From positions 456,567 through 520,566 of the forward strand of contig JBMOPW010000034.1 in the NCBI GenBank assembly GCA_049322915.1: DNA of 64,000 nt. The letters are read 5' to 3'. The notes under the pieces were generated by a model. That model was not told where the DNA came from, ran no database searches, and saw nothing but the letters and a program-made list of their open reading frames with translations. This DNA comes from Candidatus Zhuqueibacterota bacterium. Lineage in GTDB: Bacteria > Zhuqueibacterota > Zhuqueibacteria > Thermofontimicrobiales > Thermofontimicrobiaceae. This document shows positions 1 to 64,000 of the stretch, piece after piece. Numbering within the stretch: the stretch's first letter is position 1; the number at the start of each line of letters is the position of its first letter. The translations under genes and the position numbers were made by a program.

Positions 1-100
1 TTCGGCTACCAAGGCAACGAAATTCGAGTGGCATCAGTTATCGAACATCTCGCGACAAAGCCGCCGGCTTAACTTCACAGTTTCGTTTTCAACCGGCCAA

Positions 101-129
101 TAAAAAAAGCAGGTAAGGGCTACCTGCTT
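101..129 (-). terminator. Rho-independent terminator of the MBL-fold secreted protein gene
   Basis: Stem aagcaggta(107-115)/tacctgctt(121-129) followed by a T-run on the minus strand, 60 nt past the stop codon. Confidence 0.75.
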
Positions 130-188
130 GTTCGTGATCCCGGGAATTAGCGCCGTTCATGTTCGTCTGTTGCAACTCAGCCCCGGCG

Positions 189-2267
189 TTACTTCAGCAC
201 CAACAGCTTTTTTGTTTGAATAAAATCGCCAGCCTCCAGCGTGTACAGATAGACGCCGCTGGGCCAATGCATGGCGTCCAGGCTCACCTGATAGTCGCCC
301 GGGAATTGAAATTCACGTACCAGAACGAATAATTTTTCGCCCAGAATATTAAAAACAGTCACCGTCACCGGCGCGCCCTCAGCAATGGAATATCGAATCT
401 GCGTCCGGGCATTAAACGGATTGGGGTAATTCTGAAGCAGCCGGCAGACAGACACGCGGTGCGCGTCATCTTCGCTCAAAATGACATCGGTGCTCGTCCC
501 GAACCATGCGAGAATATTTTGCAGTAATGCATTCGCACTGTTCTCCTGGGGACCGGCAATGCCTTCAAATCCGAAAGCGAGATAGACAAGACGCCCCCCG
601 GCAGCGCCATACTCCGCACAAATCCCGGCGCATTTGAATCCAGGGATATAATTCAAGATCGTCGTTGCCGGGGCTATGGGTGTAATGACATCCGGCGAGT
701 TCTGGTTATCCGCGCAGTCGTACGGGCCGGTCAAATTGACGAACAGGCCATTGGTCATGGGATGGCCGCGCGTTCCCATCGTCATGGTGGCTGTGGCGCT
801 GTCGCTGAGAAAATGAGAGCAAAGGAAATTCGAAAAAAAAAGGCTGTCGCCTGGCGCTCCATCGGCGCACAGATCGTAACCGATGTTTTGTCCGGTCAGC
901 AACAAATGGCCTCCTGCCATGAGATACTCCGAAACGACGGTCTGTTCCGCCGCGGTCAGCGACGTCTCCCTGTCGTAGCCCGTAAACCAGATCACGGATT
1001 CATAGCCCAGCAAATCAGCAAGAGCCGGGCAGCCGCGCACGTTCGCATCCCAGTGGTCGGCGAATAGATGCCGGGTGTAATAGTGCTCGTACAGAGAGCC
1101 GCAATCGTCATCAACGAGCAGCGTGGTTGCGCTGCCAATGACGACCTGAAACTGATCCGTGCACTCGAAAATGCCATCAGCCGTGATATGTACGCCAAAA
1201 GTGGCCTCATGCGTTTTACAATCCACTCCGACCGAGACCATGAATGGTTCCTCTGTGTTCGATTTCAGATCGCCGCTGGCCATCGCCCCTATCCAGCAGG
1301 TCGATTGCAGAATAACGACGTCACTGTCGGAACTGACCAGCGTCGCAGTGACCTGGTCGGCTGGCAGGCTGATATTTTTCAGCGTCACCACAAGCTGAAC
1401 CGTTTCCCCGGCGTCTGCCTGACCATTGCCGTTTCCTCCACTGTCGTTCAAATTATAGTTTTCATACCAGATGTCCGGCCTCTTGAGCGGGACATACGGC
1501 GCCGGCGTCAATCCGATGACTTTAATGGGCGTCACTGTATCCGACGCAGCCAGGAAATAGGTCGCTTCGGCCCGGCTTTCGATATCATAATGCTTATCCG
1601 GGGACTGGCCAACCGTCTGAAGGTACGAGAAAAAGCTCGTCCGCATCTGAGGCGTCCAGTAGTGCATGGGAATGACGCGCCTGGGCTTGATCAGATGAAT
1701 GAATTTTTCTGCGGCCATGATGAGATTTTCCTGGGATTCAATCGTCAGAAACAGAAGATCGATGCCCATTGGAAAATTGCTCAGCACCTCGTTCTTCACC
1801 TCTTCAATGTCCAGATTCGCCATGGTCGCGCCGGCGTCTCCCAGATGACATATCGTCAAATCTCTGTATCGGAAGAAATAGCTGCCGTTTCCCTTCACAG
1901 AAATCAATGACTCGCTGGTTAGCACCGAAGCGATATGAATCCCTTCGATGTCCAGGCTATCCGTCATCAGAAGGACATGCTCGACATCGTACGGAATCGT
2001 CCGGCCAAAGTGATCGGTGTGTGTGTGCGAATAGGTGACCACATCCGGATACAAATGGCCGATGTCATAAATAGGGCTGGGATAGCCATAGGAGTTGGAT
2101 TCTCCGTAATCGCATAAAATTCTGACGCCGTTATCGAATTCCAAAGCAAAGCAGGAGTGGCCTAAATAATGGATCTGCACTTCGCCCTCTGCGGCATCTG
2201 AAAAGTGGGGATGGAGCATGATTGCTCCGAAAATGATCCCAATGAAATATTGACGCAATCGCTTCAT
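189..2267 (-). CDS. Secreted MBL-fold metallo-hydrolase with Ig-like/accessory domains and C-terminal FlgD-Ig/T9SS-type sorting-like domain
   Basis: Signal peptide; LGHSCF, SHTHTDH (HxHxDH), HLGD and PMHY motifs; C-terminus LLQNYPNPFN...SGVYLYTLEAG...KLLVLK; ATG 2267 follows a GGAGG RBS. Confidence 0.8.
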   Translation of the reverse strand: MKRLRQYFIGIIFGAIMLHPHFSDAAEGEVQIHYLGHSCFALEFDNGVRILCDYGESNSYGYPSPIYDIGHLYPDVVTYSHTHTDHFGRTIPYDVEHVLLMTDSLDIEGIHIASVLTSESLISVKGNGSYFFRYRDLTICHLGDAGATMANLDIEEVKNEVLSNFPMGIDLLFLTIESQENLIMAAEKFIHLIKPRRVIPMHYWTPQMRTSFFSYLQTVGQSPDKHYDIESRAEATYFLAASDTVTPIKVIGLTPAPYVPLKRPDIWYENYNLNDSGGNGNGQADAGETVQLVVTLKNISLPADQVTATLVSSDSDVVILQSTCWIGAMASGDLKSNTEEPFMVSVGVDCKTHEATFGVHITADGIFECTDQFQVVIGSATTLLVDDDCGSLYEHYYTRHLFADHWDANVRGCPALADLLGYESVIWFTGYDRETSLTAAEQTVVSEYLMAGGHLLLTGQNIGYDLCADGAPGDSLFFSNFLCSHFLSDSATATMTMGTRGHPMTNGLFVNLTGPYDCADNQNSPDVITPIAPATTILNYIPGFKCAGICAEYGAAGGRLVYLAFGFEGIAGPQENSANALLQNILAWFGTSTDVILSEDDAHRVSVCRLLQNYPNPFNARTQIRYSIAEGAPVTVTVFNILGEKLFVLVREFQFPGDYQVSLDAMHWPSGVYLYTLEAGDFIQTKKLLVLK

Positions 2268-2520
2268 TGTTATTCCTCCCAAAGTGTGTGTGAATTGAAC
2301 TGCACCTCTCTTGTCGGCCCTGTCATGCGGCTGAAACCAGGGGCAGATTGATGATGTTGTTGATAAATCCTATTTCTCGAAAATTTATATTGTGTAAGTC
2401 CAATATTTAAGTTATGAAAATTGTAAAAAAGGGACTAAATCAACTACATCATTGATGCCAGTTCTGGCAATACGCATTTCGTGGGCGCGTGAATTCCGTT
2501 CATCAGCAAGCCTAACGTAC

Positions 2521-2563
2521 AAAACCGAACTGTCAAAATCGACCGGGTTTAGAAAATCGGACG
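2521..2563. promoter_or_regulatory. Three imperfect direct repeats (aaaa[c/t]cg-a-c), candidate binding site of the neighbouring AraC regulator
   Basis: aaaaccgaac 2521-2530, aaaatcgacc 2535-2544, aaaatcggac 2553-2562, upstream of the MBL gene and downstream of the AraC gene. Confidence 0.35.
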
Positions 2564-2730
2564 TTTTTTTCTCACCTAAATTGAGCGAACAGCATTCAGC
2601 CATTAGCGCGCATAAAAGAAATAAAGAGAAACATAGGCAGTATCTCACCGATTCAATAACTGTCCGAAAACTGATGATTTCAACCCATTGTCATTCTGAG
2701 CGCCCACCCGCCACTGCAGAGCGTGAAGCG

Positions 2731-2906
2731 TAGTACACCATTTCATAAATTTTTTAGGGTTTGAAAATTTTAAAAACTGCATTCATAGAATGCTGTCATA
2801 GCCCCATGTTTTTAGCGCGAATCCATTTTGTGAATGCCCGATAGTCCCGCAAATGCGGGACAAGCGTGACAACCAACCCTAAAAGATATTGTGGAACGCA
2901 GTACTA
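2731..2906. mobile_element. MITE-like element with ~31-bp imperfect terminal inverted repeats
   Basis: Left tagtacaccatttcataaattttttagggtt vs reverse complement of right end tagtactgcgttccacaatatcttttagggtt; internal hairpin gtcccgc-aaat-gcgggac. Confidence 0.6.
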
Positions 2907-3121
2907 AGCAGGTCTTTTCTCTGCGTCCTTCGCGGCCTCTGTGTTTCATCTGATTTGTTAATATCCCCCCAACTTATAGGCAAGGCTTAGCTTAAATGGA
3001 GAGGGATAACCGATGTTCACCTTCTTGACCTAAGGGTAAGAACGGTTTTAGGGGACGATGTCTGATGGGATGAAGCTTGAAAATATCAACCCCATAGCTA
3101 ATTCAAGTGTTTTCGGATTGG

Positions 3122-4273
3122 CTAATTCATGGATTGGGGATGGATTGCCCTTCGAAATTCTTTGGGAGTCTTGCCGGTCGTTTTTTTGAAGACGTCGTTG
3201 AAGGTCGATTTTGAGTTGAAGCCGGTCTCGTACAGGATTTCCAGGATGGTCTTTCGGTTATTTTGGGGATCGATCAATTTTTGCTTCACTTCCTGGATTC
3301 TGTAGCTGTTGATGAAGTTGAAAAAATTTTGCTGGAACGAGTAGTTAATCACCTGCGACAATTTCCAGACAGGAATTGCTAACTGTTCGGACAAATCGTC
3401 GATGGTCAATCCCGGCTCCAGGTAGGGCTTTTGAGAATCCATGTAGGCGACGAGTTGCGCCGTGTACGTTTGAATGTCAGATAGCGGCAGATGGGAATTC
3501 AGATACTTCTCGCCGGAATCCACCCCGGCGATAATTTTCAGTTGACTGAGTCCGTGCAGGATCAGCGCGGTTGTGAAGGCTAAAAATATGGAAATGGAAT
3601 ACAGATCAACGAGGGCCGTGAGTCGCGTTGCATCAGGTAAAAACAATCCCACCAGAGCGCGATAGACCACAAAGAGCCAGTGCAATGAGATCAACGCCAC
3701 CAGTCCATAGAGCCAGTTCAGATGATATCGGTCCAGAGACGACTGGCTGCTCCGGAGCCGATGTCGGTAACGTAACACGATATGCAGCAGCGAGATAATG
3801 TACAGAAGGATCTGAATGAAATTGGTTGTCCAGAAAATCCTGTTGTGCTGCGCGATGAAGATTTGGTGAATCACGCTGGTCTCAGGGACTGACTGACTTT
3901 TCAGAATATGGACGGAGATGGATGAATAAACGGTGAACAGGAGGAACAGCACACCGTGGCTGAGATGCCGCGGGCGAAAAGCAAAATCTTTGAAACAGAA
4001 AGTCCGAAAATAAAAGAAGACCAGAGGCGCCAGCAGAAAAAAAAGGGATTTGCTGATGTGATAAGGATACATGAGCTGCTCCGCCGGGAGAATATCCCAG
4101 CCGAACAGGAGCCAGCGAATGATCAGCAGCGCTTTCACAGCGAGAAAAGCGACCAGGAGATTGCGGCTCAGCCGATTTCGCGTTTCCTGATGCAGCAGCA
4201 CGCTGGCCAGCAGGATGAGCTGAAAGCCTGTCATGGTAAGAACAATTTGAGTGAGCACAGTGATAGTTTTCAT
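3122..4273 (-). CDS. Membrane-anchored AraC-family transcriptional regulator
   Basis: About 7 hydrophobic segments, then an AraC HTH (YLEPGLTIDDLS...LSQVIN...NFFNFINSYRI...ETGFNSKSTFN..FKK.TGKTPKEFR); alternative TTG start at 4285. Confidence 0.9.
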   Translation of the reverse strand: MKTITVLTQIVLTMTGFQLILLASVLLHQETRNRLSRNLLVAFLAVKALLIIRWLLFGWDILPAEQLMYPYHISKSLFFLLAPLVFFYFRTFCFKDFAFRPRHLSHGVLFLLFTVYSSISVHILKSQSVPETSVIHQIFIAQHNRIFWTTNFIQILLYIISLLHIVLRYRHRLRSSQSSLDRYHLNWLYGLVALISLHWLFVVYRALVGLFLPDATRLTALVDLYSISIFLAFTTALILHGLSQLKIIAGVDSGEKYLNSHLPLSDIQTYTAQLVAYMDSQKPYLEPGLTIDDLSEQLAIPVWKLSQVINYSFQQNFFNFINSYRIQEVKQKLIDPQNNRKTILEILYETGFNSKSTFNDVFKKTTGKTPKEFRRAIHPQSMN

Positions 4274-4721
4274 GGCCGGTTCCAACCTCTCCTTGTTAAA
4301 AAAGTCACGTATTTTTTATGCAGGATTTTTTCATTAGTTTCAATTTTCGAAAAAAATTATGTGGCATTCATTCCAAAGATGTGCTAAATTTTCACGTGGT
4401 CCGAAATTTTTTGGGAACAAAAAACCCAAACGTTCATTAATAATTCTGAATCATGAGGCGTGCGATAAAAGCTATTCCGCAGGGACTGCCGGTTCGCGTA
4501 CAGGGAAAGCGGCATTTGATACATTGGGTATAATATTTCCACGTCATAAATGAAGTGGCAATTCAATTGAAAAATTAAGATAACTTGAATAGCCCCGACT
4601 TTTAAATCGGGGAACAAAAATTTAGCTAATAATTTTTTCTTTGTGTCTTAGAGATTTCGTGGCCGAATCGTTACATATAAACAAGTCTACCTTGTTGACT
4701 AAATTACATTGGAGGTATGGT

Positions 4722-4835
4722 ATGGCAAAAAGTAAAGACAAAGGCAAAGGTAAAGAAGGCGAAAAGAAGAAACCGCAAAAGAGCCTTAAGGAAAAGCGGA
4801 AAGAGAAAAAAGAAAAAGGCATGAAGGCAGAATAA
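4722..4835 (+). CDS. 37-aa Lys-rich small basic protein (MAKSKDKGKGKEGEKKKPQKSLKEKRKEKKEKGMKAE)
   Basis: GGAGG at 4711-4715, 6 nt before ATG 4722; strongly biased K/E composition. Confidence 0.65.
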   Translation: MAKSKDKGKGKEGEKKKPQKSLKEKRKEKKEKGMKAE

Positions 4836-5145
4836 AATGCAAGGGGCAGTGTCAAGTCCACTGACCCGGTGTAGCCGCCGGTTCGATTTCAAAGAGAAAT
4901 CAACGCGCGTGAGAGTTGCCCTTGTGCACAGCGAAACGCATTCACTCGGACTGACGGCTACACAATCTCTTTCCCATCACCTCTATCAAAAACCGATTTT
5001 CCTTCGCATCATCATCGCAGCCTCAGGCAAGCGATACATCTTTCATCAAAATGTCACCGTAAAAATATCGGTTGTTTTTATGACATGCATCGTGTATATT
5101 CAACGATCTTAATTTCATGTAAAATACACTCATTCAGGTAACTCC

Positions 5146-7086
5146 ATGTTGAATATAGATACATACAAAAAAAATGGTTTATTCTCCGGCGAGCTTAGCA
5201 GGAAATCATACCAGTCATTGATCAATGAAAACGCCACGCTCCGTTCGATCATCGAAACCCTGGAAGAGGGCGTTGTTGTCTCGGATCGGACCGGCCATCT
5301 GGTATTTTTCAATGACGAGGCGCGCACGACGCTGGGCATTGGACTGCAGAACATTGCCATGGACGAATGGTCCAGCGTCTACGGGACTTATTACCCGGAT
5401 AAAAAGACGCCTTTTCCTTCCGAAAATCTGCCTTTAGCCCGCGCCCTGCAAGGCGACGATGTGCGCAGTGAACTCATTTTCATCAAAAATGCACTTCGCA
5501 GAGACGGTGTTTTCATCGAAGTTTCGGCGTACCCACTGTACGATGATGCTGGCGAGACCATCGGCGGCGTCGCTATCATCCGCGATGTAACCAGTCTGAA
5601 AGAAGCGGAGATCGCCAGGAAGCAGAGCGAAGACAGGGTGAAAGCGCAATTCAAAGGCTTTCCCATCCCCACCTATGTCTGGCAGTCCGCCAATGATGAT
5701 TTTATTTTGATCGATTACAACGTCGCCGCCGACCAGTTCACCAGCGGCCAGGTGAAGAAATTCATCGGCAGGAAGTCCAGCGAGATTTTTGCCGATACGC
5801 CGGACGTGATGTCGGATTTTAAAAAGTCCTTCAGCGAGAAAAAGACTGTGCGCCGTGAAATGTCATCGTATCGGCTGCGCACCACCAATGAAAACAAGGA
5901 AATGGTGTTCAACTACGTGTTCGTGCCGCCCAATCTGGTCGTGCAGTTCACTGAAGACATCACCGAGCAGAAAATCGCTGAAAAAGAACTGCTCAAATTA
6001 TCCAAAGCCATTGAGCAAACCGCGGATACCGTCATCATTACAAATAAAGACGGTTTCATCGAGTATGTGAATTCGGCGTTTGAAATCACCACCGGCTACA
6101 GTTGCGCAGAGGCAATTGGGAAGACGCCGCGGCTGTTACAATCCGGCATGCACGATAAAAATTTTTACAAAAATATCTGGCAGACCATTCTCAGCAACAA
6201 CCACTACAAGGGCACCATCATCAATCGAAAGAAGAACGGCGAGCTGTACTGGAGCGACCAGACCATCACTCCGATGAAAGACGACAATGGCAATATCACG
6301 CATTTCGTGTCTGTGCTGAAGGATATTACGGAGTTGCGGAAGAAGCAGGAGCAGGAATTTCAGTTGTCCATTGCCCGGGAAATCCAGCAAAAATTATTCA
6401 GGACAAAAATTCACGTGCCGGGATTTGATATTGCCGGCGCCACCTATCCTGCGGTCGAGACGAGCGGTGATTATTTTGACTTCATCACGTTGCCGGGCGG
6501 GCAATGCATTTTTATCGTCGCGGATGTGAGCGGGCACGGCATCGGTTCCGCGCTCATCATGACGGAGACGCGGGCCTTTCTCCGCGCATTCCTGAAAATC
6601 GAATCCGATCCCGGCATTCTGCTCACATGGCTGAATCGCGAACTGTTCGCGGATCTGGACATGGAGCGCTACGTGACGCTGGTATTGGCCAAAATTGATC
6701 CGGAGAATAAAACGCTGGAATATGCCAGCGCCGGCCATCCCACTTCCTACATCATGAACAAAAATGGCGACGTGGCGCACGAGTTGAAGAGCACCGGCAT
6801 TCCGTTGGGAATTATTCAGAATGCCCGCTACCGCACCGAGGAGACGATTCAAATGGCGGCCGGTGATTTGGCGGTGTTCCTGACCGATGGCATTGTGGAG
6901 GCGCATGGCCAGGACAATGAGGAATTCGGCGTTGACCGGACATTGACTCACATTCGGACGAACAGTCATCGTTCGGCCAGGGAAATCATCGAGGTGTTGT
7001 ACTCCAGCGTGCTTCAATTCACCAAAAATCAGACTCAGGAGGATGACATCACATCCATCATCTGCAAGGTTGAATCGGAAAAGTAA
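5146..7086 (+). CDS. Multi-PAS sensor with C-terminal PP2C/SpoIIE (RsbU-like) phosphatase
   Basis: Three PAS/PAC-like segments (ending IRDVT, EDITE, KDITE); PP2C motifs SGDYFD, ADVSGHG, SAGHP, LTDGIVEA, EDDIT. Confidence 0.92.
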   Translation: MLNIDTYKKNGLFSGELSRKSYQSLINENATLRSIIETLEEGVVVSDRTGHLVFFNDEARTTLGIGLQNIAMDEWSSVYGTYYPDKKTPFPSENLPLARALQGDDVRSELIFIKNALRRDGVFIEVSAYPLYDDAGETIGGVAIIRDVTSLKEAEIARKQSEDRVKAQFKGFPIPTYVWQSANDDFILIDYNVAADQFTSGQVKKFIGRKSSEIFADTPDVMSDFKKSFSEKKTVRREMSSYRLRTTNENKEMVFNYVFVPPNLVVQFTEDITEQKIAEKELLKLSKAIEQTADTVIITNKDGFIEYVNSAFEITTGYSCAEAIGKTPRLLQSGMHDKNFYKNIWQTILSNNHYKGTIINRKKNGELYWSDQTITPMKDDNGNITHFVSVLKDITELRKKQEQEFQLSIAREIQQKLFRTKIHVPGFDIAGATYPAVETSGDYFDFITLPGGQCIFIVADVSGHGIGSALIMTETRAFLRAFLKIESDPGILLTWLNRELFADLDMERYVTLVLAKIDPENKTLEYASAGHPTSYIMNKNGDVAHELKSTGIPLGIIQNARYRTEETIQMAAGDLAVFLTDGIVEAHGQDNEEFGVDRTLTHIRTNSHRSAREIIEVLYSSVLQFTKNQTQEDDITSIICKVESEK

Positions 7087-7214
7087 CCCGGCGGGACGTG
7101 CCATTGCCCCGAAGCGAGTCGACCCATCGCGCCGTAAACTTGCGCGACAAATCTGTTTTCAATGCTGCCTGAATTTCTAACCTGAATTATTCATAAAATT
7201 AGATAAAACTGTCG

Positions 7215-7798
7215 GTAACCGATCACAGGGTGGTTAAGAATGACAGGATAGCAGGATGTTTGGGATAGACAGGATTAATTAACTTTAGCTCGTTATCATG
7301 TTAATCAAAACATAATCGTGTAAATCACAGGAGGCTGCGTAATGGAACTTGCAAGCTTGACTGAAAAAATTATTGGCTGTGCTTACAACGTATATAACAT
7401 GTTAGGATTTGGTTTTTTAGAGTCTGTTTATGAAAATGCCCTGACAATTGAATTAAAAACAATGGGATTTGCTGTAGAAAGACAAAAACCCATAAAGGTT
7501 TATTATGAAGGAGTAGTCGTCGGCAATTTTAAAGCGGATATCATTGTCGACGAGCTGATCATCATTGAATTGAAATCCGTAGAAAAAATAGTAAAGGAGT
7601 TTGAAGTCCAGTTGGTGAATTATCTAACGGCCACTATCAAACCAGTAGGCTTATTGCTGAATTTCTCTCCACATAAGGTAGAAGTAAAAAGAAAGGTGAG
7701 GATATTACCGGATAGAGAATAATCCAGTAAATCATTATCATCCTGTTATCCTGTCCAAAGTAAACAAATACAACTTTTGATCCCCTGTGATCAATTAC
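7215..7798. mobile_element. Non-autonomous IS-like element (TIRs + 8-bp TSD) carrying a GxxExxY gene
   Basis: TIRs gtaaccgatcacaggg (7215-7230) and ccctgtgatcaattac (7783-7798), 14/16 match; identical flanking 8-mer aactgtcg at 7207-7214 and 7799-7806; AT-rich interior. Confidence 0.8.
7342..7722 (+). CDS. GxxExxY protein (PD-(D/E)XK nuclease superfamily, PDDEXK_3)
   Basis: GFLESVY motif; ADIIV...IIELKS catalytic-type motif; QLVNYL; GLLLNF; GGAGG RBS. Confidence 0.93.
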   Translation: MELASLTEKIIGCAYNVYNMLGFGFLESVYENALTIELKTMGFAVERQKPIKVYYEGVVVGNFKADIIVDELIIIELKSVEKIVKEFEVQLVNYLTATIKPVGLLLNFSPHKVEVKRKVRILPDRE

Positions 7799-7995
7799 AA
7801 CTGTCGTTGAGTTTTTTTCTTTCTAATTGTTCAGATGAAATGCAAAATCAAACTTAGTTTTATCTGCTTAATTGAAAATCATGTACCATTCAGGTTATCC
7901 CGCTTCCTTCAGAAAAACAATGAATAATGCGGGCTAAATTATATTCTGTAATTTTTTCAGGACAAGACAATCGGCGCGTCCCATTGGCCATCATC

Positions 7996-10176
7996 TCAGA
8001 AATAATACAGATACTTCAGCTTGAACACCCCGGCCCTGTCCACAACGTGCATCCGCTGCGGCAGTAATTCCCCGGATTCACCGAATTGTAAGCTCCGATC
8101 GCGGATATCATTGATGGCGAAATAGATCCAGCTTTTGGGAGAGAAATTGTACGAGAACAGCAGACCGAAGATGGCCTGTTCCACCTGTTCGCTGGAGCGC
8201 AGAAAGACATTATCCAGATACACGCGCACGTTCAGATTGTTAATTGGGGTCACCGACAGATGCGGGCGCGCGTTCAACGTGATGTCCTCCACAGCGCGAT
8301 CCGGATTGTACTCGATGAACATATTCACAATCGATCCAATTTGCAATGAATTGAAAATCAGGTAGTTGAGCTCCAGTGACGACCAGGAATAGGAGGCCAG
8401 GTAGCCACGGCTGAAATTATACGTTCGCGAATAGCCGCCGCCTAAAAAGGCATTCAGTTTGGGATTGACATTGGACCATGAATTGAAATTCACCGTGTAC
8501 GAACTGAACCGGACGCCTCCATCCTTCGCGTCGCCTCCATCCAGGCTGATCTCGAATCCCCAGTTATCCCGAAATTGCATGTTATACCCGAGCGCGCCGC
8601 CATAGTCAGTGTAATTGTCCACTTTTTCATAGTCTAAATACCCACCTCCATAGATGAGGATGGAGCGGATATAACCATCCTGAAAATACCAGCGCGGGCC
8701 GGCAATACCGACAAATTCGCCAGTCCCCTTCCAGGGCACAAATCCGACCTGATCGATGTCAAAATTATCGCCGATGTAGCGGCCGCGGATGAGCACCATG
8801 GACTTCTCCGAAAACATCAAAAAGCCGGCTGAGCCGCCAAAATCGCCCTGGTTATTTTTGAATGACCTCGCGATCTGATAGGCAAGCTGCCAACTGGATG
8901 TTCGAAAGGCGCCATCGATATCGATCACACCATTATCCTCGGTTTGCGAGTGTTTCCCGACGATCATCATGCCGACCGATGAGTTGCCCAGTATCTGTTT
9001 TTTCACACGCGCCGAGCCAAAATACGCCTGATCTTCGGTGCAGTCCTCCCCATCCAGGCGATAGTCTGTCTTGCCTGTGACGGCCATGAAACCACCATAT
9101 TCCCAGGTATTCATCCGACCGAATGCTTTGGTCCCGAACACCAGCGGGACCTCGTTGCCATCGGGCAATTTTTTACCGATGCGCCGGGAATAAAATAATT
9201 CCATTGGCCGATAAAAACCGGTATTCCGCTGCCGTCCCGACGCCATAAAAATTTCATTGCCTTCGGTGAAAAAAGGCCGGCGCTCCGAGAAATAGGATTC
9301 GTAGCGGGAGATGTTGAATTCGAACGGATCTGCCTCGATCTGAGCAAAGTCCGGATTGGCGGTAAGCTGAAATGTGAGTTCCGGCGAGGGATTGTAGAAA
9401 ATATCCAGACCAGCGTCAGGATCTGTTTTGTAGCTGTTATCGCCCTGATAGGTTGATTTGGCAATCGCCACCGGATAAATTTCCAGATGCAATCCCTTCA
9501 CTGTCGGCCGGAAATCGTTGAAGACGAGCCGTCCGAATTTTGAAATGCGCTGGCCTTCATTCTCTTCGTAACTGCACCAGTAAATATCCTCGTTGCGAAC
9601 CGGCATCCATCGATCAAAATCCAGTCCCCATTCGACAATCGTCGCGTCGTACTGAATCGATTTATAGGGGATTTCCATTTCAACGACAAATCCCCAGGGA
9701 TAGATTTTCGAGCCGGAAAACCAGATACCATCCCAGGAATAATCCCGGTTGCGGGCGTCATCCAGCAGCCGGCAATCGGCTTTCACGCCGGTCGCCGAGA
9801 CTGCAAACTTGTAGGCAGTCTGCTTGTTATCAAATGTATCGAGCATTAGCGAGACGATATCGCCGCCGGACTCGTCCAGTTTGCCCTTCTGCTTCTGGAT
9901 ATTGGCCTCATCATCGTAGCAGATCATCATGCAATAGAGGGCGTCCTCCGATGTCACCAGCCTGGCCACGGTTCTGCGCGTCGCCTGTTGGTTGTGATAG
10001 GGCTGCTGCTGAATGAAGTCTGAGACCGAATCGGCCGAGGCCCAGGCCGGATCGATGATGCCATCGACGGAAATAGGCTCCGTCACTTTTCGCAATATCA
10101 ACTGTTTGGATTGATCGGCAGCGACTGCCGAAGTAAACAGCAAGACGCCCAACATCGTTGCGAGATAGGTTTTCAT
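7996..10176 (-). CDS. CBM9-like/DUF5916 family secreted or outer-membrane protein
   Basis: Signal peptide; ISVDGIIDPAW and WGFVVEMEIPYKSI (CBM9-like); NPDFAQIEAD, ERRPFFTEG, LFYSRRIG; C-terminal KLKYLYYF resembles a beta-barrel terminus. Confidence 0.8.
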   Translation of the reverse strand: MKTYLATMLGVLLFTSAVAADQSKQLILRKVTEPISVDGIIDPAWASADSVSDFIQQQPYHNQQATRRTVARLVTSEDALYCMMICYDDEANIQKQKGKLDESGGDIVSLMLDTFDNKQTAYKFAVSATGVKADCRLLDDARNRDYSWDGIWFSGSKIYPWGFVVEMEIPYKSIQYDATIVEWGLDFDRWMPVRNEDIYWCSYEENEGQRISKFGRLVFNDFRPTVKGLHLEIYPVAIAKSTYQGDNSYKTDPDAGLDIFYNPSPELTFQLTANPDFAQIEADPFEFNISRYESYFSERRPFFTEGNEIFMASGRQRNTGFYRPMELFYSRRIGKKLPDGNEVPLVFGTKAFGRMNTWEYGGFMAVTGKTDYRLDGEDCTEDQAYFGSARVKKQILGNSSVGMMIVGKHSQTEDNGVIDIDGAFRTSSWQLAYQIARSFKNNQGDFGGSAGFLMFSEKSMVLIRGRYIGDNFDIDQVGFVPWKGTGEFVGIAGPRWYFQDGYIRSILIYGGGYLDYEKVDNYTDYGGALGYNMQFRDNWGFEISLDGGDAKDGGVRFSSYTVNFNSWSNVNPKLNAFLGGGYSRTYNFSRGYLASYSWSSLELNYLIFNSLQIGSIVNMFIEYNPDRAVEDITLNARPHLSVTPINNLNVRVYLDNVFLRSSEQVEQAIFGLLFSYNFSPKSWIYFAINDIRDRSLQFGESGELLPQRMHVVDRAGVFKLKYLYYF

Positions 10177-10389
10177 TTCAACTCCCTTGACAGTGATTGG
10201 GGTTACTGGATTTCGGTGGCAATTTGTCCAGAGTTACGACCGAAAATGAGTGAGGTTTCATTTTTTTTAAAATGCGTCGCGATGATTCCCTGTGGTACTT
10301 CGGTGAAAAGGATGGCTATCCTTCCTGGGGTATCCAATAGCAGATAGGAGTTTTTTCTGAAATGAAATTGAAACACGTCATGCCCTGAA

Positions 10390-10423
10390 CTTGTCATGTA
10401 ACAAAAATGACAAGACCGTCGTA
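10390..10423 (+). promoter_or_regulatory. Candidate ECF-sigma promoter overlapped by a palindrome
   Basis: tgtaac(10397-10402)-N17-cgta(10420-10423); inverted repeat cttgtcat(10390-10397)/atgacaag(10407-10414). Confidence 0.4.
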
Positions 10424-10503
10424 CATGCAGATAACAAAAATAAGAACGCAGCTAAACCATTTATACAATTTGTTATTGAACAAAGTCTTAGAGAGGCGCC
10501 ATC

Positions 10504-11772
10504 ATGTCCAGGAAAAAAATCATAATTGGCTCGGCAATCATCGTCGTCATCGCTGTCATTGCTATTGCTATTTCACAAAAGAAAAACGGCGACTCGAACA
10601 TCCCGGTTCAGACCGAAAAAGTGAAGCGGCAAAAGATAGTGGAAACCGTGACGGCAACCGGCCGAATTCAACCGAAAACCCAGGTTAAAATCAGCGCCGA
10701 TGTGGCAGCTAAAATCACCAAGCTTCCGGTTGTCGAAGGCGAATGGGTGGAGCAGGGCAAGCTGCTGGTGCAGTTGGATCGGGAGCGATTTTTAGCCTCC
10801 GTCGAAAGCGCTGAGGCCAATTTAAAAGCGGCCGAATCCAACGCCTCGTTAGCCAGGGAAAACATGTTTAAAGCGGAGAAGGATTTCAATCGGACAAAAG
10901 AGCTCTTCGACCGGAGCCTTGAGTCGCAGGCCAGCCTGGACCAGACCTATGCGACCGACAAAGCCGAGAAAGCCCGCTATAATTCTTCACTACAGCAAGT
11001 GGAACAGGCGCGGGCTGTCCTGAAACAGGCGCGTGATGATTTATCCAAAACAACGATCTACGCGCCCATGACCGGTACCATCAGCAAACTGAACAAGGAA
11101 GTTGGCGAAATTGCCCTGGGCTCACAGTTTCAGGAAGATGTGATCATGATAATCTCCAATCTCGCCGGCATGGAAGCCCTGGTGAATGTGGACGAGAATG
11201 ACATTGTGTCCATGTCCATTGGCGACAGCGCCCTTATCGAAGTGGACGCCCTACCGAATGAGGTATTCAAAGGGACAGTGAGCGAAATAGCCAGCAGCGC
11301 GACCATTACCGGCTCCGGCACCACAGATCAGAAAACGGAATTCGAGGTGAAAATTTCCATCATTGATCCCGGTAAAAAATTACGCCCGGGCATGACCGCC
11401 AGCAGCGACGTCATCACCGAAACCAGGGCTCTGGCGCTGGCAGTCCCCATTCAGTGTGTGACCGTGCGAACGCCGGATCAACTCAGGAAAAAAGCCGAGC
11501 CACCCAAAGGTGAAACAGCCATAGCCGACACAGCAAAGACATCCCCTTACACACCTGATAAAGATGGATTTGTGTCCATTGTGTTTGTTGTGGACAAGGG
11601 CAAAACCAACGCCGTTCAGGTCAAAACCGGAATCCAGAGCGATACACACATTGAAATCATTGAAGGATTGGCTGAAGGCGACGAAGTCGTCACCGGCAGT
11701 TATCGGGCCATCAGTCAGACGCTTCAGCCCGAATCAGCCGTCACCGTACAAAATGAACCGCCAAAAAAATAG
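10504..11772 (+). CDS. MacA-like efflux periplasmic adaptor (membrane fusion protein)
   Basis: N-terminal TM anchor; VTATGRIQP; lipoyl halves; coiled coil; TIYAPMTGTI; LRPGMTA; VKTGI...IEIIEGL. Confidence 0.92.
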   Translation: MSRKKIIIGSAIIVVIAVIAIAISQKKNGDSNIPVQTEKVKRQKIVETVTATGRIQPKTQVKISADVAAKITKLPVVEGEWVEQGKLLVQLDRERFLASVESAEANLKAAESNASLARENMFKAEKDFNRTKELFDRSLESQASLDQTYATDKAEKARYNSSLQQVEQARAVLKQARDDLSKTTIYAPMTGTISKLNKEVGEIALGSQFQEDVIMIISNLAGMEALVNVDENDIVSMSIGDSALIEVDALPNEVFKGTVSEIASSATITGSGTTDQKTEFEVKISIIDPGKKLRPGMTASSDVITETRALALAVPIQCVTVRTPDQLRKKAEPPKGETAIADTAKTSPYTPDKDGFVSIVFVVDKGKTNAVQVKTGIQSDTHIEIIEGLAEGDEVVTGSYRAISQTLQPESAVTVQNEPPKK

Positions 11773-11784
11773 TGGACTCTTCCC

Positions 11785-13020
11785 ATGCGCTCAATTCATG
11801 AAAAAATCGAATCGTTCCATATCGCCTTTTCCGCCATTAAGGAAAATAAAACCCGCGGCATACTCACCGCTCTGGGAATTGTGATCGGCATTTTAGCGGT
11901 TGTCACTACCATGACAGTGGCCAATGGTCTCGGCAATAATTTCAAACAGAGCATTTCGGCCATTGGTTCGGATGTTTTGTACGTCTCCCGCATGCCCTGG
12001 ATCATCACCGGGAACTTTTTCGAATTCCGCAATCGACCGAACGTGACCTACAAGCAGGGAGAAAAACTCGATGAGACGTTGAAGCACGCCAAAGCAGTGA
12101 TTCCTTCGACCGGAACGCAGACCAACATCAAATTTCAATCGAACGTAATGGAGAATGTGCCCGTCGTTGGCACCACAGAAGAGCAGTTGATGATCTCCAA
12201 TGCCGTGCCGGATGCGGGTCGGTTTTTGACGCCGATAGATGTTCAATCCAAGAAATTCGCGTGCGTCATCGGATCGGAGATCAGGGAACAGCTATTCAAA
12301 AGCGTGGATCCGCTCAATAAAAAATTGAAGGTCGGGCGCTACGACTTCAGGATCGTCGGCGTCATGGAAAAACAGGGCAGCGCTGGTATTTTCGGCGGAC
12401 CGAATTTTGACCGGCAAATAATTATCCCCATCACCACGTTCATCAAAGCGTACGGCAGCTACAATCGGCCGTTCAATATTGCCGTCAAAGCGCCCAGCCA
12501 GGAATTGATGGACGATTTCCGATACGAGATCATCGGAGAGATGCGCAAGATTCGAAAACAGAAACCGACAGAGCCGGATAATTTTTCCATCAACACCATG
12601 GACACGCTGATGAACGCGTACAACAACGTGATGGGCGTGGTCATTCTCATCGGGCTGATCATCACCAGCGTGTCGCTTTTCGTCGGCGGGATCGGCGTCA
12701 TGAATATCATGTTCGTCTCGGTCACGGAGCGCACCCGGGAGATTGGCGTTCGAAAAGCGCTGGGCGCAAAGCGCCGGGTGATTTTGACGCAATTTCTCAT
12801 CGAGTCATCCGCCATCTGTCTCACCGGGGGCGCGCTGGGATTGATCGCGTCATTCGTCGTGGCCGCGCTGATCAATAAATTTTTACTGCCGGCCGCAGTG
12901 TCAGTGACGATCGCCGTGGTGGCGCTCATCATCTCCATTCTGGTAGGAGTGTTAGCCGGCATCATTCCGGCATTCCGCGCTTCGAAGCTGGATCCCATCG
13001 AAGCGCTGCGTTACGAGTAA
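11785..13020 (+). CDS. MacB/FtsX-family ABC transporter permease
   Basis: LTALGIVIG; GGIGVMNIMFVSVTERTREIGVRKALGA; ASKLDPIEALRYE. Confidence 0.93.
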   Translation: MRSIHEKIESFHIAFSAIKENKTRGILTALGIVIGILAVVTTMTVANGLGNNFKQSISAIGSDVLYVSRMPWIITGNFFEFRNRPNVTYKQGEKLDETLKHAKAVIPSTGTQTNIKFQSNVMENVPVVGTTEEQLMISNAVPDAGRFLTPIDVQSKKFACVIGSEIREQLFKSVDPLNKKLKVGRYDFRIVGVMEKQGSAGIFGGPNFDRQIIIPITTFIKAYGSYNRPFNIAVKAPSQELMDDFRYEIIGEMRKIRKQKPTEPDNFSINTMDTLMNAYNNVMGVVILIGLIITSVSLFVGGIGVMNIMFVSVTERTREIGVRKALGAKRRVILTQFLIESSAICLTGGALGLIASFVVAALINKFLLPAAVSVTIAVVALIISILVGVLAGIIPAFRASKLDPIEALRYE

Positions 13021-13109
13021 CGATAACAAAATCAGGCTTCACGTCGAGGCGGTTCGAATCAACGTGGAGTCAGGAGAACCCATTTCATCAAAACCAATTG
13101 GGTGGCCTT

Positions 13110-14354
13110 ATGTACGTCGCTGAAGCTTTTAAAATGGCTGTCGCCGCCATCATGTCGCACAAGCTGCGATCGTTTTTGACGCTCATCGGCATCATCGCCG
13201 GCGTGGCGTCCATCATCGCCGTGATGACAGGGATTTCCGTCATCCAGACCACGATTGAGAAAGAGATATCGGTGCTGGGTACGCAGACCTTCCAGGTTCA
13301 GAAATGGGCGTCCGGCCCGACGTCTCAGGAAGAGATGCGAAAAATAATGCTGCGCCGGCCCACAACAGTGGAGCATGCCAACGCCATCCGGGAAAAAGTG
13401 CCGACGGTGGATCTGGTGGGCGCTGAGCTGTGGAGCTTCGGGCACATTGCCAAATATGGGGATACAGCGACTAACTCCAATCTGACCATCTGCGGCGGCA
13501 CGCCGGAATATTCGGAAAACAATACTCATTACGTCCAGTTTGGCTCCAACCTCTCTCACGAAGATGTGCATGTTGGCAGAGACGTGGCGCTCATCGGCCA
13601 CGCCATTGCCGAAACGCTGTTTCCGTGGACAGACCCGCTGCAAAAGACCATCAAAATTGACGGCCGGAAGTTCCGCGTCATTGGCGTGCTGCAGGAGAAA
13701 AGCTCATCGATGGGCGGCAATTTCGACAATTATCTGATTATTCCCATCACGCGATTCAAACAGATTTATGGAATGCGCGACCAGCGCGGTTTCGATCGCT
13801 CGGTCAACATCACGGTTCGCGCAAAGTCGCCGCAATTGCTGTACGACGCCATCGATCAAACGCGGGCTGTGATGCGGATGGAGCGCGGCCTGAAACCGAG
13901 CGAGGAAGATGACTTCACCATTTTCACCAATGACAGCAACGTGAAAGCCTTCAATGAGCAGGTCGCCGGCATTAAAGTTGGGGCATTTGTCATCGGCATT
14001 GTCGCCCTGATCGTCGCTGGCATCGGCATTATGAACATCATGTTCGTCTCGGTCACCGAACGAACCCACGAGATCGGCATCCGAAAATCGCTCGGCGCAA
14101 AGCGAAAAAATATCCTGATGCAGTTCCTGCTGGAAGCGATCATTCTCTGCAACATCGGCGGATTTTTCGGCGTGGCAGTCGGTTTCGGCCTCGGCAATAT
14201 CGTGAGCCTGTTGACCAACTTCGCCGCCCACGTGCCGATGGAATGGGCGATCGTCGGTCTGCTTTTCTGTACAGGAGTGGGACTGACGTTCGGATTCTGG
14301 CCGGCGTTCAAAGCATCGAAATTGGATCCCATCGTGGCATTGCGCTACGAATGA
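13110..14354 (+). CDS. MacB/FtsX-family ABC transporter permease (paralogue)
   Basis: KLRSFLTLIGII; GIGIMNIMFVSVTERTHEIGIRKSLGA; ASKLDPIVALRYE. Confidence 0.93.
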   Translation: MYVAEAFKMAVAAIMSHKLRSFLTLIGIIAGVASIIAVMTGISVIQTTIEKEISVLGTQTFQVQKWASGPTSQEEMRKIMLRRPTTVEHANAIREKVPTVDLVGAELWSFGHIAKYGDTATNSNLTICGGTPEYSENNTHYVQFGSNLSHEDVHVGRDVALIGHAIAETLFPWTDPLQKTIKIDGRKFRVIGVLQEKSSSMGGNFDNYLIIPITRFKQIYGMRDQRGFDRSVNITVRAKSPQLLYDAIDQTRAVMRMERGLKPSEEDDFTIFTNDSNVKAFNEQVAGIKVGAFVIGIVALIVAGIGIMNIMFVSVTERTHEIGIRKSLGAKRKNILMQFLLEAIILCNIGGFFGVAVGFGLGNIVSLLTNFAAHVPMEWAIVGLLFCTGVGLTFGFWPAFKASKLDPIVALRYE

Positions 14355-14794
14355 AATGAGACCGCACCGGGCCAACGACGATTCCCCGATAACTTTGAAT
14401 TTTCGTTGGCCTGAAACGCGGTGCCATCCTACGCGCTTCGCTGGAGCAAAACCTCCCCGTACCAATCAAAGTATCGACTCAGGTTCAGGGTTTCAAGGTT
14501 CCCGGTTCCGGGTTAAAAAGAATTTTTGTCGCTATTCAGGCGTGTCGTCTTGCTACGAAGTCACCAAGCCACAAAGCTTTGTGGCTGAGCGGTTACAAAT
14601 CAAAAATAACCGCTGGTGCATCAGATCCCCTTGCGCCAGCCATCCCATCGTTCACCGCTGTTTAATCCATGCCTTTCACCCCGACATTTTTTTCAGGCAA
14701 ATCCGACATCATTTTAGAAAATTGTCTTGACATTTAGACAAGAATTTTGTTTCTTGACTTCTTAATAAAACCAAATCATAGTAAAGGACACGAT

Positions 14795-15862
14795 ATGGAA
14801 AAATCCCAACTCCAGGCCATTGTGCAGCAAAAAAAAGATCGGATTCATCTCATCAGTCCGGCGTACGGCGGCAACATCCCGGTCGTTGCAGTGAGCGGCG
14901 CGTCCCTCGCCGAGGCATGGGAGAACGCCATGCTGGGGCTTTATTTGTACGGCTGCGAAATTCGGACTCAATACGATGCGAAAGATAAGTTGGGCAATTA
15001 CATCGATCCGCCGAGCCGCGACTGCTCCATTCTGATATCCATCGAACAGCCGGCGTCCGAGCCGATGATCCACCTGGGCGGGATTCCCGGCGGATTCGAA
15101 GACCTCGAGGAGTACGTGCAGGAAGTGCGCGATGGCATCAAAGATCACTGGATTCGCAATCCGCTCGATCCGCAGGATACCAAATGGCAATACACCTATC
15201 ACGGACGCTTATTCACCTACGAGGCGCCTCTCAGCGAATTTGACCGAGTGCTCTGCAGCCTGCCTGAGAGTGAAAAGAAAAAATTCCATCAATTCGAGAC
15301 CGCGCATTTTCTGCTGGATCATGACTATGTCACGCTGGTCGAAAAAGAGATCGGCGGAAAGTCATTCCCCTTTGTCCAGATCAACCAGATTCAATACGTC
15401 ATCGAAAAGCTCTCCAAACAACCGTTCACGCGACAGGCGCAGGCCATCACGTGGCAGCCGTACATGGACACAGATATTTACGACCCGGCCTGCCTGCAAA
15501 GCATGTGGTTCCGCATTTTGAATGATGAGTTCGGCGAGCCGACGCTCAATATGAACATCCGTTTCCGCAGCCGGGACGCCTACGACGCCTCGTTCATGAA
15601 TTGCTTCGCCTTCATCCACGTCATGGAATATGTGGCCAAACAGGTGGGCGAGCGACTCAACCGTCCGATTAAAATTGGCCGGTACATTGACGAATCGGAT
15701 TCATTTCACATCTACGGAAAACGCATCGCTGACTTTGAGGGGCGATTCCTGTCCAATCTGATTAGTCGCGATTTCGAGCAGCGCACCTTCTCGCGCGAGG
15801 ATGCTCAGCCCTATTTCGAAGAGAGAAGGCGGAAGCTGGAAGAGGTATTCGGCAAGAAATAA
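14795..15862 (+). CDS. Thymidylate synthase (ThyA)-family protein, archaeal-like/divergent
   Basis: YTYHGRL, RQAQAITW, DPACLQ (catalytic Cys), FRSRDA, FMN, SFHIY. Confidence 0.8.
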   Translation: MEKSQLQAIVQQKKDRIHLISPAYGGNIPVVAVSGASLAEAWENAMLGLYLYGCEIRTQYDAKDKLGNYIDPPSRDCSILISIEQPASEPMIHLGGIPGGFEDLEEYVQEVRDGIKDHWIRNPLDPQDTKWQYTYHGRLFTYEAPLSEFDRVLCSLPESEKKKFHQFETAHFLLDHDYVTLVEKEIGGKSFPFVQINQIQYVIEKLSKQPFTRQAQAITWQPYMDTDIYDPACLQSMWFRILNDEFGEPTLNMNIRFRSRDAYDASFMNCFAFIHVMEYVAKQVGERLNRPIKIGRYIDESDSFHIYGKRIADFEGRFLSNLISRDFEQRTFSREDAQPYFEERRRKLEEVFGKK

Positions 15863-15905
15863 AACGCAATTCTGATTTCACTTTTCAGACAAGCCAGAGG
15901 CATTC

Positions 15906-17459
15906 ATGAAAATTGTTTTCAAACTCGTGTTCATTTTCACTGCTTCGTTGATTCTCATTGGCTCCGTGTGCAAGCGCGAACACCCCGGCACCAAAGAGGC
16001 GCGCGGTTTGTGGGTCACCCGCTGGGAATGGGCTGTTGGTTCGGATTCGAACCGCGTCGAGGCGCAAAAGCAGCGCATCACCTACATCTTTGACATAGCT
16101 AAAAAAGCGAAATTCAATTTCATCCTGTTCCAGATTCGCGGCAACGGCGACGCCTTCTACCCTTCCGCGCTCGAACCGTGGTCCGACCTGCTCACCGGGA
16201 CCTTTGGCGCGGACCCCGGCTGGGATCCCCTCCAATACGCTCTCAGTGAAGCGCATCTTCGGGGACTGGAATTGCACGTCTGGTTCAATGTTTTTCCGGC
16301 CTGGCGCGGCGCGGCGCCGCCGCCTCATACCACGCCGGACCAGGTTTACAACGCCCATCCGGAATGGATTGTCTGCGACAAAGATGGCCGTCCCATGCCG
16401 CTCAATTCCCATTATGTCAATCTGAGTCCGGGGATTCCGGCAGCCCGCGATTTCATTCATCGCGTCGCCATGGACATTGTCGCACGATACGATATCGATG
16501 GATTTCATTTCGACTACATCCGCTACCCGGAGGGCTCCAACAGTCTCGGTTACTCCCAGGATTCTGTGAGTTTACGGCTGTTCAATTCGCCGGAAGGGAA
16601 TCCGCAGCAGTTGAATTGGGAGAACTGGCAGCGGGAGAACATCAATATATTCGTTCGGAAATTTTACGACGAAGCCACTCTCCTGAAATCCTGGCTGAAA
16701 ATATCCGCCGCTGTCATCGGAAAATACGACTACAGCAGTTGGAATGGTTTTCACATCGTCTATCAGGATGCGCGGCGATGGGTTGCCGAGGGCAAAATCG
16801 ATTTCATTATCCCGATGATTTACTGGCAGATGAATCACCCCACAGCGCCGTTCGGAACCATTGTGAAAAATTGGTTTGATGCGCCCCACGAGCGATATAT
16901 TTTCCCGGGCATTTCGGTCAATAAATTGGGCGCTGCGGATTGGCCTCTGGAAGAGGCAGCCAGACAGGTCGCCTTCACACTCGAAAATGGCGGCAACGGC
17001 GTGGTCTTTTTCAGCTTCAGCGGCCTGAAAAAGGCCATGAATCAGTTCGATCATCGCGGATTTCATTATCTGAGCAATCTGCCGGCCATGAGCTGGAAGG
17101 ATGATAAATCCCCGCTCGATCCCCGTAATGTGCGCTCAACATTCACATCTGCCGGCAACCTGCTGCTGATCTGGAGTCCGCCGGACAGTCTGGTGGAGCC
17201 CACCGATGTCCGTCGCTACAATATTTATCGCTCCCTGCAGACGCCGGTGGATATCAGCGATGCGCGCAATCTCATTCAAATCACGGCTGCGCCGGATACG
17301 TTTTTCCTGGACACGCAGATCGAGCCGGGACAAAATTATTATTACGTCGTCACAGCGCTGGACAGGGTCAATAACGAAAGCCCGCCGTCCAATGAAATCC
17401 GCGTGGCAACGCCGCATTTTGTTTTTACCCGGCGCGCCAAAGAACTGACGATGGATTGA
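15906..17459 (+). CDS. GHL10 (YddW/DigH-like) glycoside hydrolase with C-terminal FN3-like domain
   Basis: EARGLWV, FQIRGNGDAFYPS, WDPL, AHLRGLELHVWFN, YDIDGFHFDYIRYP, PMIYW; YYYVVTALDRVNNES. Confidence 0.88.
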   Translation: MKIVFKLVFIFTASLILIGSVCKREHPGTKEARGLWVTRWEWAVGSDSNRVEAQKQRITYIFDIAKKAKFNFILFQIRGNGDAFYPSALEPWSDLLTGTFGADPGWDPLQYALSEAHLRGLELHVWFNVFPAWRGAAPPPHTTPDQVYNAHPEWIVCDKDGRPMPLNSHYVNLSPGIPAARDFIHRVAMDIVARYDIDGFHFDYIRYPEGSNSLGYSQDSVSLRLFNSPEGNPQQLNWENWQRENINIFVRKFYDEATLLKSWLKISAAVIGKYDYSSWNGFHIVYQDARRWVAEGKIDFIIPMIYWQMNHPTAPFGTIVKNWFDAPHERYIFPGISVNKLGAADWPLEEAARQVAFTLENGGNGVVFFSFSGLKKAMNQFDHRGFHYLSNLPAMSWKDDKSPLDPRNVRSTFTSAGNLLLIWSPPDSLVEPTDVRRYNIYRSLQTPVDISDARNLIQITAAPDTFFLDTQIEPGQNYYYVVTALDRVNNESPPSNEIRVATPHFVFTRRAKELTMD

Positions 17460-17603
17460 ACGAATCTTAATTGTAATTGAAATCATGCGATGAATGATCG
17501 GTCAAAAGCAGGTTTGCTTCGTTCAGATAACCCGCCCATCGCAAGTAACGTGTCCGACCGATCATTCTCGGAATTTCCAAATCTATGAGAAGGAGGAACA
17601 GGT

Positions 17604-18770
17604 ATGAAGCGTCAAGCAAAATTTTGGCAAGTAACCGTTGTGTTAATTCTGGCAGTTATTTTTTCTTGCGGAGGAGATAATAATATGATAACCAATGTCA
17701 ATGATTTGGTGCGCATCATGAAGAAACAGACTCAAATCGTGGTGCTCGGCGACGAAGCCGGCGCGCTGCTGGCCATTGCTCCGGAGTACGGCGGAAAGGT
17801 CGTTGCGCTCGGGCTGGATGGACTGCCGGGCAAGAATCTGATCTGGCCAAACCCGGCCCTGGCCAAACCTGAGTTCTGGGCTGGTGAAACTCGGAACTGG
17901 AATATTGGCGGCGCGCGATCCTGGATTTCTCCTGAGGCCACGTTCTATCTGGATAAGCAGCAGAACTGGTTCGTCCCGGAAGTTATGGATCCCGGCAAAT
18001 ACACGCTCGATTCGCGCGAGGCAAACCGCGTGGTCTGTTCCAATGATTTTGAGATAACGAATGTCGTGGATCAGGTCTATCACCTCAAGCTCGTCCGCTC
18101 TGTGGAACTGTTGACCAGCCCGTCGGAAGAGTTAGCCCCGGGAGTGCGCTACGTCGGTTTGAAATTCACCCACGAGCTGTACAATCTGTCCGATGTCACC
18201 ATCGGGAAGGACGTTGACCATGTGGGGCTGTGGAGTCTCATTCAACTGGATACGGCTGGCACCATGATCATCCCGATCACACGGGATTCGAGCCGCGCCA
18301 ATATCACCGTGCGCGATTACGGTCCGAAAAATTTCAACACGGTTCCCCCTGAACGACTGGCGACAGGGGACGATTGGGCCTCGGTGAAAATCGACGGGAA
18401 ATTCCGTTGCAAACTGGGCATTGCGCCCTGGGCCGCGCGAAACGGAATCGCCTATCTCTCTTACAAGCATGGCAGCGACGAGGGCATTCTGTACCTGAAG
18501 CAGTTCCATGTGGATCCGGCCGGATTGTATCTCGACCGTCCCTGGGAGCGCGCCTATGACTACGGCGACGCCATTCAGATGTATAACGACGACGGTCGCT
18601 TTGGCGGATTCTGCGAGATTGAATGTCATGGCCCGGCAAAAGATCTGGCCCCCAACGAAAAATTGGAGCAGACGGTTACATTTTCTGTCTACGTTGGCAA
18701 TCTGGCTGCGTTGAAAACAATCGCCGGCGAGAAGCTTGGCGTGAATATGGATGAGGTGAAATTGTACTAA
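17604..18770 (+). CDS. Putative lipoprotein, possibly DUF6786/aldose-epimerase-like beta-sandwich
   Basis: Lipobox-like IFS-C; IAPEYGGKV, WNIGGARSWISPE, YGDAIQMYNDDG, FCEIECHGPA; strong AGGAGG RBS. Confidence 0.6.
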   Translation: MKRQAKFWQVTVVLILAVIFSCGGDNNMITNVNDLVRIMKKQTQIVVLGDEAGALLAIAPEYGGKVVALGLDGLPGKNLIWPNPALAKPEFWAGETRNWNIGGARSWISPEATFYLDKQQNWFVPEVMDPGKYTLDSREANRVVCSNDFEITNVVDQVYHLKLVRSVELLTSPSEELAPGVRYVGLKFTHELYNLSDVTIGKDVDHVGLWSLIQLDTAGTMIIPITRDSSRANITVRDYGPKNFNTVPPERLATGDDWASVKIDGKFRCKLGIAPWAARNGIAYLSYKHGSDEGILYLKQFHVDPAGLYLDRPWERAYDYGDAIQMYNDDGRFGGFCEIECHGPAKDLAPNEKLEQTVTFSVYVGNLAALKTIAGEKLGVNMDEVKLY

Positions 18771-18793
18771 TCCGTGGTGAAATCCATGAGCAG

Positions 18794-18828
18794 GCCTGAC
18801 CGCAATGCATCGCGGCCAGGCTTTTTTT
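18794..18828 (+). terminator. Rho-independent terminator between convergent genes
   Basis: gcctgaccgc...gcggccaggc stem followed by a T-run. Confidence 0.7.
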
Positions 18829-20066
18829 TACTGTGTTACCGGCGCTGATTTGAACCGATGAAACGGAATGATTGCGACCATCAGCACGCCGAACAGCGCC
18901 ACAACGCTGATGGCGCTCAACGTCGTTTGCAGGCCCCAGCGATCCGCCAGCGCACCCACCGGTGTCATGAGCAATCCGGCCAATCCCCAGGCAGAGCCCA
19001 TCATCAGCGCGGAGATGAAACCGGCATTTTCAGGCATGATTTGCTGCCCCAGAAGGATATTCACCGATGTCGCAAACGTGAGCAGGAATCCCATCAGGCC
19101 AAGAATCGGCAGCGACCAGATGGCCGGAACGTGCAGGCAAGCAATGCCGAGCGGCAAAATAAAAATGAACGAGAGAAACAGGGTCTTTCGCGCGCCGAAA
19201 CGATCGTACAATCGCCCGCCAGCCAATATCCCTGCCGTTGCAAAAAATTGAAACACCGCCAGCGTCAATCCGCCGAAAAACGGCGTTTCGCCCTTCGACG
19301 TCATGTACAGCGGCATGAAGCCGGAGAAAGACAGAATCAGAATGGCCCGGAACACCACGAGGCTGTGAAGCAGCGTAATGGTGTACCAGTTGGACTTTAC
19401 GGCGGCAGCGAGGTTGGTCTTTTTGCGTTGCTCCTTTGCCACGCTGGCAGTACGACTGAAAAATGAGGCGGAATACAGGAACAGCAGAAGCGCCGGCAAA
19501 ATGGTCAAGACCGAAGCTTTCAAACCCAGAGAGTTCGTGAGCGGAATGATGACCACTGACCCAACAGCCACGCCCAGTGCGCCAGCCATGTTATAGACCG
19601 ACATGGTAAATCCTTTGGATCGATAGGTCAATCCGCCGACCAGGGCTGCGGACTGGGGATGAAAAGCGGCTGTGCCGAATCCGCTGCCAACCAGGATGAG
19701 GACGAGCGTCCAGTACTGATTGACCCAGCCGATGAATCCCAGGAACAGAGCCGTGATGATCGGGCCGAAAATGAGGAAATAATTACGTCTCATCCGGTCG
19801 GAAAATGCGCCGGCCAGTGGCTGGAGCAGAGAGTTGGAGATCGAAAAAATGGATAGCAACAATCCGGCCAGAGTCAGGGTCAGATTGAGCCTGATAACGA
19901 TGATTGGCAATAGCGGCGCTAAAAAACCATTGTAAAAATCGGTCACAAAATGCCCGATTGTGGCGACCCAAAATTTTTGCCGGGCGTCAGAATTCGGACT
20001 GCCGGTTGCTCCGGCGAGAGTTGTGTTTACAGTGAGCGTTGTTGCAGGCACGGTTTTCCATTTCAT
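18828..20066 (-). CDS. MFS transporter (Fsr/fosmidomycin-resistance-like)
   Basis: GHFVTDFY, QPLAGAFSDR, GTAAFHPQS, GGRLYDRFG; about 12 TM segments. Confidence 0.88.
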   Translation of the reverse strand: MKWKTVPATTLTVNTTLAGATGSPNSDARQKFWVATIGHFVTDFYNGFLAPLLPIIVIRLNLTLTLAGLLLSIFSISNSLLQPLAGAFSDRMRRNYFLIFGPIITALFLGFIGWVNQYWTLVLILVGSGFGTAAFHPQSAALVGGLTYRSKGFTMSVYNMAGALGVAVGSVVIIPLTNSLGLKASVLTILPALLLFLYSASFFSRTASVAKEQRKKTNLAAAVKSNWYTITLLHSLVVFRAILILSFSGFMPLYMTSKGETPFFGGLTLAVFQFFATAGILAGGRLYDRFGARKTLFLSFIFILPLGIACLHVPAIWSLPILGLMGFLLTFATSVNILLGQQIMPENAGFISALMMGSAWGLAGLLMTPVGALADRWGLQTTLSAISVVALFGVLMVAIIPFHRFKSAPVTQ

Positions 20067-20359
20067 TTTTTTTAACTACTCAGCCTCTAAGTCTCTAAGT
20101 CACAAAGAATAAGTTATGTCGAAAATGTTCGATTCAGAAAAAATGAATTTGGTTTGGAGAATAATCAATAATCTTACATCGTAAGAATGAATAAAAAACT
20201 GGCATCTTCGTGACTTTGAGGCAAGAATACCTGACTGAATTGTAACCATTTTTTTATGAAATCAGTTCGATGCAAAAAGGGACGGTTGCCGGTCAGGCAT
20301 CGTTTCACCATCGGGTCAACGGACATTTTTCCTGAACCCGGGGGTCCTGCCTTTTCCGA

Positions 20360-21310
20360 TCAATGGGCGGTCAATTCATCCAATAACAGCCTGATTTTTT
20401 CCCGATCATCTTCCGCGATGGTAAATCCGGCGCCGCCGATATTTTCTTCGGCCTGGTCTGCGTTTCGCGCGCCGACAATCGCTGCCGTCACCGCAGGATG
20501 ATGCAGCACCCAGGCCACAGCAAGTTGCCCGACAGTCTTCTGATACTTCGCCGCGATGGGTCGAAGCGCCTCGACAAATTCCAGATTGCGCGTGAGTTTG
20601 GGCTCCCGAAAATCCTCGATTTTCGGTCGCCAATCGCCGGCTTGCAGCCGGGACGCATCGAATTTGCCGGATAACAGGCCGGAAAACATCGGGCTGTACG
20701 CGATGACGCCGATGCCGTTTGTCTCGCAAAATGGCAGAATATCTTTTTCAATCCCCCGGGCCAATAAACTGTACGGCGGTTGCAAGGAATCGATGGGATG
20801 AAGCGACTGGCATTTTTCCATCAACGCGACGTCGAAATTGGACACGCCGAGATAGCGGACTTTGCCCTCCTGTTTGAATTTGATCATCTCTTCCCATGAT
20901 TTTTCGACCGGGGTCTTCGGGTCCGGCCAGTGAAATTGGTAGAGATCGATCTGCTCGCGCTTCAGCCGTTTGAGGCTCGCCTCCAATTCACGCCGGATAC
21001 TTTGGGGCGTGAGATCGTTGCGGACTCTCTTTCTGTCATCCCAAGCCAGACCGCACTTTGTGGCGATGAACACCTTCTGTTGCATTCCCTCCAGCGCCCT
21101 GGCGACAATTTCCTCGGAGTGGCCCAGTCCGTACACTGCGGCCGTGTCGATCCAGTTAATGCCGCGCTCAATGCTCGCCCGAATTGCGGCGATGGACTGA
21201 GCGTCGTCCTGCTTGCCCCATCCCCAGGCCCAGGGACCGCCAATGGCCCACGCGCCCAGACCGATGGTCGTCAGGGCCGGGCCGTTGCTGCCCAATTTTC
21301 TGGTTTCCAT
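20360..21310 (-). CDS. Aldo/keto reductase
   Basis: IGLGAWAIGG, WIDTAAVYG, IATKCG, IDLYQFHWPD, GVSNF, IAYSPM, IVGARN. Confidence 0.95.
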   Translation of the reverse strand: METRKLGSNGPALTTIGLGAWAIGGPWAWGWGKQDDAQSIAAIRASIERGINWIDTAAVYGLGHSEEIVARALEGMQQKVFIATKCGLAWDDRKRVRNDLTPQSIRRELEASLKRLKREQIDLYQFHWPDPKTPVEKSWEEMIKFKQEGKVRYLGVSNFDVALMEKCQSLHPIDSLQPPYSLLARGIEKDILPFCETNGIGVIAYSPMFSGLLSGKFDASRLQAGDWRPKIEDFREPKLTRNLEFVEALRPIAAKYQKTVGQLAVAWVLHHPAVTAAIVGARNADQAEENIGGAGFTIAEDDREKIRLLLDELTAH

Positions 21311-21787
21311 GCGTCTCCTTCCATTAACTTCTATAGCCATGAATTTAAGTTAATGCAACGACCCTACACCGGAAATGTTCCGGCCAGCTTTTTCATTTTT
21401 TTCATTCAGTAGCTAACAAATATTATGAACCTTCCGATATTAAACATGTAAGTCAAACCTGCGTTAAGTGACTTAACGTAAAAATACCTGAGACAAAATT
21501 TTCGTAACGACTCAGCTCATGTATTCCAGAAGCCGCTGGTCAGCAGGCTGGGTGATTGTTGAACCGCCGCCATGCTTCAAAATGGTGATATTCGATGTGC
21601 GCTCAGAATTTAGCCGCTTCAGCGGCGACCCTGACATTTCAAAATATTTAACACCTGAGTCGTTTCAAATTTTTCACTGCAAAGGTGAAAATTTACCAGA
21701 GAGAAACTGAATCTGACGGGGGCTGCCTGGTTCTATTCGGTAACAGCGCGTCCATTGACTCGCAATTTTCAGGAGCGATGAAAAGGC

Positions 21788-22747
21788 ATGAATGAAAAAA
21801 TAATTGAAATAAAGTACCTGGGCAATAAAAAACTCATTCCTAAACCGGGCGTCACCTACACCATTGGTCGCGAACCGGGGAATGAAATCATCCTTCCGGA
21901 CTCGACTGTCTCGCGCAAACATGCGTCCATCACCTTCAACGGCAAAGACTGCCTGATCCGGGATTTGAACAGCCGCAATGGCGTTTTTGTGAATGACAAA
22001 AAAGTGCTGCAAGCGAGACTGAAAGACCACGATTTGATCACCATTGGCGGGATACCCATCACCATTGTTGCGAAGCCGGATGTGACGGCGACTTCAGGGA
22101 TGGCAAAAAATGAATTCCAGAGCCGAAGCGATGACTCGATTCTCATTCATCGGAAATTCGATGAACTGCTGAATCACGTGGAAAAGGGCAGCCCGCTTGC
22201 CAAAGAATTGAAAGATATTCACGAGGCCGTTTCGCAGAGCCGCAAGCGCTTGAAAGCCGCGGCGACTATCGATTCGCTCACAGGAATTTACAATCGCGGT
22301 TATTTTGACAAATTGCTGAAGTCCGAGATACTCCGCAATGCGCGATACGAACATCCGGTGTCGCTCCTGCTCATTGATATTGACAAGTTCAAGGATGTCA
22401 ACGACGAATATGGCCACCAGCAGGGTGACAGAATTTTGAAATGGATTGCTGACTTGCTCAGAAAAATCGTTCGTCAAACCGACGTTGTGGCCCGCTACGG
22501 GGGCGAAGAATTCACAGTGATTTTGCTCGAGACGGAATTGAACAACGCCACCAAAGTTGCGGAGAAAATTCGGGAGAAAATTGCTGTAACCAGTCAGTTC
22601 GAACTGGTGAAGCCGATCACTGTCAGCATTGGGATTTCCAATTACCCGGAGAATGGTTTCATCGACAAAGAAATCATCCGCGCGGCGGACATCGCTCTTT
22701 ATCATTCCAAACAGCACGGCAGGAACCAGGTGACTGTGAGCAAATAA
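21788..22747 (+). CDS. FHA-domain diguanylate cyclase (FHA-coiled coil-GGDEF)
   Basis: FHA motifs IGR, SRKHA, DLNSRNGV; DSLTGIYNR; DIDKFKDVND; RQTD I-site and RYGGEEF. Confidence 0.92.
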   Translation: MNEKIIEIKYLGNKKLIPKPGVTYTIGREPGNEIILPDSTVSRKHASITFNGKDCLIRDLNSRNGVFVNDKKVLQARLKDHDLITIGGIPITIVAKPDVTATSGMAKNEFQSRSDDSILIHRKFDELLNHVEKGSPLAKELKDIHEAVSQSRKRLKAAATIDSLTGIYNRGYFDKLLKSEILRNARYEHPVSLLLIDIDKFKDVNDEYGHQQGDRILKWIADLLRKIVRQTDVVARYGGEEFTVILLETELNNATKVAEKIREKIAVTSQFELVKPITVSIGISNYPENGFIDKEIIRAADIALYHSKQHGRNQVTVSK

Positions 22748-22769
22748 TTTGTGAGATAATTCAGAGGGT

Positions 22770-24257
22770 ATGATAGAACAAAAGACAATCAGTTCGTTTG
22801 AAATCTATGAAGAAATCGGAGACGGCGGAATGGCGCAGATTTACAAGGCCCGCCAGTCTTCGTTGAATCGATTTGTTGTTTTGAAAAAGTTGAAACTTTT
22901 GACGCCGGAGATGATTCAACGGTTCGAAAAAGAGGCCATTGTGACGGCGTCCTTCTCCCAGGAGAATATTGTTTCGACCTACGATTTCTTCAAATCCGGC
23001 CAGGATTACTACATGGTCATGGAATACATCAATGGCATGGATTTGAAGACGATTCTTTCGACTACATCGCCTCTGCCGCCGACCATTGCCGCCATGATTA
23101 TCCGGGAAGTCGCCCGCGGACTGGAATATGCGCACGACCACAACACCATTCATCGCGATATCAAACCCAGCAATGTGATGGTTTCGGAACGGGGCGAAGT
23201 GAAAATCATCGACTTCGGCCTCGCCAAGAACGAATCGCCAAACGAGCTCACCAAAACAGGGGTGATCGTCGGGACGCCGACCTATCTCTCGCCGGAACAA
23301 TTGAATGGCGAAGAACTCACCGAACAGACCGACATCTATTCTCTCGGCGTCATGTTTTACGAGTTGGTCACCGGGTTCCGACCCTTCACTGCCAGCACCA
23401 ATACCGAGTTGTTCACGCTCATCAGTCAGGGTAAATTCCGCTCGCCTCGCGTTTACAATAAAAAATTCCCCCGCAAATTGACGAGAATCATCCAACGCGC
23501 CATGAACCGTTCACTGGAAAAACGCTATTTGCGCGTCTCGGACATGATTCAGGACATCAATAAATTTCTGAAATGGGAAAACCAAGTGAATATCAAGCAT
23601 CGGTTGAGCGATATGATGCGACTGATCAAATCGATGCACATCAGCGAAACCATGTCCATTCCCCGCCCTGATTCCCAGGAGCTACCGCTGCCGCAGCCCC
23701 GACGCTGGAAGCCGGTTTTTGTGGCGTTCATCCTGATCGCCATGATTGGCGCGGGTGGGTATTATGGATTTAAAGAATATGCCAGAAATTATCTGGGGAC
23801 AGTAGTCATGAAAATCAATGTCCCGGAAGGGATAGTGATTCAGGATGACAAGAAGCAGTATGAATTCAAAGGGGGCGTCATTCGGTTCAACCACGTCATC
23901 GCCGGGTCCCATTCATTTCGCATTTCCGCCGGCGATCTTTTCACCATTTTCGAGGGCGTTTACAAAATCAAGGCCAACGCCGTGGATACGTTGAAAATTG
24001 ATTTGATTAAAAAAAGCGAGCGCGCGTTGCTCACCATTAATTCCAATCCCAATGGAGCGCATGTGTATATCAATGGCCAATTCTGGGGGAAAAGCCCGAT
24101 GGAGAAAGAGAAGGTGACTACCGGCACGCACAAGATCGAATTGATTTACCCCGGCTATGAAAACTGGAAGGCGCGGAAAGAGTTTCGGATCAATGAGGAT
24201 TTACATCTGTTCATTAACCTGAACAAGATTAATCATGAGCTGTTCAGCAAACAGTGA
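22770..24257 (+). CDS. Hanks-type Ser/Thr protein kinase with TM segment and C-terminal PEGA domain
   Basis: GDGGMA, HRDIKPSN, DFG, GTPTYLSPE, DIYSLG; TM VFVAFILIAMIGAGG; PEGA LTINSNPNGAHVYING...G.H.IEL..PGY. Confidence 0.92.
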   Translation: MIEQKTISSFEIYEEIGDGGMAQIYKARQSSLNRFVVLKKLKLLTPEMIQRFEKEAIVTASFSQENIVSTYDFFKSGQDYYMVMEYINGMDLKTILSTTSPLPPTIAAMIIREVARGLEYAHDHNTIHRDIKPSNVMVSERGEVKIIDFGLAKNESPNELTKTGVIVGTPTYLSPEQLNGEELTEQTDIYSLGVMFYELVTGFRPFTASTNTELFTLISQGKFRSPRVYNKKFPRKLTRIIQRAMNRSLEKRYLRVSDMIQDINKFLKWENQVNIKHRLSDMMRLIKSMHISETMSIPRPDSQELPLPQPRRWKPVFVAFILIAMIGAGGYYGFKEYARNYLGTVVMKINVPEGIVIQDDKKQYEFKGGVIRFNHVIAGSHSFRISAGDLFTIFEGVYKIKANAVDTLKIDLIKKSERALLTINSNPNGAHVYINGQFWGKSPMEKEKVTTGTHKIELIYPGYENWKARKEFRINEDLHLFINLNKINHELFSKQ

Positions 24258-24276
24258 CGTGCAGCCTTGAAACTGA

Positions 24277-24317
24277 ACAGCCTCCGATCGTTCGCCAATC
24301 GGAGGCTGTTTTGTTTT
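24277..24317. terminator. Bidirectional terminator between the kinase gene and htpG
   Basis: aacagcctccgat / atcggaggctgtt 13-bp stem with T-rich tail. Confidence 0.8.
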
Positions 24318-24330
24318 GAATGACTTGCAC

Positions 24331-26253
24331 TCAGTTCGATGGAATATTATGCTCTTTCAAATACCAATCAGTCGCATCTTTGAGCACGGATTGAAAGACC
24401 GGGACCATTTTATTGGGGTCAAATAGAAATCCGTCCTGAATTTGCGCGCTGTAAAACAACTGCTCCGACGCCTTCACCAGGTACTCATCTTTGGGATCAT
24501 TCATAAACATGGTCAAAAGATTCCGCACAATCGGATGTTCGCCGTTAATTTCCAGAACCTTCCTGATCGGCGTCATATCCTGATTGACGCTCTTCAAAAT
24601 TTTCTCCATTTGGCCGGACATGCCGTCGTCTTTGGACACCAGCACCGCCGGGCTGCTTTTGAGTCGTTCGGACAGCCGCACTTCTTCCACCTGATCGCCG
24701 AGAATATTTTTGATGCGCGTGCAAAGTTTTTCCAGATCGCGTTTCTCGCTCTTGCGACGTTCCTGTTTCTCCTCGTCCTCCGGCTCTTCTTTTTCGCTCT
24801 TCACATCTTTCAGCGCATCCAGATCCGCCTGGTCTGCCGAACGGAGTTCCTTCTCTTTGAAACTGCGCAAGCCGCTCAAGACAAAATCATCGATGGGATC
24901 GAACAGGTAGAGCACTTCTATGCCCTTGCTTCGGAAAATTTCCAGATGCGGATTGTTTTCAATCGTGGCGCGATTCATCCCGGAGAGGAAATAGATGTGC
25001 TTCTGGCCATCCACCATCCTCCCGATATATTCGTCCAGCGAGCAGAGTTCTTCGCTGGATTTCATTACTGAGGAATTGAAGCGGAACAGCTCAGCGACTT
25101 TCTCCTGATTGGGAAAATCGGCGTACCCCTCTTTCAGAATGCGACCGAATTGCGCCCAGAACTCTTTGTAGGTGGCCGCGTCTTTCTCCGATATTTCTTT
25201 GAGATGACCCAAAATGCGCTTCACCAGCAGACTGCTGATTTTCATGATGGTCGTGTTTTCCTGCAACGTCTCGCGGGAAATGTTCAGCGGCAGATCCTCG
25301 GTATCCACGACGCCCTTGACAAAACGGAGATATTTCGGCAGCAGGTCTTGGTTCTCGGTTTGAATGAGCACCCGCTTCACGAACAAATTCACGCCGTGTT
25401 CTTTGGGGCTGAACCCCATTATTTCATAATTCGTTTTGGGAATGAACAGCAGGCTGTTGAGTTGAATCGGCGCATCGGCTGAAAAGTGAATCCAGCCCAT
25501 TGGGTCTTCACTGCTACTGGCGAAGAATTTATAGAATTCTTTATATTGCTCATCTTTCACCGAGGTCCGCGGTTCGCGCCATAACGCCGATATTTTATTG
25601 ACCTGCTCGCCATCCACAAAGATGGGGAACGGGACAAAATTCGAGTATTTTTTTATCACCTGTTCGATGCGATATTTCTCGGCAAATTCCTCGGCGTCGC
25701 CGCGCAGATGAAGCTCAATTTTAGTGCCGCGAGGCGCATGTTCAATCTTCTCGATTTTGAATGTGCCGCCGCCATCGCTGGTCCATTCGCACGCCTCGGC
25801 ATCCTTCAGGTACGACCGCGTCGTGATGGTCACATTATCCGCTACCATGTACACGGAATAGAAACCAACGCCAAATCGACCGATTAAATCCGGTCCCTGC
25901 GGATCGGTTTCAGTGACATTTTTCAAAAATTCAGTCGAGCCGGAATGGGCAATGGTGCCGATGTTTTCGATCAATTCTTCACTCGTCATACCAATGCCGC
26001 TGTCCGTGATGATGAACTTCTTATTGTCCTTATCCAAGTTGATGCGTATTTCAAACGGATTATCAGCCTGGTAAATTTCTTCTCCGCGAATGCTCTGGAA
26101 CCGGACTTTGTCCAGCGCGTCGCTCGCATTGGAAATCAATTCCCGAACAAAAATCTCGCGATTGGTATACAGCGACCGCGCCAGTATGTCCAACAACTGC
26201 TTGATCTCCGCTTTGAATTTGTATGTTTTCCTGCCTGTTGCTTGTTCTGTCAT
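24331..26253 (-). CDS. htpG: Molecular chaperone HtpG (Hsp90)
   Basis: RELISNASDALDK, ITDSGIGM, IGTIAHSG, IGRFGVGFYS, DLPLNISRE; AGGAGG RBS. Confidence 0.97.
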   Translation of the reverse strand: MTEQATGRKTYKFKAEIKQLLDILARSLYTNREIFVRELISNASDALDKVRFQSIRGEEIYQADNPFEIRINLDKDNKKFIITDSGIGMTSEELIENIGTIAHSGSTEFLKNVTETDPQGPDLIGRFGVGFYSVYMVADNVTITTRSYLKDAEACEWTSDGGGTFKIEKIEHAPRGTKIELHLRGDAEEFAEKYRIEQVIKKYSNFVPFPIFVDGEQVNKISALWREPRTSVKDEQYKEFYKFFASSSEDPMGWIHFSADAPIQLNSLLFIPKTNYEIMGFSPKEHGVNLFVKRVLIQTENQDLLPKYLRFVKGVVDTEDLPLNISRETLQENTTIMKISSLLVKRILGHLKEISEKDAATYKEFWAQFGRILKEGYADFPNQEKVAELFRFNSSVMKSSEELCSLDEYIGRMVDGQKHIYFLSGMNRATIENNPHLEIFRSKGIEVLYLFDPIDDFVLSGLRSFKEKELRSADQADLDALKDVKSEKEEPEDEEKQERRKSEKRDLEKLCTRIKNILGDQVEEVRLSERLKSSPAVLVSKDDGMSGQMEKILKSVNQDMTPIRKVLEINGEHPIVRNLLTMFMNDPKDEYLVKASEQLFYSAQIQDGFLFDPNKMVPVFQSVLKDATDWYLKEHNIPSN

Positions 26254-26513
26254 CTGACACACCTCCTGATAAATATTTCACCCAATACAAGTTATTATAA
26301 AATAAAACATTGCTTTCGAGTCAGCGGTCGGGTTGAAACCGGACAGCAGCGGTATTTTAAAAAGAGAACGCTCTGCTGAAAAACCAACTCCCGTCACTGC
26401 GACCGATTGTATTTGATGATTAAGAATTCAAAAAGATGTAACGCCAATCCACAAAATTGAATTTTCAATCTGCCAATGCCCGCCAATTTTTCTGCCAATT
26501 GCGGGCCATTCAC

Positions 26514-28898
26514 TCATTCCGCTTCGGCATTTTTGGGCGCGAACGCGTTGTAAAGCAACAGCCCGAGGATGGTCACAACGCCAATGCCGCTGAATATGAG
26601 CCACAGCGTCCGGGGCTGATTCAGTTGATCGACAAAATGGACGTACATATTCGCGCCGAGAATCGCACCGATGCTGCTGCCGATCACGCCGTACAAAAAG
26701 ATATAGCCCATGTACGTGGCCACGCGGTCTTTGGGAGCTGTGAGGCCCACATAGCTGATGAATTTGGGATGCGCGGTCATTTCACCAATGGAGAAAATGA
26801 CAATGCCAACCATGAATACCCAGATGCTCGTGGAAATCGCTAAAATGGCCATGCCCACCGTGCCCATCGCGATGCCGGCGATCATGGTCGGCAGCGCTTT
26901 GGTGTTTTTCACAATGGACGATACCACTAATTGCAGCAGGATGATTGTCCCGGCGTTGATCACGGTGACGTGCTCGACGTCGAAGAACCAGTTGATATTC
27001 ACGCCGATGAAGCCCAACACGGAATTGACGAAGCTGTTGAGCGAGGACGCATCGACATAGGCTTTTACGTACCACAGCACTGAATCGAACATCTGAAAAT
27101 AGAGAATCCAGAATCCTGAATAGATGAAAATCATCAGCAAAAATCTGAAATTGTCTTTGAACCGCGCCTGGTCTTCCACCTCGATGGTGAACAGGGAGAG
27201 CACGGAGAAATAAATGATCATGCTGACAAAGCGCGAGAAGACATTCAGCCCGGGTATCAGCCAGATGATAGCAATGATTCCCACAAAGGTCAACAGCACA
27301 TACAGCGCCTTTTTCAATTTTTCCGACTGAAGGAAAAGCTTCTGAATTTTCAGGATGAGCAGACTCGTGAGCAGAAGCAAAATCAGATACGGCAGGAAGA
27401 ACGATCGCCGCTGCGAGGAAGCGACCAGTTCATCCAGCCGCGACTGGCTCAGGTGCATCAAGTTGGGGAAGCCGCGCAGTTCGGTGAGCAGCTCGGCTCG
27501 GCGGGCTGAATATGCTTTCATGTCGTGAATTGTCAGCGTAATTTTCTGGTTGTCCTCCGCGGCGATTTTATACCCGGACGCTGCGCCTGCCCCCTTTTCG
27601 TACCCCACACGCAGGAGCGATTTCCTCCTGGCCTGTTCCAGAAGCGATGTGATCGTCTCCGGGCTGAACTCAGCGAATGCCGGATTACTCTGAATTTCCT
27701 GCACCAGTGCCGACTCGTACTGCCTGAACAGGTCCGGCTTGAACAGCGTGACCATGAGTCGATTGGCATGATCCGATGTCAACCGCTCGAACAGGGGCGC
27801 GATGTGTTCGCGGTCGAGAGTCAGCCGCCCCGCGGACAGCGCATTCAAATTCGTCACCAGCGAATCCAATTGCGGCGCCGGATGCACCAGCGTGACGGCC
27901 ATGTCATTGCCATCGATGGTGACATTCTTAAAATAGCAGGCGGCGAAGGATTCCGGCCGATGGTAGACGACGAGATTGATCCCGGCGACCGACTCAGCAA
28001 AATGACGCTGAATGGTGTAGGGATTTTCGCGCATGACATCGCGATCGATTTTGAAAGTCAAAGCAGCGCCATTCTGAACATGCGTGGCGTGAACAATCTC
28101 ATCGGTGACCGGTTCCAGAGTGATGTACTGCCACGCGGCAAGCGCAGCCAGCAGAACGATGACAGCCCACACCCATTTCGCGCCGGGTTTGGCCGAGCGC
28201 AGATAAAAATAAATGAGCACAAAGGGACTGTAAATAATCTCGAACGCATTGGCGACCGTTTTCAGCAGATTCAACCCCTTCCCCTTGCCTTTCGCTTCCG
28301 GCATGGGCGGCTCTTTGTAGAACAGCACGGTGGGAAGAATCATAGCGCCGGTGCCCAGCGCCGACGCAATGATGACCCAGCGCCAGCCGAACATGGGACT
28401 ATTTTTGAGGAACGGCACGAGTATCAGAGGAAACAGGAACGCGCCGAGATTGATGGACCAGTAGTAAATGCCAAATCCCAGCGTGCTATTGCTTTTGTCC
28501 GTGGTGCGGGCGATGGAACCTGAAATGATCGGTTTGAACGTGCCGGCGCCCAGCGCCATCACACACAATGCCAGGAACACCGCGGAATAGGAGGTCATCT
28601 GGCTGGTCAGAAAATAGCCGCCTCCCAGCAGGGCGAACGCCACGGTCAGCGTTTTGCGATAGCCAAATCGATCTGCCAGCGCTCCGCTGATGATGGGCAG
28701 AAAGTACAGGATCGGCTGAATCGTGCCTTTTATCAGACCAACGCCGGTTTTGGCAAAACCGAGTACATCGGTCAGATATATCGAGAGAACGCTCATCATC
28801 CCATAATAGGATCCGCGCTCAAAAAACTCGAATAAAATCACAATCCAATATGTTGTAGAGAACGACCGGAGGAGCCCCTTTTTCCCTTGTTCGGACAT
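26514..28898 (-). CDS. POT/PTR-like MFS peptide transporter with large central insertion
   Basis: EFFER (ExxER), GALADRFG, GAGTFKP, YYWSINLG, FWILYFQ, FSIGEM motifs; 794 aa. Confidence 0.82.
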   Translation of the reverse strand: MSEQGKKGLLRSFSTTYWIVILFEFFERGSYYGMMSVLSIYLTDVLGFAKTGVGLIKGTIQPILYFLPIISGALADRFGYRKTLTVAFALLGGGYFLTSQMTSYSAVFLALCVMALGAGTFKPIISGSIARTTDKSNSTLGFGIYYWSINLGAFLFPLILVPFLKNSPMFGWRWVIIASALGTGAMILPTVLFYKEPPMPEAKGKGKGLNLLKTVANAFEIIYSPFVLIYFYLRSAKPGAKWVWAVIVLLAALAAWQYITLEPVTDEIVHATHVQNGAALTFKIDRDVMRENPYTIQRHFAESVAGINLVVYHRPESFAACYFKNVTIDGNDMAVTLVHPAPQLDSLVTNLNALSAGRLTLDREHIAPLFERLTSDHANRLMVTLFKPDLFRQYESALVQEIQSNPAFAEFSPETITSLLEQARRKSLLRVGYEKGAGAASGYKIAAEDNQKITLTIHDMKAYSARRAELLTELRGFPNLMHLSQSRLDELVASSQRRSFFLPYLILLLLTSLLILKIQKLFLQSEKLKKALYVLLTFVGIIAIIWLIPGLNVFSRFVSMIIYFSVLSLFTIEVEDQARFKDNFRFLLMIFIYSGFWILYFQMFDSVLWYVKAYVDASSLNSFVNSVLGFIGVNINWFFDVEHVTVINAGTIILLQLVVSSIVKNTKALPTMIAGIAMGTVGMAILAISTSIWVFMVGIVIFSIGEMTAHPKFISYVGLTAPKDRVATYMGYIFLYGVIGSSIGAILGANMYVHFVDQLNQPRTLWLIFSGIGVVTILGLLLYNAFAPKNAEAE

Positions 28899-29194
28899 AA
28901 TTTTCCTTTTCGATGAATATACACGTCTATGCAGGCTGAAGACATTTCGTTGAGCCGTCCATTTGGGTCAGGCTCCGAATGAGAAATCCGAAGCAACGGT
29001 GAATTCCGCCCATCGTTTTGATGCCATCGACACGGACGGAGCCACTCAATCATTGCACGGAATTGAACGAAAATCTGGCGCACGCCTGTCTTTCTATGAA
29101 TTTCACTTTTGAGACAGTAACAGTAATAATTTATAATAAAAAAGTCAAGAAAAAATTTAGCTCCCCATTCCTTACCGCGAATCTGCCCATAAAC

Positions 29195-29217
29195 AAAAAA
29201 CCGATCCGCAGATCGGT
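29195..29217 (-). terminator. Terminator of the 29247-29681 gene
   Basis: accgatc-cgca-gatcggt stem followed by a T-run on the minus strand. Confidence 0.7.
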
Positions 29218-29246
29218 CTTCGCTCCTTCCGCTGTGGCGCTCTGGA

Positions 29247-29681
29247 TCACTCGCCGAAAAAATTAACCGGGCGGTCAAAGTCATGCATGTACGAGGCTTT
29301 ATCTTCTCCGAACGATTCTTCCAATTTTTTCTTTTTGTAATCCACGACAAACGTGGAGTGCTTGCCATAAATCCGATTGAACACCACAATGAACTCGTGC
29401 CCATCTTCGTCAACCATTTTAATTTCGGCCAGGTCATCGTCGTAGGGCGCAGTGAAGCTGCGATGGCAGCGTGGATTGGTGCAGCGAAATTCCACGCGCG
29501 CGCCATCCCGCATCGTGATGTAGGCGTCGGTCATCGCGCTGTAATGGCCCAGGGAACTCGGCAGGAAAATAGTGGCCTCACAGGTAAAATAGTCGCATTC
29601 GAAAATCCCCTTCATTTTGATGATCGAATCTTCCAATTGGGATAGCTTTTCATTGCAATGCGGACAAAAGTATTGTTTCAT
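29247..29681 (-). CDS. Hypothetical protein with putative Zn-binding Cys motifs
   Basis: CPHC near the N-terminus and CTNPRC mid-protein; GGAG RBS; own terminator. Confidence 0.7.
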   Translation of the reverse strand: MKQYFCPHCNEKLSQLEDSIIKMKGIFECDYFTCEATIFLPSSLGHYSAMTDAYITMRDGARVEFRCTNPRCHRSFTAPYDDDLAEIKMVDEDGHEFIVVFNRIYGKHSTFVVDYKKKKLEESFGEDKASYMHDFDRPVNFFGE

Positions 29682-29741
29682 AACAGCGCTCCGTTCTTAT
29701 TTTATTTTCATCGTGAAAATTTCTCTGCTGCAATTACAACT

Positions 29742-31898
29742 TTATTCAAATAATGTGAATTGCCGCTGCTCCTGAACCGACTGGTTAGCCAGGTTATCCG
29801 TGATCTTAATCAGCAATTCAGTGACGCCGTTTTCCAGATTGGTCAAATCAAAAGCGATGTATTCGATGGCCTCGGTTGAATTTCCGGATCGATACGAGGC
29901 TGAGGTCACCACACTTTTTTCCTGTCCTGAGAAAATCCTGGGGATGCTGCCTAACGTCTTCTGCCAGAAACTGCGCCGGGGCTCGATTGTCTTTACGGTA
30001 TATGAGACTTCGAAATTGGAATTGCCCCCGCTGTCCAGAGTCAGATTGTAAATTTCGAAATAGACGTGAATCGGCTTGGATTTAATGACACGCGAAAACG
30101 TGTACGGCGTGACGGACAGGTCATTCTTGACAAACATCTTGTTGGAGGCAGATGTCCCCGCCTGAATATCGGAAGACAACTGGATATCGCTCAGCATCAG
30201 GTGGGATGCGGTGAAATCTCTGACGCTGATTTGTTCTTTTTTCACGCCTTTGCGGGTTAAGTTTTTATTGTTGATGACAAAGGAAAAATCATATTGGCCC
30301 GGCAAAATCTGGTAGTTCTGTTGAAACAGGAATTGCCGCGTTTCCATTTTATCGAGAGCATCCAGTTTGATGGAAAACCGGTCGTGATTGCTGATGATTG
30401 AGTTGTAATTGCTGTCTTGCACATCAATGAAGAAATCTGTATAGTTGACGTACCGTTCGCCTTCCTTTTCAAAATTCATCCCAACGCCCGGGAAGGATGT
30501 GAAAACCTCGAACCGGGTTTTTCCGCTATCCCCGCGAAACTGCGCCCATTTGGTCAGAAACGGAAATTGCTCGGACTTGAACTCATAGCGATACAGTTCA
30601 CCGGGATATTTTTCGAGCGCTTCACCCCTGTCTCCGTGGAAATTATTCAATCTATCCCAGCTAAAGCTGACGGATAGATTGGCGTATGCCTGGCTCAGAT
30701 GGCTGCGATTGGCGTACAGGTTGCCGGCCAGCACCAATCGGGATTCGTACGAGTAACCCGCAATGGCCGCTTCGGTCAAATCATCAACCTGGCGAAAGTA
30801 GCCCCCTTCAGACACAAAATCGAACACCAACCCTTTTTCAACGCTTTCGTATGTCCACGACTCATTATCCTTTGCCGGCAGGGAGCCCAGTTGCGAATGG
30901 TAGCGATCGTCCGGCGGGCCGTATTTGATATAAATGCGCCCGCGATCATCGTAATACGGCGGCGCAGTAAAATGAAAATTTTCGTGCGCGAAATTCACCC
31001 GCCTGAAATGCTCCATCAGCCGCTCATTTTCCGGCGTGCTCGGATCCGGGTCGCGACGTCGCCAGAATTTTTTGAACAATGCCCGGCTTTCTTCGAGCGC
31101 GACTGCCTCGAATTCCTTCTTCTCCGAAGGGGATAACAGGATGCGCAATTCATCGTAAAGCTCATCCAGCATTGCCGGGTCATCAAGCGTTTCGATGCCT
31201 GTGAAATAGCTCTCCGTGGCTTTTTTCGGATTACCAATTTCATAGTAGACATTGGCTTTTCGAATACTGGCCCGCGCGTAATCCTTGTGGTCAGGTTGTA
31301 TCTGCTGCAATGATTTCAGCGCCGGGCCATAGTCTTTCAGCAATAAATGTGTATAGCCCAATTGATAGAATGCGTCCCGATAATCCGGGGCATCGCGATG
31401 AATATCCATCAGAATATCGCGCGCTTTCTGAAGGTTATCCGACTTGCCCTTTTTCTGGTAGGTCAAAGCCAGAAAATACCGCGCCGGCAGGTAAGCCGGA
31501 TCGATTTCCAGCGCTGCCTCGAACTTGCCGATGGCTTTTGAATAATGATCTTTTTTAAATAGTTCTTTCAACCGTTCCAGCGGAATGACTTTGCTGGGCC
31601 CGCGGTGATAGTGTGTGAGGCCAATTCCGGTGAGACCCAAAATTTTCAAGGAGTCGATGCCAGTCACGTATTCGTATTGAACTTCTGCTTCCTCGTATTT
31701 CTCGTCCTGAAGATACAATTGAGCCAATTTCACTCGGAGCAATGGATGGCCTCCGGCATCGATCTGCCCAATGAGCAATGCAATGGAATCCGGGCGGGAT
31801 GAAGCAACCGAATCGACCCGGGCTGCCTCCTGGCCGGGCGCCAGCCCCGAGAGCACGAGCACAAACAGAACGCATACCAACATGGTTTTATCATTCAT
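29742..31898 (-). CDS. Secreted TPR + GWxTD-domain protein
   Basis: Signal peptide; TPR-like helices; FWRRRDPDPSTPENE...RVNFAHENF...DDRGRIYIKYGPPD; LMLSDIQL C-terminal domain. Confidence 0.85.
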   Translation of the reverse strand: MNDKTMLVCVLFVLVLSGLAPGQEAARVDSVASSRPDSIALLIGQIDAGGHPLLRVKLAQLYLQDEKYEEAEVQYEYVTGIDSLKILGLTGIGLTHYHRGPSKVIPLERLKELFKKDHYSKAIGKFEAALEIDPAYLPARYFLALTYQKKGKSDNLQKARDILMDIHRDAPDYRDAFYQLGYTHLLLKDYGPALKSLQQIQPDHKDYARASIRKANVYYEIGNPKKATESYFTGIETLDDPAMLDELYDELRILLSPSEKKEFEAVALEESRALFKKFWRRRDPDPSTPENERLMEHFRRVNFAHENFHFTAPPYYDDRGRIYIKYGPPDDRYHSQLGSLPAKDNESWTYESVEKGLVFDFVSEGGYFRQVDDLTEAAIAGYSYESRLVLAGNLYANRSHLSQAYANLSVSFSWDRLNNFHGDRGEALEKYPGELYRYEFKSEQFPFLTKWAQFRGDSGKTRFEVFTSFPGVGMNFEKEGERYVNYTDFFIDVQDSNYNSIISNHDRFSIKLDALDKMETRQFLFQQNYQILPGQYDFSFVINNKNLTRKGVKKEQISVRDFTASHLMLSDIQLSSDIQAGTSASNKMFVKNDLSVTPYTFSRVIKSKPIHVYFEIYNLTLDSGGNSNFEVSYTVKTIEPRRSFWQKTLGSIPRIFSGQEKSVVTSASYRSGNSTEAIEYIAFDLTNLENGVTELLIKITDNLANQSVQEQRQFTLFE

Positions 31899-32775
31899 TG
31901 TTTTTGTCCGTTTCTGGTAAAAACAAAATGCCGGTTGAATCAGCCTGCTGCTTCAGATTCTGAGGAATTCGTGGGTCTGTCAGAGCGGATTCAAAGATAG
32001 AAATCTGGGGCTGTTCACGAATTTCAGACTTTGGCCGTGTTCCTCTCACATAAACAGGAGTGTTGAGCACAGCTTTCATTTCATCCTCGCTGAGCATTCT
32101 GGAATTATGCATCAGCCGCAGAATGCGAGCCTGGCGCTTTCGGGCGCCTGAAAAATTTTTGAATAAATCCAATTCGATGGGATTGGGCAAAATGGCGGCC
32201 AACAGCGTGGACTCCGCCAGATTCAGGCTGGCTGCTGGCTTGTCAAAATAATACCGCGCCGCTGCTTCGGCGCCATACACATTCCTTCCCCATTCCACGA
32301 TATTCAGGTAATACTCCAGAATTCGCTGCTTGGTCCACACCTTTTCAATGCGCTGCGTGAGGATGATCTCTTTGACTTTTCTTGTCACCGTCTTTTTCTT
32401 GTGCAAAAATGCATTCCGCGCCAACTGCATGGTGATGGTGCTCGCGCCGCGGGCATAGCGTTTCTTCTGCATATTTTCCTGAAATGCCTTTTTCATTTCC
32501 GTCATGTTAATTCCGGCGTGATGAAAAAATGCATCATCCTCGCTGATGATGACCGCGCTCCGCAATTCCGGCGAAATCTGAGAAAGCGGCACGTACTTGC
32601 GCACCGGCGCCACAGCATCCCGAGTCCAGTCGAATCCGTTGAAATGAGTCACCGTGGTCTCCGGGCGATATTTCTTGATCGTCGCTTCATTCGGCAGACT
32701 CGAGACAAGGTAAAAATAGCCAACAGCAATGATGGCTAAAAAAAAGAGCAGAATTTTTATCGAGTTGTTCTTCAT
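31891..32775 (-). CDS. mtgA: Monofunctional peptidoglycan transglycosylase
   Basis: SEDDAFFHHAG, RGASTITMQLARN, RKVKE, KQRILEYYLNIVEWG, LAAILPNP; no transpeptidase domain. Confidence 0.88.
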   Translation of the reverse strand: MKNNSIKILLFFLAIIAVGYFYLVSSLPNEATIKKYRPETTVTHFNGFDWTRDAVAPVRKYVPLSQISPELRSAVIISEDDAFFHHAGINMTEMKKAFQENMQKKRYARGASTITMQLARNAFLHKKKTVTRKVKEIILTQRIEKVWTKQRILEYYLNIVEWGRNVYGAEAAARYYFDKPAASLNLAESTLLAAILPNPIELDLFKNFSGARKRQARILRLMHNSRMLSEDEMKAVLNTPVYVRGTRPKSEIREQPQISIFESALTDPRIPQNLKQQADSTGILFLPETDKNNE

Positions 32776-32960
32776 TGGTGCCGTTGATTTTTTGTGTCAG
32801 GTTACTGGAAATGGTTGTAACAGCACGACGCTCAGGCGCCTTTTGCAATACGATGCATCTTCGCTGAAGTTGCCCTGCAGGAAACCGCCCAAAAATATAT
32901 ACATCCTTGTCACCATTTTCAAGCGAAATAATTGCCGGCCGATCTTCCCGATGGGCCTGG

Positions 32961-34094
32961 CTAATCGATATCCCTCACGGTTTTGCGATAGTGAATATTC
33001 TTCGCTTTCTGATAATCGAGGACAAATTGGAAACATCCCTCGTCCGCGCCGACGAACTCCGGCGGATTGATTCCCACGCGGGCGAAACGTTTTGCGAGGA
33101 TTAATCGCGCCACCGCTGTACAGGGGTAGCCGGTCGTGCGCGCCATGGAACTGATTTGCGTCGTCGGGTCGAACCGATCCAGAAGATCGTAAACATATTC
33201 TCTTCGGACGCCACTCTCCTGTCCAGCGATTTTAATCTTCATCACGGTGAATTCCTGCTCGTCCGCACCCAATTTCCAGAATGGGAACAACAATCGGGTG
33301 GTGAGATCGAGCGGACGAATGGCGCATCCGTTGACTTCAATAGTCTGCTTGGAGAAGAAACCAATCTCCCGGAGAACCCTCATCTTCTCAATATGCCCGG
33401 GATAGCGCAGCGTTTTCTCCTTCATGTTGGGGACGTTGATGGTTTTCAGCAGGGTGCGCAAACCATCGGTATTGAAGGACTCCAGCGTGCCGATCTCCCC
33501 GAAGTGCACCAATTCAGGTTCGGACAATGCCGGTCGCGTGTGAATTTTTCCGTCGATCAAAATTTTCGCCGGACGAATGTATTCTTCAATTACGTCGATG
33601 GGTGAAAAAGGCGCTTTGTACTCAAACGGCCAGCTTCGAACCAGCGGAAGTCCGCCCACCGAACACTCGAAACTCTCCACTTCCATGGTTGAATTGTGAT
33701 AGCCCAGGAACAGATTGCTCATCCCCGGGGCAACGCCACAATCCATCACAGCGACAACATTGTGCTTCTTCGCTAAGGCATCGAGTTCGAACGGGTCCTC
33801 TTCAAAAAATGAAATATCCACACTATTCTTCCCGGCTTCAATGACCGCCTGCAAGGTTTTAAAACCCATAAATCCAGGGACCGCGCCAATGACCAGATCA
33901 AAATCAGCGACCAGTTTCTTCACCGCAGCCGGATCGGATAGATCCGCTTCAATGGTATGAACGGATGCCTGCTGAGCTAACCGGGATAGATTTTCCGAAT
34001 TGACATCCACCGAAGTGACATCCACATCTGCGGTTAAATCTTTTGCCATCGCTGCGCCCACCATGCCAGCGCCTAAGACAACAACTTTCTTCAT
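32961..34094 (-). CDS. Saccharopine dehydrogenase / lysine 6-dehydrogenase family protein
   Basis: GAGMVG Rossmann motif, DCGVAPGMSN, VGGLP, TDGLRTL, KTLRYPGH, SSMARTTG. Confidence 0.9.
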   Translation of the reverse strand: MKKVVVLGAGMVGAAMAKDLTADVDVTSVDVNSENLSRLAQQASVHTIEADLSDPAAVKKLVADFDLVIGAVPGFMGFKTLQAVIEAGKNSVDISFFEEDPFELDALAKKHNVVAVMDCGVAPGMSNLFLGYHNSTMEVESFECSVGGLPLVRSWPFEYKAPFSPIDVIEEYIRPAKILIDGKIHTRPALSEPELVHFGEIGTLESFNTDGLRTLLKTINVPNMKEKTLRYPGHIEKMRVLREIGFFSKQTIEVNGCAIRPLDLTTRLLFPFWKLGADEQEFTVMKIKIAGQESGVRREYVYDLLDRFDPTTQISSMARTTGYPCTAVARLILAKRFARVGINPPEFVGADEGCFQFVLDYQKAKNIHYRKTVRDID

Positions 34095-34320
34095 GCGAAT
34101 CCTCCAACGAAAATGAATTGAGACCTTGAGTAATTGGTAATTTGAGAGCTGCGAATCAGCAAGTTCAAGCGCCAGCTAACCCTTTTTTCAGCGTCATGGT
34201 CGTGTTAGTGATGAAGTCTTTGTTGGACTTCATCTTCGCCAAAATAATCCTGTTTTGATGGGAGCTAAATAATGTCTGAACATCCAAAGCAATGCAGCGT
34301 TTAGCGGCTTATAGTTATGG

Positions 34321-35505
34321 CTAATTGAAAATAGTAACAACCACTTCCTCTTCATTCTCTTCAATCTGAAGTTCAGGATTACCATTCTCTTTTAGCCATA
34401 AATTTGCCATCAGCACACCCTGACCAAGCATTTCGACAATGCCATAATAGGCAAAAAATTGTGCCAATATTGGATTGCGATGATACTTGGCACCGCTCTT
34501 CATTTTTTCAATTGAAATAGTATTTGGAAGCCGTCCTGGACTGGATATTTCGATTCGATCTTCAAAAATCCAAACCATAATCTCTGACCCGGCAATAGTA
34601 TAATCCCGATGAATGCAGGCATTGGCCAATATTTCACGGAAGACTTTATCTGGATAATCAAATTTGTCAATTCGATTCTTTCCGTCAATTCGGTAAGTCT
34701 TTGCGTTATGTATTTTGAAGAAGTTCCAGGCGTTATTAAAATTGGCGAACAAATTTTCATTAAAAAATTTATGATCGATCTTTTGGTCTGTTTTTGATTG
34801 TCCGTTTATTTTTATACTGGTTATTCCAACCTGTGGTAAGAACTTTTTGATTTCACCTTTTCCGAAAAGCAGCAAACCGGCAATAGTGGGTTGCAGCCCC
34901 TTTTCTGTTTCAACCAGCAAGTCGAGATTTTTGAGAGCCGTTTCCGGATTTCCTGAAGCAATTGAAACCTGTCTGATATTTTTATTCAGAAAATCAGTTG
35001 CAAAATCCAAATCAAAATTTTCCATACTCGCATAAGCGACGGGAATAATCTCATAATGAATATGCGCTGAAGCTTGAAACAGCCGTTGTAATTCATCTCT
35101 GCTTTTCAACTTGCGTGATTTGCTTCCCTGGCGAATATATATTTCATCCGGATTAAATTTCTTTTCCGCGCCTTTGGGTATACAATAGGGCTTATTGCTT
35201 CCAACTTCCAATTCAATAATAGCAATCTTAGTTTCACCAATGTTGGTTTCGTAATAGGTCGGAAACACTGTCGGGAAGACCAAATCATCACAGATATTCA
35301 TGATTCTTTCTTCGTTGTCTTCCCGGGTCAAGCCTACGATTTGTTTATCATCAGAAACACCAAGAAAAAGATAGCCGCCTTTATGATTACTTAAAGCGAT
35401 AACCTCCTCCGCCAAATCTCTATTGGCGATCCGATCATCCTTAAATTCTACAAATGAGTTTTCACCGTTTTCGATCATCCTTAAGATTTCTATCTCTGTG
35501 AGCAT
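34321..35505 (-). CDS. Schlafen/AlbA_2 domain + HATPase_c_4 domain protein
   Basis: GENSFVEFK...ALSNHKGGYLFLGVSDD (AlbA_2); REILANACIHRDY...DRIEISSPG...RNPILA...GQGV (HATPase_c_4); ATG 35505 with GGGAG RBS. Confidence 0.88.
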   Translation of the reverse strand: MLTEIEILRMIENGENSFVEFKDDRIANRDLAEEVIALSNHKGGYLFLGVSDDKQIVGLTREDNEERIMNICDDLVFPTVFPTYYETNIGETKIAIIELEVGSNKPYCIPKGAEKKFNPDEIYIRQGSKSRKLKSRDELQRLFQASAHIHYEIIPVAYASMENFDLDFATDFLNKNIRQVSIASGNPETALKNLDLLVETEKGLQPTIAGLLLFGKGEIKKFLPQVGITSIKINGQSKTDQKIDHKFFNENLFANFNNAWNFFKIHNAKTYRIDGKNRIDKFDYPDKVFREILANACIHRDYTIAGSEIMVWIFEDRIEISSPGRLPNTISIEKMKSGAKYHRNPILAQFFAYYGIVEMLGQGVLMANLWLKENGNPELQIEENEEEVVVTIFN

Positions 35506-35515
35506 TAGCTTCTCC

Positions 35516-38203
35516 CTAATAACCGTACTTTTCCCTTCTTTTATTAAACGCCTCTTTACCACCTTCCAGCAATTTTTCCACTTCTATTTTTACTTTTGCA
35601 TCATCGATAGACGCGCCTGTGATGCACTTCATTAGCGAAACCGACTTGTCGCTGGCATGAAGAACGATCATCTGCTCAGCATCGCCCAGTACCGCCAGAT
35701 TGGCATCATGAGTGGCGACAATAAATTGCCGTTTTTCTTTCTCTCGCCTTAGTTTGGCTACAATATCACTGAAGATGAAACTCTTATCCAGGTCGTCCTC
35801 AGGTTGATCGATGATAAGCGGCTCATTATTCTCCAGTAAAATTAACGAAAGCAAAGCCGTACATTTTTGACCGACCGACAAATCATTTGTGGTTTTAAAA
35901 TTGGGTTTTTCTTTTGTACCGACATTTAAGGAAATGGTGATCTTTGTCGGAATCTCAAATTCCTCAAGATTGAAAAGCGCATCATCATCCAGTTTTTTGT
36001 AAAGCTGGGATGCTGCTGCCTCGGTAATTCCAAAGTTATGCATTAAAGAAGCTTCGCCTTCCCGAACAATATTGACAAAAAAGTCTGGCGTAAAGTTTTG
36101 ATGCTCGGTAATTCGGGCCAACTGCTGCTGATGAGCGCCTGTTTTATAGGACGCAAGAAGAATTACAAAATCATCCTTTAAACCCATGAAATCCAGTTTC
36201 ACTTTTAAAATACCCTGCAACATCATGTTGATTCGTTCTTCACAGATTTGGTCTTGCCTTCTGAAAATCTCACTCCGTTTCTCATTCAACTTCTGAAGAA
36301 GTGCAGCGCGTTCATGTTGCTTTTCTCTATACTGGTCTTGATACTTTTTTAAAGTTTCCTTTGTTTTTTCCTTTAACCGAATATCCTGTTCCAGTTTGAT
36401 ATATTCATCAGGGCTGAAGGTCTTCTCAATTTTTAATTCACGCAATTTCTGGTTATAAGCTTCTTCTTGTCTCTGGTAATTATCCTGCCACGCGTCCTTT
36501 AGCGTTTTTATCTTTTCCAGAGATAACAATGAGTTAATTTCTGATATCTTTTCATTTATCCTGCTTTCCGCGTCCGTTACATTTTCTTTTACTTCATCCA
36601 ATAGTGTTTTATTGATGAGATCGTTGCCCATTAAGTTAATAGCCGAAAAAAATTCTCTTCGAGACAAGTCGTTGAAGATATCCCTTGCTTCAGCCAGTTC
36701 TTCCTCAAACTCACTCCAGATCTCTTTTTCTTTTTCATAAATATTTTTTTCCCTGAAATGCTTTTCAATTTCCGAATCTTTGAACTTGTTCAGTCTCTGT
36801 TTGAGCTCCGCCAGATTGGAAATTTCCGATTCATACTCGGCGAACAATTTCTTGTTTTTTTGAATGTCAGCCCTGTTGGTTGCCAGCCTGGATTGTAACC
36901 TGTTTTTCACATCTTCAAGCTCTTTAATCTCAGCACTGTAAAATCGCTTTATCAAATTCAGTTGCGCTGATTGATCTTTGGAAAGTTCGAGTATTTCTTT
37001 CTGGCGGTAGATATCTATCTGTGGCAACAAATTTGTAGCAGCTATTCCATCAAAAATCTTCCTGGTGACAGGGTCTTTTACGATAGGACGGGATGGGTAC
37101 ACAGCTTCAACTAAATATTGGCGGTTCATCAGCCTGCTGTCCACAATTATCGAAACCTTTGAACCGGGCTTAAAAACTTCCTTTAAAATTTTATCGCTTT
37201 CATTGTTCAACGTTTCAACATCATTTTTATGCCCCAGAGCATATTTTAAAATCTCCAGAATGGTTGATTTACCCGTTCCCTTTCCACCAATGATACAATT
37301 CAGGCTATTGTTAAAATGGATTCCCAATCCATCGGTAAAACCGCCCTCTATTTTCATAGCGATTATCCGGGAATACTTTTCAGGATGATATCTTGATTGA
37401 TGACGAATACGGGATTCGGGATCGAGAAAAGCCTGACGTAAGCCTTCAATCGTTGGCGAACTCAATTTAAGATGGGAAGTACGCTTTCCAATATCATCCA
37501 AAGAACGAGCATCACTGGCTTCAATCACCGCAACCGCTTTATTGCCATAATTGGGATCTTTTCCTTCCAGAATTGTTTTCACACCAGCGTCGAGTTTTTC
37601 ATAGTGCGTGTTTACCTGGACAACAATCAGTTTTTCATAGTCATAATAGGAAGGCCGTTTCAGATTGCCCAGTAAACCATTAATTTTCTGCTCCACATGG
37701 GCAGGGATAATCAGCGCGTTGTAATTTTTTGCATCGTCCCGGTTTTGACAATATTCATCTTCAACTAATTTATATAGTTCATCAATAGTTTTAGAAGAAG
37801 GTTTAGGGGAACCGCTACCGTCAAAAGGTGTTTCAAGACCAATTTTAGCCAGAAACTTATTTATTCTTCCTTCATCGAAATCCCTGTCAAACAGCACCAA
37901 TAAATGAATACCTTCCTTTGTTGCGATTTCCAGTCCCGGAAATATAATGAGTTGTTGGTATTTACCCTCCAGATTCAGTTTCTGAAAAATGGAAAACCAG
38001 GAAGCCGTATTGTGATCGGTAATAGCAATGATGCCAATGTTTTCCTCCAACACTTTGTCTAAAAATTTTCTGGCAAATACCTTTTTTCTTTCTTCTGAAA
38101 TTAACGGCTCACCGGCTTTAAATTGCGCATCAGCCGGACTGTGCAAATGCAAATCAGTCTTATAAAAATTAGCGCCGTTCCTTAGTTTCAGGATTTCATC
38201 CAT
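35516..38203 (-). CDS. PHP phosphoesterase + ABC/SMC-like ATPase fusion (Ppl/TrlF-like, putative anti-phage)
   Basis: PHP motifs DLHLHS, ITDHN, GLE, IHLL, PAH, SDA; Walker A GGKGTGKST; long coiled coil; LSVGQ signature; IIDQPEDDLD; VATHD. Confidence 0.88.
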   Translation of the reverse strand: MDEILKLRNGANFYKTDLHLHSPADAQFKAGEPLISEERKKVFARKFLDKVLEENIGIIAITDHNTASWFSIFQKLNLEGKYQQLIIFPGLEIATKEGIHLLVLFDRDFDEGRINKFLAKIGLETPFDGSGSPKPSSKTIDELYKLVEDEYCQNRDDAKNYNALIIPAHVEQKINGLLGNLKRPSYYDYEKLIVVQVNTHYEKLDAGVKTILEGKDPNYGNKAVAVIEASDARSLDDIGKRTSHLKLSSPTIEGLRQAFLDPESRIRHQSRYHPEKYSRIIAMKIEGGFTDGLGIHFNNSLNCIIGGKGTGKSTILEILKYALGHKNDVETLNNESDKILKEVFKPGSKVSIIVDSRLMNRQYLVEAVYPSRPIVKDPVTRKIFDGIAATNLLPQIDIYRQKEILELSKDQSAQLNLIKRFYSAEIKELEDVKNRLQSRLATNRADIQKNKKLFAEYESEISNLAELKQRLNKFKDSEIEKHFREKNIYEKEKEIWSEFEEELAEARDIFNDLSRREFFSAINLMGNDLINKTLLDEVKENVTDAESRINEKISEINSLLSLEKIKTLKDAWQDNYQRQEEAYNQKLRELKIEKTFSPDEYIKLEQDIRLKEKTKETLKKYQDQYREKQHERAALLQKLNEKRSEIFRRQDQICEERINMMLQGILKVKLDFMGLKDDFVILLASYKTGAHQQQLARITEHQNFTPDFFVNIVREGEASLMHNFGITEAAASQLYKKLDDDALFNLEEFEIPTKITISLNVGTKEKPNFKTTNDLSVGQKCTALLSLILLENNEPLIIDQPEDDLDKSFIFSDIVAKLRREKEKRQFIVATHDANLAVLGDAEQMIVLHASDKSVSLMKCITGASIDDAKVKIEVEKLLEGGKEAFNKRREKYGY

Positions 38204-38605
38204 GTTTATCTCCGCTTGACTGGCGACTTTTGTTCATATCGAAAGGAATTTTTAGCTCCTGAAGAACATAGATAAATGTCGCATCATTCAAAAACACGCT
38301 TCTCACTTTACTGAACCCGTTCTAAACCAACTGGCACTCAGCACGGCAAACATCATTCTTTTCTTCCTCACTCTGGTTTAACATTCCGCACCATTCACCC
38401 AGCGCCGCAGTCGGGACAATGTTTCGTTGTATCTTCCAGAAGTTATCTTTCTAATTCATCTGGCGCAAACCATATCAAGGATTTCCATTTCTTTTCGTAT
38501 TCAGAAAAATTGATGATCAGTGTAATCCCAATTCTTCGGCTGCCAATTTTTCCTTCGAGGCGTCAGGCCCGGCATTGCTCGGCGCGAATGACCCGACCGA
38601 TTGGC

Positions 38606-39970
38606 TCAGCACTCCTGTTTCAGTTTATATTTTATTATTTTATCGTACAACGTCTTTCGGTCAATTCCCAATATCTGCGCGGATTTCGTCCTGTTCCATT
38701 GCGTCTGCTCCAGCACATTCAAAATGTGGGATCGCTCGACCTGATCCAGGCGTTGTAAGTCCGACCGTGTCACAGACTCGGTTGGTTTCTGGCTGCGAAG
38801 ATGCGACGGCAGACTGGATGGCGAAATTACGTCGCAATCTTCAATGACCACCGCCCGCTCCACGACATTCTCCAGTTCCCGCACGTTGCCGGGCCAGGCA
38901 TAGTCCATGAATACTTTTTCCACGACAGGGGAAAAACCCTGAAAATTACGTCGCCGTTTGTGATTGTACCTGGCCAGAAAATGCTCTGCCAGCGCCATGA
39001 TGTCATCCTTCCGCTCCTTCAACGCGGGCAGGTGAATCGGGATCACGCTGATTCGGTAGAACAGGTCTTCGCGAAACGCACCTTGCTCCACTGCCTGGCG
39101 CAGGTCTTTGTTCGTAGCGGCAATCACCCGGACATCCACCTTGATCGTCTCCGTGGCGCCGACGCGCTTTATCTCTTTCTCCTGAATAGCTCGCAATATT
39201 TTGGCCTGAATGTTGAGCGAGATATTGCCTATCTCGTCGAAGAAGAATGTCCCGCCATTCGCCAACTCAAAGCTGCCATGCTTGGTCGCGATCGCGCCGG
39301 TGAACGAGCCTTTCACGTGGCCGAATAATTCGCTCTCGAACAACGTCTCCACCAGACTGCTGCAATCGACGGTGAGAAACGGTTTATCCCGGCGCAGGCT
39401 GTTGAAATGGATGGCCCTGGCGATCAATTCTTTGCCGGTCCCGGTCTCGCCGCTGATCAGAACGGTGCTGTCCGTCGGCGCGACTTTTTGCACCAGTTCA
39501 TAGATTTCCATCATCCGCGCGCTCTCCCCGATGATGGTCTCCACCTGGCCGTCCCGATGAAATTGAAGCGGCTGAGCGCCCCCGCTATTCAGAATGCCAT
39601 TCTTCTCGACAATCTTGTCGATGATCTGCCGGATGCTCTCCAGTGAAAACGGTTTTGAAATATAGTCGTAAGCGCCATTCTTGATCGCAGAGACGGCTGT
39701 CTCCACGGTGCCGTACCCGGTGATGATGACCACATCGGTGCGCGGATGATTCTTTCGAATGAAATGAAGCACGTCCATCCCTCCCATCTTTGGCATTTTC
39801 AAATCAATAAATGCCAGATCAAACGGAAGCTGCGCCATCGCATCCAGCGCTTGTTTTCCGTCCGACACGAGAGTGCTGCGATGATGATCCTTTTCAAATA
39901 CTTTTTTCAACGAAAAACGAATGGACTCATCGTCGTCGGCGACCAATATATTCAAGCCATTTTTCATCAT
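38606..39970 (-). CDS. Sigma-54-dependent NtrC-family response regulator
   Basis: REC (VADDD, DLKMP, KP); GETGTGKE; ESELFGHVKGSFTGA; WPGNVRELEN; Fis-type HTH. Confidence 0.95.
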   Translation of the reverse strand: MMKNGLNILVADDDESIRFSLKKVFEKDHHRSTLVSDGKQALDAMAQLPFDLAFIDLKMPKMGGMDVLHFIRKNHPRTDVVIITGYGTVETAVSAIKNGAYDYISKPFSLESIRQIIDKIVEKNGILNSGGAQPLQFHRDGQVETIIGESARMMEIYELVQKVAPTDSTVLISGETGTGKELIARAIHFNSLRRDKPFLTVDCSSLVETLFESELFGHVKGSFTGAIATKHGSFELANGGTFFFDEIGNISLNIQAKILRAIQEKEIKRVGATETIKVDVRVIAATNKDLRQAVEQGAFREDLFYRISVIPIHLPALKERKDDIMALAEHFLARYNHKRRRNFQGFSPVVEKVFMDYAWPGNVRELENVVERAVVIEDCDVISPSSLPSHLRSQKPTESVTRSDLQRLDQVERSHILNVLEQTQWNRTKSAQILGIDRKTLYDKIIKYKLKQEC

Positions 39971-40162
39971 ACCTGCGATCAATTAAAAGACACCAGGTTC
40001 ACCTATCGACCCCGGTGTGTATGCTGCCATGATTTCTGCCGACGCGCACGTCGGTTTCTCCCTATCCCGAAACGTCTGCGTCTCTGCAATTCGAATACTC
40101 CCCCGCGGACCGCCGCTGCCGCAACGCGAAAGATCCGCCGACGGAGTATTAAAATTGAGCAG

Positions 40163-40519
40163 TCATCGTTTGGGTTCGCAACCGGCCACAATCTTGTGGG
40201 TGCGTTTTTCAGGCAAAAGCAGTTCGTTCTGCTCCACCTGGTCGCGCACCTGGGTGATGATTTTATTCATCTTTCTGAATCGCACTGTCCCAATATATCC
40301 GGTGATCACGCCGGCTGGAATGCAACTGATGCCAAATATCCAGAACCAGAACGCTACGGAGAAATGCATGATCGTCACACCGGCAATAACCAGCGCCATA
40401 CCGGAGCGAAGATATGCCAGTAACGTCCTCTCATTGGCCAGCAATGTCCGATCCAATGCCAGCTCGTCCCGAAGGATTAAATCATTTCGGTCGAATCGCG
40501 AATAGGGTGTATCTTTCAT
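40163..40519 (-). CDS. DUF202 (YidH-like) membrane protein
   Basis: LRDELALDRTLLANERTLLAYLRS plus two TM segments; GAGG RBS. Confidence 0.88.
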   Translation of the reverse strand: MKDTPYSRFDRNDLILRDELALDRTLLANERTLLAYLRSGMALVIAGVTIMHFSVAFWFWIFGISCIPAGVITGYIGTVRFRKMNKIITQVRDQVEQNELLLPEKRTHKIVAGCEPKR

Positions 40520-40769
40520 AACAACCTCACCTCCCCAAATTACTTCCTCACCCGCTTTCTGAAATTGGAAAACAGCGGTACAACTATCATTGTTACGGTC
40601 GCGGCTGAAGTGTCGCTGCCGCAGCGCTCTCCTTTAAAGTCTCACTCCAAAACACTCATTATTAAAGTGAAATACCTGTCGTGAATCCCTGGCTTTCATC
40701 CAGGGGCGAGCCAATGAAACGCCAACCCATCTTCATAAACAGCGGGACTGGACGGGCATCATGACCATC

Positions 40770-42761
40770 TCACTGTTTTATATTAATATTGACCACCGGG
40801 ATCTTTATCGTAAATGTCGTCCCCTCGTTTTCTTTACTTTTAACCGTCATGCGTCCGTGATGTTTCGTGACAATGCCGTAAGCAATAGCCAGTCCGAGGC
40901 CGGTGCCTTCGCCCACTTCTTTGGTTGTGAAAAACGGATCGAAAATTCTATCGATGAGTTGCTCGGGAATGCCGATGCCGTTATCCGTCACTTCGATGAC
41001 GACCATATCATTTTTCTGATCATGTTGGGTGGTGATCGTCAATACGCCGATTTCCTTCATCGCCTGCACCGCATTGAGAATGATATTCATAAAAACCTGT
41101 TGCAGTTGCGAGCCGTCGCCCAGAATATGGGGCAGGTCATTGGCTAACAATTTTATAACTTCGATATTGTGAAACAGAGCCTGCTTTTCGATCAGCGACA
41201 GCGTATTGTTCAGCACGTCATTAACCTGGACGTACTCTGTCTTGCCCTCTTCCTGACGGGAGAACTGGAGCAGCCCTTTGACGATATCGCGGCAGCGCAT
41301 GGTCTGTTTGATCACTTCCTGCAAATTCTCCCGGTGCGGGTCGTCGGACTTCATGTCTTCCAGCGCCAGGGAACTCAGCACCAGAATCCCGCCCAGCGGA
41401 TTGTTGATTTCATGAGCAATGCCCGCCGCCAATTTTCCCAGGGACGCCAATCGCTGGGATTGCATCAGCGTATTTTGCATCACCGCCAGTTCTTCGGTTC
41501 GCTCTTTCACTTTTTGCTCAAGCAAATTCCCCCACTCTTCCAACTCCAGCCGCATCTTTCGCAGTCGCGTGACCATCTGATTGAACGATTGTCCCAGATG
41601 CCCAATCTCATCGGCGGATTCGATCTTCACCTCGCGGTCGAGATCGCCCATTCCGATGGATTTTGTCACTTCCACCATTTCACTCAACGGTCGCGTGATG
41701 GATCGCGTGAGCAGGTAGCTAATCACAATGATCACGACAAAACCAACGGTGGCAATGCTAAAAAACGCCAGGATCACCTTGTTGCGGACAGAGATGTAGG
41801 TCTTTTCCAACTGGCCGACATGCATGATGCCGATGATATTTCCCTCGTAATTGCGAATGGGTTCATAATCGCAGAGATACCAATCATCCACCACAAACGA
41901 GCGGCCTGTCCACAATCTCCCCTGGTGCAAGACCGACTGCGCCACATCATCCGGGACTCGGGTACCCACGGCGCGCTGCCCTTCGGCGCTTTTCACATTG
42001 GTCGATATTTTCACATCATTCATAAATATGGTGACAGTGCCGATCTCGGTATTCTGAAATTTCCCCCCTTTGTACACCAATTCCCAGGTGCGGTCGACGA
42101 TTTGAAAATTATTGTTCAGTAAAATACCGCCGTAAAGCGCGCCCCTCGCTCCCTGTGCATTGAATCGCACCGGCGAAGCAGCAATGAGCGTGAGTCCGGA
42201 GGTCTCTTCGGTTTGGCCCGGAACCTGATTATTGGGTGATGACGGAATTTTTATGACGGACTGTGCGGCGAGCGATGGATCTTCATTTTTCAGCACTGTC
42301 TGCGGCAAGATTTCTGTCGAAGTCACGATATCGCCGTGCAATGCGGCGCGCACCGGAGAAAGCGATAATACATCATCGCCGAGCACGGCCGAATTAGGCG
42401 TTCGAAGCAGCACCTGTCCCTTTGAATCTGTCAATGTCAAAAAATCGAGGTGATATTCGTTGCGGATTCTTTCCAGATACTGAAGCAATTCATTCTTTTG
42501 AATTTCGGAAAAGGCGTCCGGCAGGGTTCGTTCGTAAAGCGCAAGATGAACTGCATAAGAAATTTTTTCCAGTTGTTGCTGATACACCATTCGCGCCGTA
42601 TCCAGATCGCGGTGGACTTTGCTCATGGCCTGATTAAAAATGGTCGTGGTGACGATGTTCGTTCCGACATACGACGTGATGATACCGCCGGCGCCCATGA
42701 TGATGACATAGATGATCGAAATTCTGACGCGAAGGGAAAATTTAGTCAAGAGCGATAGCAC
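40770..42761 (-). CDS. Cache-HAMP sensor histidine kinase
   Basis: Two TMs around a Cache-like domain ([11 protein letters not shown]...RAVGT); [15 protein letters not shown] box; [14 protein letters not shown]. Confidence 0.93.
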
Positions 42762-42809
42762 AAATGAACTCCTTGAAATTGAATTGTTTCGTACAATGAA
42801 AGACGATAA

Positions 42810-43925
42810 TCATAGAACCTGAGCGGGTAATTTCACGATGAATATGGTGCCAACTCCCTTCTTGCTTTTTACATCGATACTGCCAGCTAATTCTTTGGCG
42901 ATTTTTTTACAGATCGGCAGTCCCAACCCGGTACCGGGGATATTCTTTGTATTCTCGTCCTTCACCCGATAGAACTCTTCGAAAATCAGGGGAAGCTGGT
43001 CTTCGGAGATGCCAATCCCATTGTCTTCGACGCAGATGGTTATTTCATTGCCATTGCACTCGCCATAGATTCTGACAGATCCATCCCGGCGACCATATTT
43101 TATCGCATTGACAATGAGATTCGAGAACAGCATTTTGAGGCATTCGGTCTGCGCGTTCACCGCTGGCAGGTGCTGATCCAGTTGCGAGAGCAATGTGATA
43201 TTCGCTGCCCGCGCTTGTTCATTGTACGTTAGCAATATTTCATCGATCAACGGAGGAATCGACACGGCGCTCAGGCAAGCGACAAATTGGCCGCTCTCGA
43301 TTTTGGAGATGGTGAGCCAATCCCGGATCATGCAAAGCAGTTCCTGCACCCGAACCGTGGAGCGTTCTATCCATTCTCGCTGCAACGTTGCTTTATTCGG
43401 GGTATCGGGCAAATGCAGCAGGACATCCAGATATTGCTGCACCGCCACCAGTGGAGATTGTAATTGGTGAGAGACAAAGGTAATGAAGCGGCGTTCCAGG
43501 TTCTCCTTCTCTTTTTTCAATTGCCTGGATCGTTCGGCCAACTGACTTCGCTCGATGCCTCGATTGACAATGAGGCGTAATTCGTCCGGAGTAAAAGGCT
43601 TGGGCAGGAAGTCGTATGCGCCTGTTTTCATCGCCTCGACGGCCGTGCCAATTGTGGCATACCCGGTGATGACAACGATACAAATATTCGGGTCCATGCT
43701 GTGAACGCGGGCAATCACCTCCAGCCCACCAATTTTCGGCATTTTCAAATCCACAACCAGCAGATCCGGCTTTTGTACCTGGATGCGCTCCAGTCCCAAA
43801 ATGCCATCTTCGAACGTCTCGACCGCGAATCCTTCTTTTTCCAATATTTTCAAACAAGAGAGTCGCATGACAGGATCATCATCGATCACGAAAATCCTGA
43901 CTTTTTCATTTTGCTCATGTTTCAT
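42810..43925 (-). CDS. Hybrid receiver-histidine kinase (REC-HisKA-HATPase)
   Basis: IDDD, DLKMP, PKPF; FVSHQLQSPL; NLIVNAIKY; DNGIGI; GTGLGL. Confidence 0.92.
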   Translation of the reverse strand: MKHEQNEKVRIFVIDDDPVMRLSCLKILEKEGFAVETFEDGILGLERIQVQKPDLLVVDLKMPKIGGLEVIARVHSMDPNICIVVITGYATIGTAVEAMKTGAYDFLPKPFTPDELRLIVNRGIERSQLAERSRQLKKEKENLERRFITFVSHQLQSPLVAVQQYLDVLLHLPDTPNKATLQREWIERSTVRVQELLCMIRDWLTISKIESGQFVACLSAVSIPPLIDEILLTYNEQARAANITLLSQLDQHLPAVNAQTECLKMLFSNLIVNAIKYGRRDGSVRIYGECNGNEITICVEDNGIGISEDQLPLIFEEFYRVKDENTKNIPGTGLGLPICKKIAKELAGSIDVKSKKGVGTIFIVKLPAQVL

Positions 43926-44004
43926 GAATCGTATCTCAACCTATCGTTAACTCGCGGTTCACCTGAACAACAACGAGGCGTTCTATTGTGCCCAACTAAT
44001 AATT

Positions 44005-44141
44005 ATATGAATGACCAGTTAAAATTTCAGCGCCTACATTTTTATTAATGGACATACGCGTCGTGGACGGTCGCCACCGTCCACTACAGATACAAAAAAG
44101 TATCCAATTTATTGCACATGCTTTCAACTGGTCATTCATAT
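44005..44141. mobile_element. 137-bp MITE-like element with perfect 16-bp TIRs enclosing a GTAG-type REP hairpin
   Basis: atatgaatgaccagtt (44005-44020) / aactggtcattcatat (44126-44141); flanking taatt at 44000-44004 and 44142-44146; internal gtggacggt-cgcc-accgtccac-tac. Confidence 0.72.
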
Positions 44142-44333
44142 TAATTCGAGAATGTAGTTGTTAAACAACAATCTTCAGTTACCGGGTTTCATTCATTTGG
44201 TGACAGGATAATTCCATCTGAACATGCTGATTTTCTTGTCGCTGAACGCGAATCGCTTCTTTCAGCTATTAGTTATCTGTGATTCAGATATCGTTTTTTG
44301 GAATTTGCAGCATTTCAATTTACAAATTCAGGT

Positions 44334-44741
44334 CTACTGGTTCAATAGTTTTTCTATCAGGCTCAGGAATTTCGGAATGTCCACTGGCTTGGTGAAATAA
44401 TAGTCCGGCATGATCATATCCACCTGCCCGGCAGCAGCCGGGAAGCGGGAGAGCGGATCCTCCTGAATTGAAGACACCATCAGAATGGGCATGTTTTTGA
44501 AATCTTCATATTCCTGTTGAAATTTAATCACCTGGTTCAGCAGGTATCCCTCGTCAATCGTCTCCATCATAATGTCCAGAATGATGAGGTCCGGTTTGTC
44601 AGATTTTAGACGTTGCAGACCCTGCTTCCCGGATTCCGCTTCAGTGACCTTGTAGTCATTACTTTCAAGAAGAGTGCGAATGGAAATACGAAAATCTTCA
44701 TCATCATCGATGATTAATATTTTTTTACGTTCAGCCATCAT
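44334..44741 (-). CDS. Single-domain response regulator
   Basis: IIDDDED, LIILDIMM, MVSS, TKPVD. Confidence 0.92.
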   Translation of the reverse strand: MMAERKKILIIDDDEDFRISIRTLLESNDYKVTEAESGKQGLQRLKSDKPDLIILDIMMETIDEGYLLNQVIKFQQEYEDFKNMPILMVSSIQEDPLSRFPAAAGQVDMIMPDYYFTKPVDIPKFLSLIEKLLNQ

Positions 44742-44770
44742 GGTCTCCAATGTTTGGTACGGTTATTTAT

Positions 44771-45133
44771 TTATTGATCAGCCCATTTTAAGGCGACTAA
44801 AAGCCGAGCCAGTTCACGGTCCTGCGCGTTGACACAGTGCTTTTCGCAGGCAGCCATGGTATCCCGCGTATTGCAATGCTCATTGCATTGCTCTGTGCCA
44901 TAGAGATCCTGGGTGTATTCAAATTCTCGCCTCAGCAGATGACGGAGCTTCGGTGTTAAAACAGAAATAGTGCTTCCACACCCGCGATGCTCAAAAATAA
45001 TGCAGTTCGCATCCGGGTGACCGGGAATCACTTGTAGCCATAACACTTTTACATCTTTATCATAGATAAAATCATCGACTGTATTCCATACGTGCTTACA
45101 TGCGCCGCAGGTTTTGAATGGTTTATTTGCCAT
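44771..45133 (-). CDS. Cys/His-rich hypothetical protein (putative metal/Fe-S binding)
   Basis: CGAC, HRGCGST, CNEHC, CEKHC in 120 aa; first gene of the signalling cluster. Confidence 0.7.
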   Translation of the reverse strand: MANKPFKTCGACKHVWNTVDDFIYDKDVKVLWLQVIPGHPDANCIIFEHRGCGSTISVLTPKLRHLLRREFEYTQDLYGTEQCNEHCNTRDTMAACEKHCVNAQDRELARLLVALKWADQ

Positions 45134-45443
45134 CTATTTACGGTCTACTCGCGATTTGGTAAATTTCATCAGGCTTTGGCGGCGGTTCATTTTTTCATCG
45201 GAACAGCATATTTATCCATTTCCCGATTCCGTCGTCTTGAAATGATTGCAGATATATCACTGAAAATCTAACTGCTCGACCAGAATTCGTTTCTTTTCGT
45301 TCGAAAAAAAATACTTAATAAATATGAAAAAGTCAAGGTATTTTAAGGGTCTAACCGCACTTTTTTCAAGCGCTCCAGCGCGGCTATTTCACCAATTCCG
45401 GCATGGAGAAGCGCGTCGAACTGGATCAATGATTTTTTCACAT

Positions 45444-45485
45444 CAAAAAAAATGACCAATCACAAAAATGCTGTGACTGGTCATT
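45444..45485 (-). terminator. Terminator of the 805-aa secreted protein gene
   Basis: aatgaccaatcac / gtgactggtcatt stem next to an A-run (T-tail on the minus strand). Confidence 0.65.
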
Positions 45486-45516
45486 CGAAACAGCCCCATG
45501 AAAAAGCGAGATCGAA

Positions 45517-47934
45517 TCAGCGCGCTAAAATCATTTTGCCACTGGCCTGGAACTCGCCTGCCTCCATGCGATAGAAGTAAATCCCGCTGTAGGCATTCCG
45601 GCCGAGATCATCCTGGCCATTCCAGGTGAGCTGATATTTGCCGGAAGAGTAGAACTGGTTGGTCAGCGTCTTCACCCTCTCACCGAGCAGATTGTAGATG
45701 ACAATGGTCACCTGCCCATCTTTCGGGATTTGGAAAGCGATCTCCGTGGATGGATTGAACGGGTCCGGGAAATTCTCGCCCAATTGATAGGTCTCGGGCA
45801 CATCCTTTTCTCGCGATGCATTTACATCGCTCGTGGTGACTGCTATTTCACCGGAAATCGAGCGATTGTGGGCGTCATCCTCGACAGCCACGCGGTAGTA
45901 AATGGTCTCGATATTCGACACCGATTCATCGCGGAAATGGGTGTCCGATGTCTGGCCAATCATGTTTTGCAGGGTAGGTGAAAATCCCGGCGTCGTGCTC
46001 CTGAAAATGGAATACAGGGTCACATCCGGATGGGGATTCACATTCCATTTGAGTTCCACGGCCATTGGCACAGCTTCGGCAAGGACATCCGGCGCCGGCG
46101 GCGTCAGGTTATCAATCGAGTAGCCGCTATCAATAGCAGAATAATAAAAATTATGATAATCCGAACAATGCGCCACCACGACGAAATAGGAGTAGTAAAT
46201 ACCCTTTGCCGTGGAATCCCCCAATGTTGGCGATACATAGGAATAGTAAGGCAGCTTGATCGCCGGGACAGTGGTGATGAAATCCCAGATAAAATTCATA
46301 TCTTCCATGCGCGCCGGCAGTTCTTTTCCGGCATCGGAGAGGACTTCGAGTGCAGTTTTCTCGGCCGGCTTTTTTTCCTTTGAATTCGTCGGTATGGCAT
46401 CGAGAGCCAGCTTGCGCGGCGTCAATCTCCAGACGCTGTATTGCAGGATCGGCATGCCGTGGTACTCGCGCGAATCAAAAGACGAGTTTTTCCATGAGAC
46501 GCGCGCCTGCAATCCCTGATCATTAGGGATATCGCGAATGGCTTCAAGCTTCGGCTCAGGCATCGCCTGGATGATATTGAAGTCCACATACTGATCGCCC
46601 GGCGCAGCCTGGCGCATATTGCCACCTTCCACAATCATCTCGGGCGGGAAGTAATTCATGTTCAATGTGACATTCCATTTAGGAGCGAGCGAAGAAACAG
46701 CCATCACATAGAAACCGTTCATATCCGTCTGGGCATAGCCGTAGCCAAACATGTGGCCTTCATCCATGCCATTGACTTCGATGTTCGGCACAGGATTCAT
46801 TCCGAATTGCGTCACACGGCCCGAAATCGTCGCATCCGTTGGGTAAAGCACAAAATTAACATCCCTCAGTGTATCCCCGGATGCAATGTTCACAAATCGT
46901 TCATATGGATTCACATACCTGGGCGTGACATTATGGACATAGATATCATAATTGCCTTCAGTGACAGAAATGCGGTACTTGCCGCTGTCCACCTGGCCGT
47001 CTATCCACATACCGGTTTGTTGGTTGCGCGCGCCCACATACATTTGTAATAAACTCCCTAAATCATCTTTGGGCAGTTGGCCCAGATAATCAAGGATCGT
47101 CCCTTTGACGAGCGCCGACGCTTTTACGAAGGTGAAATTCACTTCATTGACATTCGTATTGACCCGGATTGTTATCCACTCCGGCGGAATATAGCCGGGG
47201 ATGAGATTGAAGGCATCGAAGGCCCAGACTTGCCAATCCCGCTCGACATCATCCGGGATGAACATGTGATAATCGCCGTTTGAATCGGTCAACGCGGCAA
47301 ACATGAACTCTTTCTGGTCGTCATTAGCCGTTGATAGAATTTTTTTATTGGGCAATTTACTCTGCAACGAGAAGGGTTCAATAGCGCCTCCGGAAGCGCC
47401 TGCATCGTCACCCGGCTGATTGTTATACACCGGCATGGCCTCAATCATGAGAAAGGGCTGATTTTTCGGTTCATCGACACGGCCTGAGATGGAAAACGAG
47501 GATTGAATCTGCTCCACCGTCAGCGTGGCCATATCTGCGCCGCCATTGTCGTAGACAACGAAAATATAGTGCACGTCGGCGATGCTCCAGAAATCCGTAA
47601 CTGTCAATAAAAATGCCCCGTTACGCTGAAAATCCTGATCTTCCCATCCCCCATCAACAAGCGGCTGGCCTTCATGTTCTGAACTAAAGCCGAATATATC
47701 CTTCAAACTGTCGATGACGCCGTTTTTGTTCACATCCAGCCATACCAACACATTGGCCAGACTATCGCCAGGGCTGAAATCGAACGACACGGTGAACGAA
47801 TCGTTCACGGTGATCGTTGCATTTTTTTGACCATTGATGTAAAAATTATGAGCGCCAAAGGCCTGACTCATGCTGAAAATGCAGATCAGTCCAAGAAGTG
47901 CAGCGCCAACTTTGTAGCTGTTGCGAGTTTTCAT
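45517..47934 (-). CDS. Secreted multi-beta-sandwich protein (carboxypeptidase-regulatory-like repeats, FN3-like) with C-terminal FlgD-Ig/T9SS-like domain
   Basis: Signal peptide; repeated ISGRV...TD.NG.Y units; YYRVAVED; LGENFPDPFNPST...WNGQDD...SGIYFYRM; GGAGG RBS. Confidence 0.75.
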   Translation of the reverse strand: MKTRNSYKVGAALLGLICIFSMSQAFGAHNFYINGQKNATITVNDSFTVSFDFSPGDSLANVLVWLDVNKNGVIDSLKDIFGFSSEHEGQPLVDGGWEDQDFQRNGAFLLTVTDFWSIADVHYIFVVYDNGGADMATLTVEQIQSSFSISGRVDEPKNQPFLMIEAMPVYNNQPGDDAGASGGAIEPFSLQSKLPNKKILSTANDDQKEFMFAALTDSNGDYHMFIPDDVERDWQVWAFDAFNLIPGYIPPEWITIRVNTNVNEVNFTFVKASALVKGTILDYLGQLPKDDLGSLLQMYVGARNQQTGMWIDGQVDSGKYRISVTEGNYDIYVHNVTPRYVNPYERFVNIASGDTLRDVNFVLYPTDATISGRVTQFGMNPVPNIEVNGMDEGHMFGYGYAQTDMNGFYVMAVSSLAPKWNVTLNMNYFPPEMIVEGGNMRQAAPGDQYVDFNIIQAMPEPKLEAIRDIPNDQGLQARVSWKNSSFDSREYHGMPILQYSVWRLTPRKLALDAIPTNSKEKKPAEKTALEVLSDAGKELPARMEDMNFIWDFITTVPAIKLPYYSYVSPTLGDSTAKGIYYSYFVVVAHCSDYHNFYYSAIDSGYSIDNLTPPAPDVLAEAVPMAVELKWNVNPHPDVTLYSIFRSTTPGFSPTLQNMIGQTSDTHFRDESVSNIETIYYRVAVEDDAHNRSISGEIAVTTSDVNASREKDVPETYQLGENFPDPFNPSTEIAFQIPKDGQVTIVIYNLLGERVKTLTNQFYSSGKYQLTWNGQDDLGRNAYSGIYFYRMEAGEFQASGKMILAR

Positions 47935-48493
47935 CTCGTACCTCCAGTTGAAAAATTCAAAAGTTACTGTTTATCCTACTATATCGAATTATTCGTGAAA
48001 GTTCTTAACTGGCAGGACGCATAGAAAAAATGTCTTTTTGCAATATGTGTGACAGCATTTTATTTCGCGGCCATCGGTGATGGGAACACTGCGGCTCTTG
48101 CTCGTGGCAATACCATGTATCAGCCTGCCGGCGAACTGAAATTTCGACAGGACGAATTCACTGCGTCGGATTGAATTGCTCAGGGATACATGTTGGGCGC
48201 TGGAAAGGCAATGGGAAGCAGCGGGATTCTCAGGAGGAATTGCAGAATGGCGGGACGCCGGATTCCCTGTACAGCCATTCGGTTTACGACAGGGACAAAG
48301 CGGCACGCTTTTATTGTCAAAAAAAAAGCTCCAATAATATCGAATTATTGAAGCTGTTCAAATCAATCGGCGCGGCCGGATGTTTCGGCAGTTCGGGCCT
48401 TTTCAATTTACCTGAACGAATGGAGGAATGCGCGGAGCCACTTGTAATTCCTCTGAGTGTCGGTACAAGGCGCGTTCTTCTCATTGCGCTGTA

Positions 48494-49036
48494 TCATTCA
48501 ACTCGTTTGAAAATGTGGTAGCCCACGCTGGATTTGACCACATCGCTGATCTGACCCACATTCAACGAACTGAGCGCCTTATCCAGTTCAGGAAGGAAAT
48601 CGCCTTTATTGATGATTCCAAGATCGCCGCCGTTTTCAGCATTGGGTCCAATGGAACGCTCCTTGGCCAATTGCTTGAAATCTGCACCGCCATCGAGCAG
48701 CGCTTTGATTTCTTTGGCCTCGGCATCTGTTTTGACCATGATATGCAGCGCCCGCATATTGAAACCGGGGATGTCAAACCGGGAATTTGTGAGCGATCCT
48801 TTCCAGATATACCCAACCAGATGAACGGCGACCCAGCCGCTCTCCTCTTCGATGGCGATCACCTTCGAGCCCTGGGGCAATTTGCATATCACTGTCCCAT
48901 TGGGTGATAGTCGTAAATTTTCCGACTCCGCTTTGATGTAGAGTTCATCCCCTTGCTGGAGTTTCAATTGAGCGAGACTGACAACCGGAAGCATCATCAG
49001 CGCAAAGAAAGCAAGTCTGATACCGATATGTTTCAT
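48494..49036 (-). CDS. Secreted SH3-like + PpiC/parvulin peptidyl-prolyl isomerase
   Basis: Signal peptide; ENLRLSPNG...GWVAV..GYI (SH3b-like); HIMVK, FKQLAKERS, GGDLG, VGYHIFK. Confidence 0.85.
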   Translation of the reverse strand: MKHIGIRLAFFALMMLPVVSLAQLKLQQGDELYIKAESENLRLSPNGTVICKLPQGSKVIAIEEESGWVAVHLVGYIWKGSLTNSRFDIPGFNMRALHIMVKTDAEAKEIKALLDGGADFKQLAKERSIGPNAENGGDLGIINKGDFLPELDKALSSLNVGQISDVVKSSVGYHIFKRVE

Positions 49037-49059
49037 TTTTTCCTCTCCTTAAACCTGTT

Positions 49060-49965
49060 TTAATGTGTATCAAGAAATAGATTAACTTTTTCAATTGTCG
49101 GAATGCCGAGCCTGCCGCCGATGGACTGGCATTTGATGGCCGCTGTTGCGCTGGCGAATTTCAGGATTCGGGGCAGCGGCCACTGTTGTACCAATCCAAA
49201 CGTGAACGCGCCGTGAAATACATCGCCTGCGCCCGTGGTGTCGACGACATCCACGGCAAACGCCGGTTGATGAAAGTAGTTACGTCCATCGCCGGCGTGG
49301 CAGCCTCTCGCGCCGAGCGTTACCACCGCAGCGGTCGCGCCGAATTCCAGCAATGCATCGATGATTTTTTTCGGCTCGGTCGTTTGAAAAAATGACGCCC
49401 CGAACGACTCGGATACAACCGGATAATGCACCCGGCGCAACAATTCGGTCATCTTCGCGCGCGGGCTTCCTGCGTCCAGGACAATCTGCGCGCCCTTCTC
49501 TTCTGCCCATTCAATCAATCGAAACGTCGCTTCTGTGTCGCGCCCGTCGATGAGCAGATAGTTGAAGCGGCGGATGAGTGCTGTCTTCAGTTCGTCGATT
49601 TGAACCGGGCGATAGCCATGGCTGTTGAGCACGATGGATTTTTTGCCGGATCGCTGATCGATCCAGATGAACGCCTGGTTCGTTGGCATGGCTTCGTCGA
49701 TGATGAGGCCGCGAATATCGACTCCTTCGCGCTGGAATTGTTCCTGCACAAATCGGCCATTCACATCGTTGCCAACTTTTCCGAGAAAGCATGTCGAACT
49801 ACCCAACCGAGCCAGGGTCACCAGCGCGGTTGCAGCCGGACCTCCGCCCTGAAAGGAGAATTGCCGCGCTTCAGTCTTTTCATCCAGCGCAGGATAGGCC
49901 GGGACAATGCACAGATAATCGGCGGCGCAAATCCCAAAGCCGACGCAGTCGAACTGGTCGTTCAT
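49060..49965 (-). CDS. PfkB-family carbohydrate kinase
   Basis: GGGPAATA, VTLGARG, VVDTTGAGDVFHGAF. Confidence 0.93.
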   Translation of the reverse strand: MNDQFDCVGFGICAADYLCIVPAYPALDEKTEARQFSFQGGGPAATALVTLARLGSSTCFLGKVGNDVNGRFVQEQFQREGVDIRGLIIDEAMPTNQAFIWIDQRSGKKSIVLNSHGYRPVQIDELKTALIRRFNYLLIDGRDTEATFRLIEWAEEKGAQIVLDAGSPRAKMTELLRRVHYPVVSESFGASFFQTTEPKKIIDALLEFGATAAVVTLGARGCHAGDGRNYFHQPAFAVDVVDTTGAGDVFHGAFTFGLVQQWPLPRILKFASATAAIKCQSIGGRLGIPTIEKVNLFLDTH

Positions 49966-51651
49966 CTACGCCTGTTTCGATTCGATTTTCCGGGTGACAA
50001 TCGCCAGTATATCCTCCTGCGATTGCTGCGCCCGTTCCAGCAGCGAGGACACTTCCGCTATTTTTTCCGCCACGAATGACGCATCGGTGATGCCTGGCAG
50101 ATTTATTTTCACATTCAATCCGGCGCCGTGAACGGCCGCGCGCGCCATGAGGGCGGCGACGCCGGCATCGCTGGCTGCGTTTTCGTTGCCGTGGAGCGCT
50201 ACAGTCCGGGCAAGCTCCATCACGATGAGAGAATTTTTCATGACGCTCAACGGCACAAGACAGGCGCCTTTGGTCGCCGACTGAATCGCTGACTCGCGCT
50301 GAGAGGCCTGGTCCCCGGTTTTCTTCGGCAGGCCAAATGCCGCCATCAGCGTGTTGAAAGCTTTGGTGTCTTCATCCACGGCGCGCAGCAATGCGTCTTT
50401 CAATTCCTGTCCCCTGACTGCGACGTTCCGCATCGGTTCCCACTGGCTTTCATAGCCTTTTTTCCCAACGGTCAAATTGGCGACCATGGTTGAAAGGGCT
50501 GCACCCAGGGCGCCGGCAAGAGCGGCAACGCTTCCCCCGCCCGGCGCCGGCGATTCGCTGGCCAGCTCATTGGAAAAATCGCGAAGGTCTTTTTTCACCA
50601 GGGGCCCTTTCAACTCACGGACCTGGTATTCGATGATCTTCTTTGCCGGATCGAATGGCGTCAAATCGCGCAGCCCCAGTGAAACGACCGCAGATTCGAC
50701 AAGCTCCTCTTCGGAGACGCCGGGGGATTTGCCCTGTTTCAGCAGATAGTACCGACCGGCGTCCAGCATGGCCTGCAGCGGGATCAATCCGACGAGCTCG
50801 CTGCCGGTCACTCGCAGGCCGCGTTTGTTGGCTTCGCTGCAAATGACATCGAACGCCACGTGCGGCGGTGTAATTTTATAATTGATAAAATTGATCGAGA
50901 CCTGCGCCAGGCCATACGTATCGATGTACCAGCCCACGGCGCGCGTTGCCGGCAGCAGTCCCGGTTCCATCACCGGCACGCCATGTTCATCGCGCACGAA
51001 TTTTCCATCAGCATCGCGCTTGTTCCGTCCGCTCTCCCGCACGGACAGCGCGATGTCGTGAGCCAATTTTTTATCCTTCGTATTCAAATTAACATTGTAG
51101 GCGATTAAAAACTCGCGCGCGCCGATCACGGTTGCCCCTGATTTTTCATTGAACACAGGCTCGCCGAAATCAGGCTTCCAGTTCGGATCGTTCAATTTTT
51201 CGGCCAGTCCCTCATATTCGCCCGACCGAATTGTGGCAAGACTCCGTCGCTCCGGCGTGGTCGCGGCTTCTTCGTAAAGATAAACAGAGATGTTCAACTC
51301 GTCCGCGACGCGTTTGCCCAGATCTCTGGCAATTTCCACGCATTCCGCCATGGTCACGCCGGATACCGGCACAAACGGACACACATCTGTCGCGCCCATT
51401 CTCGGATGCGCGCCTTTATGCTCGCGCATATTGATCACTTCAGCCGCTTTCTTTATCGCCCGGAACGCGGCCTCTTTCACGCCTTCCGGCGAGCCGATGA
51501 ACGTGACCACCGTGCGATTGGTGTCCGCCCCCGGATCGACGTCGAGCAGCTTCACGCCTTCAGTGCCTTCAATCTCATTTGTGATGAACTGAATCACATC
51601 TTTGTTTCGTCCCTCACTGAAATTCGGAACGCATTCAACCAGCTTCAGCAT
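49966..51651 (-). CDS. ftcD: Glutamate formimidoyltransferase / formiminotetrahydrofolate cyclodeaminase (bifunctional)
   Basis: ECVPNFSEGR, HPRMGATDVCPFVP, GSELVGLIP; C-terminal SESPAPGGGSVAAL, SDAGVA, NVKINL. Confidence 0.95.
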   Translation of the reverse strand: MLKLVECVPNFSEGRNKDVIQFITNEIEGTEGVKLLDVDPGADTNRTVVTFIGSPEGVKEAAFRAIKKAAEVINMREHKGAHPRMGATDVCPFVPVSGVTMAECVEIARDLGKRVADELNISVYLYEEAATTPERRSLATIRSGEYEGLAEKLNDPNWKPDFGEPVFNEKSGATVIGAREFLIAYNVNLNTKDKKLAHDIALSVRESGRNKRDADGKFVRDEHGVPVMEPGLLPATRAVGWYIDTYGLAQVSINFINYKITPPHVAFDVICSEANKRGLRVTGSELVGLIPLQAMLDAGRYYLLKQGKSPGVSEEELVESAVVSLGLRDLTPFDPAKKIIEYQVRELKGPLVKKDLRDFSNELASESPAPGGGSVAALAGALGAALSTMVANLTVGKKGYESQWEPMRNVAVRGQELKDALLRAVDEDTKAFNTLMAAFGLPKKTGDQASQRESAIQSATKGACLVPLSVMKNSLIVMELARTVALHGNENAASDAGVAALMARAAVHGAGLNVKINLPGITDASFVAEKIAEVSSLLERAQQSQEDILAIVTRKIESKQA

Positions 51652-51743
51652 ATCACTCCCCTGCATATTTTTCATGAACCATGTTTCAAAACGCTATCTG
51701 TAAAAATCTAACCATCTGTTCGCGCGCCCACCACTATGTTCTA

Positions 51744-52916
51744 TCAAACAACAATCAATTCCCTCTGGGGGGAAGATAAAAATTCACAGCCATGTTCGGT
51801 GACGACTATTTCTTCTTCGATGGTGGCCACGCCATACCCTGGCACCGTCAGGCGCGGCTCCAGCGTGTAAACCTGGCCCTTCTCGACTTTCAAATAGGGC
51901 AGCCGGCCGTAACGTTCCCAGCGCGGACACAATACCCCGGCGCCATCGTGGGCTACCCTTCCCACCTGATGTCCCAGCGCGTGCGGATATTCCTCGAATC
52001 CGCGGGAAACGATGTAGGATCGGGCGACGTCATCCACCTGCCAGCCTTCCACGCCTGGTTTGATGAACGCTGCGGCTCTGGCGATGGCGTCGCGCACCGT
52101 GTCAAATCCCTTTTTCACCTCGGCCGGGGCGTCGGTTTCGCCCGGGCGCAGGAAATACCACGTCCGCTGCAAGTCGGACACGTAGTCATCGATTTTAACG
52201 CCGAAATCGATATTCATGATATGCCCCGATTTGATGACTCTGTCCGTCGGGCTGTAATGGGCGCCGGCCGTATCCGGCCCTGAAAACACCGAGGGGCAGG
52301 TGGCCCGGTCCCACGAAACTTCGATACCGCGTTTTTCGACCTGATTCAAAATGAACTCAGCGACCTGCGCCTCAGTCAATCCCGGTTTGACAAACCGGGT
52401 CACTTCATCGAAAATATCGAGGGTGATCCTGATAGCATGTTTCAGCCGTTGAATTTCAGCCGGCGATTTTCGCCCGCGAAGCGCGGAGATGATGTCTTCG
52501 GAGGAAACCATGCGATTGATAAAAGGAGTTTCTTGCAAATAGCTCTGCAGCAGAAGGAACATGCCGTGAGTCAGACCATCCGCGGTGAAATCGCTGGCGG
52601 AGTAATTGATAGCGATGGAATTGGGATTGATCGATTGAATAGCAGATACCAGAACGTCTTTGATGGAGGCTTTGTAACTGATGGTCTCGTAATAACCGAG
52701 ATCCTTGATTGCGGCATAATCCAGATTGCCGACGATGGCGATTTTTTTCCCGGTCGCTGAAATCAGGAACGCAGATTGCCAGGTGCAGCTTGCGTTGAGA
52801 ATCAGCGGCAGACAGGGATCTGTGACGGTGTGGCTCTCGCGGACAAAGGTCAGCCACAGGTCGATGTTTCTCTCTTTCAGAATGTCGATCGCCTGCGTTA
52901 TTTTTTCGTTCACCAT
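51744..52916 (-). CDS. M24-family Xaa-Pro peptidase
   Basis: IDFG...YVSDLQRT, HALGHQVG..AHD, TLEP, IEEEIVVT. Confidence 0.92.
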   Translation of the reverse strand: MVNEKITQAIDILKERNIDLWLTFVRESHTVTDPCLPLILNASCTWQSAFLISATGKKIAIVGNLDYAAIKDLGYYETISYKASIKDVLVSAIQSINPNSIAINYSASDFTADGLTHGMFLLLQSYLQETPFINRMVSSEDIISALRGRKSPAEIQRLKHAIRITLDIFDEVTRFVKPGLTEAQVAEFILNQVEKRGIEVSWDRATCPSVFSGPDTAGAHYSPTDRVIKSGHIMNIDFGVKIDDYVSDLQRTWYFLRPGETDAPAEVKKGFDTVRDAIARAAAFIKPGVEGWQVDDVARSYIVSRGFEEYPHALGHQVGRVAHDGAGVLCPRWERYGRLPYLKVEKGQVYTLEPRLTVPGYGVATIEEEIVVTEHGCEFLSSPQRELIVV

Positions 52917-52951
52917 ACCCGAACCTCTCGATTGAATTGGTGCGATTAGCC

Positions 52952-52983
52952 AAAAAGAAACCGAGATGGTGTTCTCGGTTTCT
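52952..52983 (-). terminator. Terminator downstream of mdh
   Basis: agaaaccgaga / tctcggtttct 11-bp stem with T-tail on the minus strand. Confidence 0.75.
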
Positions 52984-53021
52984 GGTAGACTTGATAAATG
53001 TTTGACGATTCAATCATCAAA

Positions 53022-53987
<966 letters not shown>

Positions 53988-54097
53988 TTATTTTGAACTG
54001 AAATTAGCGTCTACTGTAACGTGCTATGCGCACTGCTCTCGATTCTGGAAATGTCATTGAGTCGCTGCACCCGTAAATTAAAGCGCAAGGATACGGA

Positions 54098-54352
54098 TTA
54101 CGCTTCGACGATGTGAACCACTTTTTTGTCCTTGCCGCTTGTCGCGAACTTCACGACGCCATCGACTTTGGCAAATAATGTGAAATCATTGCCAACGCCG
54201 ACATTCTTTCCCGGATGGATTTTCGTGCCACGCTGACGGACCAGGATGCTTCCTGCAGAAACCTTCTGTCCGCCAAAACGTTTGACACCCAGCATTTGCG
54301 GATTGCTGTCCCGTCCATTCTTCGAACTGCCAACACCCTTCTTATGAGCCAT
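54098..54352 (-). CDS. rpmA: 50S ribosomal protein L27
   Basis: [16 protein letters not shown]...[16 protein letters not shown]. Confidence 0.98.
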
Positions 54353-54376
54353 GATTACTTCCTCCAAAATCCTGAT

Positions 54377-54691
54377 TTAATTCACGATGATATCATCAAT
54401 TTTTATACGAGTCAAATGTGCGCGATCACCGCGCAGACGTTGATACTCTTTCTTGCGTTTCTTTTTAAAGACGATAACCTTTTTGCCTTTTTCGAAATTT
54501 AAAATCGTCGCTTTGACCTGTGCGCCAGGCACAACAGGATCGCCAATTTTGACTTCATTGTCCAAAGCGGCGAACAACACATGATCCAATTCAATTGTTT
54601 TTCCGACTTCGCCTTCCATATTCGGGGCCAGAATCACATCATTTTTGGATACTTTAAATTGAATCCCACTTATCTCCACGATAGCGTACAT
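54377..54691 (-). CDS. rplU: 50S ribosomal protein L21
   Basis: MYAIVEISGIQFKV...KVIVFKKKRKK; directly upstream of rpmA. Confidence 0.97.
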   Translation of the reverse strand: MYAIVEISGIQFKVSKNDVILAPNMEGEVGKTIELDHVLFAALDNEVKIGDPVVPGAQVKATILNFEKGKKVIVFKKKRKKEYQRLRGDRAHLTRIKIDDIIVN

Positions 54692-54948
54692 GAAATAGTC
54701 CTCCAGACAAGCTTACACAGACAATTTTAATTAGGCCATCATCATGCGAATCGGTTCCGGCTGACACAGTTCGGATCTCATTCTCGCGCAATCTCCGACC
54801 GGCAGATTGCGCTCGAACATTATCCTGAGCAGCCGTCATTTCTGACTCCGGCGCCTTAATAATTTTTCAATAACTACTTTTCAAACATTACAGACCATTT
54901 TTTCGCTGGAAAAAACAGGGCTAAATATACTAATTTTTAGTATATTTG

Positions 54949-56466
54949 TCAAGAGTTAAATTGGTCAGTAATATTGCTATTCGATTTTTTTGAATAAAAC
55001 TGAATCTCATCGACTTCCAGATTTTCGTCAGGCTGCAAGTCAATTTTAATTTTCTGCTTCCACATGATTCGCCGAATCGGGCTGCGAATTCCCTGAGTCA
55101 AATAGGATTTGGTCTCAGGATGGACAACCAGCCGCAAGCTCCGTTCGCGTGACGCCGCTCTGAATCGTTTCACCCATCGCTCAATTTTCGTGAGAATGGT
55201 GCTTTTGGATGGCACGCGTCCCAGGCCTTTGCAGGTAGGACATGTCTCGCTGAACGTGAACAGCAGGCTTGGCCGGATCCGCTCCCGCGTCATTTCGATG
55301 AGCCCGAATTCGCTGATCGGTGTGATATTGGACTGGGCGCGATCTTTCAGCAGCTCCTTTTTGAACGCATCGTGCAGCGCCCGTTTGCTTCGTTCTTCAC
55401 GCATGTCGATGAAGTCGATCACGATAATTCCGCCCATATCCCGCAGCCGCAGTTGCCGGGCGATCTCTTTGGCCGCTTCGAGATTGATCCGCAGTGAATT
55501 CTGTTCGTGATCCCTTCGCCCGATGAATTTACCGCTGTTCACGTCGATGGCCGCCAGCGCTTCTGTCTGATCGAAAATGATGGTGCCGCCGCTTTTCAGC
55601 CACACCTTACGCGAAAGGCCCTTTTCGATCTCGGTTTCGACATTGAAGTAATCGAAAATCGGGGTATTGCCGCTGTAATATTCCACGGCATCGACCAGAC
55701 CACGGGCCACATCCTTCAGGTAGGTGACCACTTCCCGATACAGCTTTCGGGAATCCACGACCAATTTTTCGACGTCCTTGGTGAATAAATCCCGAATCAC
55801 ACTGGAGGTCATGCCCATATCTTTGTACACAAGCATGGGCGGCTTGGCTTTTTGCAGCTTCTTCTCCAATTTGCGCCAGACAGCCACCAGCGACATAATA
55901 TCCGCTTTTAAAACCTCTTCGCTCCGGCCCTCGGCAACGGTACGAACGATGACGCCAAATCCTTCAGGGCGAACGCTGCGCGTGAATTTTCGCAACCTGC
56001 GCCGCTCCCGTTCACCGTCGATTTTCTTGGAAACCCCAACCATGGATGAGTTGGGAACCAACACACAAAAACGCCCCGGGATCGAAATCTGGGTCGTCAA
56101 ACGCGAGCCTTTGGTATTGATCGGCTCTTTGATGATTTGCACTAAAATTTCCTGTCCAACCTGAATGCGGTTGGGTGGAATCGCCTCTTCAATCGGCGCT
56201 TCAGGATCTTTATCGATCAATGCGCTAACCGTGTAAAACGACTCCCCGATGTCAGAGAAATGTAAAAAAGCATCCTGTTTATGGCCGATATTCACAAACG
56301 CGGCCTGCATGCCTTTTACAACGTTGACAACCTTGCCGAGATAAATATCGCCCACCATTCGTTCGCTCTCTGGCTTCTCGACAAATAACTCGACAAGTTT
56401 CTTTTCTTCTAAAATTGCAATTCGGGTTTCGCTGATCGATGAATTGATAATAATTTCTTTTTTCAT
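54949..56466 (-). CDS. rng: Rne/Rng family ribonuclease (RNase G-sized)
   Basis: GDIYLGKV..V..GMQAAFV (S1 domain), IDVNSG, RQLRLRDMGGIIVIDFIDM, CPTCKGLG. Confidence 0.92.
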   Translation of the reverse strand: MKKEIIINSSISETRIAILEEKKLVELFVEKPESERMVGDIYLGKVVNVVKGMQAAFVNIGHKQDAFLHFSDIGESFYTVSALIDKDPEAPIEEAIPPNRIQVGQEILVQIIKEPINTKGSRLTTQISIPGRFCVLVPNSSMVGVSKKIDGERERRRLRKFTRSVRPEGFGVIVRTVAEGRSEEVLKADIMSLVAVWRKLEKKLQKAKPPMLVYKDMGMTSSVIRDLFTKDVEKLVVDSRKLYREVVTYLKDVARGLVDAVEYYSGNTPIFDYFNVETEIEKGLSRKVWLKSGGTIIFDQTEALAAIDVNSGKFIGRRDHEQNSLRINLEAAKEIARQLRLRDMGGIIVIDFIDMREERSKRALHDAFKKELLKDRAQSNITPISEFGLIEMTRERIRPSLLFTFSETCPTCKGLGRVPSKSTILTKIERWVKRFRAASRERSLRLVVHPETKSYLTQGIRSPIRRIMWKQKIKIDLQPDENLEVDEIQFYSKKSNSNITDQFNS

Positions 56467-56505
56467 AAGTCCTATCTTAAAAATTTGTTGTGATAACAGG
56501 GTTAA

Positions 56506-59121
56506 TTATACGTTCAGAGGGGTTGCTTTCACTTCGCCGAATTGAATCAACAGATCCTGGCGATGGACCTTGCAGAGCGCAACTTCCTCTTCACGCAGTG
56601 ATAACATTGCCTCGAGAATTTCAGAAACACGAGCCGTCTTGCCCTCAATGAATGACAGCGACAGGCACAGTCGATTTTCCCCCTCATCGAAACAGATTTT
56701 TTCGATGAAGGGCCGAATGTCCACTGACTGATTATCGTTGCCGCGATCGCGCAGCACAACAATCTGCTCCTGTTTCAAAAAGTCGGCAATTTTTTGGTTA
56801 AGATAGGATTGGTCAAATTTTTTCCCTGGTATGATTTCGTATTCCGCCCGGTTAATGATGGATGCCAAAGAACGCGCTTTACCGAATAACTCCCTGCTGT
56901 CCAAAATTCGCAATCCATCTGGCAGGTTTAAATTTAAACTGGTCACTATGTCATAACTCTTGTCTCGAAAATATTGCACATCCATATACTCTGCACTGCT
57001 GGTATAGCCCATGCCCAGCGGCGGGCCGTAGGCAATTCGCGGATGAGGATGAAATCCCTGGGAATAGACAAGCTTTATTCCCGCGCGCCTGAAGGTGCGT
57101 TCAAAGATTCGGATCAAATCCAGATGCGACGTAAAGCGCATGGGATCCATTTTTTCGTACTTCAACCGCACCATGCGGGGCACTGGTTCCTCCACCTGCT
57201 TCACGCGCTTCCGCGTTCGGCCGTACAGGTCTTCGGAGAGGCCATCCGAATTCTCATCCGTTGCCAGAGTTTTCAGAGGCTTTCGTTGATGGAGAATATC
57301 CTGACACACCGGCTGCGACATCATTCCGCATGCATTGCACTCTGTTTGACGGCAATCAAACGTTGGCTGCCCTTCCATCGCCAATCGATGTTGGCGTTGG
57401 AGATATTGTTTCGTCACGCCTTTGGAGATGTGATCCCAGGGCATAACTTCATCCAGTCGCCGCTCCCGCGTATAATTCTCGGGATTGACGGCATTGTATT
57501 TGAACGCTTGTTGCCAGATTCCAAACTTGAATTTGTCGCTCCAGGCATCGAATTTTGCCCCCAGCTTCCACGCTGAAAAGATGACTTTGCACAGGCTTCT
57601 GTCGCCGCGCGCAATGACTGCTTCGATGAACGAGACCTCCGGTTCACGCCAATTGAATTTAATCCGCCCATTGGACAGCCTGTCTTTCAAATAAAAGATC
57701 TTGTCTTTTAACGTCGATACCGGGCTTTGCGCCACCCATTGAAATGGCGTATGGGGCTTGGGAGAAAACGGCGATATGGAGACGGTGATCGATTTGCCGC
57801 GATAGGCATGGCTCAACTTCAATACGCCGTGCAGCAGATTGATGATGCCGTCCAGATCCGTCTGTGTTTCGCCGGGCAGGTCGATCATGAAATACAACTT
57901 AACCTTTTCCCACCCTTCATCAAAAGCAATCTTCACCGCCCGAAGCAGATCCTCGTCACGATTGTTTTTATTGATCACGTTCCGCAACCGTTCGGTCCCG
58001 GCTTCCGGCGCCAGCGTCAGGCCTGATTTTTTCACCTTTTTGGCGTACTTCGCCATCTCCGCTGTGAACGATTCCGTCCGCAACGATGGAAAGGACACAT
58101 TGACCATCATCGGCTCCAGCACTCGAGAGAGGCGATTCATCAGAGCGACCAGATCGCTGTAATCAGACGTGGACAACGAGGCCAGTGAGATTTCATCGTA
58201 TCCGGTGTTCCGAATGACGGCCTGTACCTGCTCGACGATTTCGTTCACCGTCCTTTCTCTGACCGGGCGATAGATCATTCCAGCGTTGCAGAAGCGGCAA
58301 CCCTGGGTGCAACCGCGCATTATTTCCACAGAATAGCGATCGTGCGTGGCTTCAGTGAGGGATACCAGAGGTTTGTGAGGGTAATATTCGGGTTTCAGTC
58401 GCTCAATGGTTTGAGCGACAATTTCGTCAGGCGCCTCCTTTACGTTTTTTGAGAGAAATCCTGTTCCCGCTTTTCCGCTTCGCTGCAGGGTGTACAATTT
58501 GGGAACGTAAATTCCGGGCAATCGGGAGAGTTGATCCAGGAGGTCCTTTCTTGTCCCTCCTTTTTCTTTCCTTTCTTTGACAAGGTGCAGAATCTCCTTG
58601 ACAATCTCTTCCCCATCGCCAATGACAAAAGCATCCATAAAATCAGCCAATGGCTCAGGGTTAAACGCGCATGGGCCACCGGCAATTACCAGGGGTGTAT
58701 GATCATTTCGATCCCGTGAGTAAATTGGTATTCCACCAAGATCCAAAATATTGAGCACGTTGGTATAATGCAATTCATATTGCAACGTAAACCCAAGTAT
58801 ATCAAAAGATGATAAGGGCTGTTTTGTTTCAAGGGAAAAAAGGGGGAGTTGGGATGATCGGAGTCTTTCTTCCAAATCCTCGGCCGGCGCGTACACGCGC
58901 TCAGCCACAACGTTTTTCATCGAATTGAGGACATGATACAATATTTCAAAACCAACGTGGGACATGCCAATCTCATAGAGATCAGGAAAAATCAATGCAA
59001 ATGTCACTTCACATTTTGACCAATCCTTTTTAATTACGTTTAATTCATTTCCTGTGTATCTCCCCGGCTTGTTCACCAGCGGGAAAATGTGATCATACAG
59101 TTTTTGTTCAAGTTCTGTCAT
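56506..59121 (-). CDS. TIGR03960 radical SAM protein fused to TIGR03936 radical SAM-linked domain
   Basis: FPDLYEIGMSH; RGCTQGCRFC; APEAGTERLR; C-terminal RFTSHLDL...YSQGFHPHPRI. Confidence 0.92.
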   Translation of the reverse strand: MTELEQKLYDHIFPLVNKPGRYTGNELNVIKKDWSKCEVTFALIFPDLYEIGMSHVGFEILYHVLNSMKNVVAERVYAPAEDLEERLRSSQLPLFSLETKQPLSSFDILGFTLQYELHYTNVLNILDLGGIPIYSRDRNDHTPLVIAGGPCAFNPEPLADFMDAFVIGDGEEIVKEILHLVKERKEKGGTRKDLLDQLSRLPGIYVPKLYTLQRSGKAGTGFLSKNVKEAPDEIVAQTIERLKPEYYPHKPLVSLTEATHDRYSVEIMRGCTQGCRFCNAGMIYRPVRERTVNEIVEQVQAVIRNTGYDEISLASLSTSDYSDLVALMNRLSRVLEPMMVNVSFPSLRTESFTAEMAKYAKKVKKSGLTLAPEAGTERLRNVINKNNRDEDLLRAVKIAFDEGWEKVKLYFMIDLPGETQTDLDGIINLLHGVLKLSHAYRGKSITVSISPFSPKPHTPFQWVAQSPVSTLKDKIFYLKDRLSNGRIKFNWREPEVSFIEAVIARGDRSLCKVIFSAWKLGAKFDAWSDKFKFGIWQQAFKYNAVNPENYTRERRLDEVMPWDHISKGVTKQYLQRQHRLAMEGQPTFDCRQTECNACGMMSQPVCQDILHQRKPLKTLATDENSDGLSEDLYGRTRKRVKQVEEPVPRMVRLKYEKMDPMRFTSHLDLIRIFERTFRRAGIKLVYSQGFHPHPRIAYGPPLGMGYTSSAEYMDVQYFRDKSYDIVTSLNLNLPDGLRILDSRELFGKARSLASIINRAEYEIIPGKKFDQSYLNQKIADFLKQEQIVVLRDRGNDNQSVDIRPFIEKICFDEGENRLCLSLSFIEGKTARVSEILEAMLSLREEEVALCKVHRQDLLIQFGEVKATPLNV

Positions 59122-59497
59122 TAATTAATTATAGAAAATTCCAATACAAGCATTCGAGTTTATTAATTCCCGGCTAATGTCGCCTGGCGCACTTTGCCCC
59201 CCGACTACCGCTTCGGCGCATCAACGAGTTCTGATAATTTCACTTCAAAAAAAATCTGACTATTCAACGTGTTGGAAAATTAAAAGTTCCTGTTCGATAA
59301 AAAAAGCCTGGTTCCGCGCAATTTTCAGGTGTATTCACAGAGTAACGCGAGTTCAAACATTTGCCCGATTGCATCCTGTCACGCTGGCCATAATCGGACT
59401 CGGTTTCAAACGACAAATCGGGCAGTGCGATTTTCTGCCCGATTTTCAGATTACGATGCATCGACCAGGGATTCAATCTGTCATCGTCCAATCGGCA

Positions 59498-60931
59498 TCA
59501 GGCATAGTGTTCCCGAATGAAGCGGGCGCCTTCTTGGATGGCCTTGACATTGACATCGACCAAATTTTTCTTTTTCAGATTCGCCGTGATGCTGTGGGTC
59601 ATCGCTTTCAGATCGAAAACCTTGCTGTATTCCAGATAGGCGCCAAGACAGACCATATTGGCAACGCGCGTGTTTCCCAGATTGGAAGCCATTTCGGTCA
59701 GCGGAATGTACAGCACGCGCACATCCGTGCGGTTCACTTTTCTGTCAACAATCGAAGAATTGATAATGATCAATCCGTCTTTGGTAACACTATCTTCAAA
59801 CGCATCCAGCGACGGGCCGTTCATGGCGATGAGCACATTGGGATTGGTTGTCAGCGGCGAGCCAATTCGTTTGTTGGAAAGAATCACGCTGCAATTTGCT
59901 GTGCCTCCGCGCATCTCCGGGCCGTACGATGGTATCCAGCTCACCTGGAGATTTTCATCCATTGCCGAAGCCGCCAATATCACGCCGGCCGTGAGCACGC
60001 CCTGGCCGCCGAATCCGGCTATCTTCAGATTCTGCTCCGGGAATTTCGAGAGAAAATCCGAGTTGGCTTTCCTGACTTCTCCTTTATCGGACAGGTTCAA
60101 TACTTCAAGCACTTCTTTGTCAGAATATTCTTTGTGTACGACTTTCAGCGGTTCGGCCTGCTCCGAATTATCCTTGAATACCTGGACCGGGAAATACGGC
60201 ATCATTTTATCTTTGATCCACTTCTGGGATTCCACCGGTGTCACTTTCCAGCCGGTCGGGCAAGGCGACAGGACTTCCACGAACGAAAAGCCTTTGTTCT
60301 CAATCTGATTTTGAATCGCTTTCCGAATGGCCTTCCGCGTGCGGTTAATTGTCTTGTAGTCGATCATTGCCGTCCGTTCCACGTAGACCGGCGCTTCCAG
60401 GGTGCTGATGATTTCGCACATCCGAATGGGGAATCCCTCATTGGAAGCGGAGCGGCCATAGGGGCTGGTGCTGGTTCGCTGACCAATCAATGTCGTGGGA
60501 GCCATCTGTCCGCCGGTCATCCCGTAAATGGCATTGTTGACAAAAATGACTGTGATTTTCTCCCCTCGGTTCGCGGCGTTGATGATTTCAGCGCCGCCGA
60601 TTGCCGCCAAATCGCCATCGCCCTGATACGAGATAACGATGCTCTCCGGATTCCCCCGTTTGAGGCCGGTCGCTACCGCCGGCGCCCGACCATGCGCCGC
60701 CTGCACATTCCCGACATCGAAATAATAGTAGGCAAATACCGAGCAGCCGACCGGTGAGACAAGGATCGTACGGTCGCTGATACCAAAATCATCCAGCGCT
60801 TCGGCCAGAATTTTATGGATGTTCCCGTGTCCGCAGCCGGGACAATAGTGGGTCGTCTCCATATTCGTTTTACCCTTGCGCTCGAATTTATCATAAAAGG
60901 CTTTTGGCTTCTGCAATACGTTCGCCTTCAT
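59498..60931 (-). CDS. 2-oxoacid:ferredoxin oxidoreductase beta-gamma fusion subunit
   Basis: YCPGCGHG, HGRAPA, GDGDLAAIG...NNAIYGMTGGQ (TPP binding); AGFGGQGV, PSYGPEMRGGTANC. Confidence 0.93.
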   Translation of the reverse strand: MKANVLQKPKAFYDKFERKGKTNMETTHYCPGCGHGNIHKILAEALDDFGISDRTILVSPVGCSVFAYYYFDVGNVQAAHGRAPAVATGLKRGNPESIVISYQGDGDLAAIGGAEIINAANRGEKITVIFVNNAIYGMTGGQMAPTTLIGQRTSTSPYGRSASNEGFPIRMCEIISTLEAPVYVERTAMIDYKTINRTRKAIRKAIQNQIENKGFSFVEVLSPCPTGWKVTPVESQKWIKDKMMPYFPVQVFKDNSEQAEPLKVVHKEYSDKEVLEVLNLSDKGEVRKANSDFLSKFPEQNLKIAGFGGQGVLTAGVILAASAMDENLQVSWIPSYGPEMRGGTANCSVILSNKRIGSPLTTNPNVLIAMNGPSLDAFEDSVTKDGLIIINSSIVDRKVNRTDVRVLYIPLTEMASNLGNTRVANMVCLGAYLEYSKVFDLKAMTHSITANLKKKNLVDVNVKAIQEGARFIREHYA

Positions 60932-60995
60932 AACAGCTCCTCTATTTCAAAATGGTTCGAATTGTTCAATTGATTTGATCATAAAATCAGCCCGA

Positions 60996-62045
60996 TTAAA
61001 TGTATTTTCTGGCTTGATCCGTCAGTTCTTCCACCGATGGAATGGCGCCGCCCATTCGCGAGTAAAAGACCACCTCGCTGGCGCCATTGAGGGCCAGGCG
61101 AACATCATCGATCATTTGCCCATTGCTCAATTCCACGACCAGGAATTTTTTGGCGAGCGTGCCCAGTTCTTTGATCTGCCTGGATGGGAATGGGAACAGC
61201 GTGATTGGCCGGAACAGGCCGACCTTTTTACCTTCGGCGCGAAGCGTTGACACCACATTTTGAAGCAGTCTGGAAACAATCCCGTATCCCACGAGGATCA
61301 ATTCAACATCATCGGTGAGCATGGTTTCGTAGCGAACTTCGTTGCGTTCCATGGTGTGATATTTTTCCTGCAGCATTTGATTATGCCGCTCCAGCAAGTC
61401 CGTGTTCATCAGAATGGAGGTAACGAGATTCTTCTTGCTGCTGGCGTCTCCGTACACGGCCCAATCGTGGCGCTGGATTTTTTTGCGCTTGTCCGGAAAT
61501 TCGACCGGCTCCATCATCTGCCCGATGTAGGCGTCGGTGAGCACAATGGCCGGGTTGCGGTATTTCTCCGCCAGGTCAAAGGCCAGCATGGTGAGATCGC
61601 ACATCTCCTGGGCTGAATTCGGCGCCAGGACAATCACGCGATAATTACCGTGACCGCCGCCTTTGACGATCTGGTTGTAATCGCTCTGCTCCGGCCAGAT
61701 ATTTCCAAGCCCCGGGCCGGCGCGCATCACGTCCACAATCACGCACGGCAGTTCTGAACCGGCGCAATACGATATTCCTTCCTGTTTTAAACTTAATCCC
61801 GGTCCGGAAGATGCGGTCATCGTCCTTCTCCCGGCGGATGATGCGCCGTACACCATGTTGATGGAAGCGACTTCGCTCTCCGCCTGTACGAACGTTCCTC
61901 CCATCATGGGGAAATAAAAGGCAGCCGCTTCCGCGATTTCACTGGCTGGCGTGATAGGATAGCCAAAGTAATGAGTGCACCCCGCAAGCAATGCGCCTTT
62001 CACGACAGCTTCATTGCCCTTGATCAGTTCCTTTTGCATGGTCAT
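60996..62045 (-). CDS. vorB: 2-oxoisovalerate/2-oxoacid:ferredoxin oxidoreductase alpha subunit
   Basis: [42 protein letters not shown]. Confidence 0.9.
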
Positions 62046-62293
62046 TCTCCCTTCGCTTTCTTGTACACTTTGATAGCGCCAGGTTCAGGGCAACAATAGA
62101 AGCAGATACCGCATCCAGTGCAGCCAGTCCCTTTGTACTTCGCATATTTATATCCAAGCTCATTAAAACTGTTTGAAAACTCAATCACATCCTGAGGACA
62201 ATGCTCAATGCAAAGGCCGCATCCTTTGCACAGATACGTAACAACCTCCATGCTGGGTAACTCGAACTCAACCTCTACGACAGAATCGCGCAT
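62042..62293 (-). CDS. 2x[4Fe-4S] ferredoxin (delta) subunit
   Basis: [12 protein letters not shown] and [23 protein letters not shown]; overlaps the vorB start. Confidence 0.92.
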
Positions 62294-62894
62294 GAATTGC
62301 CTCCTTAATATCATTCAACTTTTTTGTATTTTTTTAAAATCTTCTTTGGCAATTTATTACTTTTTCATTATATGATAATTGATTTATAAGTTTTATTATA
62401 ATGATTTTTTTTATATTTTGCAAGGATTTTTTCCAGTATATCCGGGGCAGCATACGCATCTCCTGTCGCCTCGCCGCCCTATTTCATGGCACTGATGCAA
62501 TGGGGCTGTCAGGCAGGGCAATCAAACCCTGCCCGAATTGCACCGGCGCATCTTCGTCTGTTCCGTGAGAATTTATTGAACAAGCCATGAAATAATTTTC
62601 ATTTTCTCCTTGACTCATGAGATTTTTTTTCATAAGTTATCACGGCTTAAAAATTCGAATCGCGCCACGGCAACCCTGGCCCGGGACTACATTATAATCA
62701 GCCCCGATGCGAATATGCCGCAGTGCGCATGTTTCTCCACGCAATCTGTCCGGCAGGACAGGTTGACATTTGAAATCTTACTCGATTTTAGTTTCAGCAT
62801 GTTTTGACCCCAGTCCAGTTTTAGCATGATAGCAGCGAACATAAACAGGTAGCAGTTTCCCAAATTCATTATTCACGTTAACTGTGGAGCGGAT

Positions 62895-64000
62895 ATGGTT
62901 AAACGTATCTTCGCCCTGATTTTATTCTGCTTAATCCTGGTATTGCCCTCTGTCTTTTTCTCTCAAACTTCACAAATCCACCATACCCGACGTCAGCAAA
63001 TTCTTCACACCATGCCTCAGAACAGCGTCATGATCCTGCAAACCCCGACCCGCGGGCATCGTTTTGGCTATGGATTTCAGCAGGACAGCGATCTCTATTA
63101 CCTGACAGGGCTGAACACCAGCGGCATCATTTTGATCCTGTCCAAAAATGGGATCAGCATCCCTGAAAAACAGGCGCCCATTCACGAAATACTGGTCACC
63201 GAGCCGGTCGGGCTGTCGCTGGCCATGCGCGCGGATTATTATCGCGCGACCGAGGACAGTCTCCGATACGATCTGGTGTGCGGCCGGAAGGATCTCCGCA
63301 AAATTTTAGACCAGACGCACCCGCTGGAAACGCTTTACACCGAAGTAATTTCGACAAATCAAAAAGAGGGCGCATCGATTCTGGAGAAACGGCTCATTGA
63401 ACTGGCGGACAAATCGCCGAATTTGGCCATCCTCTCCCCGTCCGCGCTGACAGCGCCGCTGCGACGCGTGAAGGATGAACTGGAGCTTTCTGCCATGCAG
63501 CGAGCGATCGACATCACCCTCGACGCCCAGAGAGAAGCGTTCAAATCCATGGCGCCGGGGCTGTACGAATACCAGATCGAAGCGGTGATTGAATACATTT
63601 TCAAGTTCAACGGTTCGCACCAGCTTGCCTTTGACACCATCATCGGCGCCGGCCCCAACAGCCTGGATCTCCATTACAGCGATGGGCTGCGGAAAATGCA
63701 ATCCGGCGACATGGTCGTCATGGACATCGGTTGCGAGTACCAGCACTACTGCGCGGACATCACCCGCACCATTCCGACCAACGGTATTTTCACGCCGGAG
63801 CAAAAAGAGATTTACACTATTGTGCTGGAGTGCCAGCAGGCGGTCATCGCCATGCTGAAACCGGGGGTGACGCTGGCGCAGATGGATTCCACGGTAATAG
63901 CTGTGGCGACGAAACACGGTTTTGAAAAATATATCCGCCACGGCTGCACCCACTACCTCGGATTGGATGTTCACGACGTGGGCGATACTCGCCAGCCGCT
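62895..64000 (+). CDS. Secreted aminopeptidase P (M24B), truncated by the window end and absent from the ORF track
   Basis: Manual translation: MVKRIFALILFCLILVL..., FQQDSDLYYLTG, RRVKDELEL, LHY, DIGCEYQHYCADITRT, HGCTHYLGLDVHDVG; GGAG RBS. Confidence 0.9.
   Translation, partial: MVKRIFALILFCLILVLPSVFFSQTSQIHHTRRQQILHTMPQNSVMILQTPTRGHRFGYGFQQDSDLYYLTGLNTSGIILILSKNGISIPEKQAPIHEILVTEPVGLSLAMRADYYRATEDSLRYDLVCGRKDLRKILDQTHPLETLYTEVISTNQKEGASILEKRLIELADKSPNLAILSPSALTAPLRRVKDELELSAMQRAIDITLDAQREAFKSMAPGLYEYQIEAVIEYIFKFNGSHQLAFDTIIGAGPNSLDLHYSDGLRKMQSGDMVVMDIGCEYQHYCADITRTIPTNGIFTPEQKEIYTIVLECQQAVIAMLKPGVTLAQMDSTVIAVATKHGFEKYIRHGCTHYLGLDVHDVGDTRQP

Follow-up and report, generated by a model that had tools for sequence, protein, structure and literature searches.

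The 584-bp element at positions 7215-7798 of the window very probably derives from an IS66-family insertion sequence as a non-autonomous form, namely a mobile insertion cassette (MIC) with a GxxExxY gene as its passenger that would be mobilized in trans; this reading is drawn from sequence comparisons. By the window we mean the whole stretch of 64,000 nucleotides that was analyzed, G000:C34:456567-520566, where G000 is its own genome in 45 contigs. We propose that an IS66-family DDE transposase provided in trans would bind the GTAACCGATCACAGGG ends and insert the element between cuts staggered by 8 bp, the repair of which would yield an 8-bp duplication as is typical of the family. The element may have multiplied in this way to 15 copies, the one in the window having landed in a small repeat between convergent genes. 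Its passenger would be a pre-existing unit present in many phyla, in which CAGGAT words in inverted arrays lie on both sides of a GxxExxY nuclease gene.

Structure, copies and insertion site of the element

The element is bounded by two 16-bp terminal inverted repeats (TIRs) that are complementary at 14 of 16 positions and enclose 552 bases. The left end, GTAACCGATCACAGGG, and the reverse complement of the right end, GTAATTGATCACAGGG, both start with GTAA, as do the TIRs of IS66-family non-autonomous elements. Exact matches to the end pattern GTAAYYGATCACAGGG occurred in the window at the two termini of the element only. With aactgtcg directly outside each end as a target-site duplication (TSD), the arrangement at 7207-7806 is far beyond chance. 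The G+C content of the element is 36.0%, compared with 48.8% for the genome. The sole ORF of at least 40 aa wholly within the element encodes a 126-aa PF13366 protein, such that there is no transposase inside and one passenger gene, which is what defines a MIC. The original prediction had described a transposase-less 584-bp element with TIRs and a perfect 8-bp TSD, in which the only ORF is an intact, AT-rich GxxExxY gene with its own ribosome-binding site, and both descriptions were borne out. The gene is further bracketed by an inner inverted repeat, the arms of which are 36 nt long and 78% complementary, and it thus has the layout of a word-array GxxExxY cassette. A scan of 7000-8000 for promoters and terminators returned five promoter-like sites, where 3.4 were expected from the shuffled background, and no terminators.

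Table 1. Positions of the element, its parts and its surroundings in the window (unprefixed coordinates) and of the 65-bp insert in other contigs of the genome (contig-prefixed coordinates).
Feature	Position	Strand	Basis
PAS/SpoIIE phosphatase gene, upstream neighbor	5146-7086	+	
Host repeat "Repeat X" (about 168 bp, MITE-like), left part	7181-7214	.	genome repeat comparison
Target-site duplication aactgtcg, left copy	7207-7214	.	read from sequence
Left TIR, GTAACCGATCACAGGG, IS66-type, GTAA start	7215-7230	+	sequence, end-pattern and inverted-repeat searches
Inner inverted repeat, left arm: four (C/G)(A/G)GGAT words at 8-9 nt spacing	7242-7277	+	inverted-repeat search
Ribosome-binding site AGGAGG, 7 nt before ATG	7329-7334	+	read from sequence
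GxxExxY / PDDEXK_3 gene, 126 aa, intact; predicted core D66, E76, K78	7342-7722	+	profiles, alignment, model
Inner inverted repeat, right arm: three ATCCTG words, begins at the stop codon	7720-7755	-	inverted-repeat search
Right TIR, CCCTGTGATCAATTAC, reverse complement GTAATTGATCACAGGG	7783-7798	-	sequence, end-pattern and inverted-repeat searches
Target-site duplication aactgtcg, right copy	7799-7806	.	read from sequence
Host repeat "Repeat X", right part	7799-7933	.	genome repeat comparison
DUF5916/CBM9 protein gene, downstream neighbor	7996-10176	-	
65-bp insert sites, part 1	C7:98995-99059 (equivalent to window ~7430); C7:25-87; C14:1092115		
65-bp insert sites, part 2	C15:16749; C16:323544; C37:55; C38:7887		

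Other copies of the ends were sought throughout the genome. BLAST of the element against the 45 contigs returned 31 pieces, among them four full copies of 582-584 bp, one full copy of 649 bp and about 20 fragments at contig ends. The pieces were mostly 97-100% identical to the element; one full copy was 91% identical, has a stop in its ORF and is flanked by a 7/8 duplication. Since about 20 contig ends fall in the element, the assembly evidently breaks at this 584-bp repeat. Counting the ends gave 15 on the left and 15 on the right, that is, 15 copies. When split copies were paired according to the 8 bases that adjoin their ends on the outside, seven partners agreed at 8/8 and two at 7/8, the second-best partners agreeing at only 2-5/8. 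Over all 15 copies, the 8-bp duplication was perfect in nine and matched at 7/8 in four, a length in agreement with an IS66-family element. The remaining two were without a clean duplication: the flanks of C14:373346 agree at 5/8, and C40:43421/C12:129757 were paired by elimination only.

The two genes flanking the element converge toward it, as the original prediction had stated, but the insertion site is a repeat of about 168 bp rather than plain intergenic DNA. This host repeat has the termini CCTGAATTATTCAT and ATGAATAATGCGGG with CTAA flanks, and there are about 90 copies of it in the genome; pieces of it are also present in several relatives. In the window it is flanked by ctaa at 7177-7180 and 7934-7937, and across its copies the flanks are 3-4 bp of CTAA or TTAA. 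Two uninterrupted paralogues of the repeat, C14:973147-973310 and C11:129786-129948, run straight across the insertion point, each with a single AACTGTCG and a single aactgtcg. They are 97-100% identical to the window copy on the left side (36-37 nt) and 93-96% on the right side (135 nt). These paralogues are clean paralogous empty sites. There is a second such case, in which the copy at C26:132725 splits a repeat that is left intact beside the copy at C26:198878.

An empty site with a single aactgtcg, as anticipated by the original prediction, was thus present in paralogous form in the same genome, but no allelic one was found in the orthologous spacer of a genome of the same genus or in contigs from public runs. 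The same-genus genome, G001, retains both flanking genes at 67-70% identity, and the spacer between them is longer and contains a different ORF of 289 aa instead of an empty site. Three contigs from public runs join 7206 to 7799 and skip 592 bases (two in X1 and one in X3), the shorter side being 29 letters long. We rejected these joints as an allelic empty site because the flanks belong to the repeat of about 90 copies, with two uninterrupted paralogues in the genome. The loose end of the X3 joint, moreover, matches the flank of the C14 paralogue. Most simply, the joints are the uninterrupted paralogues themselves.

IS66-type ends and the source of the transposase

The published descriptions of IS66 elements resemble what is seen here. 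Inverted repeats that begin with GTAAGCG and produce 8-bp repeats are given for the family in PMC11946415; the TIR GTAACTGCTCAGCA with an 8-bp repeat is given for ISDge4 of the ISBst12 group in PMC12898284, and the end GTAACCGTCCGGGCA for passenger-carrying members in PMC12888890.

The GTAACCGATCACAGGG 16-mer terminates many elements in the genome of the window and in its relatives. A looser form of the end pattern found 106 termini in the genome, which form 22 inverted pairs within 12 kb. The pairs fall into about four families of approximately 148, 247, 266 and 584/649 bp, 649 bp being the longest, and ten of the 22 have perfect 8-bp duplications. The families of 148, 247 and 266 bp are gene-less and are bounded by the same ends and 8-bp duplications. 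In the 266-bp family, the IS66 ends surround a gene-less word-array unit. The ~148-bp family has the sister ends GTAACCGTTCACAGGT and is represented by C7:64729-64876 and about 12 further sites, with aatcttaa, gaaatctt and cctttttg as examples of its duplications.

Among the 41 genomes searched, the exact 16-mer end with at most one mismatch was present in 16, most abundantly in G015 (127 sites), G004 (88) and G003 (66); the reversed control pattern had no match in any of the 41. G015 also has a 474-bp family with the same ends, in which no convincing cargo ORF was found. Copies of the cassette itself were found at 80-84% nucleotide identity in G004 and G005, both of which belong to other genera. 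One of them, in G004 (L002 9-573), has perfect ends and the TSD aaaacatc and retains a gene remnant only. Since the cassette is 80-84% identical across genera, whereas the flanking host genes are 67-70% identical within the genus, it appears to have spread beyond the genus. These copies may fit either horizontal movement or a recent common invasion, to which the sequence comparison points weakly.

The original prediction held that the element is a non-autonomous mini-transposon mobilized in trans, and an autonomous IS with near-identical ends does exist in related genomes and encodes an IS66-family DDE transposase. In G024, the element at C5:782-3219 is 2438 bp long, has GTATCCGATCACAGGG at both ends and contains two genes. 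The first encodes an IS66-family transposase, which matches PF03050 (E 1.2e-32), DUF6444 and zf-IS66 and scores 230 bits against NF033517, for which the cut-off is 180. The second encodes a 292-aa DruA/DUF4338-like protein (PF14236, E 3.2e-39). The same gene pair adjoins the terminus GTAACCAATCACAGGG on contig C365 of G004, a genome of the same taxonomic family as that of the window, where the transposase is truncated by the contig end. The ends of these autonomous elements are 1 of 16 bases off those of the cassette, and their hosts are of other genera. Together with the 15 copies, these elements suggest that mobilization in trans is the probable mode of movement.

The DruA/DUF4338-like partners lie at L011 (G024:C5) 2218-3096 and L015 (G004:C365) 832-1701, both on the reverse strand. 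The partner protein (PF14236, E 3e-39) also has a weak match to Mom (PF25680). The full-length elements that have this partner are without the accessory genes usual for IS66. The best plasmid relative of the transposase, at 44.6% identity on a Solidesulfovibrio plasmid, has no DruA-like neighbor.

No IS66 transposase was detected in the G000 assembly, in which there was no PF03050 match; searching it by tblastn with the two proteins of G024 returned no hit under E 0.6, and none under E 2.9 for the IS66 transposase. None was found in the same-genus G001. Among the 41 genomes, transposase matches were limited to G024, G004, G005 (fragments with stops) and G015 (26% identity). Ten contigs were additionally read, seven of which are short at about 1.1-3 kb. 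Five of the short ones, C9, C22, C23, C24 and C25, have long ORFs and C31 has shorter ones; by eye these ORFs were taken as transposases of other IS types. Contig C17 has only short ORFs. In the terminal 60 bases of the ten contigs, no GTAACCG ends were seen by eye. With an assembly that is 96% complete and interrupted at repeats, these searches do not demonstrate that the transposase is absent from G000.

It could be argued that the copies are fossils, the IS66 partner having been lost from the lineage and the element being immobile now. The failure to find an IS66 transposase in G000 or G001 is in line with this, as are the transposase fragments with stop codons that are all G005 retains and the 91%-identical copy with its ORF stop and 7/8 duplication. 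Most copies are 97-100% identical, however, and nine have perfect duplications, which indicates recent amplification. Furthermore, short-read assemblies that break at repeats often lack multi-copy IS, and about 20 contig ends of this assembly lie in the element. We consider it rather unlikely that the copies are fossils. Since the copies are near-identical, a source transposase was arguably present recently.

The GxxExxY gene as passenger

The 126-aa protein matches PF13366 (PDDEXK_3) with an E value of 3.4e-39 (134.3 bits, cut-off 22) and TIGR04256 (GxxExxY) with 1.2e-40 (138.5 bits, cut-off 35). Over 25 homologues, D66 and K78 of the PD-(D/E)XK pattern are invariant and E76 is nearly so. A sequence search of solved structures gave no match. 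The AlphaFold model of the protein has a pLDDT of 91.3, and its best neighbor in Foldseek is Cas4 SSO0001 (4ic1; E 4e-4, TM 0.59), followed by Hjc resolvases (2wiw, E 3e-3) and lambda exonuclease. The protein may accordingly be read from its model as a putative nuclease. Of 8000 candidates for the GxxExxY family, 7984 scored at E of 0.001 or below, and copies 59-71% identical occur in many bacterial phyla and in some archaeal bins. A search of the literature for GxxExxY or PDDEXK_3/PF13366 returned almost nothing, and nothing on mobility. GxxExxY proteins are a very large orphan family.

The ORF is intact in only three of the copies, and a fourth has a TAA stop. The 649-bp form of the element has a 65-bp insert that falls exactly in the codon for the Y of GxxExxY. 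This insert forms a hairpin with perfect arms of 13 bp and a predicted stem of -18.2 kcal/mol. It was found in seven places, which represent at least six of the 15 copies (one is split over C14 and C15), and always in the identical position (Table 1). It was found nowhere else in the genome of the window and in none of the 40 relatives searched. Since the same insert occupies the same position and occurs nowhere else, the copies that have it descend from one ancestor that was broken and still multiplying.

In the copies with the insert, translation in frame gives ...E S V Y P V(GTG) TAA TAA. A second GTG follows after 53 nt, and from it the remainder of the gene is in frame (VNENALTIELK... as far as the native stop). 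A codon, a stop and a hairpin are followed here by a match to that codon, a dead gene and a restart being equally conceivable. This layout recalls the translational bypass of T4 gene 60.

The original prediction had raised the possibility that the nuclease itself is involved in movement. In its strongest form, the GxxExxY protein would be the mobility enzyme and the 584-bp element autonomous, with a PD-(D/E)XK "transposase". The gene is indeed the sole ORF and has an intact D...ExK core, and GxxExxY genes are multi-copy and patchy, their proteins being 59-71% identical across many phyla. The inner 10 nt of the TIR, GATCACAGGG (7221-7230), also differ at only two positions from the word junction GATAACAGGA (7247-7256) in the left array, a likeness that we estimate as a roughly 1-in-100 coincidence when offsets are allowed for. 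Nevertheless, at least six copies with a broken gene have multiplied, and the gene-less families of 148, 247 and 266 bp share the ends and the duplications. In the full-length elements that have these ends, the gene for an IS66 DDE transposase is present and GxxExxY is absent. GxxExxY genes elsewhere, moreover, are without TIR and TSD beyond the background of the controls described below. It is therefore very improbable that the nuclease drives the movement of the element. Given that copies with a broken gene have multiplied and that these ends also bound gene-less families, the nuclease is cargo rather than engine. The gene is not needed in cis for IS66-type movement; trans-complementation by the three intact copies is possible.

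Word arrays across phyla and comparison with known systems

The inverted CAGGAT word arrays, which the original prediction had missed, travel with the gene across phyla. The comparison set consisted of 80 genome loci encoding proteins 59-71% identical to that of the window, which by their record titles are from KSB1, Planctomycetota, Verrucomicrobiota, Desulfobacterota, Nitrospirota, Chloroflexota, Bacteroidales, Clostridiales, archaeal bins and others. The word GACAGGAT was present within 300 nt upstream in 60 of these loci and its reverse complement within 330 nt downstream in 65. Upstream of the gene, ACAGGATA was in the forward orientation in 49 loci and in the reverse in six. The word-array GxxExxY cassette was not found in the literature.

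We examined the same loci for TIRs and duplications, using thresholds of at least 10/12 for a 12-nt TIR and at least 7/8 for the TSD. Such pairs surrounded the GxxExxY gene in three of 80 loci, compared with one to four of 80 in five controls that combined the upstream flank of one locus with the downstream flank of another. GTAA-type ends occurred at one of the 80 only, L023, with the TSD atgaaatc. Among 80 metagenome loci there were no convincing IS66-type ends; one locus has terminus-like sites, with three mismatches each, that lie on the same strand and form no pair. Word arrays without IS66 ends are seen in the closest metagenome relatives (66-78% identity in amino acids). Since the words are found in 60-65 of the 80 loci and IS66 ends almost never, the gene and its word arrays form a unit that travels across phyla, and the IS66 shell is a lineage-specific vehicle. 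IS66 packaging explains the local amplification only and not the general spread of GxxExxY genes. The claim that the element is a footprint of how such genes spread thus applies within this genome, where there are 15 copies, but not as a general route, given the frequency of TIR and TSD in the controls.

The word arrays were also considered as subterminal sites of IS66; this was rejected because neither full-length element has them at its ends. Two GxxExxY loci from bins labeled as different domains, L064 (a Bacteroidales bin) and L078 (a Euryarchaeota bin), have a common terminal repeat, CCATATTTCGCAC, in copies separated by about 700 bp and flanked by short repeats, which may be another type of shell or a binning problem. 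Two further GxxExxY paralogues are present in G000, at C34:451400-452700, about 4 kb before the start of the window, and at C13:110570-111450. Both sit in nests of hairpin units of about 100-110 bp with different 9-nt-phased words (..GGATGA/GCAGATTA/GCTGATCA.. for C34 and ACAGGATG.. for C13). These units look like gene-less hairpin copies next to the gene.

How the word-array unit came to be inside the IS66 shell may be viewed in a different way. The word-array cassette could be an active mobile unit that inserted itself into a pre-existing IS66 MITE, in which case the shell would be an accident of the landing site. The words and the gene are conserved across phyla without IS66 ends, the autonomous IS66 elements are without word arrays near their ends, and three shells (the 584-bp element, the gene-less 266-bp family and the GTAA-type ends of L023) hold the word-array unit directly inside the TIRs. 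On the other hand, no cassette-free version of the shell was found in the genome and hence there is no before-and-after pair, and the inner unit shows neither a duplication nor a defined junction. We regard such an insertion as a tentative possibility, somewhat short of even. It concerns the origin of the element only and is compatible with the IS66 cassette as the explanation of the later spread.

As a working guess, the GxxExxY protein may bind or cut its own arrays in a separate selfish or maintenance cycle. Going further, the gene and its CAGGAT arrays could be a self-recognizing selfish unit, with the nuclease reading the arrays, that has parasitized an IS66 mini-transposon; we think this speculative and on the whole quite unlikely. 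If true, the unit would have gained a DDE-driven amplification that continues even after the nuclease gene is broken. It would be a parasite of a parasite and a natural experiment that separates two layers of mobility.

With the IS66 cassette as the preferred reading, the window provides a clean documented route by which a GxxExxY gene has multiplied inside a genome, as seen from the IS66 ends, the 8-bp duplications, the number of copies (15) and the empty sites in paralogous repeats. It is a local and not a general route, and it is not driven by the nuclease. The broken-gene subfamily and the gene-less sister family should be a useful test bed for the functions of the nuclease and the word arrays.

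Mobile insertion cassettes are a known category, MIC231 of Bacillus cereus, for example, being derived from IS231. Since the element is a transposase-less IS66 derivative with a passenger and this category is already in print, it is a mobile insertion cassette and no new class. The suggestion in the original prediction of an undescribed class was accordingly set aside: transposase-less passengers bounded by inverted repeats are known as MICs, and passenger-carrying IS66 members are in print (PMC12888890). MICs such as those of qnrD and the Xanthomonas Tn3-like ones (PMC3913671, PMC4337579) share with the element two IS-type inverted repeats, a target-site duplication, the lack of a transposase, one passenger gene and mobilization in trans by a related IS. 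Unlike these MICs, the element is derived from IS66, its passenger is a repeat-bracketed nuclease unit rather than an adaptive gene, and it is present in a high number of copies (15), many of which have a broken passenger.

The likeness to the IS66 family (ISBst12 group, "tIS66"), to judge from PMC11946415, PMC12898284 and PMC12888890, lies in the GTAA(C/G)C ends and the 8-bp duplication. Related full-length elements, in addition, encode NF033517 / PF03050 transposases. Unlike in the IS66 family, the transposase is not in the element and none was found in the assembly. In the full-length relatives, the transposase pairs with a DruA/DUF4338-like gene, unlike the classical IS66 accessory pair, which is tnpA/tnpB.

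A small nuclease-type gene bracketed by inverted repeats is also reminiscent, by analogy, of the REP/REPIN-RAYT systems, and gene-less copies of the repeats may have their counterparts here in the 266-bp family and in the tandem hairpins beside the C13 paralogue. Unlike in REP/RAYT, the enzyme would have a PD-(D/E)XK fold and is not an HUH Y1 transposase of the IS200/IS605 type, the gene matching PF13366 only, and the spread in the window is explained by the IS66 ends and not by the inner repeats. The predicted PD-(D/E)XK core fold of the GxxExxY protein is common to Cas4 SSO0001 and to the archaeal Hjc Holliday-junction resolvases. In contrast to these proteins, to which it is 18-21% identical, the GxxExxY protein is 126 aa long and lacks an Fe-S cluster domain.
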